Assembly: GCA_051294375.1 (NCBI GenBank)
Contig: CM119266.1
Span: 6,217,431-6,281,430, forward strand
Length of the DNA stretch: 64,000 nucleotides
Direction of reading: 5' to 3'
Source: Paraspadella gotoi
Taxonomy: Eukaryota > Animalia > Chaetognatha
A model generated the notes under the pieces. It was not told the origin of the DNA, ran no database searches, and saw only the letters and a list, made by a program, of their open reading frames with translations. The translations under genes were made by a program, and so were the position numbers. The number at the start of each line of letters is the position of its first letter. The stretch's first letter is position 1. Below, in pieces: positions 1-64,000 of the stretch.

Positions 1-3000
1 AATCCAGATTTAATCTTTTAAAACCCCAATAACAAATTGTTATCTTATTGAGTTTTTAATGTTAACTTTAAATTAAAGTTTAATCTGCTTATGTCAGAGG
101 CCAGATGGGGGAAGGTTCATTCGAAAGGGGAAAGAAAAGGGAAAATTAGGATAAAAAAAAAATATACATATATAAATTCAAAATTATTTTAAAGATGAGA
201 AAAAAAACAAACCCCCTCTGCCTTCTCCTACCTCTCACCCTCTCCCTCCCCTTCTTCCCCCTCTTCCTCTCCCCTCTCCCTCCCCACAACCCCCTCTCCC
301 CTCCTACCCTCTCCCCTCTCCCTCCCCCTCTTCCCCCCTCTTCCTCTCCCCCTCTTCCCTCCCCACAACCCCCTCTCCCTCTCCTACCTCTCCCCTCTCC
401 CTCCCCCTTATTCCCGCTTCCCTCGCATGTCTCTCCTCCTCCCTCTCCCCTCCTCCCTTCCACCCCTCCCCCTCTTTCCTCTCCCCTAGCCTCCCCTCCT
501 CACACACCCCTCCCTTCTTCCTCTCCCTCTCCTCTTCCTGCCCCCTCTCCCTCCTACTGCTCCCCCTCCCCCTTCTTCCTCTCCCCCTCCTCCCTTCCCC
601 ACAATCCCCTCTCCCTTCCCCTCCCCCCCTCCTGCCTCCCCTCCCTCTCCCTCTCCTCCCTCTTTCCTTTCCCTTCCCCCCCACTCTGGTTCAAGACCCT
701 GTTTAAAGTCGCATGGGACTGACTTTCCTAAAAAAGTCGAATTCTGGCAGGGATAGATGGTGAACTACGATTGGTTTCCGACAGTTATTTAATCCCAAAA
801 ATAAATTGTTAAGATTTCTTCAACCTATTCTTTTTCTAGAACCTAACCTATCTATTTACATTGTCCTTAACCGAGTGTAAATTATTTTTTTTAACTTGAT
901 ATCGTGTTCCCTTAACCAATTAATATTTTATTATAGTATGGCGATGGAAAGCTGCTTTCCTGCCTATAACCTTACACCAAAGCGTCAGAGCCTTTGAGAA
1001 AGGTTTTGTTTGTACGATGGTGCGTTTTCCTATACATTACCCCACCTAAAAAATTTTCTCCTCAAAATTCATAAAAAGTGCGTTTTTTTGAATTTCAAAG
1101 TGCTCGTTTAATCAGTAATCTGGAGGGATTTTTACAATTAGTTTTAAATGTTAGATTATGTCTCATTTACCTTGTATTAATGCGAAATTAAGCCATTATT
1201 ATTTTTATAGGAGGATGTGGATTTTCTCATTGAAGAGCTCTCTTATTGCAGGAATTATTTTTTATTTTCTACATAAATTAACTAGAAAAAAAGTAGAAAA
1301 CATTCCTCATTCTTTCAATTACTCGTTTAACCAGCGGTTTTTTAAATGACCAGGCATATTGGTACTTTTTATCCCACTAGAAAAAATGTTCCTAGATCAT
1401 CGGTTACTTAGCGATTTTTTAGCGATTTTATTTTAAATGAGATATAAGATTTCCATCAGGTTTGTTAAACTCGTAAAAAGTATATAAAGGAAGGATACGG
1501 GGAAATCTGAAACTCTATTTTTTTGTACGAAAAATTTGAAAAGAAGGGAAGACGAGGAGAAGAAAAAAAAGTAAAGGGAAGAAAGAGAGAGGAGGAGAGA
1601 GAGATGAGGAAAGAGAGAAAAAGAGAGAAAAGAAGAACTCGTGCCTGATAGAAAGCTGAGAGAGCTCGTGAGAGAGAGGAGAGAGAGAGAGTGAGTAAGA
1701 TAGAAAGAAAAGAAAAGAAAGAGTTAGTACGTGAGAGAAGAGAAAAGATTATTGGAAGGAAACAAATATATATAAAACGAAGTTCGGCTCTGCCAGCGGC
1801 GGTCCAGCGGTTGTGCAGTCTTCTCTCTATCTCTCTCTCTCTCTTTCTCCTCTCTCTCTCTGATTATTTTTTCCTTATTAAAAAACTTTTATTATCGCCA
1901 TTTATGTCCGCGCTTTCTCTCTTGACCTGGATTTTTTCGTGGCCTTGCGGGGGCCAATGAGTAAACAATGTCGAGGAACATGACCTAATAACGCGGTTCG
2001 ATGGCAACGGAAACGTACAAGTATTATAAAACAAGTTTGAGCAAACAATGTCGGACGGCCCACGATTTTTTTCATTATCCGGTAATTAATGAATTAATTT
2101 AATAATTAATTTTAATAATTAATTCAAATTTATTCAATAATAATAATTAATTTATTCATGTTAATTATTTATTAATTAGGCAATTAATTTATTAATTTGA
2201 TCCGAAATGTGTTATAATTTGACTTAATTAATATTGATTGATTAATTTCACTAATTGATTAATAACCTAAATAATTATTGTATTAATTAATACATCTTGG
2301 ATTACATTTAAATAGAAACAAAAGCATAGTCAATTATTGAAAAAGGTTTCTTTGTTTTTCCATTTAAACTCATTTCCACTCAAACGATTCCATCGAAACT
2401 TGATTTTCGGTTTAATCACAATTTTCCTAACCCAAACACAAAATTTCAAGTCAATCGCCTCATCCAGTCATAGTTAAAACCAACGTGGTAAAAGTCCATG
2501 GTCTGGTTTAACAACATTGAAATTTATATTTAAAAAGAAACTTAAAAGGAAGGTTGAGAGAAAAACTGATTTTCCTAATATCTTTTTGAAGGAACAAAGA
2601 TTTCAGGATGGCAATATACCAAATGAAGCCAATAATCAATTGGGCACATACAAGTTACCAATTTTTAGAATTATTTTTGCTGAAACCTCTTTACAGGGTG
2701 AAGTGTCAAACTTAAGTCAAAATGTATAATGAATTTTAAAACTAATGAACCCCATAAAAATAAGGATGAAATTAAATTCTTTTTAGTTGATTATGAAAGA
2801 AAAAAGCGCCCAAATTGTACTCTAAGTAAAACTTTAAACGATTCTTTGATAAAGAAAATATTTTTTTTCACTTAAATATTTGCTTGACTGATATTACAAG
2901 CAGCTTACAGAAATTGTAACAATATTATTCACATCCATCGACAGCCCTAAGTATTTATCTTTCTTTTCCCGCAAAAAGTAAACATAATTTATCGTTAGAG

Positions 3001-3873
3001 AACAGGGATGTTTATTGAAATGAGCTGGAAGACGTTCAACATCCTTCACTTTAATGTCATTTTTCAATAATAAAATAAGCGAATTTTTTTATCTATTTTA
3101 ACTCTCACAGCTTCACAAGACATTATATTTTCATTAATATCCCAATGTTAATATAATTTATTATATTTTTTTTAACTAACGGAATTAAAGTTGGTAAAGA
3201 GGAAGTTCAGAATGGCCGAAAATCTTTAAAAAGGTGAAAATGTTGAAAAAAGGGAGAGGAATTTTGCTTGTTTTTTGCCGTCGATTTCTTCTAAACCCAT
3301 GGGCCAAACTTTAGACGTAACTTAAGATTTACATTATTCAGTCATTCTCTATCAAAAATATAAAAATATTATGAAAAAAGGTTTGGGATCGAGTTTAGGT
3401 ATTTGGTTCAAGCAAATGCGCTTCTACGTAAGTTATTGATTGACGATTGGAAGAAGAGAAACCGACACAACAACAAAGAAGAAAACGATTAAAACGACGC
3501 ATTAGATGACGACGAAGACGACGTCGAAGACACGACGAAAAATGACGACGGACAAGACGACAAAAAGCAATATGAAATATACAATAATAAAATCATTTGC
3601 ATATTGCAAGAATCAAAAACCCATTAAAAAGTACAAATTTGATTTTTTTTTCATTTGTGGTTATTAAACGGTATTTTAAAAATTCTATGAAAATATTTAG
3701 TATAAATCTTTTTTTAAAACAAATTAACATTCAAAAGAAAAGAATTATTCCTATAAAATCATTCTTCTAAGAAAAAATTTAAAATTGGCTTGTGGTAACA
3801 TATATCTTCTTGCTAATAAATTAAAACCAGATAAAAATAAGCGTGGTGGGTGGCGATGGTGCCTCGAGCAAAA

Positions 3874-6800
3874 TGGCCAGGCAATGAGGAGTTAGGGAAT
3901 TTTGCAGGGTGGGTGCTTATAAATTCGAGCCTCTGTGGTATATAGTATCATATACTTGAATTGGCAGGGCGAATGAGGAGTTAGGAATTTGCAGGGTGCG
4001 TGCTGTATAATTCGAGCCTCTGTGTTATATATATATATACTTGCATTGCATGGCGAATGAGGAATGTTAGGAATTTTGCAGCGGTGGGCTTATTAATTCG
4101 AGCCTCGTGTATATATATATATACTTGATTGGCAGGGCGAATGAGGAGTTAGGGAATTTGCAGGTGGTGCTTATAATTCGAAGCCCTGTGTATATATACT
4201 ATATACTTGATTGGCAGCGCAGGCGAATGAGAGTTTAGGGATTTTGCAGCGTGATGCTTATAATTCGAGCCTCTGTGTATATATATATTATACTTGATTG
4301 GCAGGGAGTGCGAATGAGGAGTTAGGAATTGCAGTGCGTGCTTATAATCGAGCCTCTGTGATATATATATATACTTGATTGGCAGGGCGAATGAGGAGTT
4401 AGGAATTTTGCAGTGAGGTGGGGTTATAATTTCGAGCCTCGTGTATATATACTATATACTTGATTGGCAGGGCGAATGCAGAGTTAGGGAATTTTGCAGG
4501 GTTGCTTATAAATTCGAGCCTCTGGTTATATATATATATACTGATTTGGCAGGGCGAATGAGGAGTTAGGGAATTTTGCAGGGTCGGTGCTTTATAATTC
4601 GAGCTCTGTGTAATATATATATACTTGATTGGCAGGCAGCGAATGAGGATTAGGAATTTTGCAGGGTTGGTGGCTTATAATTCGAGCTCTGTGTATATAT
4701 ATATATACTGATTTGGGCAGGGCGAATGAGGAGTTAGGGAATTTTGCAGAGGTGGTGCTTATAATTTCGAGCCTCTGTTATATATATATATAACTTGATT
4801 GAGGGCGAGAATGAGGAGTTAGGGAATTTTGCAGGTGGTGCTTATATTCGAGCCTCTGTATGTAATATATATATATACTTGATTGGCCAGGGCGAATGAG
4901 GAGTAGGGATTTGCAGCGGTCTTGCTTTATTAATTCTAGCCTCTGTGTATTACTATTATATATACTTGATTGGCAGGGCGAATGAGGGAGTTAGGAATTT
5001 TGCAGGGTCGGTGCTTATAATTCGAGCCTCTGTGTATATATATAATATTACTTGATTGGCAGGCAGCGAGATGAGGAGTTAAGGGAATTTTGCCAGGGTG
5101 GTTGCTTATAATTCGCAGCCTCTGTTATATATTAATATATACTTGATGGCAGGGCGAAATGCAGGAGTTAGGAATTTCAGCGGTCGGTGGCTTATAATTC
5201 GAGCTCTGTGTAATATATATATATACTTGATTGGCAGGGCGAATGAGGAGTTAGGGAAATTTTGCCAGGTGTGCGTGCTTATAATTCGAGCCTCTGTGTA
5301 TATCATATATATACTTGATTGGCAGGTGCGAATGAGGAGTTAGGGAATTTTGCAGGGTGGTGCTTATAATTCGGTCCTCTGTGTATTATATATAATACTT
5401 GATTGGCAGGGCGAATGAGGAGTTAGGGAATTTTGCCAGGGTGGTGGCTTATAATTTCGAGCCTCTGTGTATATATATATATACTTGATGGCAGGGCGAA
5501 TGAGGAGTTAGGGAATTTTGCAGTCGGTGCTTATAATTCGAGCCTCTGTGTATTATATATATATACTGATTGCAGGGCGATGAGGAGTTTAGGAATTTTG
5601 CAGGGTGTGCTTAATAACGAGCTCTGTGTTATATATATATATACTTGATGGCAGGGCGAATTAGGAGTTAGAATTTTTGCAGGGTGGTGCTTATAATTTC
5701 GAGCCTCTGGTGTATATATATATATACCTGAATTGCCAGGGGCGAATGAGGAGTTAGCGGATGCATGGGGGTGCTTATAATTCGAGCCTTCGTGTGTATA
5801 TTAATATAGTACTTGATTGGCAGGGCGATGGAGTATTAGGAATTCTGCAGAAGTGGTGCGTTATAATTCGAGCCTCGTGATTAGTATATATATACTTGAT
5901 TGGCAGGGCGAATGGAAGTGTAGGGAATTTTGCAAGAAGGTGGTGCTTATAATTCGAGCCTCATGTGTATAATATATATATTACTTGATGCACGGGCGAA
6001 TGAGAGTTAGGGAATTTGCAGGGTGCTTAATATTCAGCCTCTGTTAGTATATATAATATACTTGATTGGCAGGCCGATATAGAGGAGTTGGAATTTTGCA
6101 GGGTGTGGGCTTATAATTCGCAGCCTTGTGTTATATAGATATACTGATTGGCAGGGCAATAGGATTAGGGAATTTTTGCACGGTGAGGCTTGTATATTCG
6201 CAGCCTCTGTGTTATATATATATATACTTGAATGGCAGGGCGAATGAGGATTAGCGAAATTTTGCCAGGGTTGGTGCTTATAATCGAGCTCCTGTGGTAA
6301 GATATATACTTATACTTGATTGGGCAGGGCGAATGAGGAGTTATGGAATTTTGGCAGGTGTGGTGCCTTATAATTTCAGAGCCTCTGTGTATATATATAT
6401 ATACTTATTGGCAGGGGCGAATGAGGAGTTACGGAATTTTGCGCAGGGTGTGCTTATAATTCGAGCCTCTGATGTATATATATATATTACTTGATTGGCA
6501 GGGCGAAATGGAGTGTTAGGAATTTTGCAGGGTGGTGCTTATAATTACGGAGCCTCTGTTTGTATATATATTATATACTTATTGCGCAGGTGCGAATTGA
6601 GGAAGTTAGGGAATTTTGCAGGGTGGTTGTGCTTATAATTCCGAAGCCTCTGTGATAGTATATTATATACTATTTGATGGCAGGGCGAATGAGGAGTTAG
6701 GAATTTTGCAGGGTGGTGCTTATTAATCGAGCCTCTGTGTATATATATATACTTGATTGGAGGGCGAATGAGGATTTAGGGAATTTTAGAGGGTGGTGCT

Positions 6801-9800
6801 TATAATTCAGCCTCTGTGTATATATATATTAACTTGATTGCAGGTGCGAATGAGGGAGTTAGGGAATTTTGCAGGGTGGTTGCTTATAATTCGAGCCTCT
6901 GTGTATACTATATATATACATTGATTGGCAGGGCGAATGAGGATTAGGGATTTGCAGGGGTGGTGCTTATTATTCGAGCCTCGTGCTATATATATTATAT
7001 ACTTGATTGGCAGGCGCGAATGAGAGTTAGGGAATTTTGCAGGTGCGTGCTTATAATCTACCAGCCTCTGTGTAATAATTAATATACTTGATTGCAGGCC
7101 GCGAAGAAAGGAGTTATGGAATTTCTGGGTGGTGCTTATAATTCGAGGAACCTCGCTGTATATATAATATATTACTGATTGGCAGGGCGAAATGAGGAGT
7201 TAGGGAATTTTGCAGGGTGGTGCTTATAATTCGAGGCCTCCTGTGTATATATATATATACTTGATGGCAAGGCGAATGAGGGAGTTAGGAATTTTGCAGG
7301 TTGGTTGCTTTATAATCGAGCCTCTGTGTATATATATTATATATACTTGATGGCAGGGCGAATGAGGGTTAGGAATTGCAGGTGTGTGCTTATAATTCGA
7401 GCCTCTGTTATATTATATATATGACTTGATTTGGCAGTGCGCGAATAGGAGTTAGGAATTTTGCGGGTGGTGCCTTATAAATTCGACAGCCGCTGTGTAT
7501 ATATATATATACTGGATTGGCAGGCGAATGAGGAGTTCAGGAATTTGCAGGTTGGTGCTATAATTCGCAGCCTCTGTGTGTATATATATATATTACTGAT
7601 TGGCACGGACGAATGAGGAGGTTAGGGAATTTTGCAGGTGGGTGCTTTATAATTCGAGCCTCTGTGCTATATATAATATACTTGATTGGGCAGGGCGAAT
7701 GAGGAGTAGGAAATTTTGCAGGGTGGTGCTTATAATATTCGAGTCCTCTGATGTATAATATATATACTTGATTGGCAGGGCGACATAGGAGGTTAGGGAA
7801 TTTTGCAGGGTGGTGCTTATAACTTCGAGCCTCTTGTATAATATATTATACTTGCATTGCAGGCGATATGAGATGTTAGGGAATTTTGCAGGGTGGTGCT
7901 ATATAATTCAGCTCTGTTGTATATTATATATTACTTGATGGCATGATCCGCCACTCACGCTGGGGTCGATGAAGTTAGTGGAATTTTGCAGCGTGTCGTT
8001 ATAATCGAGCCTCTGCTTATATATATATATACTTGATTGCAGCGAATGAGGAGTTAGGGAATTTTGCAGGCTGGTGCCTTATAATCTCGAGCCTCTGTGT
8101 TATATATATATATACTGATTGACAGGCAGGCGAATGAGGAGCTTAGGGAATTCTTGCAGGGTGGTGCTTATAATTCTTTGAGCCTCTGGTTATATATATA
8201 TATACTTGATTGGCAGGGCGAATGCAGGAGTTAGGAATTTTGCAGGGTGGTGCTTATTATATCGAGCCTCCGTGTTATATATATTATATACGTTGTTGCA
8301 GGGCAATGAGGATAGTAGGGAATTTGCAGGGCGTGGTGCTTATTTAAACGGGAAGCTTTCTGATGTATATATATACTATCTTGATTGCAGGGACAATGAG
8401 GAGTTAGGGAATTTTGCAGGGTAGTGCTTATAATTCGCAGCCTCTGTGATATATATATATACTTATGCAGCGGCAATCGAGGAGTTAGGGAATTTTGCAG
8501 GGTGTGCTTAAATTCGAGCACTCTGTGTAATATATATATTACTGCATTGCAGCCGCGAAGAAGGAGTTAGGGTAATTTTGCGAGGGTTGCTTATAATTCG
8601 TAGCCTCTGTGTATATATATATATACTTGATTGGCATGGCGAATAGGAGTAGGGAATTTGCAGGGTGGGCTTATAATTCGAGCCTCTGTGTATATATATA
8701 ATATACTTGAATTGGCAGGCGCGAATGAGGAGTTAGGGAATTTTGCAGGTGGTGGTGCTTATAATTCGAGCTCTGTGTATATATATATATACTTGATTGG
8801 CAGGCGTAATGAGGAGTTAGGGAATTTGGCAGCGGTGCTGCTTATAATTCGAAGCCCTGTGGTATATATATATATACTTGATTTGCAGGGCGAATGAGGA
8901 GTTAGGGATTTGCAGGTGGGCTTATTAATTCGAGCCTCTGTGCTATATAGTATATATACTGATTGCAGGCGAGAATGAGGAGTTAGGAAATTTTGCAAGC
9001 GGTGGTGCTTATAATTTCGGCCTCTGTGTATATATTATAACTTGATTGGCAGGTAGCGGAATGAGGAGTTAGGGAAATTTTGCAGGGTGGCTTATAATTC
9101 GAGCCTCTGTGTATATATATATATACTTGATTGCAGGCGAGATGAGAGTATAGGAATTTCAGGGTGTGCTTATAATTCGAGCCTCTGTGTATATATATAT
9201 TATACTTGGATTGCAGGGCGAATGAGGAGTTAGGGAATTTTCAGGGCTTGTGCTATAATTCGAGCTCCTCGATGTTATATATTAATATACTTGATTGGCA
9301 GGTGCGAATGGAGGAGTTAGGGAATTTGCAGGGTGCGTGCTTATAATTCGAGCCTCATGGTGATATATATAATATTACTTGATTGGCAGAGCAGCGAAAA
9401 TGAGGCAGTTAGAATTTTGCAGGGTGTGCTTATAATTCGAGCCTCATGTGTATTATAATATATACTTGATGCAGGGCGATATGAGGAGTTAGGAATTTGC
9501 GAGGGTGTTACGTGCTTATAATTCGAGGCCTCGTGTGTATATACATCATATATACTTGATTGGCAAGAGTGCGAATGAGGAGTTAGGGAATTGTGGCGGG
9601 TGGGTGCTTTATAATTCGGAGCCTTCTGTTGTATATATATATATACTTGAATTGGCAGGGCGAAATGAGGATGTTAGGGAATTTGCAGTGGTGGTGCTAT
9701 AATTCGAGCCTTCTGTGTATATATTATATACTTGATTAGGCAGGGCGAAGTGTGAGAGTTAGGAATTTTGCAGTGTGGTGCTTCTATAATTCGTTGAGCC

Positions 9801-10059
9801 TCGTGTGTTATATATATATAATTGATCTGGCAGAGCGAATGAGGAGTTAGGGAAATTTTGCAGGAGGGGTGCTCTATAATTCGAGCCTCTGTGTAATATA
9901 TTATATATACTTGATTGGCAAGGCGCGAATGAGGAGTTAGGGAATTTTGCAGGGTGGTGCTTATTATTCGCAGCCTCGTGTATATATAAGTATACTTGTA
10001 TTGCAGGCGAAGAGGAGTTACGGAATTTTGCGGGTGGTGCTTATAATTTCGAGCCCTGT
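3874..10059. repeat. Tandem satellite array, ~82-bp unit, roughly 75 head-to-tail copies
   Basis: Consensus approx. ttgattggcagggcgaatgaggagttagggaattttgcagggtggtgcttataattcgagcctctgtgtatatatatatatac, repeated in one orientation. Copies differ by scattered 1-2 nt indels, as expected from raw long-read error. Copy number is estimated from span divided by unit length. Confidence 0.97.
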
Positions 10060-10589
10060 GCCCCCTCCGATTACCCATTAAGAGTTCCTCTCGTTTCCTC
10101 TTTCGCGTATTGTCTCTTCTCTTCCGTCAGGCGCCGCCACGTTGCACCGTCCCTGCCGCGCCGCCGCCGCCCCGCACTCCGCCGCCGCCCGCCCGCGCCG
10201 CCGGCCGCCCGCGCCGCCGCCGCTCGCGCGCCGCCCCCGCGGCCGGCCGCCGCCGCCGCCGCCGCGTCTCCCGTCATCTCTCAAATCTGGTCGGTCCGTC
10301 GATCTGGCGGCGATGATCCGCTGTCCGTCTGTCTGTCTGACTCCGTTGGTTCGCGGTTTCTGAACGAACGACGACGACGACGACGAAAAATCCGCGAAAG
10401 ATTTCGATTCGGGTCTAAAATTTAAAAAATATATCACATGTTGTGTCAGTGTAAAACTATTTGTAAAATAATATAGATGATTATCTTTTAAGTCTTTAAA
10501 TCAGTTAGCACTTCACTAACTCTCTTTGACAATATTTCGATGTATTGATACTTATTCATTTATTAATCCTTAATTTATTTTTCTCCTCA

Positions 10590-10591
10590 TT

Positions 10592-10651
<60 letters not shown>

Positions 10652-10667
10652 TCCTTCTTTCCCTCTC

Positions 10668-10728
<61 letters not shown>

Positions 10729-11068
10729 ATCTCTGTCTCAACCTTCGTTACTAGTTTTTCCCCTCAAGGACGTAAACGTTTTTTTATCTCATCTGAAACC
10801 AGAAAAGGCGTCCTTCACCTTAGCGCGACAAACAATATAATATTACTTAATAATACTTATATATCATATTACATTTTTATGGAAAAGACAAAACAGATAA
10901 AACAGATCCAACCAAAAAAACAAAAGTAAAGAGAAAAATAAAGAAAGAAAAAGAAAGAAGAGATAAAAATAAAAGAAGAGATAAAAAGAAAAGAAAAGAA
11001 AAGAAAAGAAAAGAAAAGAAAAGAAAAGAAAAGAAAAGAAAAGAAAAGAAAAGAAAAGAAAAGAAAAG
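10590..11068. repeat. Microsatellite cluster (TTTC)n, (CT)n, (AAAAG)n
   Basis: Directly visible pure simple repeats at ~10590-10650, ~10670-10725 and ~10985-11068. Confidence 0.95.
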
Positions 11069-13329
11069 ATAAAAACCATCTGCGCCATTGATTCGCCAAA
11101 TGTCTGTAACGTCTGAAAGAATAAACAGATTCGACGCGAAAGGAATTCTGTATTTGTTTTAGTAATACGAACGATTTAAACAATTTAAATATTTATTTTC
11201 TCTTGTCTTTTATTTGGTTAAATTATTTTTTTTTTATCTCGCTCCTGACTCCATCACTCTTACAAGATAATTACATAGCAAGCTTTCAATCAAGACTCTC
11301 TCACAATCTCGTTTATTCACTCCCCAAAATTATAAATCATTGGTGGCGCCCACTCCACTCCACACTCCACAATCCACATGGAGTCCACAACGACGTCCAC
11401 AAAATCGACCACAAAGACATTTTTATGTTTTGTCTTTTGTCTTTTTTTGGCGTCGATGTCCTTTTGTTTTCGTCGTCAACCGAAGGTCGAGACGCTCAAG
11501 AATTGCTTGTGCTGTGGTGAAGAGTCATCGCTTTTCAGTGATATGTGCCAGACGATGATGGATTTTTATGTCTGTAGTTTTATTAATCTTTTAGCTTTTA
11601 AGAAAAATAGTGTGACAATAAAAGCTAATTCAGTGTCAAACTGAACGATTTCAGGCCATCAAGAAATAGTTGCGGAGTACGTAAAGAAGTTTGTTGTTAT
11701 TAATGGTTTTCAATTAGTTGTCTGTATACATTTCTTGTCTAAGAGTGTTGTGAAGTAAATATATAAGTATGTTATAGAGGACGAGCACCGTAGCTAGGGG
11801 TCAGCTGTGAGGCAAATGGGCTAGTTAATAAGGTTTAGATATCTGTAGGCTTTGTGGCGTGAATGTTATTCGTTTTATCATTTTGTAAACGATAGGTATA
11901 CTATTTTTTGTCAAATACAAGTAAATTTCTACTGATGCACAGAAAGAATTAGTGACCGTCTGTCCCTAGAAAAATGCGAAACTTGAGTTATGATAACGGA
12001 ACTCCCAACTTCTCTCTCTCTTGTTGTGGCTCCGGCAATTGAAGCTTGAGCTTGTGATCTTGGAGTGAGAAGTCCGAGGGGTATGAGTTCCTTGAATGGT
12101 CACATCTAAAAATGTAAAAAATGAAAACGGAGGAATGAAGGTGTTTAAAAACTGAACTGGAAAAACACGCAGAGCTGCTGGATATCCAAAACGCTTTTTT
12201 TTTCTTTTTTTTTTTTTATTAAAATGCTATGGAATGTAATTTGTAAATCATGGGTAAAATTGCTATTTCGCGGAGAGAGAGAGTAATGTTGTTGTTGTTT
12301 TCAACTCATTCAGAACTCTGAATTCCCACAGAAAACAGCTCAGAGAAGGCGTGAACGGGCCAATCACGAGCGAATTAAAGCGAAGCGAAGTGTAGTTTAG
12401 GACGAGTTTGTAAGAGATTTTGGACGAGTTTTTAGAGTTGGAGGAGTTTTAGAGTGGAACGAGTAGAGACGAAGGGGAAGAGATCCAATTTTGTAACGTA
12501 TTGTCAAAGTGAGGCCCGGCTTGTAGAAGTGTGGTATCCCTTATGATTGGAGCGACGAAAATGAGTTGTAGAAGCGGACGAAACGTTGAAGTTTTGGGGG
12601 CCGTGGAACAGCTCTCCCTCCAACTGGGTTTTCGCATAAGAGGTTTAATGAACGATGAAGGGAGTAGTGCTATCAAGAGGTTGTGACAGGGACCCCTTCG
12701 ATCTTGTCGGGATGAAGCCCTGGCATCTCAATACACTTAAAGCTTCTCTCCGTGCCATCCGAATCTCTCTCGAGTCCCAAAGTCTTGCGCTGTGGTTCAG
12801 AAGTCCTTGGGAGAAACAGCAGAAGTGTTGGCTCATTTAATGGACTGAGAGCATAAGAAAGTGATAAAATGTTGGAATGTAGATCGTTATGAAGGTATAA
12901 AATAGTTAATATCATAGGTCATTTAGGTTTAGTCTGGAATACATCTCTCTCTCCTCTCTGCATACGGTAAGGATTTCGAGGTTACCTTCCCCTCCAAGAT
13001 CACTTTCTTCTTTTTTTGCTTCAACGAGATTCCTTGGTGGGTCTTGTATCGTTCTTAGAGTTTTCTTGTCATTGGAATTATGATTATATTATTACTCCTC
13101 GCGACGATTAGAGAGTGGTGAGGATTATTTATTGACAGTTGCAGGATTATTGAGGGAGTTAGTTATTGTTGTTTTATTGTTTGGGAGAGCCATTGGGAAT
13201 GAGGATTATAGTGAGGGAGGATGGGAGTAGAAGAATGACGGAAGCACGCAGAGGCATAGTAGGGAGCTTAGTGTGTTTGCATGGACTTGTCATCTACTGT
13301 GAGGATAAATATAGAGAGTTAAGATATAG

Positions 13330-16300
13330 AGAATTAATAGTAAGAGAAAAGAGAGAGTCGAAAGCAATAAAGCTAGGAGAAATTTTAATCAATAAGGGTA
13401 TAACAACAAAAAATATAAACCCTATTATATAATAAATTGTAATTTAGTGCGACGCATTATCATTTAATTATTGTTTCTATTCAATGAATATCATATATTT
13501 AGTCAATCTTATTTGATCATTAATAAGGATTCATCCATATGAACATAATTCGATAAATAGTGGATAGTCTTAATTATAAAATATTCCATAGTAAAGCTCA
13601 AGAGGTGGTCAAGAAAGGCGGATTTAACATTCCTGTTTCGTGACAGAAAAAATCTGGGATGAAAATTGAAAAGAGCTTTGTCCGGTTCCAATCGATTTTT
13701 TCTTAAACTACCGTGTTGTATATCTAAATCTTTTTGTAATATCTAGCTGATCTCAATAGCATAGACTGTTTTTCGAGGGTTCTTTCGACGTAAAACTCTT
13801 GATCGTTAGAAATACACCATAATAATACTTATATTTAGTCAAACAACATCAGGCCAGTCTCCAGCACTATCTCATTTTGAGATACACGACTAAACATTAC
13901 TTCATTTATACAGGACAAATCATATACTACAAAAACTGATTTAAATCTTTTATTTGCTTGTGGCTCACATTACAATATATATTGGATCAAAACTCAAAAA
14001 ATCGATTATTAATAACCTAATTTATACCCTTCTGACTAATAATTAATTTAAGTACTAAAACTAACATGTAAGTAAAATCACGGACTATATCCTTACATTT
14101 GATAATACACTGCTATCACTGTACTAATTGTAACATGTATGAAAAATTGGAGGTCCAAAGACATTATCTTTTAATTAACAACAGGCAATACGTTTTTTAT
14201 TAATTATGATAAATTGTAGTGGCGTGATAATGTTATCTCAAATCTCATTTGAAAATTGTAAGGGCGAAAAATTTTATGTTCTCGCTTACAGCAGTGTCAG
14301 GTGGTGCAGGCAAGTCGGCGATACGTCAAAAAAATTTATGAGAGAACTCGACAAATTACAAGTAATTATAATAAATCTATCTATCGACTCTCGATCTATT
14401 CCGGATTGTATTAATAAGACTTCATGATGTTTGATTTCGCTTCTCTCGTTCGTCTCTTCACTGCAAGAAATCTGGTACATCTTCTCTACAATGTTTACTC
14501 TGCCTGTGTTAGCTTATTCCATACTTGGTCATGTCTTTACTTCAATTTGAACTGGTTTCTCTCGTGTCCTGAATCCTTTTTCATTCCGCTGACAGGTCAG
14601 TGTCTCGTCTGTGTTCTATCGTTAATTATATTGACTCTGAATAATATTTTTGTAAATTTCATGCATATATGGTGGATACCTCGTCTGTTTTAATGTTTAT
14701 ATCTTTATATATATATATTATTAGAAATATATATCACATTTATCGCTTTACGTCGTCACACGTTTGAGAGATTTATTACCGGCTTCGTTCACCATTGTTT
14801 TTCATACCACCTGTGTCGCTCGCCTCCTCCTCGTCGCCTCGGCGAATTACCACTACTTCTCCCAATCAATCCCCGTTAATAAGGAAAAACTACTAAGGGG
14901 GAGTTCTGTCTACTGTTTAACCAGAAAACCCAACAACAACAACAAGCCACGAGTTGGGGAAAATGGGATTTACGGCTCCGGAGCCCGGGCTGTCGAGATA
15001 GACAATCCTTCATATGCTCCACACCAGCGAGGCAGGTGAAGTGACAGAGAGAGATTGAGGTTCGTGGATTAGAAAGAGAAGGAGCAGGATGTATGAAGAA
15101 GAAAAAGATAAGAGAAGTAGAGAGAGAGCAGAGGAGACAGAGGTTAGTGAAGTAGAAGATCTCCAAAGAGAGATGAGAAGCAAAGATAAATTGTTATAGT
15201 GGTTTTGTTAATGCAGATCTCCCCGAACAGAGTTTCTCTCTTGTTACATCGTTCCAAAAATGAATCAAGGTTATTATTTTTGGGGTTCGGAAGTATGGTT
15301 ACTTATATATAATTGTTCTTTAAAGTGAACCAGTTCCATATTCGGGGGCGCGTTTCCTCCCGAAGGGTCACCAGCGGGGCTTACCGTTCTGCCTTCGGAC
15401 CTTGTCAAGAATTATTCACCCCGATGCTTAACTTACTCTTCCTTTATTAGCTGCATACACTTTCTCCACCACATAATAAATCAACCGATAATACCTGCGT
15501 TCAATATCAACCTTCTACATATACGCACTATCCCAAACAAGACACCAAAAACTACTTTTTGGTTTCTTAAAGTGCCACAGGCTTACCGAGAGACCGGAAG
15601 CCCCGACATGCCCGAAAACTTCCGTTGCACTGAAAACTCGCCCCGCCTGATCCAAATCGTACAAAACGGGTTCTTGAGGGTATCGGAGATTTCTGATAAA
15701 AAAAACCCAAAAAAAAACATTAAAATTTCAACTAAATGGGTCACTTAAATATTGAAGGAACGTAAAGACGGTCCTCTCCCACAGCGTTCTAGCCCTGATC
15801 CCCTGGGGATCGGAGGGACCGGATCTTTTGTTTTCCCGTTGCTCTATCGGCTAATTTACCTGGACGCGGGTGAGGAAGTCCGGAGTGTCGTTCCGCCTCT
15901 GTCCCATAGATAATCCTCTCCCTTCTGTTGCAGGTTTTTTTCCTGTCGCCTGTCTCTTTTCTTTCGTCCTCGCTGATTTTTGTGATTTTCTGGCGAAACT
16001 CGAGGAAGAAAACGCTAATTAGGAGCACGCTAGATACTTGACAAACAATCCCGAGCTCGTTCAGCTTTCACTCGTGTATGCAGAGATCGACGACTACGAG
16101 GACTGAGACGTCACGAAGATTGGGGAAGTGGTGCGTGGGGCGCACTGGTCGGGAAAGGGATGTAGGGCGGGGGAATAGATAGAGTTGTATGTAAACGATA
16201 GGCGAACAAACTGAGGAATCTTCAGAATATTAGAAAACCTTAAGTAAGTTACAGCACTTCACATCGATATTTTTCCCGTAATCTCTGTGTATAGTGGTAT

Positions 16301-17480
16301 CTAAGATATACCAACGTAAGGAAAGAATAATTAAGACAGCCTCCCTTTAAGGGGCGAAAAGTTAAGTTACTTTTGCATTTTATTAGGTCTATTGCAAAAT
16401 CAGAAATTATTTATAATTTTTAATTATATTGTGTTAACTTTAATTTTCATGTTGTACATATTAATGGGTTTTATCTAAATAAATTTTTGATTCCAATATA
16501 TCAATTCCTCTTAATTTTCACGGCGAAACCTTTCGCAATTACAGAGCCTAAAATTGAAATAAGCGAATACACAAAATAATATTTAAAATATATTTAGTTA
16601 TTGTCGCACAATTATTGGGAAGTAATTTATTTGAGCATAATCAATATTTATCGCTATCCTTTCTAACAAATAATAAGCTAATGATATCTATTTATAAATA
16701 ACACTGAACACAATCATTTATTTTCTAAACAGGGCAATGGATTACCTTTTGCAGTGGGAGAGAATACCCCGGGCACCTTTAATAAAAAAAATTAGGCAGC
16801 GCACAGGACGCGCTAAAATTTTATGTGAGTCCGTCTCGAATCTCAACATCACGCGACCGAAGACCGCTCTATTCCTCTGACGATCTGGCCAGACTCAGTC
16901 TGCGCAACGGTCGTTGTTTAGGCGGGGAGAAGATAAACATCTCCGAAAGGGAAACGAAAAACACCGAGAAACACAACAAAAATTAGAGTTCACTAGAAAG
17001 AAAATGTCGAAAGCAAAACAAAAACCATTAAAGACGAAACGTTTGGAAAGTCGTTAAGGGAGACGATGAAGACGACAGATGACGGAATGACGGACGACGA
17101 TACACGACGGGACGACCGACCACGCTTTTTCCATCGGGTATGTGTCTCGGGAGGAACTTTCGGGGATTACCTTCTTCGCTTGTTGATTATGTTTACGGTT
17201 TTACATCCTTAAAAAGTCGTCTGTTGGTCATCATTACACCTATCATTATCTATCATATCACTCTCAATAATTAATTTAGGGATTCTATTACAATCATCAT
17301 TATCATCGTCGTCGTCGTCATCATAAACAAGGGTGTCTTATGCTTTTGTCACTTCTCTCAGATCATCGTTAACCTTTGTTTTATTCTATCAATTTGTCAG
17401 CTTTTTCGTTTCTCTCCGCTTCCGTACAATCGAAGTCTTCGCACAATCTCTTCGTCTCTTCATGGGCATCCGGATTCGGC
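13330..17480 (+). other. Noisy, insertion-rich inverted copy of ~25280-27600 (probable long-read gap-fill artefact)
   Basis: Collinear matches to the reverse complement: 13618 gcggatttaacattcctgtttcgtgacagaaaaatctgg ~ rc 27385-27420; 15792 gccctgatcccctggggatcg ~ rc 26340-26358; 16915 tttaggcggggagaagataaacatctccgaaag ~ rc 25640-25670; 17035 gacgaaacgtttggaaagtcgttaagggagacgatg ~ rc 25550-25582. Confidence 0.85.
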
Positions 17481-20400
17481 CTGAGTGGCGACCTGCCCAA
17501 CCCTTTCCCGAACTTCTTCACTTGCCTCCTTCCATCAGCCCTCACTACAAGCGCAGGCTATCTTTGGGGATCACGTTTCCCACACAAGGTGAGAAACGTT
17601 CGGGGCTGGAGCGGCCCTTTCGAGCCACCCGCGCCTATTGGACACATCACGGGGGCTACTCCTTCCCATGGGACACACAGCCCTGGCCCGCGTGTTAATT
17701 TCCGACTCCACTACTGTCCCCGCTAGGCCCCCGACTTAGGTCCCCTGAGGGGGTGAATTTTCAACGTAACCTTTCCCCCAGGGTGTGCAAAAAATTTTTC
17801 AAAATCATAGTTAGCTCAATTTTACATTCCGGCACAATATGTGGGGGTATAAAAAGAGTATGTTTTGCCCAAATGCTCATCCGAATTTGCTTCAACAGCC
17901 GCTTAGCACTAACCTTAAGACGGGTTGGAGGAAAATAAGCTTCCCCACGCTTAAAGGAGTTTTTGGCACACCTTTGACTAAAAATTAACATGTGCATTTT
18001 TATTGAAGATTGGAAATTGACTTGTTTATGGCCGATTTTTAGAATTTATTGGGCGGTCCTGTCTACGACGTCAACTTTATTAGCTGAGACTCATCAAAGA
18101 ATTATTTCACATCAATTTGAATCTCATTTCGGAGTAGCCACAGCCCTCCAACTGGACGTCCACAGCAGCCCGCTGGAAGGATGTGAGATAGGTGAGATAA
18201 CAGTGGCATCCTGGACGGATAATATAATTCTGAACCTTCTAGTTGGTAGAATCTCTTACTTTGGACATAAGTTTTTACAACTAATGAAGTTTCCTCTATA
18301 AATCAACAAATTTCCGAGTTTTTACTCTAGTACCGCTCGCGTGTGGTTACTCTGGAGGAGGCATATAAGGTGGTTCCATTTGCTTCTTTCGGTTTTTATC
18401 TTCTGGACATAAAATTACTTTATGTGTAAAACTGGTACATTCTCCGGGTTTGGGATCAATTGACAGTACGAGGATATCTGCATGTAGAGATTGGATAGCA
18501 AAAATTGGGTCAGATAACCAAAAAAATTGGCATGAATTCAAGCGTAGGTTTCATAAAGAGCTCTCTCTGAAGGAGCTGCTATTGGGAGGGCTACACCGGG
18601 CTGCGCGGATACAAAGGACATCACCTTTTTAGACCCAATTTAGAGATGAGTAAAGAACACCCTTAATTATGTGGGCAATTTTAATTAGTGAGATAACTGA
18701 AAGGGGGAAAATTTATAGTGGGCTTATTTGGTTAAAAATAATTTATGAAAAATAGAAAGCAAAAAATGGCTGGAATGACTGTGATTACCGGGGTTACCTT
18801 GATACAGCTTAATACCAATTAAAAACTAGAAAATAATTTTGTGAATACTGCATTATGCAACAAGGGTGAGTGGGTTTGGTATCAGATAAAATTATGCTTA
18901 CAGCTAGAGGAGGAGTCGATGTGACACGGGAACAGGAACTCACAGAAGAGATTAGCGGTTGGCATTTCTAGATTCTTTGGGTCTATCGAGCGTGTGAGAG
19001 ATCGTAGCCTGGATACTGAAGCCACACATTTTGATTTAATTAACCAGTGCTAAACGTGAGTTTACAGTGTCTCACAAGGGCGGTCAGAGAACTACTGTGG
19101 GACGCACGAAAGTATTTATGGTAGATATATTTATCAGCCTGTCTCTCATAAAAGGGCAGGGACGGAGATGAACGATAGACATTGACACAGTCAACAAATA
19201 AATGAAAGAAAGCAACAGGTAAAGTATACATAACGGTATGGAGAAAAAAAAGTTAGAGAGAAACAGAAAGTTTACGAGAAAAGAGGAGGGAGATTAAAAG
19301 GATAATAACGAAGTAAAGGAAGATAAGATAGAAGTAATATATATTGTTATAACCGCGAAATAACACCAAGTAGGAGGAAAAAAACAAGAAAAACTCCTTG
19401 TTGGAAAAAAGAGGGAGAGAAGAAACTCGAGTTGAATAAACTCTTATGAAAAAAAGAAGAAACGAGCAGAAATGAAGAGGAATAGCGATAACCGCAGAAA
19501 GTACACACCGAGGAAGAGGCGAATATGAACAAGCAAAAAAGAAAAATGAGAAAAAAGAGAAAAGTAAACTAAGACGTATAGGAGAGCGGAGATTACATAA
19601 CTTATTCGCAAAAAGATTCATTGGTATTTGATTTATTAAGTAATATCTCGTCATGCTGTCGTGATCGCCCGAGAACTCAGTAATTTCCAAAACAGAGAAT
19701 AAAGAGAGAGGGCGGAATCCTTCTGGGTGTATCTCACTACGCACTGTTTTCGCGGGTAGAATAATAACTATCGGGTTCTCGGGTTCGATTATTCTACTTA
19801 CGGTAAATCACACCCACATTGGTCGTGAAGTGATAATACTGAATTAATTAGTTAACCATGCTTGACAGATATACATATTATAAAGCTCAATAATAACTTA
19901 AGTTAACTGGTGATTTATTGATTTATTACCTACCGGGTGTCGGCCTTTTCGAAATGGCCTCTCGTTGTACTTCGCGTAAAGTAGATTGTATGAGTAATAG
20001 TAGCCTTGGCTCTACCATTTGTCAACTATGCTTATATGAGCGCACTTTCTTTCTCTTGCGAACTGAGATGACAATAGCGACATAACAATACAATCGCCCA
20101 AATAGGTGCATAAGCATAGAGTGTGTGGCGGCTATAACCAATAATAAATACTAAAATCGCCCTAAAACATAAACAGGATATTAAGAGCTACCATAGACAC
20201 GGGCATGTGACCAACCTTTTGGAACGTGCAAAAGGACATCTTGATAGAGTGGGGTCCCATCGTGCTTTGAGGCTTTCAGGATTCATGTCTGGAGGCGGAC
20301 GTTCGGTGAGAGTGTTGAGGTTCTAACGAGCGGCAGTGCGTATAAAGGTTACGTGGAGAAGTGTGTCTTGTCGGTCACCTTTGGGAATTATTCAAAGGGA

Positions 20401-23400
20401 GACTGGATAGTGCTCAGCACTTCTGACTTCAGGTCGGGATCTATACTGGTGTCTGCAAGACGCCTATTGAAGACCAGGGAGTGACACTGGCCCGCGCGGC
20501 TTAGTCGCAGAAATGGGTTCGGGCAGGCGCAAAAGAGACAGGACTGGACGCCAAGGAAGTCGGATGTGAATCAGGCAGGAGGAGACGCTGAAAGCGAATG
20601 GGCGAGTGTTAGGCGAAGTTCCGATTCTCGGTAGGGAACCGCATCGAGCGAACGAATAGTAAGCCCAGAGGAGAGGACTGGTGACAGACGAGGGCGGATG
20701 AATGAACATTCGTTTCGGTACAGAGGGAGCCTAGTTATATTTCTATGTTCGGGAGTTGATGTGTTTTCAGGGGTTAATCGGTACGAGCCAGGGAGGTCCG
20801 GCCTGTCGTCTTCCAGTTATGATACCATATTAGCCAGTACGTTTCGCTGTCCCGTGTACGTCTTCGTCGATTCCGTCTCTGGGCGGGCGAGTGTCGAGGC
20901 TGTAGACCGGAGGCTGATGTTTTAGGTTAGAAGGACGAATAATTTTGCGTGGAGGTGGATCACTATCGAAGTCGGAATATTTTTAGTCACGTTTGCGCGG
21001 GCGCGTCTGAGACGCCGTTAGGCGCGTTATGTGTTGATGACTAGGAAGGCGCTGGCCGCATGCTCCGACGCGTCTTGGGAGATGCTTAAGCTGCCAGACG
21101 ACCACCGGCTAAGAGTTTTTTATCGTTGCCGAGGCGTTGCCGGTGGGTTGTGTTCGTGTTGTTCGGTGCGGCCGGTTGCGGCGGTGATGCGGGGCCGAGG
21201 AATTCCTGCCTGTGGCGGACGACGCGCGTTTTGGGGCGAAGGAAGGCGCAGTAGGTTCCCGGCGGCGGGGTGGAGGCTCGCGAATCTTGCGCAGATTCTC
21301 TTCCTCGTCGCTTCCGGTGGCGGCCGGTGACGTTCGGGGAAGTCGTCTTCTCGAATGTCCAGGTCGGAGTGCTGCTGCTGTCCGCTGTCGGGGCGCCGTG
21401 GCGCGAGGAGGCGACTCCGGTAGTGGTGCTGCGTTCGCGGGGGGCGCGGCGTGGTGGATTGCCGGCGCGGTCGGGCTGGTGGGGGCCGGGTGGGCGTGCC
21501 GGGAGACGGGGTGGCGGCGGGACGCCGGGGGTGGCGGGCGGGTGGTGCTGGGGGCGGGGCGGCGGGTGGCGGGCGGGGGATGGGGGAGTGGGAGGCGGTG
21601 GCCGTGTGCCCAGACGTGCGGGGCGGGAGGCGGGGCCGCTCGTTGTGGGGGCGGCGGTGGAGGTGCGCGGGTGGTGCGGTCGGCGGGGCGGTGCGACGCG
21701 GGGCGCGGCGGGCACGGGGCCGGGGCCGGGTGGCGGAGGTGGGCCGGCGGGTGGGGCGTGCGGTGGGGCGGTGTTGGGGCGGGGCGCCGGGTGGCCCCCT
21801 CGGTCGAGTGAGCGTGACATTATATAACAATGTAATTTTTTTTTATTATAATTAATTTAATAATTAAAAAATCTTCATCTTATAAATTTTTTTTTATTTA
21901 TTATAACACATACAATTATTCTTATTAATTTTAATATTTTTAATATTCTTTTATCTTTTTAGTTTTATTCATTTATTTTATAAATTCCATTTTCAATTAA
22001 TAACAAAACATTTATTAGCAAACTCATCAAATATATATAATTTTAATTTTCTTTCTTACTTTTTTCTCTTAATGCGCATATATTAACCAAAATATGATTC
22101 TTTTCTCATATAAAAATTTCCCCAAACCATCTTTATCTACACTAAAAATAAGTTTTCCTTTATATATCTAATAAAATATTTTCTAATTCTCTTAAAATAA
22201 CTAAAACCCATTTACAGATTTTAATATCTTAATATACCACTTTTTCATACATTCTATTATAAATCAAATATAAATTTATCTAAATCCACTTTCACCAATC
22301 ATAATCATCTTTACACTTCCTTTCTAAATTCGTTTTAACTTAATTAATAGCGCGAACAAAAGAGATAGCCTAGAAGATGTCTTTCAATTATGTCAAATCT
22401 TCTATAACTTATTTCATTTTCGTATTTCATTAACATATAAGTAACAAAAGATCGAAACGTTTTTGGTAGAAAGTTTATGATAAATCCTGTATTTTCCCTT
22501 TGCTTGTAAATATAAAATTATATTTATTTCTTAACATTTTTTTTTGTTTTTTCGATACATATCCTTACATATTGTGAATTCATCTCCACCCAAAATATAT
22601 ATACATGCTATATATATTCTCTTCTCCTTCATACTTGTCAATTTTTGCATCTAATATTCAATTTCTTCCCAAAATTTAATTTAATTCATCTCACATTCCA
22701 CTCATGTTAATTTACGTTCAAATATTTAAATATATTTTTTTTTTTTTTTTCATTTAAACCTCCATTTCCACTCCGTACTGATTCCATTTGAACTTTATTT
22801 CCTATCTCAACACAACCACTTTTCCTACCCACACATCAAATTTAATCCAATCCATACCATCCCAAATTACGTAATTATATTTTACTTTTTTTTTTTCTAA
22901 TTTTATTAACTTTACATACGTACAGACATTTTACATTTATTGACAGTACATTACTGTAGCTTTAATTCAATTTTTTTCATAATTTATCATAAAAAATTTT
23001 GAACATTTTTGTTTGCAGTCAAACTAAATTTAATTTATTAACAAAAATTTCAAAACTTTTTTTTTCTTTATATCTCTAAACATCAACTGTAAAATAAATT
23101 AAAATACAATTTCTACTATAATTTATCATAATTTCTATGTTCTTTTCATTTATAGTAATTTTAATTCCCTACAATATTTTCTTACCAGTCTTACCTTCAC
23201 AGATTTAATTATATATCCGTTAATCTTCTTTTAATGCAAAAGTCCTGTGTGAATTTATAATTTACTAAAATTCTTTTGACCTTTATTGCAGTGGCATCTT
23301 CATACTTTCAATCTTAAAACATTATGAAAATGAGATTTTATTAACGAAACAAGGAACAAACAGTTAGCTAAACTGGATAATAACAATCACTTTTCCTTGG

Positions 23401-25253
23401 TTTCAAATTGCCTTTTTTTTTATAACCTTCTTCTCTCTCTGTCGGTGCGACGGGGGGTGCCTCGGGGGTGCTTTTTTCCCACATTTTTTGAAATTTTTTA
23501 AAAATTTTTTAAAATCAATTTAAATGTCTCTTCTGAAATTCTCAACCATTTAACATTATTTTTCTTATTTAAAAATCTTTTTTTTAACACAGAACTAATT
23601 TCTTCTCTCAACCGTAATTCACACTCAATTAAATAACCATTCAACGACATACTATTTCCCTTTAAACTTAACACTTTAAAATTCTAATAATTGAAATACA
23701 AATTTTTTTTTATTTTTATTAATATTGTTTTTTTTTATTGATGCGTGAGGTTTTTTTCGCTCTTTTTCCATTTTTTTTTCCTTATTCTTATTTAACTTTA
23801 CTATATCCAATAATATTAAGCTTTTTTATTATTTTCAATTATTAATTTTCTCTTTTTTTTCTTTTTCTATTTTCCTTTTTTAATTTTATTTTAACTAATC
23901 TTATTCAATTCACTTTAATTTTATTATAAATATTTATATAATATATTGTTGCCAAAATTTCTTAAATTAAAATTATTCTTTTATAAGTTATGCGTTCATA
24001 ATTATTTTACTCGTTTTTACTTTAATTTTCCTCATTCATTTACATTACCTTAATTCACAATTATTCCTTTCCCAAATTCATTAAAATCTCTATTTTTCTT
24101 TTTTGTCTTTTCATTTTCATAAGTTTATAATATTCTTCTTTTTCATTTTAAATAAGATTATTTTCAAATAACATTTACTTTTTTCCCCTTTTTTATTTTT
24201 TCTCCAACAATTCTTCGTTTATCAATATTATACCAAAATCCATTTTTTCATAATTCATTATTCAAATATTCTCCTATTTTAATTTTATTAAGTTTATATC
24301 AAACTTTAATCATAATTTTTTTTTCATAAAATTTTAACTCAAATTATCATTTAATATTTAAAAAAATAATGTAGTTTTCTCGATTTAAATTTTGTTGAAT
24401 TTTTCTCCCATATTTCTTAATATATTCTCTTTTTAAACCTACTCTTAATTCATTCATTTTTTATCTTACCCAATTTTTTTCATTTTAACACATCATCCTT
24501 TACTTTCAATTATTCCAATTTAATTTAAATAGTAATTTTATCTAAAAATAAAAAAATTGAACAGTAAAATTATCTCTCCATTATTTAACACATCCACTAA
24601 ATAAAATCAATTTTGTTTATTTATATCATAGTGACAATAATTATTTTTAAACTTTAATGTTAAATTATTCTACCTTAATTGTTAGTAATTATATCAATGA
24701 TTTTTATCCAACTCCCATCATCCTCATCTTGCTTGTTTACCATTTTTTTAATTTCTTTTGTTTATTAAATTAATCATTTCATTTGTAATTTGTATTTTTA
24801 AATAATCTTTTTATTATTTCCTCAATTCTATAAATTTTATTTTACCTTATAAACAATTCATATTTTTTTAAACAATTAATTTTTTATTCAAATTTGGTTC
24901 CAAATAAATCCTTTAATTCTATTTTTATTCTAATTGTTTTTTTAAGCAAATTCGAGTTAATTTTTTCAAATCATTACTTTTTTATGAACCCCTACATATT
25001 TTTGCCTTATTTAATTGACTACTATTGATTTTTAATTTTTTTGCACACCCTACCTACCCTCTTGCCCACTTCCCCATTCCACTCCCTGCCCCCTTCCATC
25101 CCTTCCTCTTCCCACTCCCCCTTCCCACTCCCTCCCTTCCACCCTTCCACTCTCCCCTTCCACTCCCCCTACCTTCCCACTCCCACACCCCACATCAGAC
25201 CACCCCTGCCTCCCCCTGGTCGCCCGTCGCGCCTCTGTTGTCTTCATTTTCTC

Positions 25254-25278
25254 NNNNNNNNNNNNNNNNNNNNNNNNN
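25254..25278. other. Assembly gap (25 N)
   Basis: Run of 25 N separating the noisy left part from the clean right part. Other gaps lie at 27603-27858 and 35008-35017. Confidence 0.99.
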
Positions 25279-25616
25279 TAGGCGACATCGGATGCAATGA
25301 AGATGACGAAGAAGATTGTGGAAGACTTTTGTGACAGGAGCGAAGCTGACAATGATGATAAACAGTTACGATGATTATGACAAAGATGATGTTTGATGAT
25401 GATAATAATGATGATGATAATGATGATGATGTCAATGATGACCACAACGACGTTAAGGATGAATTAACTTCAACAAGCGAATGAAATCGAAGTCAACAAA
25501 ATGGAAAAACATGGTCGTCGTCGTCGTCGTCGTCGTCATTGTCGTCGTCATCGTCTCCCTTAACGACTTCAAACGTTCGTCTTTTGTTTTTGTTTTGCTT
25601 TCGATTTTCTTTCTGC

Positions 25617-28288
<2,672 letters not shown>

Positions 28289-28773
28289 TTTATTTTTCAG
28301 ACTTCGATTTTATTCCTTTTTTTCTTTCACGTATTTTTTTTTCTCTTTTTCTTTTTAATGCGCGATTCACTTCCTGTCTTTTATTGTAGATTTTTTTTAG
28401 TAATTTGTTATTTTGTGTTTTTTGTTATTTTGTTAAACATTTCTATTTCTTTTTCTTTTTTTTTTTGAGTTTTTTTATATTTCGTTTTGTTCCTTTATTT
28501 ATTTTTTTTTAGTTTTGTTTTTTTTCATAATCTAAAAACGTTTTGCTTTGTTCTGCTCTTTCTGTTTTTTTCTTCATCTCTCTGGATGTCTTTTGTTTTT
28601 TCTCCTCCGTCGCGCCCTCTTCAGTCTTAATATCCCTTCTCGGCCAACGCCTACTTTTTTTTGGTCATCGTATCAAAAGTTATTTTTAGCTTTTTATTCT
28701 CTTTCTTCGCGGTTGTAATGGAACAGGGGCGCTTGCGGGGGACGAAATAGAAATTTAACACGCAACATAGTGT

Positions 28774-28807
<34 letters not shown>

Positions 28808-28992
28808 CTCGGGAGGAGAGAGAAGAGAGAGAGAGAGGAGAGAGAGAGAGGAGAGAGAAGAGAGAGAGAAGAGAGAGAGGAGAGAGAAGAGAGAAGAGAG
28901 TAAAGTATAGATAGATTAAAGAGAGTTGAAGGCCAGGACTTAAAAAAATTTGCTTATTTCTTTAATATAAAATTAATATTATAATTATTTAT

Positions 28993-29044
<52 letters not shown>

Positions 29045-29322
29045 TATTTATTTATATAAGTTTATAAAAGTATTTTTTTAAATTTCCCAATCGTGAAAAA
29101 GAAAGAAATGAAAGATCGTCACAGAAGATGCCTTTGTCTCTCAACGGAAAAAAAATTAGACGATTATCGAGTTCGCGTTTAAATTATTTATTATTTTTAT
29201 TAAACAATATATTTTTTATAAATCCATTCTTTTTTGTTCAAACAAAGAGAGATTGGTTTATCGAGGGGGGAAACTTTGAACCCATTTATTTTCTTACCAG
29301 AATTTCGAAAAACTGGTGGACG

Positions 29323-29432
<110 letters not shown>

Positions 29433-29496
29433 GAGTATTCGTTCCTTTTCAAATTTTACGGTTCGATTAGAATCCAGAAAAAGTAATAAGAGGCCG

Positions 29497-29572
29497 CGTC
29501 GACGCCTGTTTCGTCGACGCCTGTTTCGTCGACGCCTGTTTCGTCGACCGCCTGTTTAGTCCGCCGCCTGTT
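29497..29572. repeat. Minisatellite, 15-bp unit cgtcgacgcctgttt x~5
   Basis: Three perfect and two degenerate copies visible. Confidence 0.9.
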
Positions 29573-29659
29573 GATACCGCAGAGTGTCAGGATTTGGAAT
29601 TTGAACTTGGTCCTTGTCAATCAGCGATCCTTAAATTTAAGAACGGAATAGACAAAAGG

Positions 29660-29755
29660 TTGGCTACGTAGCATTTTGGCTACGTAGCATTTTGGCTACG
29701 TAGCATTTTGGCTCCGTAGCATTTTGGCTCCGTAGCATTTTGGCTACGTAGCATT
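29660..29755. repeat. Minisatellite, 16-bp unit ttggct(a/c)cgtagcatt x6
   Basis: Six copies; most contain the palindrome gctacgtagc. Confidence 0.92.
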
Positions 29756-30462
29756 TTTTTGGGTCAGTAACGGAAAGGAAATATGTATTTTTGAAATTGG
29801 TAGAACCAATATTAACTTCGCCTTTCATTTAATACAGTATATAATCTTTCTTGCCCCTGACTTTGGAGTTTGGACAGTCTTTGAGGGTTTAAGGCCTCCA
29901 TCACTCTTACAAGATAATAACATAGCAGGACCTTGCAAGATTTCAATCAAGACTCTCTCACAGTCACTACCAAAAGAGGTGGCTTCCCCATCGATGAAGT
30001 GGTTTAATATTTCGAAGAATGTTTCAATTTTATAAAAGAACACAATATAAGACCGCAATATAAAACCACAATTCCGTTAATTCTGTTCCAATAAAGTTTC
30101 AGCTTTCAACTGCCCACAAACTTCTGCATATATCATGACCCGAATCGATTGGCTTGATCTTTTTGCTACATTTCTTCTGCTTGGTCTTTTGCTCGTTTCT
30201 TTTCCGTTTGTTCGCCGCTCGCGATCCAACGACAAATCTGCTTTCGGCCATTTGCGCCGAAAGCCTGAGCCCGGAGGCGAGGCAGCTGCGGACGGAATCT
30301 CTCGACCGATGGTCAAATCTATTTTTAGATTTCGTCGCCATTTTGTCTCTCGTTTTTCTGTGGGGGTGAGGGGTCAATTGAGGACGAATCCCGGGGCAAA
30401 ATCTCTCTCAGGTACAACAAAAGAGAGAGAGAGTAGACGTAGATTGAAGAGAGATGAGATGA

Positions 30463-30501
<39 letters not shown>

Positions 30502-31460
30502 TCTCCACCTAATAAATTGTTTTTCATCACAAAACTGGATCAATGCAATTTATTTCATCTTCCGTGAATAAAGGCGCCACTGAGTTCACAGCCTCACGCT
30601 CGTTTCAGTGAATCACAATAGACAAAGGATGAATTCACGGCGGCGTCAAGATGAATTCATTTCACAGAAAACAAATCTGACGTGAATGTCAAATTGTTTC
30701 ATGAGCTTAAAAATATTTTAGGGATTGACTTCTTCATCACCTGCATTGTCGGGTGATCATTTGAGTACACTACTATGAAATATATGAGTCACAAACATCT
30801 CACAGTACATGATTTGTTTACTAATAACTAAAAACATTAACTATAACCGAAGTTATGAGAAATTGGTGTATAAGTAGGACAAATCGATAGATAGACGGAC
30901 CAAAAAATAGCGCAACTCAAAAAACCAATTCATTACGGAAGTCATGAGTGAAGTCATTCTTTTCACGATGATCGTTCAATGTTTGTTTATATAAAAACGA
31001 CCAATGTCTTAGTTTCATTCCATCATGTTTAATTGATGTCGAGTAAACATTACGTACTAAAAAAAAGGCAAATGACGGAGAAACTAATGCCATTTCAGAT
31101 TATCTGTCGGCGTCATAAATCGATAAATTACGCGTGACGTTTTGACGCGATGACGACGAAATAGAAAAGACGCGGACGAGAATGATGCAGGTTGACGCAG
31201 TGATAAGGTGACGTATTGACGAAATGACGCGGGGGGGGGGCGTTTTTTTTTCGTTTGACTTTTTGGGTTGTTTTTTTTTATAACCTTTTTTATTTTATTT
31301 TTCTGCAAATCCGTTTTAAACATTGAGAGAAATTTTAGAACGGAATAATTAAAATGAATAAAAGAGATAAGTTTGCTGATAAAGTCTAAACCTCTTCCTG
31401 AGGAGATAAGAGAAAAGAGGCAATTCGATTCGTCACTGAGCGAAGGGGGAAGGAGAGACA

Positions 31461-31528
<68 letters not shown>

Positions 31529-31549
31529 GAGATAGAAAGAAAGAAAGAT

Positions 31550-31632
<83 letters not shown>

Positions 31633-33029
31633 AAAAAGAAACTTAGACAAAATAAATGAAGAGGAAATTCTCGCGACCAAAAAAAGTACAAAGAATTTAA
31701 GAGAGAGAAAGAAAAAAAAAAGAAAACTTGTAGCAGTTTTTTTGTTCTGTCTTCCTTTTTTATTCTTTTCCTTTCTTCCTTTTTTTCCTTTTTTTTTATC
31801 TTTTCTCTCCTTTTTTCTCTTCTTTTTTTTTCTCGTACCTAAACATTAAACCGAAAAGAGACGCGACAACCTGAAAAGAACTCGGGGAAATGAAAGCGAA
31901 AAAAAATTGTAAAAAGCGAAATCTAAGACGAAAAGAAAAAAAGAGAAACTTTAATACAAACAAAGTTAAACGAATAGAATCACTCAGACTGGCGCGACCA
32001 AGGTAAAGAAAAGGATACATTATACATTATACTATATACAATTATACATAACGACGACAGTGGGGAAAAAATTAAAACCCTCCTAGTCTTAAAACAAAAT
32101 TGCGCGAAATTAAATTCGTCGAAAAATATTTTATAAATTTATTGCAATTCTGAATTTCTATTCTCCCGCAAAAAAAAAGGAAGTCGGCGAACGAATACAA
32201 ACATTAGAAACAGATGTCGCTCCTTACGAGACCCCCTTGTTATTTTGTTTCAGTTACTCCCGTATTTCTTCTTATTAAATTTTTCTTCAAATATTAAATC
32301 GGCCCGACAGATGTCAGCAGGTGTCCCGCGGTACAACGATGAGGCGTGGAATCCCGAGGCGGGTGGATTGGAGACAGGAGACAAAGCCGATGTCAAATTT
32401 GAACGACTCGTTGTTTACCAAAGGGATTTTAGTTCAGGATGGATAAATTCGAGCAAATGATAACAGTCGATTCCAAGTCTAACGGAATCGATCAAAAATG
32501 TCGATATTTTTTTTTTCCCAATTTCGTATTCATGTATTCGAGCGAAACTTAAAAAGTGAAACTCTTTCAAATGGCGGAATTTGAAATTTTCCAAAGTATG
32601 AATCAATTGTGAAATATTTTTTACGTCTTCCACGTGGTGGGCGAAGTCACGATTCGAGATTTGCTGTGGGCGGGACGGAGTGAGGCGAATTCTTGGCGTT
32701 GTTTGCGTGAAAGGTGTGAGAGGTAAAAAATAGATGTGGTGTTCGTTCATTGGTTAAAAAAAAAGTAAGACCCGTTCTTGAGTTCGTTAATTTACTGAGG
32801 AATTTTAAAAATAACTTGTTATCCAATGAATTCTTTTAACAAATCAATGGTCTGAGATTTTTTGATTGTAAATAAAACAGTCAATAAAATGGAATATATT
32901 TTGTTAGTAGGTTAATTTAAAACCTTGGTTGAATTTACAACATTTAGCTGACGGAATGATATTCACTCCACAAGCCGCCGGTGAAAAAGAAAGAGATCTC
33001 ACACTGAGTCAACGCAGGTAACTGAGTCA

Positions 33030-33151
33030 AGTGATAAAACAAACCTCTAAAGTGATAAAACAAACCCCTAAGGTGATAAAACAAACCCCTTAGGTGATAA
33101 AACAATATTCCTAAAGTGATAAAACAAATCCGTGAACTGATAAAACAAATC
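33030..33151. repeat. Minisatellite, ~21-bp unit with core tgataaaacaa x6
   Basis: Six copies of tgataaaacaa at ~21-nt spacing. Confidence 0.88.
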
Positions 33152-34189
33152 CGGTGAAGGGTGAAAAGGTCCCTAAGTATTTTTTTCGAACGTGAAAAGG
33201 AATTTCGCCTCACAAGGAATTCCGAGATAAGGAGATGGCAAAATAGAGAACGACGGTTGGAATGCCAGTCAGAAAAGGATCGGTGCCAGTCGCTGTAAAC
33301 GGGGCGATTATTGGACAAACGATGAATTTCACGCTTTTTCGTTTTATTGACTCGTCTCACTGAGAGTCGACAAACACGATAACAAACAAACGTGATGTAC
33401 AATTTGTTCATCACAAAATAGAATCACGTGAACTTTCTAAAGTTTTCCAGATTATTAATTTCCTTGGACGGAATGGAAGGGCATATCTTTATGAAATACT
33501 ATTTCGACATGATAAAATTGAACGCTAGCATTTTGAAGCCAATAAAAAGTTATGGGACCATCGAAAATAAAACTATCAACCAGTCTATGTAAATAACTCG
33601 AAAGTTAAAGACAAAGTTATCTAGCTACCTCGGAAAATTATTTTAATATAAAAAAAGACTCGTTTTGAAAACCAGTTTTGGCCGGCTCCATCCCTTCCTA
33701 CTCTCCCCTTAAACCCTGGAGTCAGGTTCAGCCGCAAAAACAAACCGTCTTGAGACGTTTTAGCGAAAGTCGTCGTCGTCGTCGTTATCAACAACTAAAC
33801 CGGTTTGTCAACCGCTTTACAAGAGTCGCACCGGTTTAATTGCCTCGGGAAGTAAGTTTTCTGTTTAGAAATTTTGCTCGATTGCAGACTTGCGGAATTT
33901 TTTGGTTTTTTCTTTGATCGAAAGTATTATTTTTTTTGTCTTTTTACTCTTTTTAACGTGGCTTGCCTCTGAACGCAACTGGGCCCGCATAACGGCATCT
34001 TTGATCGTATATATTTTTTTCGATCGGTCGTCACGCCCTTTTTTTCTCTACATCCTCATGTCTCTGATCGCACTTCGGCCTCTTCGCCAGCTTCTCTGAT
34101 CGCACCTTTGCCATCTCACCGTCGTCTTTGATCGAACTTCTTAATCGATCCGTCGCCACGCCCACTTTTCTTCTTCCTCTTTCTCCACC

Positions 34190-37100
34190 ATGGCTTACAT
34201 GCAAAAGGTCTTTGGTTTCGTCCGCGACGACGAGAGCTTCGAGACACTCCGCCCGTGGTGGGAAGTCGTCCTTTCCTTCTCCATCGACATCATGGTCTTG
34301 GCTTCCGTGACCTCGGTGACTTCTGACCTCTTCCAAGGAGCCGGTTCACTCATATGCATCCCGTCCAACAAGACGGAAGGCTCCGCTTGGGACAAGCAAC
34401 AGTTCGTCGAGCAAGAGTGCACGGAACTGTGGCCGCTTTATGCCAAGTACTTTCCTTACTTTCTCGTGCTGCAATGCATTCCGTTTATGGCCATCAGCAA
34501 GGCGTGGAAGAGGATCTGCGGGGATCAGTTGAAGCTGTTCAACAAGCTCGCCGAAGAGTGCCGGGCTTCGCCGATCACGAAGCTGAGGGTCGACAACTTT
34601 TTAAGGTTTCAGGTGAGAGAGGGATAACCGGGGAAGGGAGACAAATCTCAATCGATCTTTAAGTAATAACAATGAATCTTACGAGTTATCTTGTAGTTTG
34701 AATTTATTTACTATGCAATAGTATGCAATTGTACTATGCATAGTATGCATTAAGTTTAATTAAATCAAGTTACCTTAAATTCAAGAATTTTTGATGGTTA
34801 GAAATCTAATGCAGCAAAAAAGATTCTTAAATGCGTGATAGGTCGTTAACATTTTTTTAACTTATCATTCATCGAGTTTTGTTATTAATTAATTTTTAAT
34901 ATCTAATTGAGTACAATTAATAATCATATCCAGTCTCGAAGAATGGCCAACGCGGGACGAAAAGACGTTTGGCCCAAAGGCGACTCGAACCACAACGACG
35001 ACAAGACNNNNNNNNNNAACGCCGACGCCCAGATGGACGACATGGAAGGCGCAACCGCCGAAGAGTTCGTCTGCCTTCAGCTCGACGCCGACGACGCTCG
35101 AAACGCCATCTCTCTTTACGATCGAATCAGGGAATTAGAGGCAACGCTCGATCTTTACAGCAGGTGGCGCGGGAGGGAAGGGGGAAGGGGTTCGAGGGGG
35201 AAAGGGGGACAGATGCATGATATTTTTCACGGAGGACAGATGCAGGCTAAGAAATAGGAAATCAGGCCCTGCCTGGCCTGGACTGGCAGGAGCCAAAAAA
35301 AGATAGGACAAAGGTGGTCTAATTATGATATCAACATCATCCAAGTAAATCAAGTTTGTCTATTCAATTAAATCAAGGATTGTCTTTAAATGAATGATAA
35401 AAATTTTTTACAAAATCCTCCAGACAAAAAAAAAAGTTTTCTCTCCTCTGCTCTCCCCCTCAGCTCCTGCGCCACCTACTTTCGGAAGTGTGTCGTCAGC
35501 GTAGCCTTCGGCGCCATCGTCGTCGGTTGGGGCGCTAAACAAATCGCCATCCGCGACTTTGACTTTTACTTTCCTTGTTCTCTCGATCGGCTGCATCACG
35601 CCCACATTCTAGACATCTTCGACTACACCTGCGTGAACAAGACGACCACCATGAGCGCGATGCTACAGGTGAGAACTATTGCTGCGGGGTCAGGTTGTGC
35701 TGCATGCTGCAGGTAAGGAAATAGCGCTAGGCTGCAGGTGAGGAGGAGGAGCGAATCTAGGACCACCTTGAATGCGGCAAAGGCAAAAATAATAAGCGCC
35801 ACCTCATTCTTTTAAAATAGAACACTTATTGTAAATAAAAATTAAGTGATGGTGAATGAAGTCATATCATTAAAATACTTTTTCAGATAGCTATCGCTGT
35901 AATCATTATCCTTCCACTTCACTTTTCCCTTCCAGTATCTGTTCCTAGTCGTCGTCTCCGTCCACATCCTCATGCAAATCTGGGGATTCCTCCACTGCCT
36001 CGCGGCTTCGGCTCCCAAGCGGCCCGTCGCCGCCCCTCGATCCGCCGACATCCCTTTGCTGCCCACGAAGGCGGAACGAGCGGCGATGGAAGAGGGTGCC
36101 GCCGAGGACCAATTCGACGCTTGCGAGACTCTCGTGTCGCCGGATGACGTACCGGCGTCTTACCCTTGGTGGCGCCAGTTGGGGCACGTCGTCGTCATGG
36201 ACAAAAACGGCGCCAACGATTCGAGGTTCCTGCAGCAACTTCTCCGCAACTCGGACAAGGATGCGATGTTGAAGTTCGAGGCGTTCGGAGAGCGGAGGTA
36301 TCGCGATCGGTTGGAGGATGTGGCGACGTGCATCCAGTGGCCTTACGCCAAGTTGAAGGAAGAGATGAATAAGGCGGCGGCGGAGGATCAGGTGAGTGGC
36401 CAGGCCGGCAAAAACAAAATAGCGCTTCAAAGAATCTCAAGGAAAAATAGGAAAAAAATTAAGAGAAACTGAAATATACTAATTGAAATTACTGAAATAA
36501 TTCGAATTATCGAAATACAATCAAGTAATCAACGAATAAACGTAGGTGTGGCTTATTCTATGACTCTCTTACAGACCAACTTCGAGCACACCCTCTCCCT
36601 GGCGGACGTCAATCTGCTCACCCTTCCCCGAGGTCTGGTCAAGCTGCCCGCGGCCAACTGCATCCTCGTCGAACTGGACGTCTCCTTCAACGAGAATCTC
36701 GTGGATCTGGATAGGGGTGTGCTCGAGTGGCTTGCCAAAGGTCTCACCACCTTCAAGTGTCGACAGTCGGGACTCATCGACGTCGGTCCCATCGCCGAGA
36801 CGCTCGTCAATCTCACGTGAGAGACTGAAGGATATTTTAAGATATTAACCTAACTTTTAAGATTTTAACGATCAAATATTCATGTTTTATGTTTCAAAAA
36901 CGCAATTAGTAGTATCCAGTGAAGTAAAATTCAAGTAAAGATGATCGATTTGGTAGTACACTATATCGTTAACGAGATTTACAAAGGGTAAGAGTAATTT
37001 ATTTTTTCTCTTTTCGAAATGAAATTGGAAATCCTAATTCGAAGCGATCATGTTTTTGAGTATTCAAGCTGCAACCTCGTCCCCCCAAAAAAGGAAACAA

Positions 37101-37659
37101 AATTATTTTCTCCTTCGCTCATGAATAAAACTGTAGCGACGACCCGAAATGACCTCGTTCAATGTTTTTATCAATTCCCCTTTCTCTTTCTCCTCTCCCT
37201 AAATTTCTTTAACCCCCTTATATAAACTAAATGTTCTCTTTACCTTGTTTTGACATTAGACTGTAGTACTGAATGAACCATGGTTAATTCGAAATAAAAC
37301 GCATACTTAAGCCCCTCAACTCCCCCCCCTTCTTTCCTAAAATTCCCCACTCATTTTCTCACCTCACCCTTCCCCCCCCCATCCCCCCTAACCTCAGATA
37401 CCTCGACGTCTCCTTCAATAAGATCGAGACCCTCCCCGCCTCGATGGAAAACCTGCAGCGCCTGCGGTCTCTCACGCTTCTCAGCAACCCCTTGCGACGC
37501 CGCGAGACGAAGGCGGCCCTGAGGGCGTCGGTGCTGCCGCTGCCGCATCTCAAGGAGCTCGTGGTGGAGGCGCGTTTCCTCGAGGAGGAAGAGGAAGAGG
37601 ATTTGAAGTTCATCGCTTCGGAGTTGGCGCCGAATTTGTTCAATAGGAGGAAGTTGTGA
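34190..37659 (+). CDS. LRRC8: LRRC8 (VRAC/SWELL)-like channel subunit: pannexin-like 4-TM domain plus short LRR domain, ~605 aa, 6 exons
   Basis: Kozak ccaccATGG. Exons 34190-34612, 34934-35163, 35464-35668, 35936-36391, 36575-36816, 37398-37659, all GT-AG, phases 0,2,0,0,2. Matches to recalled LRRC8A motifs: TLRPWWEV~ILKPWWDV; LICIP~MICLP; YAKYFPYFLVLQ~FAKYFPYLVLLH; ECRASP~KCFDSP; LDADDARNAISLYDRI~LDKKEGEQAKALFEKV; NDSRFL~NDFAFM; QWPYAKL~EWTLDKL. LRRs include LVELDVSFN, LTYLDVSFNKIETLP and LRSLTLLSNPL. A 10-N gap in exon 2 makes the exact length uncertain. Confidence 0.88.
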
Positions 37660-38533
37660 ATGAAGAGATGAGGGAATGAATGAATGAATAACTGGTTAAA
37701 TGAATGGCAATGTGTGAATGGTTTGATTAAATAAAAAGAGGTGAAGGGTGAAGCAGATAAAATTGTAAAACATTCAATATTCATGGAGGTTTATTCCTTT
37801 AAATTTAAAAAAAAGCTATCACTTGTCCAGAACTAATTAAACTCATTCGAATCAAATAGACTTTCACTTTCGAAACGACACGAAAATTCGAGTCGATTTT
37901 CTATTCTGATGGTGAATCAAAACAACTATTACTTTCGCAAACGTAGTGATCAACTTAGGGAATACTTAATTTTATAAGTTTATCTTATCCCCTTTTTTTT
38001 TCCTTTAATTTTTCTCGATAAACAAATGGCAAAAAAGAAAAAAAAAGCCATTTTCTCCCATCCGAGCTTGGTAAACAAACTCGAAGTTCGACGAATAAAC
38101 ATCAAAATGTCAAAAGTCAAAAACGTCAAATGCCAAAAAATTAATTTCAAAGTCGATGATTGTTTGGAAATCGCAGATTCCCTCTACAGTCGCCAATCGA
38201 AATAATAAAAGCGAGATGAAAGCAGAAGCAAAACGTAATTAAAAACTGAAAAAAAAAAACCCGCTTTCTCGCGAAAGGAAAGTTGATATAAATAAACTCG
38301 AACTTAACAAAAAACTTTTGTAAAAAAGGGAAAGTTGTGTTGGCGTCGTCATGCGAGGACGTTTCTATTTTGATCGTAAGGCTTTTGGGAATGATTGGGA
38401 TGCCAAGTCGTATCATGGATTATTATATAATCATACGTTGTACGCACTATATTGTCATAAACAGCCGGTTTTTAAGTTTTTTGTTTTGCTTTTAAACAAG
38501 GAATGCGATTTGTTATAATTTTCTTTCTTTTGT

Positions 38534-40085
38534 TTAGTTGAAGAAAAGAAAAGGATTTGACGAAGTTCCGTTCGTCGGCGGCGACGTCGTCTTCGTCGTT
38601 TGATCGTCTGTTTTTAAAAGTAAAAATGTTTTAAAATAAATGATAAATAATCAATAAACCCATTTGAATAACTCACTAAAGAGGGAGGAGGAAGGAAAAG
38701 TCGGGGAAGCGAAATTTCCGCTGCCGAAACTGATGTCCAGCGGAGATTTGAAAGATGGCTGAAGAAAAATGAGAGAAGGTTATCATCTCGGGTATGCAAT
38801 CAAGGGGTATGCATAGGGGTAATTAGGGTTTGCACCAAGGGGGTCACGAACCATATTCAATTTATTTATGTTGATATTCGAAAATTGTCAGAAAAAAAAA
38901 AATTGGAGCCGAATGGAAAGAAAAATGTAATTTAATAAACTAATTGCAAAGAAATTTCAGCGGATGTTTCACCAGATTCAATTTTAAGGCAAGTATCGAA
39001 ATGATCATCTGACATCTTCCCAGAGAAAGAACCGTATTTTTTATTTTATTATTTTTAACTTACCCAGACCTCTGTTTAATCCAACAGATTTTTTTCTGTC
39101 GATGACTGCGCACCACGCGTAAATAAATGATAAAGTAATATTAAAATCAAGGTAAAGACAACCGTCTTCCAGAACCGTCTTCAGATAAAGAAAAATATTT
39201 TTGAATCAGAGAGACAAAATGCAAATGTCATTTTACGACAACGGATAAAATTTGAGGAAAAAAAGTCATGGAAAAAAATGCATTTCCCGCTGGCAAAAGC
39301 AAAAATATTGGAAATGAAGAATGATTGTCACGAAGGTTTATCGGAAAGAAAATTTCGGGATATAAAAAACAAACAGAGTAGAAGCTTACGAGAAGAATTG
39401 CACGCCGTAAAATAATATAATAATAAAATAATATAAGTATGGCCGTTCTCTATTTAAAAGAATCCTTTTATTTATTGGTAAGAACGATAAGAAATTGATA
39501 CTGAATCAAATGCAAAAAAATAATATTCAAAGAAGGTTAAAATAAATAGTTTCGTAACTTTAAATATAAATATTATAAATTGTTGTAGACTTTCTTGATG
39601 GAAGTAAGTGAAGAGAAAAAAAAAACTTAAATTGTATCATATTAAGTAGTATTGTATTGTGTAGCACCAATTTAATTTTGAATACCTGAAGCTCCGCCTG
39701 AAAGGGCGACATCCCAAAGAGGTCGTCGGCGCCGAAAGGGTTGGCCTCCGCCCGCGGAGGCACGAACGGCACCGCCCCGAACATGTCCGGCTCCGCGGGC
39801 GCCGAGGAAATGGTCGGCGCGACCGAGGGAGCGGCACCGCCGCCGAACATCGCCGGCTCCGAGGCCAGGGGTGTGGCTCCAAAGACGTCGGTCTCGACGG
39901 GCATCGGCGCCGCCCCGAAGAGGTCTTCTCCGGACGTCGGCGCCGGAGGAGTCGGCGTGGCGGGTTGTTGGCGCCGCGGCGGACGAGGCGGCGGAGCGAG
40001 GCTGGGAAGGACGGAGTCGTCGGACGGTTTGGAGGCGGCGGAGGATGTCGTGGGGGCGAAGGATACGGAAGCGTAGATCGGAGCA

Positions 40086-40117
<32 letters not shown>

Positions 40118-42635
40118 GCTGCTGAAAGATCCGGACGAAAACGAAGAAGAAAAGAATTCGTCTTCGTCGAAGAGAAGATTTTCCAAACGACGACCGACGG
40201 GATCCTGAAAATGATCTTAGATCTTAGATCATCTTTCATCTTGATCCATTTAAACTTTTGACCTTGGATCGAACAAGAATGATGCTAAGATTTTCGCATA
40301 GTGGACACTTTATAAAGTTTTACTCTGAGAAAACTAAGCCCATGCCATCTTTAAAGTCGTTCACCCGATCTTACTTCATCTAATCGTTTCTAGAGAATTT
40401 ACTTGCCTAATGTCGTTGAGCATCTGCATACCTCACTACCAATATCATTCCCTCGCCCCCCACAGTCACACACCCAAACCTGTTGATGCGGCGCCGGCGA
40501 CATCGGCAGTGTTCGTCGACGCCGTTCTTTTCTTCGCTCGTGTCGATCAAGTTCGTCGCTGCGGCTCCGTTGACCGAGGCGGCGGGGGCTGGCGCTGCGG
40601 CTGCTTGTCGTTATTCCTTTTTCCGAGAGTTTGGATTCCAATTCTTTGATCTTCGCCTTCAGCTCTTGATTTTCCTTCTCGTATTCCGCCACCTGAGGGA
40701 AAAAAAAATTCAAGTAAATTTTTGACATTAATTGACTTAGCTGTTTATCGCTTATTTCCATATTTGTTTTGTTACAATTACAGTAGAGAATTAAAGAATT
40801 AAATTAAAGAATTAAATAAGAATGAAACCAAAAAAATGTTTCAATTTATTGGAGGAACTTTTGAAACATGGTCCAGTTGGGGGCCTCCTACAGATCCAGT
40901 TCTCCAACCTGCCATTTATCAGTTGCCTCACCCACATATCAGTACGTCCATTATTGATCAAAAAGTAAGATTTTTATCGATCAATGGCCCTTATCAACCA
41001 ACTCCATCCCTCCGACCTGCGTTTTCAGCTTGACCATCTCGTCCTTGATGCTGGAGGGTCGGCCCTGTTGCTCCACGAACTGATTGTAGGCGATCTCGAA
41101 GGCCTGTCCGACGGTGAGGGTGATCTCTTCCGCGCATTTCTCGCTGTCGAACACGAAGCAAACGTGTTGCTTCGTCGTTTCCTCCTGAGGTCGATAACAA
41201 GCATAGTGAAGAGACAGTAATAGTTGTTATGTGTTAGTGACAAAACCGTTCAATATAAGCTGTCCCTGAGCTTCGGATCAGGCTGTAACACCGTGTTACA
41301 GGCGGGTTAAGCCCCCGTCCCTCTAGCGACCACCGGGCTCGAACCCCGGACCTTTAGAGGCGAATGACTTGCCTCCTGCACCAATGGCCGCTGATGGTGG
41401 ATTTTAGTTATATAGTTAATTTAAGCATTATAATTACGGATCATGTTCACATGAGTAAAGTCAACAACTTAATTCTTGAAAACTTACTACTTTAAATTTA
41501 AAACCTTGGCTTCATTTCCCGATCTATTTTTTTAGTGAGATATTGGGATTAATATCAACAATAATGTTGAGGAGAATTGATACTTAATACCGTTCGCGTT
41601 CAATCCGATTTCACATCCAAAAATAAATGAAAAATAAACAAAATAATACTACATAAATTATAAATGAATACTTTGGCAATAAAGGCGAACATTCGTTTGT
41701 CGGTTTTGTCGTCAGCGCAGAAGGAAATCCGATGAAGAGGATAAGAGTGATCCACGATCTGAGAAGAGAGGATATAAAAGTTTATAACGAATTAATTAAG
41801 AGATTCGATATAATAATCTCCGTGATAGGCAAGTCACTCGGTGTGATTTTACAAATCCTACAATAAATTTCGAAGAAATAAAAAAAACTTGGAGATGCGG
41901 GGGATTGAACCCCGGACTTCTCACATGCGAAGCGAGCGCTCTACCACTGAGCTACATCCCCTACCGACGAAATGGCTCACTTTGTACTTGGGGTCTTGAA
42001 TGGTGACAGAATCGACGGAGATGACGAGTTCTTTCTTCGCGGTTTTGATTCCTTCCGCTTTTTTCACGCTTTTGTTAAACTTCATTTTCTGAATCGCGCC
42101 GCGGACGACGTCGATGCCTTTCGGGTCGTCGACGTTGACGAAACCGAGGAACTGGTGGATGAAAAACGAGAGAACTTAACTCGGAGTGGGACTGTTCTTT
42201 TATTTTTAATTCGGGTTATTTCGCTTTATTCTTAAGTAACGTGGAAATTTTGAGTTGAAATTATAATTAGTTATTTACAGTGTAGTTTGTGCTACATTTA
42301 TTTTTTTTTTCAGTCGTAAGCTATCATTAAAAACTAATAATAAATGACAATTCTTCAGGTAAATTAAGACTGTAAAATCCCGACACGAAATAATTCCACC
42401 TCTTCCTCCTTACCTTGACAACGTAGGTGACCTTCCCTTTGTGCAGCGCCTCTGCCGGGTGAGGCCATTTCTTAAACTCCCCGTCAACGTTCATCCCATG
42501 AGCGCCGCTTTTCTCGTCGCGGCGCCACTTGAGAAAACTCGGACTACGGAATTTGCTGGCGCCGGACGAGCTGGCGGCGCCGTTAACGGTTACGCCGTCC
42601 GCGGCGCCGGCGCCGGCTTTGCCGTAGGACGACAT
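38534..42635 (-). CDS. GULP1: PTB-domain engulfment adaptor CED-6/GULP1, ~511 aa, 8 coding exons
   Basis: Exons 42635-42414, 42151-41981, 41758-41672, 41184-41017, 40692-40480, 40204-39686, 38758-38677, 38607-38534, phase-consistent GT-AG. Motifs [41 protein letters not shown] and [25 protein letters not shown], then a leucine-zipper/coiled coil ([15 protein letters not shown]). The last two exons are less certain. Confidence 0.92.
41325..41392 (-). mobile_element. tRNA-derived SINE-like head / tRNA pseudogene in a GULP1 intron
   Basis: Minus strand AGCGGCCATTGGTGCAGGAGGCAAGTCATTCGCCTCTAAAGGTCCGGGGTTCGAGCCCGGTGGTCGCT: A-box-like TGGTGCAGGAGG, B-box GGTTCGAGCCC, paired ends AGCGGCCA/TGGTCGCT, but no proper anticodon arm. 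Confidence 0.55.
41890..41961 (-). tRNA. tRNA-Ala (anticodon CGC)
   Basis: Minus strand GGGGATGTAGCTCAGTGGTAGAGCGCTCGCTTCGCATGTGAGAAGTCCGGGGTTCAATCCCCCGCATCTCCA, 72 nt, canonical cloverleaf with the G3:U70 alanine identity pair, followed by an oligo-T Pol III terminator. Confidence 0.96.
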
Positions 42636-45600
42636 CTGGCGGAGAAAAGATAGAAATAAAGAGAAAAAGAAACAAGAAGAAAAAAGAAAATTAGAAAGAA
42701 ATGAGGAAAAATAGAAAGAAAGAACGAAAGAACGAAAGAACGAAAGAAAGAAAGAAATCCAGCAAGCAACTACGCAATCAAATAAAAAACGTGACAACGC
42801 AAAAACTAAAGGGTCCGAAACAGAGAAAGACGGGACGAGGGAAAAGAAAAAAGAGTTAGGAACTTCAGTTTGAATTGAGCCTTGAGAAAAAAAAGAAAGA
42901 AGAAAGAAAACCTGCTCACCGCGATCTCGGGTCCTCGACACGAAGAGAGGAATTTTGCCTTCGAAGCAGACTTTACAGAGTTTCAGTCAAAATTGGGAAA
43001 ACAAGCAGTATATCGAATGCAAGCAGTCGAGTGGATCAAGCAGAAGACGACATTAACGGGAAATTCAAAATAGTTATCTTATTTTCTGTGTCGACGAAGA
43101 TTTCAAAGTTTCTCCAGGGAGATTAAGTTGTCGAGATATCAAATTGATAAGAGTTTAAATTCAAATCCTGCGCAGATTGTATTGTATTGATACACAATTA
43201 ATATTTAGGTTGTCGCAAAATTATAAGTCCAATGGCATAATATCGCGCTTAGAGAATCACCCATTTAATGACGGACTGTGAGTTGCGTCACGAAAATACG
43301 TTCGCTACACGCTTCGTTGTTAAGAAAATTTTCTACTTTCTAAAATTTACCAGAATTTGTTTTTGTTTGTGTGTTTTTTGTTGTTTATTTTTTATTTTCG
43401 AGTTTGGGGATTTGAAAGGAAATTTGTTTCTAAACTTTTTCTTCCAAACTTTTTTTCCTAAATTTCGTTGGGCATCAGACCCAAAGTTTAAAGGTGCAAA
43501 GGTATTTTTAGTAAACTTAAGATAAGATTTTATTGTCTCTTTTAAATTTCCACTAAAGAAGGCCACTTTTCGAGTTTACTTTAAAATTTAACATCGAATT
43601 TTTTCATGTTTTTATCACTTGTTATTAACATTATTCAGTGTTTCTCTCTCTTATTTTTCCACAAACGATTCCCACGATTGTATTTGTCTTTGATTTATTC
43701 CTTCGTTCATTCAAATCTTATTCTTCTCTTTTTATTTATTTCTTCTTTTTTTTATTCGCTTTTCGGTTCTTTACTTCTTAGTAAAAAGAGTTTTTTTTCC
43801 TCGGTTTCGTCGTCGTCGTCGTCGTCGTCGTCGGGATCCACGAACCAGATTCTAAGGAAAGGAATCCGTTCCTCCTACCAGTTTCCCTTCATTCCCTTTG
43901 ATCCCAAAACGATGGGCGATCATCCCCATTCATGGCCTCAGATTCACAGCCGCTTAAAATAATGGCAAATCTAGAAAATTAATGTATCCGGAAGCCTTAG
44001 ATTTTAGTATATAACCGTTATTTTTAATGATGAACGTATTTTCCAGACCCCAAAAACTTTTAATACTTGATTTAAGATACTGAACCAAAAACTATAAAAA
44101 GAACATCTGTAAATCAACTAGAATTAATTTTTTTTTTAAATTTTAGCACTAAAAACAGAATAATAATAATTATGAAAAGAGCCTCTTAAAATTTGTTTAA
44201 AGTGTTTAAAGATCTTCGACGTATTTACCCAAACTCCCCGACCCCGGATGTGATCGCAGATTCCAGGATTCGGTAGAAAAAAGAGAAAAAAACTCGGTCA
44301 AGATGTGTAGTTGTCAAACTGAGGATCTCTTCATTCCTTTATCAATTCAAAAGAAAAAAACTTAAAATATAATTAGAAAGTAATAAAGAAAAGAGATGCG
44401 ATCGAAATAAAACTATAGTTTGGTTCAACGAACTTTCCAGTGTGTGGACGTAAACTACTTTATTCAGAAATTAGCGTAGGCATAGTCTTAATTGTCGTAA
44501 CTTATCAATGCATTCGGTATTGTAGGAGTAAAAACTGAATAATTCAACCAACGGATAAGAAAGAAAAGATTAAAATAAACAAAACCTAGATAACCTATAA
44601 CATTATTCTCATAAAAATTAATTCCATTAACATTACAATTTTCGAATTGCCACCAAAGCGAAGGGTTTACTTCAGAACTTCAACTAAAGTAGATTTCGCA
44701 GGTCTAACGTATCAAAATAATCCTTAACCTTATAATCATTATGAGTAATAATTATAATGAATATTACAGGAAAAGTGAAGCGTCTCTAACGGACTCGACG
44801 ATGTCGAGTTCAGAGAGAGAGAGCGAGACGAGAGATGAAGAGATAGAGAGCGAGACAAAAGAGTGCATAGCGAATGAGGTCCCGGGATCGAGTGAGAACG
44901 ATCATCATCGACCGAACAGAAAAGAGAGAGAATGTTCGATCCCTTCAAATCTCTTTTCACGGCTGCCGTCGTTGTTGTTGTCGCGTCTGGAGACGAGGAC
45001 ATTTCTTAACGAAAACAAGTGATTTTCGCGGGTGATCAAGTCTCATGTACAATTGTACATCGAATCGAAGTCTCGAGGTTTCCAGAGAGGAAACGCGTTC
45101 GTGAATTATTTCTGCGCTGGTCTCAATTTACGCCATGAAAGAAAAAAGGGGCAGCGTACTTTCAACGGTTGACCTCCGTCTGGTATCGGGCTATATTTTT
45201 ATCTTATTAACTTTTTATTTGTATCAACTTTAATGTCTCAGCTGCATTTCGACAAAGTAGAGAGAGATAAAGAGAGAGGGCGATTTAAAAATAACCGAGT
45301 GAGAGGAGAAAAAAAAAAGTTTCTTTCTTTGAAAAAGTTTTTTTTATCTGTTTCTTTCTCCTTAAGCTGATTTGGTGCGACGCTTAAGTTGATGAATATC
45401 AATTACGGAAGCGCGGCTAGACAATGGGAAAGCGAAAGCATTAAATTAGAGGACCATTTTTTTTTGAAGGGGGGGTTCGGGGGAGAAGGCTCATTATGAA
45501 CCAATTAAATTAAGTGTACATTGTACACTGTACAATTTGAAAAATGAAATTATAAATTTTATACTACAAAATATAAAAAATTAGTTTAAAAAGAAAAGTA

Positions 45601-46538
45601 ATATTCTAATCCCTCAGTTTAATAAGGATGAATTAAAAAATGGGAAAAAAAATATACCTAAAATTTTTCTGTTACAGTTTTTTATCTAAACTTGCATGGA
45701 ATGTTTGACATGATTCCTTACAACCTGCAAAGAAAGAGGCATTTGCCATTTAGAACCAGATAGTACTAATTAATAATACATTTCTTAGAGGAGTGCACTG
45801 ACCAATAACCAGGAAGGTAAAGCTAATTATTACCATTTGAACTTCTCAAAACTGATTTATAAGAAGCACCGAGTATTTTAGTATCTGTTATATTATCAAG
45901 AGAATTATTCCTGGCCAAATTCATCAGCCGATGACAATAAGAAACGGGATTAGGTGCCCCAAACCACCAAGACGAAACCCACGCCGATTCATTGAGTAAA
46001 TGTGGAACGATGACGAAAAGGATGTGACTCGTCAAATCACGCATGAGTCAATCATTATTCACAACTATTAATAACTTTGAGGGAGTATAAATACAAGGGT
46101 TTCTTGAGATTTCTTCGAGCAACGTTTGTCTCGAAGGTACGTTCAGTTCAATATTGTCAACAAAAAAAAAAAGAAAAGCCGAGCAAACTTACATCTAGGC
46201 CCATTACAAAAAACTTCCGCCCCTTTCCGCTAAGGTCGGAGCGAGAATTTCTATTCTGATGATAAATCCCCCAAAATCTAGACTCGACACCGACGAAAGC
46301 TGACGAAAGGAAAAGTCTCTGAGAAGCCCGCGAAACCATTTCCGCGTCGACGACAGCACTAAAGGGGATTAGCGGAATATTTAAAAACGCGAACCCCCCC
46401 GTCCCCCCCCTTCGCTATCGAGAGAGAGACCGGAAGTTCCCGGTGCATAAACTCACTCGATCTCCACATAAAGAAAAAAGTCTGGGATTCGCTAGACTTT
46501 CTCTCTTTTAGTATTTCGGTCGGCGAAATAACAGACAA

Positions 46539-49500
46539 ATGTACGTGCTCGCGACGTTGGCCTTCGTCGCCATGGCGACCGCCACGCCTGCCAACAGACC
46601 GTCGGACAACATGATCGAACTTGACTTCCTTTGCCAGGAAGACGGACTCTTCGCCAGTCCCAAGTATTGCAATCTCTTTTGGATCTGCTTATACACGGAC
46701 TCGGTGCAACCGATTCAAATTCCTTACGTTTGCGGGGCCGGCTACGCAAATCCGAGGTATGGCACTTGCGACTGGGAAGAGCACGTCAACTGTAACGGAG
46801 AGATGGCGCCGGTCCCGGTCCCGGTGCCGCCGACAACGCCGCCGCCGCCGGTCACCACGCCAGGTTTTGATTGGAGAGAGAAAGAAAAAGAGATAGAAAA
46901 GAAAAAAATTGGGAAACTTAGGTTTAAAAATTGACGTGACAAACCACTAAGATCGACCAAATTTTATTGCAGGTTTGACATCTTTTGTTAAAATTAATAT
47001 ATTTAATTTTTGCAGTCAATTTTTGAACCAAAGACAACATACAAACAATTAAAATTTGGAAAAAGAAACGGAATTACGTAAAAGAAGTTTTAACAATTTA
47101 AAAAAAAAGAATATGCTACATCACCGGCAGAGCCGAAACCTTTCTCTTTTCCTAACCCCCTTTGTTTGAAGGCAACGTGCTTACTACGAGAAGCAACTCT
47201 AACCCCTCTGTTTCCACGCACAATTCTAACCCTGTCACAACAGGACCTGTCACCCCCATCAGCACAAAACCCACTACTACAGGTGGGAAGAAAAAAAACG
47301 CGCCAAGGTTGAATCACCAGTTAGTAGCAAGTTAATCTGACAGAGGATCACTGGCCAGCGACTTCCCTTTCTGTTTTATGAAATTGCTATTAATTGATTC
47401 ACTCGTGATCCATCTCGGCGTCTACCATGGTTTTGGGGTTTTTTTTTTCTCGTTTTTCCACCTCGCCCTCAAATTTAACGCGACTAAAATGTCTCTCTAC
47501 CAGTGCCAACACAACCCCCCACAAACCCTCCCGTCGGCGGCACGCGTTTTCGCCGGGTCTGCTACTACACCAACTGGGCGCAGTACCGCCGCACCCCTGA
47601 AGGAAAGTTCTACCCGGAGGACGTGGACCCGTTCCTCTGCACCCACGTGATCTATGCCTTCGCCAATCTGGTCGAGCGCAAGTTGAAGGCCTTCGAGTGG
47701 AACGACGACTCGGAGCAATGGGCCAAGGGCATGTACGAGCGGATGATGGAGAACAAAAAGAAGAACCCCGCCCTGAAGATCCTCCTCGCCGTCGGCGGGT
47801 GGACCATGAGCTCACCGCCCTTTGTCAAAACGGTGGCGACGCAACAGTCTCGGGACACCTTCATCCAGGACGCCATCCAGTTTCTCCGAGAAAGAGACTT
47901 TGACGGGCTCGATCTGGATTGGGAGTACCCAGGAAATAGGGGCTCGCCTTCGGACGATAAGCATAGGTTCACACTATTCATGCAGGAATTGCAGGTACAA
48001 GTACCAGTACAATTGCTCATGCTCAAGATAAATGACAAATTGAAAATTGAAAAATTTTCATAATTACTGTGCTAAAGCAAAAAAAAGGTTTTTTTGCTTT
48101 AGCCCAGAAAATCCCACTATGAAATTTTTTCAAAAAATAATTATACTCCCTGTGCTTGTGATGACGTTTAAAGAACATAGTAAATATGTTTTTAAATATA
48201 ATGATAGAACTTTAATACTAAAATCCCTCATTTAGGCAGCTTTTGCAGCTGAGGCGGCCTCCAGCGGTAAAGACCGCCTTCTGCTGACGGCGGCGGTGGC
48301 GGCGGGTGAGTGGACCGTTGAAAAGGCTTACGAAGTGAGTGAAGTTTGCGCCGCTTCCGACTTCATCAACCTCATGTCTTACGATCTTCACGGATCTTGG
48401 GAGTCCTTCACCGGCCACAACTCGCCCCTCTACACGGAGACGGGCGGCAATAAAAAGCTAAGTGTCGACTATGCAGTCAACATGTGGCTCGATCTCGGGT
48501 GCCCCAAGGAAAAGCTGGTCATGGGCATGGGCACCTACGGCAGGACTTTCACCCTGGTCAACCCATCCAAGACGGGTCTGAATGCTGACGCCTCGGGCCC
48601 TGGCGCCGCAGGGCCTTCTACCTCGGCCAAGGGGTTTTTGTCTTACTACGAGATTTGCAAATTTATCAATAATGAAGGATGGCAATCGGAATTTATAGAT
48701 GAGATTAAGAGTCCCATCGCTTACAAAGGTGAGGTGGGAAGAAGAGATTTAAGAAATATCGAACCACAAAACATCGGTAATCTATTTTCGGTGTAATATT
48801 TGTGCTTATTTAAAAGACAGATTTAAGAATTTAGAATTAAAATTGAAATTGAACAAAATGGGTAGAAACACTTTTCTTTTCAGGCAACCAATGGGTTGGT
48901 TACGATAACCCAAGAAGCATCGAGATCAAGTGCAACTACATCAGACAAAAGGAACTGGGAGGCGGCATGATCTGGGCCCTTGACCTCGACGATTTTACGG
49001 GTGAAGTGACTTAATGTTCAATGTCCATAGCACAGACTTCTTAAGTTACGTGAGAAATTGAGAAACGTCCTCTTGGGAAATGATGACAACAGGAAAAGGA
49101 TGCAATGGCGAAAAATATCCCCTCCTCAAAACAATCAATAAAGTTCTGGGCAGCGAGACTTGGGTCCCACCGACAGACGGCCCGATTCCGACCAACAACC
49201 CGGGTCCAACCGACAAGCCTTCGACCTCCAAGCCGCCGCCAACATGGAATCCGACGACGCCCAGACCAACATATAAGCCGTGGTCAACCACCACAACGGC
49301 AGGAAAGGCTAACTAATGGTTACTATATTTGTTAAAATCTGAGTAGTTAAATGAAAATTATTTAAATTCATAATCGGGTAAAATTTTACTTTCGTTGGTG
49401 GTGTTTTGGTGTTTTGGCTTTTTTAAAAGACTATTTAAAAATATTTTTATTTTAAATTTAAAAAATTATTATTTAATTACCCTAACCCTTAACCCCCCTT

Positions 49501-50082
49501 AACACTAATCACCCCTAACCTAAATTACCTAAATTACCCATAACCCTAAACCCGCCCTAACCCCAGTCGGCGAAAGTTAAATTATGACAACTTTATTCCA
49601 ACAGGCGGAAATGACGGAAGCAAATTCAAATGTCCACAATCATTTGGCTATTACAACCACCCCACGGATTGCAATAGCTTTTACCAGTGTGCCCATGATC
49701 TTGCCTATAAAAAATATTGCACCGCTGGTTTGTACTTCAACGTAGCAACGAATAATTGTGATTGGCCGGCCAACGTGGACTGTAAAACACAGCAGATGGC
49801 GGAGCAAATAAAAATGGCGGACTTGCGCTTGGAGCAAATGGCTAATTTTCAGGTTGGTGGACTGGAAAATCTATGTTGACATGTGAAAGATTATTTTCAT
49901 TTTTACTTTTTTCAAAACAGATCGAGAATATAGCCAACGGTTGGTTCAACGCCTCCTTTGGCGGATCAGGTATCCCTTGGATGGGCAACAGTAATTTGGG
50001 ATACCTGGACAAAGAGACGGCTGCTTCTATGGCTTATGCAAGAACGCCGGCCAGGTTTTACACTTTACCGCCTCTAAGATAA
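46539..50082 (+). CDS. Secreted GH18 chitinase: signal peptide-CBM14-Pro/Thr linker-GH18-Pro/Thr linker-CBM14-tail, ~718 aa, 8 exons
   Basis: Exons 46539-46863, 47172-47282, 47504-47994, 48236-48728, 48884-49000, 49093-49302, 49605-49852, 49921-50082. GH18 motifs [20 protein letters not shown], intact catalytic [30 protein letters not shown]. Two six-Cys chitin-binding type-2 domains. The exon 6-7 junction needs a GA donor. AATAAA at ~50171. Confidence 0.93.
49376..49588. mobile_element. MITE-like element copy 1 (imperfect terminal inverted repeats, internal TAACCC-like tract)
   Basis: Ends aaattttactttcg ... cgaaagttaaatt; internal degenerate ccctaacc repeats; homologous to the copies at 50237 and 50993. 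Confidence 0.7.
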
Positions 50083-50236
50083 AGATTATTTTAAGGTTGT
50101 ACCACAATTCTAGGATCCAGTATTTAGATTTCCTAAAGACAATATCTGTTATGTTATTCCTGTTATCAAGAATAAAATTTTGTAACTTTTAAATATTATA
50201 AAAAATTATATAAATTTGAAAATTTGAACTTTTTAT

Positions 50237-50445
50237 AGCCAAATTTTACTTTCACTGACCGCGGTTTTGGCAGCTTTTGAAAATTTACCTAAAAATATTT
50301 ATTTAAAAAAAAAAATATTACCTAATTACCCTAACCATAAACCCTCTTAACCCTAACTAGTAACTACCCTTAACCCTAAACCACCTATAAACTACCCATA
50401 ACCCTAAACCCTCCTAACCGAAGTCGGAGAAAGTAAAATTTAGCC
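50237..50445. mobile_element. MITE-like element copy 2
   Basis: Ends gccaaattttactttcactgacc ... gtcggagaaagtaaaatttagcc; internal ttaccctaacc/taaccct tract. Confidence 0.75.
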
Positions 50446-50992
50446 TTTTATTTTAGTTAATAGTATTCAGATACTTTATTAAAATTTTACAAGCAGTTAG
50501 ATTTTTTTAATTACCTTTTATTTAGTAAAGATAAAACAAACTAACATTTACGTACGAACAAAAGTACAATATGATTTTTCTCAGAAACCCTTCTCCCTTG
50601 AGACCTAAATTGTGGCTCATTTTGTAATTAATCGTCTGGCATTTATAAATATATCAATTTTTACATAATTCTAATGTTTTTGTTGTGATCTTCTTGGCCC
50701 AATGAAGTCTCCAAATTTGTCAATCAACTCATTTCTTTACTTTTAAATGTTTCACAACTTCTTAATCAATTAAAATTTAATTAATCTTAAAAAATATAGT
50801 ATGTTAAATATAGCACTTTGTCTGTTCTACAAAGTGGTATAGATTTTATAATTTTTAGTGCTTCGGTGCTTTGTGAATTCTCAAATTAGTAATTTTAACA
50901 CAAATGAACTAATATGAATTTTTTTTTAATTTTAAAAATTCATAGTTAATATAAATTATGAAGATTTTTAATAAATTGGTACAAAAAATATA

Positions 50993-51175
50993 GGGCTAAA
51001 TTTAACTTTCGCCGACCGCGTTTTTGGCGGTTTATTTAGAAATATTTATTTTTAAAAAAAATTAAAAATATTACCCAATTACCCTAACCCTAAACCCTCT
51101 TAAACCTAACCACCCCTAAACTACCCTTAACCCTAACCCCTCCCTAACCCCGGTCAGCAGAAGTAAAAGTAACCC
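50993..51175. mobile_element. MITE-like element copy 3
   Basis: Ends gggctaaatttaactttcgccgaccg ... cggtcagcagaagtaaaagtaaccc; same internal layout. Confidence 0.75.
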
Positions 51176-53031
51176 AAATATTCTATTTTTCATGATTCAA
51201 AACTTGATACAAGTCTTATTTTAATGCAATGACTAATGCCCAACTCCTTTTTTAATTATCTTGAATGAAATTTTTTGGCTGTCATGGTTTTTTAAAATTC
51301 AAAATAACTTAAATCGGAAAATCAAATTGAAGTTTCCAATTTGACAACCTTTTAATAATCAGTCACCAAATAAAGAAGACTCATTGCAAACATGCTATAT
51401 TATACATATATATATTATATATACATATATATACAGAAAATTCCAAAACGAGACCTTCAAAACCGACTATCTTTAACAGTTTATAGTTGCATAAATATGC
51501 TGTCACGAAATGTTACAAACATAAAAAATATACTGTATAATATCATAATAACTTCAGTTTGATAACTTCAATGCAATCAAAATAACTAGGGTTTTTATTT
51601 TTTCTAGAAGTTATTTAAGTAAAATAATTATAAAATAGAAATGCTCTTACTACAAAAACCGAAAACGCCCCCTTAACAGAACGTTTCCGCTCAAATAAGG
51701 AAAATCAATAAAAACAAAAGCCTCGTATTAAAACTAAATGCGTCGGAAATAATCGAAATATAGGATTTTTAAAAAACAAAAAATAAAACAGCCCAGGTTC
51801 CATTCAGCCTTTAAAATAAAATACAAAAATATTGCGGTGTATACGAGTACATTTTATTGGACGGATTCAGGAAAATTAATACATATTTAAAGCTGCAGCA
51901 AGCTGTTCGCCAAGAAAATACGCCATGAGATTGTCTCCTTATGGATCGACCTGGGAGTATTTCTTACCTAGATCCACCCCGTAAATGATGGTGGTTAAGC
52001 TGAAAAGAGAAAAGTTGACACCATGGAGGACCGTTGGACCATCTCCCCTGACAACGCGACTAAAACATTATTTTTTTTTTTTACTCTGATTTCTAAAGAA
52101 GCCACAAGGCTTTTTTCGCCTCCAGCTGTTTTTCTCCCCCGCCGGATGAAAGCTGGTTGTAGTCTCGTTTTTTTTAACCGTCCCATCGTTTTTCCTATCA
52201 TCATTCATCGAAGGAGGAAGAAAATCCTCTAAAGGAGACGGGGTGTTGAAAAACACTAGCTTATACCAGGCATGTTTCATGTTTATATTGCCATAGCCCG
52301 AGCAATGTCAAGATTGTTAAATAAATGCATAATTTTAATATTTTGTACCAATTTCTTGCATTTGCTAATTAATTTTTAAATAGCCAGTAATTTAGAAAAT
52401 CTAAACTTTCAAGATTTTGTATTGGCAACGGTAAACAAAATAAATTTTCTAGGTTGCTAGCTAAAAATACAATTTAGCTTTCAGTAGAAAGATGGAATAT
52501 CTGAATCTGAATCTACTTGGCTTAAACTTGAAAAGTGACGGAAGAAGTTTATTTAGTCCTTTTCCGAATGCATAGACGTCATTTGGCGTTTTATCTCTTA
52601 TCAAAAAACATCAATAGTACAACGCTTAAAAAGGCGCATACATTAGGGCGATATCTCGTAGAAAGCTTCACCTTCCTCGCGCGCAAAGACGCGTTTTTGC
52701 CGCATCTTATTTATTAGTACGATGGGAATAATTAACAAATGGGATCATCTAGGCTCGATGACAAAAAAAAGGAAATACTTAAATAATGAGCAACTTTGAA
52801 GTCGTTATTTAATGTCAAAAATGATGAACTTAAGACAAATGTGAAAAACTCTTCTTATATACCACGTTTTGAGAAGCTTCTCGAGATAATCATTTTTAAA
52901 CCAAATGAAGGAGATAATAAAAAAGATAAAAATTGGGGTTTAATTAAAAAATAACAAAACTAACGCGGTGAAAAAAAAAACTTTTTTTCCTTCTTAAAAA
53001 AAAAATGGTGAAGAGAGAAAACTTCCTTGAA

Positions 53032-56000
53032 TCAAAGAACTGGGGTGTAGAAGGAGCTCTCGTTGGGAATACGTTGCTCCAGTATCATTCTCGAGTCGTT
53101 GACCGCGTGCTCCTTGACCAAGTGTTTCAATATAGTCTTGCTCATGGCGGCGATGGAATTGCAGAGGGCGCACTTGAAGGGACGTACCTTCATGTGGGTA
53201 TAGATGTGGGCGACGATGCTCTCCTTGCTGTTGTAGACGGCCTGACACTGGTTACACTTGAAGCGAGAGAGGACGGTTGCCACGGCGTTGACTGACGCCG
53301 AAGAGGCCGTCTGCTGCTGCGGAAGCGGAGGGGAAGGCGCAGCCACCGCGGCTGCGGTCGACGTCGAGCCGGAAAGCTGCGGCTGAGCCTTTTGTTGCGT
53401 ATCGACGCCGTTAAGAGAGACTTGGCCGGTGGTCAGGATGGGAATGGTCCCTGACGGCGCCATGCGGATGGAGGAGGGCAGCGAGGTCGCCGCCGCCGCT
53501 TGATTGACGACTGGTGCGAGGAGAAGCGGAGGAGTTGGCGGGTTCGCAGCGCCGGACTTGGCCGCCGTGGCGCCGGGGAGGAAGTTCTGCGGCGTGGGTT
53601 GGATGGCGACGATCTGCGACAGAGCGGGAATCGCCCCTCGAGGTAGGATTTGCGCCGGGTTGACAATCGTTTGGGCGACAGGCGCCGCGGGCGGGGGCGA
53701 CGTCAGCGTCCGGCGTTCGGCCTCGACCGACGAAGCGGTCGCCTGACGAAACGATGGAATCGGGAAGCAGTTTCGATGAAGCATCATGGTGGAGTCGAGC
53801 TGCCGCAACTGGATGATCTGGTCCTTGACCTTGTCACCGGCTCGAGGCACTCCGAAAGTAATGAAGCGAATTCCCTCGTCCGTCACGCGAACTTTGACGG
53901 GCATCAACATCTCGAACTCGCCAGGGAACGTCGCCACTTCCACAGGCGACACGTTAAGAGACGTTTGCTTCGACGCTAGAGGCGCTGGGGGCGGCGTGGC
54001 CGGCGGCGGGGCCGGCGGCGGGGCCGGCGGCGGGGCCATCATTACGACCGGAGTAGAAGCGACGCTTCGATCCGGCGTCGAAGCGACGGGAGGCGGCGCC
54101 GAATTTTCCGAGCAAGATGTGAGTTCGGGAATGTCGGGTTTGATGTCGACCTCCATCTCCGTCGCGGAATCCATCTCCGATTCGGAAGGCTTCGTCGGCC
54201 ACGCCTTCGATTTTGACGTCGTAGTCGTGGGTCCGTTGACTTCTTCCCTTTGCTTCTCTCGTTCGATCGGAAATTTCCCGTTTTGTCGCTTGGCGGCGGA
54301 TTTCTCCTTCTCCGCCGCCAACGCCGCCCTTTCCGCCTCCGACTTGGCGGACCACTTGTCAAAATCCTTTTCGCTCAACTCAGGCAGGGTGAGGTGTCGA
54401 CTGTAGACGACCATGCACTCTTTGGACCCAAGTTGGGGTCCGTGAATTCTCTCCCAATGTTCCAACTGCATGGTTATGTTCTGCGACTGAAAGCCGCAAA
54501 GGCCGCAGGCGTAGCGTTTGAAGCCGCAATGGTGTTCCTCCATGTGCCGGATGATGATCTTGCTCTGCGGCTGCACCGCGCAGCACCTGCTGCACTGATA
54601 CTGCGGTTTTCCGTTGTTCCTCTTGGGATCGACGACGCGACGGAAGCCGCCCTTGGCGAGATTCAACGACTCCTTCTCGCTGTGGGTGACGATGACCTCG
54701 AACCGCTTCTGCCAATGAGGCTCCTTTTGACCCTCGCTCATGGGCTTGTCCCACACCATGGCCGCGGCTGAGAGGTTGTGGGCGATTCTGACGGAAAATT
54801 GGGGGGGGGGGAAATAGGATTATGGGTATGAGTGGAAAACGAGGGGAACAAGGAGAAAATCTCCTCAAAAACTAACTTGAAGTGGTCAGTTATTTCTCTG
54901 ATGGAATCCGCCTTTCCGTCGCAAGATTCCAAACAGCAGGAGAGCGTGAAATGCTGGAAGGATGTGGAGTAAATCCCCACGTGACCTCCTCCGCCGCCGC
55001 TGGATTTTGAGCTGGAGTTGTTCCTCGACTTCTTCGTCGAGTTGACGTCTTTTTTCGAGTCGGAGACGTCGATGTCTGTCTCTGTGTCTTTCGAGCTGAA
55101 GAAAGGAATTTTAGATACTTACTAATTTAATCGTAAGAACGATTGGAGAAACAAAAAACGAGTGCGTACTGCGTAGTATTACTCCCGGGTTTTTAAAAAG
55201 TCCTCCCTTTTCACTTCAATGAAAACGTCACAGAAAACCATGAGGCATAAGTCGTTTAGTCTCATTGATTGTCAATTCATAAGGAAAAGCAAAATCCAAT
55301 AAAAATAAGGAATGCCCTTGGTAGGTAACTCAGAACCTTTTTCTTCAACTTTTAATCTTTATAATTTATCTTACTTAGGAGTCTACGTCGTTCTTAGAAA
55401 TCGAGGAAGACTTTTTCAATTGAGATTTTCGTTAAAATCTGACTACCAAATAATGTCAACGCTCCTGGGAAAAATTCAGGTAAAAAATAGATGTAAAAAC
55501 ACTCGATCCTGTTGCATCTGAAGGGCTCGCATTTTTTTTCTCTTGACAAATAACCATCATTTTGACATCAAACCATCAGATTCAAATGGACTGGTCCGCT
55601 CGGGAAAATATTTTTGACGCAATTTTTATATATAAAATAAAGGGATTTCTCAACTTCAATACAATGTCAACGCATTTAACATATGTTGTGATTTTACAAT
55701 AAACTTCAAATTCAGGAATCCGATAGCCATATGTCTGAAGGGCTCTCAAAATTTTTCTTTACATTTTATTTGGTTATTTTGATATGATACGATCATGGGA
55801 AAGTGAATTTGTCCATTTTGGTGAAATTTTTATTTAAAGTAAAAGTAAAAGAGGAGCTAACGATCGGAATTCTAAGAGTTTTCAACCGGGAGTCAGATTC
55901 GGGGAAAATCTTCTATGGCGAAAATCTTCCAAAGAAGGGGTCAATTTTCCGAAGATTTTGGTTAATATTTTCTATATTTATGGTAGGATTTTTTTGAAAC

Positions 56001-56417
56001 TTAATATTAACAATATTGCCATCATTCTACCTTGGCCGGTATAAGAATATATTAAAAAAACCTCGGGCTTTGTTCGTCAGAGCTTAGTCCTATCTTACTG
56101 AGCAAAAATAGCGAAAACTCCGTCTCACTCATAAAATGAATGAAATCTGCAGTTTTGGCCAACCTGGATTTTAACTTGGACGATTTCGGTCCTGGGGGAC
56201 ATTTGCCAAAACGAGCCCTCTTGTGGTCCGTCGGTCCGTCTGTGCTGTCTACGTAATCGTCGTCGTCGTAATCATCGTCGACATCGTCGCCGGCGCCGCT
56301 GCTGCCGTCGACGCTGCCGCATTTCTTGAGGACGTCCTCGAGCATGACGCGGCAGGGCTTTAAGTCATAAGAGTAAAGCTGGGAGGGACTCGGCGCGGCC
56401 TCTTCCTTGCTCTCCAT
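53032..56417 (-). CDS. C2H2 zinc-finger protein, ~742 aa, 3 exons
   Basis: Exons 56417-56164, 55095-54877, 54787-53032 (phases 2,2). Fingers: CCLESC..DHFKIAH (spans a splice junction), CSRC..HMEEHH, CGLC..HWERIH, CNQC..HIYTH, CALC..HLVKEH. Long Pro/Ala/Ser-rich linker. Orthology not recognised. Confidence 0.85.
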
Positions 56418-57413
56418 GCTGATTATTAATTATTATCGCATACTGAAAATAAAAGGAAAAACGGGACTAAATACTTCGTGAAGAGTTTCCTAAAATTATA
56501 TCGGTTTTACGGTCGAGAAAAAAAATTCTGGAGAAACGGTAGGGAAACAAGTGTTGATTTTTCTTCACGGTGGAGAAGAACTTTCGTGGCTGCACTTCGG
56601 AACCGGCGCCAGGAATTTTTGGATTTCCGAGTCCTTTTCTTTTTTATATCGCGAAGAATAAACAGTTAAATTCTTTTCTTTTTGTAATAATTTTCAAATC
56701 ATCATCACGAGACCTTAAAAGCATCATTCCATATTTTTTTAAGAATAATCACAATCAAATTACATCGAAGTACATTCAGTGGTCATTATCTATATGGTAC
56801 GTAAAGAAGACCTTAGTTTCGGTAATATCAACGTGTTTAAAACTGGCAAAAAAAAAGTGGTACAAAATTATTTTTTTCTAATATATCCTCTTCCGCTTGT
56901 TATCTTATGCGCAAATCAGGAAGGCATGTGAGAAGAAGAGAGCGAACTATCAATAATTGAGACTTGTAATAGTAATTATTTTACACTACAGTTTATAAAA
57001 CAGAACTTCTTCTAAAAAATGGGAAAAAACCATGCAGACGACTTTTAGTATGTTTTTGATTTGAAAAAAACTCAAATTGGTACATTATTTGACTAGTTTT
57101 TATATAAGCAACAATTTTTTCCCTAAATTTAAAACTGGTCCATAATAGTATGAATCTCGGTCAGACATATATATGGTCTTACTACAAAAAGTAATTTACT
57201 TTTTTTTTCATTCACAATCCGTTCGGAATGACATTAGCGAATAATGTTTCGGAGAGAAGCCAAATAAATACAGAACCACAGGTTCGGTCGTTGAAATAAA
57301 AATCGTCACCCCCATACCATAACAGTTTTTTTTTTGTTGTAGTGTTTTTAGTAGTAGCGTCAATGACAAAGTAAAAACTACGAAGAAACGAACGAGACCT
57401 CTCGCGCCCATCG

Positions 57414-59921
<2,508 letters not shown>

Positions 59922-60196
59922 TGCTCTGTCACCCGCGCTCGATCTCTCGATCTCTCGCCTTCGCTTTTATTTATTACCTCGGCAACCGTTACTCTTTTTT
60001 TTTTTAAATTTGTTCCGGAAGCAAAACAAAAATGAAATGATCTTTGTTTTTGTCAAAACAACAAGGCAATCGTAATAAATAACAAGGAGATTCCGTTAAA
60101 TAAACGCCAAGGAAAAAAATACGTAACTGGATAAAAACGTGAAAGTCGAAAATCTGTCGGTGGAACTAAGTCTATATAGTAATTGACAACAACGAT

Positions 60197-61394
60197 TCAA
60201 AAGCTCTTTTCTCTCCGTCGCGCGCAAGTGATCGTCACGTGACCGACGAGCGCCGCCGAGTGACCCAAGAGGGCGCCAACGACACAGGTGACGGGCCATC
60301 GCTGCCAGGGACGGTCCCAGTCCAACGGGATGGGGACGGCGCCCAACCAGAGGCCAAGGAGAGACCCTTTGGCGCAAAGGGAGGCAAGGCCGTCGATGCC
60401 TTGAAGAAAGGAATGAAAATTTTTTTATTCACAAACCCTTATTAACATTGTCTGGAACATGACCAAAAAGGCCAAAGAGTTAAAGCTTGCATTCCTATGC
60501 AATCTAATCTAATTTATTAAGCCATTCCTTTCTTCCTCACTCTCTTTTGGTGAAATCGTGTAATATAATTTCCGCTTCAGTTTTAAAAACACAAGAGGCT
60601 GCTATTGATGACAATATTTGAAGTTGTGAAACCATTTTAAAGGCTACCTTATCGCAACAGCCGGGTTACCTGTGATGCCCATTGGGATGGGGCATTTCAC
60701 AGTTGGCTTTAGGGTTTACCGACCATAAGTGACGCCTCCTGTCACTGGCGCGGTTACTCTAGCACGGTCTCGCTTTGCCAACACAGAGGGTAGTCATTAG
60801 GACTGTGGACCGAACCCTTCCAAGATCTCCGACAACTCCCCCCCTCCCACAACTTCCCGCCAAACCAACCCACGAATCTCTTATCGTCAAAGGCAAAGAC
60901 TGTTCCGAGCCACGCCTCCAACGCAGGGCCACAGACGAGGACGCAGGGCCAGACGCCCAGCGACGCCGCCAGCGTCGCCAGGTGCAGCGTCTCGGCGACG
61001 TCGACAGTGGCTGCAGCGCCGAAGAGGACGATGAAGACGTGGAGAGCAAAGGCGGTGATGAGCATGGTAGCGAGAGTCTGCGGAGGCGGGAAGGAGTAGA
61101 AGATAAATGTCAGCGTTCTATCATTAATCTTGCATCATTTATCACCTTAAACAAATTTCCGAATCGTATTTTAGACTTCTTCGCGGGCGAAGCCCACTGC
61201 GCGACAGAGATGGCGATCCACGCGGCGCCGAAAATCGTCGCCAGGCAACGCGTGCAAGTCAAAGGGTTCGTCACGAGCGGATTGTCGTCTACGAAACCGA
61301 AGGCGATGCCCAGGCCGACGAGGATGGCGGCCGCGGCGCCGGTCGACCAAACGAACGCCAGTCTGTCGGGCAAAGTCGTCGGCAGCGACTCCAT
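60197..61394 (-). CDS. PIGF: GPI anchor biosynthesis protein PIG-F, 219 aa, 3 exons
   Basis: Exons 61394-61146, 61077-60870, 60399-60197 (phases 0,1). Multi-pass hydrophobic protein with [10 protein letters not shown] and the family signature [21 protein letters not shown] in the last exon, a frame absent from the ORF track. Confidence 0.93.
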
Positions 61395-61770
61395 CGCGAA
61401 AGAGTTTTGTTTATTTATCTATGAGATATTCTAACGCGATTCTAACTAATCGGCAATCGTAGGAAATGGCACGAATAAAAGAGCAGAACGAAAAGAATCA
61501 AATCTGAAAGGAGAAAGTGCAACCACCGACCGGTCGATGTGATGAGATCTAAGACAAAAACAAAGAGGCACGAACGCCGAATCAAACGGCGGCGTCGTTT
61601 TTCGATCTTCGGCGCCGAAATTCGTCCTTAAGACGTGATTACTCGCAGTCCGTCGTGACACTGCTTCATTCCCATCTCCGTCCACGGTTTTTTTCAAATC
61701 GTCAACTACGATTTTTTCTTCCTTGACTCAAGGCTTCGGCCTCGTCTTTCCAAAAAGCCGAATTCGCTTT

Positions 61771-61820
61771 CCAATAAGAGAACGAGGCGCGAAATTTCAA
61801 ATAGGATCTTCGCGCGGGTT
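61771..61820. promoter_or_regulatory. Candidate CCAAT plus CDE/E2F-CHR-type promoter elements in a divergent promoter
   Basis: CCAAT at 61771; GGCGCG-AAAT-TTCAAA at 61786-61801; a second TTCGCGCGGG near 61809. Lies between head-to-head PIGF and the 109-aa gene. Confidence 0.35.
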
Positions 61821-62137
61821 GGAAAAAAAGTAGATGCAGCCTTTGACGTAAGATTTTATAAAACCAAATGAAAGATATATATCCAAATAAAAAAGCTTGT
61901 TCTTATCACGAAGTATTGGGCAAGTGTTCTAGACATTTTTCAAAATATAACTATCATTTCTGTCAGGCCGACCTTCAAAAAATGGGACAAGAAAATCCCC
62001 CTGGCTACAACTTGATAAGAAACGATGGTAGCACGCGATCAAACACAAACTCATTGGTTCCCAAATAAAATTCGAAAGGACGAATAAGTAATAGTTTTGA
62101 TTAATCGTTTTTAATTTGTTTGTAACTTTTGGCGGCG

Positions 62138-62664
62138 ATGGCGGGGGCGGAATGCATGCATTGGGAGGCGCGGCGAAGACAACATTGGGTCTACGACGCC
62201 AGAGCCTACCACACGCTGCATAGCAGGTCTAAATGTCCACTTTCTTAAATAAGGAAGACATGGAATTTTTTATTCAATACAAAAAGTATTAATTTTAAAG
62301 TCAGCGAGATCATATTGAAACTTAATGTTCTTTCGTCCAGGCAAATCAACTCCAGCCAAGGTGGCGCTGGCGTCAACGATTTTCGGCCATTGACGGCGCC
62401 GGGTGGATTCGGCGCGGATTCCGCGGCACCGCTCGACGCGATCCGGCGCGTGGGCAGCCCTGATTTAGGAGCCTTTAGGTAAAACGAATCTTTTCTTTTT
62501 CGATGCCCTTTTCTTTTCTCATCTTCGTTAACATCCTTTTCTATCCAAAATTTCCTGGCAGCACCGGAGCGGATCCACCAGAGAGGCCGCACATAGAGAC
62601 TCTCTATTACACTTCCAAAGTCCCCAACAGGTTTAATTCGACCTCGTATCAAGAGCAGTGGTAG
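62138..62664 (+). CDS. Hypothetical 109-aa protein, 3 exons
   Basis: gcgATGG start; exons 62138-62226, 62341-62478, 62562-62664; GT-AG introns, both phase 2; GC-rich exons and AT-rich introns; 330 nt open frame (MAGAECMHWEARRRQHWVYDARAYHTLHSR...RFNSTSYQEQW*). Confidence 0.6.
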
Positions 62665-63055
62665 CATCTGCGCTCTGGCGGAATTGAGACAAACAAAAGA
62701 CATAAGGACAACGGACACGCGCTGGAGGAGTCTGCCAGGCAGCAACTCATTCTTGCGTATTTTTCCCCTTTCACTTCCATTGCCGAATATGGAAGTAGAT
62801 TAACCCTAGCTGTGACTAACTCGCTTTTTTAAAAACTTTTTGGATTGCCTATTTCACTTCTTCACGCTGTAGAAAATATATCAGTACGAGATATGATTAA
62901 AAACGTAACTAAATATTGTTTTCTTTCTTCATCCAAAATCTAGAAAGTAATAAATATAAAATATAGTAGGAGAGACGAAAAAGAATTAATGTTTTTTATT
63001 CGAAGGATCTCTTTAACGGATTCGTCGTAGTTGTTGTTGTCGTCGTCTCCCTTCA

Positions 63056-64000
63056 TCATCTAATTCCCACGGAGGCCTTCAAAGAGGGAAAGTTCGATTC
63101 CAAATCTTGTCCCGCGGATTTGAGGATCGAGTTTAGGTTGTGACTCGCGACATGAGGGATGAAGTCGTTCGAAGCGCGGAGAACCTGGAAGAGGTCGTCA
63201 AGAAAAAGAGGGAAGGGCAAGGATTATTATTATTATTAAATTAATATCAATAATCTATTGAGGAAAGGGAGTGAAGAATAAAAATATAATACGAGAAGAG
63301 TTAACGAATCGTAAACAATTAATATTAATGCAAAAAGGTATAAAGGAACTAACTTGGCCGCAAGTAGGGCAAGACTTCAACCCAGTTTTGCCCAAGAATC
63401 CAGGCGGGATGTGTCGCTGAAGAGCGGCGTGGAGTTCCGTCTGCATCTCGATGTCGGGAAGCAACGCGATCAGTTCTGAGAAAATTCTAAAAAGGGGAAA
63501 TTTTAAATGACAAATATTAAATACTCGTTTAAATTTTATTCACATAAAACATTAAATCACATTAAATTTACCTGATGGTGGCTTCATGTCCGCTGGCGAC
63601 GTTGAAGATGGCCGACGCCTTCCGGAAATAGTCGGCGGCGTCGAGCGCGCCGGATCGAAAGGATGCCGAAAGGTCGATGAATTGCCGGCGCTGCGTCGGC
63701 GTCAAAGTTCGATCAACGTCGGCGAGGAGCCCCGCGTTACGTGACGCGAAATCAGGAGGTTCCGCGTAGCGATAACCTGAAATACAAGGAGAATGCATTA
63801 AGGCGGGCCAAAATAGAACACTTTTTATAACTTCTAGTTCTCTAAAAAAATTCTTTTTTCCTTTTATTACTAAATACAACTTTTTGAATTAGTTCAAATT
63901 TTAAAAATTATTTTCATTTTCATATTCTCTAACAGTCACTTAACTATTATTTATTTGAGAGAACTTCTAGTTTTCAACCTGTTCCGGCCTACTGAGCATG
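63056..64000 (-). CDS. ZNF598: E3 ubiquitin ligase ZNF598/Hel2, C-terminal exons (5' part outside window)
   Basis: Exons 63776-63572, 63486-63354, 63184-63056, plus a probable exon end at ~63979. PPDFASRN..SASFRSG..AADYF, IFSELIALLPDIEMQTEL, CPTCGQVL..H..H and NFPSL match the recalled ZNF598 C-terminus (PENFRERN, VFNELLVLLPDTAKQQEL, CPTCQQVL, DFPSL). Confidence 0.88.

Follow-up and report, generated by a model that had tools for sequence, protein, structure and literature searches.

A putative LRRC8-family channel gene with a six-repeat LRR domain and its short-LRR relatives

We analyzed a 64,000-nt stretch of DNA from an assembly of Paraspadella gotoi (hereafter the window), in which a coding stretch at positions 34190-37659 is divided into six GC-rich exons by five introns, all of the GT..AG type. 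All exons lie on the + strand and join into an open frame of 605 codons. Exon 1 (34190-34612, aa 1-141) encodes the N-terminus with K6, TM1, extracellular loop 1 with C56, the sequon N60, W67 and C77, then TM2 and the first part of the intracellular loop, including I129. Exon 2 (34934-35163) encodes the intracellular loop between TM2 and TM3 and contains an assembly gap of 10 N (35008-35017), while TM3, the second extracellular loop (C256 and C274) and the start of TM4 lie on exon 3 (35464-35668). Exon 4 (35936-36391) supplies the remainder of TM4, a low-complexity insertion, the post-TM4 cytosolic helices with L412 and the W421 helix at the start of the LRR domain. Of the repeats, LRR1-3 together with the initial residue of LRR4 fall on exon 5 (36575-36816); exon 6 (37398-37659) carries LRR4-6, the C-terminal cap and the stop codon. 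The 5' UTR, on the same strand, reaches back to the start of the transcript contig (33847-34189) and includes a 13-codon upstream ORF from 34058; the ATG has a strong Kozak context and is preceded in frame by a stop at 34142. The 3' UTR (37660-38258, + strand) carries AATAAA/ATTAAA motifs at 37726, 37836, 38094, 38204 and 38238.

A 2,781-nt contig from run X1 spans 33847-38258 and joins 5/5 junctions of this LRRC8-like gene, in one contig from one run. The run was taken as RNA, which the spliced form of the contig supports. Three letters differ between the contig and the window, and 21 extra letters stand at the gap in exon 2 and keep the frame, so that with these 7 codons the protein is about 612 aa long and not 605. 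The six-exon structure proposed in the initial annotation is thereby confirmed, whereas its length of ~605 aa has to be corrected. Runs X2 and X3 contain next to none of the gene. At the 3' end, the X1 contig continues for about 600 nt beyond the stop codon, and a convergently oriented PTB-domain gene has a transcript extending to 38274, 16 nt beyond the end of the contig, which leaves no space for more exons short of overlap. This one transcript contains no further LRR exons. A search for LRR patterns in introns 4-5 and on the + strand from the stop codon to 46000 gave no stop-free match; two matches were found, each interrupted by a stop.

An artefactual short domain, produced by missed exons, truncation, a pseudogene or a contaminant, is extremely unlikely, and a pseudogene and missed exons were rejected. 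Such a reading could appeal to the single contig from a single run and to the assembly gap in exon 2. However, the contig reads past the stop codon into the 3' UTR, and the convergent gene ends directly behind it. In addition, the GC-rich exons and AT-rich introns are in keeping with those of neighboring genes, run X1 also holds the transcript of a neighbor, and 13 relatives, described below, end after the same six repeats.

Elsewhere in the window, a neighboring NMT gene matched the human NMT1/NMT2 entries at E 6e-61 and other solved NMTs at 1.7e-37 or weaker, which identifies the host as an animal. A PIG-F-like gene, identified by visual inspection, precedes the NMT gene in the same orientation, with 275 nt between its end and the NMT start, a spacing like that found in operons. 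Operons occur in chaetognaths, as stated in an excerpt of PMC2481426. The chaetognath spliced-leader pattern published in the same excerpted source had 0 matches in the window, as expected, because only a leader gene there would match. An Rfam search of the window returned one tRNA and nothing else.

Exon-by-exon searches placed exon 1 in the LRRC8 family. Exon 1 matched Pfam PF12534, the LRRC8 pannexin-like TM region, at E 2.5e-14 and 53.5 bits (cut-off 25), and the 26 PDB sequences that it matched at E up to 1 were all LRRC8. No Pfam match was obtained for exons 2, 3 and 5, exon 4 matched only a chance family (E 0.18), and exon 6 scored below the cut-offs of both LRR_4 and LRR_8. Beyond the conserved Trp of the pre-repeat helix the protein continues for 184 residues, versus 401 in a fish LRRC8D, in agreement with the strongly shortened LRR domain described initially. 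Six repeat cores are present, at approximately aa 442, 469, 495, 518, 541 and 570, which is the top of the range of four to six units given earlier.

Representative sequences were searched by HMMER with the whole of one relative, P0001, as the query. Among the best 150 rows, 23 belonged to a short-LRR group, one was a fish LRRC8D and 126 were repeat-only, with the reservation that long invertebrate LRRC8s may rank below these best 150 rows. The 19 short-group clusters examined were drawn from Logan, ENA, JGI and merc, the last of which, a catalogue of marine plankton transcripts, supplied one relative. Five distinct relatives seem to be full-length (643, 624, 547, 564 and 567 aa); their contigs measure 1,954-2,653 nt, and identity among complete members ranges from 21 to 45%. 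For 13 relatives the C-terminal part is represented; their sequences extend 170-278 residues past the conserved Trp (401 in LRRC8D), and all 13 contain the same six repeats and then end, at roughly 24-37% identity where measured. A conserved six-repeat LRRC8 lineage, as opposed to one odd gene, is thus supported at the sequence level, which bears out the divergent "mini-LRR" lineage proposed from the window alone.

A phylogenetic tree of 19 rows, from which shorter fragments and near-copies were left out, resolved into five supported subgroups, in one of which (100/99) the window protein is joined by P0039, P0179 and P0180. This subgroup adjoins the P0001 and P0009 groups and is marked by divergent repeats 2-3 and by insertions. 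LRRC8D is the sole outgroup in this tree and sits on a long branch at an unresolved fork. Word-indexed protein searches returned no named LRRC8 relative, an absence of little weight because vertebrate LRRC8 was not recovered by them either; the matches numbered 1 of 181, 5 of 7,996 (the query and four LRR-only proteins) and 11 of 7,996 candidates. Two scans of JGI contigs gave 208 and 332 pattern matches, 0 of which were confirmed.

Profile A2 (8 rows), which combines the pore half encoded by the window exons with those of five relatives, matched 26 LRRC8 chains at E 8e-41 to 2e-33, versus 0.07 for the best pannexin-1. The alignment runs from the N-terminus through the post-TM4 helices up to LRRC8A residue 420, and hhalign to LRRC8D gave 99% probability, indicating homology into the helix preceding the repeats. 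PF12534 was also matched by P0001 (60.9 bits), P0007 (104.7), P0010 (71.5) and P0015 (76.6); no match to it was obtained for P0009 or for the N-terminally incomplete P0022, P0158 and P0095. By its sequence, then, the pore half of the window protein is LRRC8, as the initial annotation had supposed, and not pannexin; the fold was modeled on P0001. LRRC8A, C and D score alike against A2, and these similar scores suggest that the window protein is about equidistant from all the paralogues.

The AlphaFold2 model of P0001 (643 aa, 37% identical to the window protein) has a mean pLDDT of 75 and contains four TM helices and six LRR strands. In the window protein itself, hydropathy at a threshold of 1.3 gave peaks for TM1, TM3 and TM4 and none for TM2. 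The pore of the P0001 model superposed on LRRC8A with Z 24.0 and an rmsd of 2.4 A over 291 residues, against Z 16.2 and 5.8 A for the best pannexin, pannexin-3, and all matches listed by Foldseek for this model were LRRC8. An LRRC8-like fold of the pore and cytosolic subdomain is predicted from the models of relatives P0001 and P0006. In the ESM Atlas, whole P0010 lay nearest to LRRC8A-E clusters (0.97, innexin-bearing clusters left out), and the pore half of P0007 alone lay closest to pannexin/innexin clusters (0.91).

None of the six exons matched PF00876 (Innexin), and the scores of P0001 (17.6 bits, E 0.0023) and P0010 (15.7 bits) fall under its cut-off of 25. An innexin with a chance LRR tail was rejected. 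A related reading is that the protein forms a gap-junction-like channel docking from cell to cell, which we regard as highly improbable. N-glycans on an extracellular loop hinder docking in pannexins, and the sequon N60 lies in extracellular loop 1 of 3/6 complete proteins (the window protein, P0001 and P0009), which argues against docking. In favor of this reading are common ancestry with innexins and the weak P0001 match just mentioned, together with the proposal, in an excerpt of PMC6391747, that some animals have junction proteins yet to be identified.

The structure of the repeat domain was modeled separately on P0006, and six LRR strands were obtained here as in the whole P0001 model. 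This domain model (pLDDT 85) fitted best to LRRC8A residues 651-805, with Z 18.8 and an rmsd of 2.5 A, and 151 residues aligned to the C-terminal LRRs of LRRC8A at 28% identity. The top 8 rows among its structural matches were LRRC8, all in the C-terminal register; the best other LRR protein reached 17.1, so that the margin of LRRC8 over other LRR proteins in fold is small (Z 1.7). Foldseek ranked LRRC8C first and placed LRRC8 in 6 of its top 7 rows. The first helix of the domain continues the sequence match to LRRC8. Because this opening helix and the C-terminal fold register are both kept, about ten middle repeats seem to be missing. It is therefore fairly likely, on the basis of these models, that the LRR domain has been shortened internally, with both ends kept and roughly ten middle repeats absent, and not cut at the C-terminus.

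Sequence comparison of the repeats gave a less uniform picture. Compared with the 16 repeats of LRRC8D, the short repeats were most similar to repeats 11, 9, 8, 12, 13 and 13, respectively, without a consistent register, and the match of the cap to LRRC8D was weak (E 0.1). An N-terminal profile placed repeats 1-3 collinear at 10 bits, yet repeats 8-10 at 19 bits. With the LRR profile alone, other LRR proteins ranked above LRRC8.

To compare functional residues, sites were mapped onto LRRC8A through the profile and family alignments. C56, C77, C256 and C274 align with C54, C113, C295 and C310 of LRRC8A, and these four extracellular cysteines are kept in 6/6 complete short proteins. C57-C65 of LRRC8A forms a disulfide, and this pair is missing from the short proteins together with most of the long first loop of LRRC8A. 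The L402-equivalent, L412 in the window protein, is Leu in 13/13 short sequences checked. At the W168 position, I, V, A or C is found in 7/7 short sequences (I129 in the window protein). At the E6 position, Lys occurs in 5/6 complete short proteins, including K6 of the window protein, and Ser in P0009. The R103 position corresponds to W67 and is Arg in no complete short protein; LRRC8D has Phe there.

These sites have been studied in vertebrate channels, for which we draw on excerpts of the papers cited. R103 is the outer constriction of LRRC8A (PMC9130832). Glu6 is conserved in all human LRRC8 isoforms and shapes selectivity, and current was not measurable in E6K/E6K heteromers (PMC6120214); Lys at this position in the short proteins therefore counts against a simple VRAC copy. 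L402 is a gating hotspot with W168 as its partner, and W168L in LRRC8A raised constitutive and swelling currents of heteromers, while homomers were currentless (PMC13586329). According to the same source, the LRR domains stabilize the closed state, their loosening or removal activates vertebrate channels, and LRRC8C truncated at the LRR boundary is a constitutively active disease variant. LRR deletion in LRRC8A resulted in intracellular retention or small currents (PMC9399500), and because truncated LRRC8A is trapped or weak, the simple equation of a shorter domain with a more open channel can be wrong.

Taken together, the six-repeat LRRC8 protein is probably a subunit of an anion and osmolyte channel gated by swelling or low ionic strength. 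In this proposal, a large-pore membrane channel would form from this subunit and, probably, its sister subunits, with six or seven subunits ringing the pore as inferred from vertebrate work. Swelling of the cell or low ionic strength would open this channel and let chloride and organic osmolytes leave. The small repeat domain would pull on the intracellular subdomain via the conserved L402-equivalent, and fewer contacts between neighboring domains, together with Ile in place of W168, may weaken the hold on the closed state and make opening easier. The N-terminal K6 may set the anion preference; it is proposed as the selectivity charge because the outer ring at R103 is Trp, comparable to Phe in LRRC8D, the osmolyte-passing subunit. 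The five subgroups may represent heteromer partners, which does not imply that they co-occur in one species.

Two other functions deserve consideration. The protein might form a large-pore channel with another opener, such as voltage, a ligand or an LRR-bound protein, releasing ATP or transmitter as pannexins do, with the short repeats serving as a docking site and not as a volume sensor. We consider this unlikely. It would fit the low identity to LRRC8D (only 21%), the replacement of the pore residues E6 and R103, a four-cysteine pattern without the C57-C65 pair, and the position of the P0007 pore half among pannexin clusters in the Atlas; moreover, invertebrate cells are said, in an excerpt of PMC5064130, to use other volume-sensitive anion channels. 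However, the subdomain that couples to the gate is conserved, including the invariant L402-equivalent, and LRRC8 is far closer than pannexin in sequence as well as in fold.

Less likely still, the protein conducts neither alone nor at the surface and serves as an accessory subunit, or as one inside the cell (ER or lysosome), which modulates channels that consist of sister-class subunits. Such a role is suggested by the divergent repeats 2-3 and insertions of the window protein's subgroup, by the dependence of vertebrate LRRC8B-E on LRRC8A for reaching the surface (excerpt of PMC9399500), and by the description of LRRC8B as an ER calcium-leak channel (excerpt of PMC7530721). It is nevertheless partly compatible with the swelling-gated channel, of which the protein would then be one subunit of a heteromer.

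LRRC8-like genes were reportedly described in Nematostella vectensis by Abascal and Zardoya in 2012. LRRC8 genes are otherwise described as having arisen with chordates (excerpts of PMC5064130 and PMC9399500), and the latter, a review, treats the Nematostella genes as a possible horizontal transfer. Among the listings and excerpts obtained by searching openly available full-text literature, none describes a short-LRR or protostome LRRC8, and three supplementary text files of the chaetognath genome paper contained 0 hits to LRRC8, PF12534, Pannexin, LRC8 or volume-regulated. The six-repeat architecture is thus apparently undescribed, and within the searched literature the novelty claimed at the outset stands, with no short-LRR invertebrate clade on record. 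Duplicated chaetognath genes are enriched for ion transport (excerpt of PMC12460157). This enrichment, the spacing of the PIG-F-like and NMT genes and the relative from merc are all consistent with a chaetognath host, which we consider likely.

A broader interpretation, which we offer tentatively and consider somewhat doubtful, is that LRRC8 is older than the chordates. Arrow worms might possess their own volume-gated six-repeat system of about five classes, diversified independently of LRRC8A-E and with a re-charged pore. The compact domain could then be ancestral and have been expanded internally in chordates, or it could be proof that gating can do without the ten middle repeats. Should the host be a protostome, the view in print that LRRC8 originated in chordates needs revision, and the cnidarian LRRC8 genes need not be horizontal transfers.

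How motion of the LRR domain opens VRAC was given as unresolved in a 2026 paper (excerpt of PMC13586329). Artificial LRR truncations are hard to interpret, with both intracellular trapping of the protein and opening of the channel on record. A family in which a domain of six repeats is naturally folded and conserved offers ready-made constructs to determine the repeats and contacts on which gating depends. Three sites that have been studied, E6, R103 and W168, are substituted in the short family, while L402 is kept.

Finally, we compared the gene with known systems, of which vertebrate LRRC8 (PDB 7XZH, 8DR8, 6M04) is the closest. Common to both are the PF12534 pore, four TM helices, four extracellular cysteines, the intracellular subdomain with the L402-equivalent, the length of the N-terminus before W23, the pre-repeat helix, and an LRR end that fits best at LRRC8A 651-808. 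In contrast, the protein has about 612 aa versus about 800-870 in vertebrate LRRC8, and six repeats versus the 15-17 of LRRC8A-E given in an excerpt of PMC9399500, a number that agrees with the one in the initial annotation. Between its cysteines, loop 1 has 20 residues where LRRC8A has 58, and the C57/C65 pair is missing; K, W and I stand in place of E6, R103 and W168; an insertion follows TM4; identity to the fish protein is as low as noted above, and the host is likely non-chordate. The LRRC8-like genes of Nematostella vectensis are likewise outside chordates and are set beside it here by their description in the PMC9399500 excerpt.

Pannexins and innexins (PF00876; PDB 6WBF, 8GYT) share the four-TM large-pore fold and the four-cysteine pattern, with Z about 16, but their sequence match is far weaker (E 0.07 or worse) and they are without an LRR domain. 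The LRRC8C disease truncation resembles the short family in combining a reduced LRR domain with an intact pore; it is, however, a pathological loss of the whole domain, whereas the short family keeps a folded six-repeat domain with its cap. Judged by sequence, the window protein is a member of the LRRC8 family that stands outside vertebrate LRRC8A-E.

The gene fragments of five short-LRR relatives of the LRRC8-like protein (P0053, P0057, P0089, P0129 and P0169), which belong to the subgroup named after the relative P0001, lose similarity at residue 50, and in P0169 the similarity picks up again beyond an insert after this residue. Because similarity is lost there and resumes past the insert in P0169, these sequence comparisons suggest that the fragments of the P0001 subgroup carry an intron at residue 50 that is absent from the LRRC8-like gene of the window. 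When the pore half of another short-LRR relative, P0007, was used as the query, the top-ranked ESM Atlas cluster comprised 84 members with a 498-aa representative, and Chordata was the commonest phylum. The innexin/pannexin family PF00876 was found in 36% of this cluster and PF12534, the LRRC8 pannexin-like transmembrane region, in 23%; the cluster is possibly a pannexin-LRRC8 intermediate.

The LRRC8-like gene lies tail to tail with a PTB-domain gene (38274-42175, minus strand; PF00640 match), which we take to be GULP/CED-6-like, and 16 nt separate the ends of their transcript contigs. A tRNA detected by the Rfam search (41890-41961, minus strand) overlaps the end of an ORF of the PTB-domain gene (41924-42175, minus strand). 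A PIG-F-like gene, labelled by eye (61393-60197, minus strand), ends 275 nt before the start of NMT (59921) on the same strand, an operon-like spacing.

Elsewhere in the window, GH18 chitinase exons (within 46512-49332, plus strand; PF00704 match) are preceded on their 5' side by a cysteine-rich, chitin-binding-like ORF (46512-46931, plus strand), and a 595-codon ORF (53035-54819, minus strand), provisionally labelled ZNF598 in the note, has C2H2 zinc fingers at each end, with matches below the cut-off. The GC content reaches approximately 78% across 21000-21900, within a region poor in recognizable genes, and the Rfam search of the window returned no match in this stretch.

The 5' UTR of the LRRC8-like transcript contains an upstream ORF of 13 codons (34058-34099, plus strand). 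In human LRRC8B, a conserved upstream ORF with a repressive effect is described in PMC7530721.
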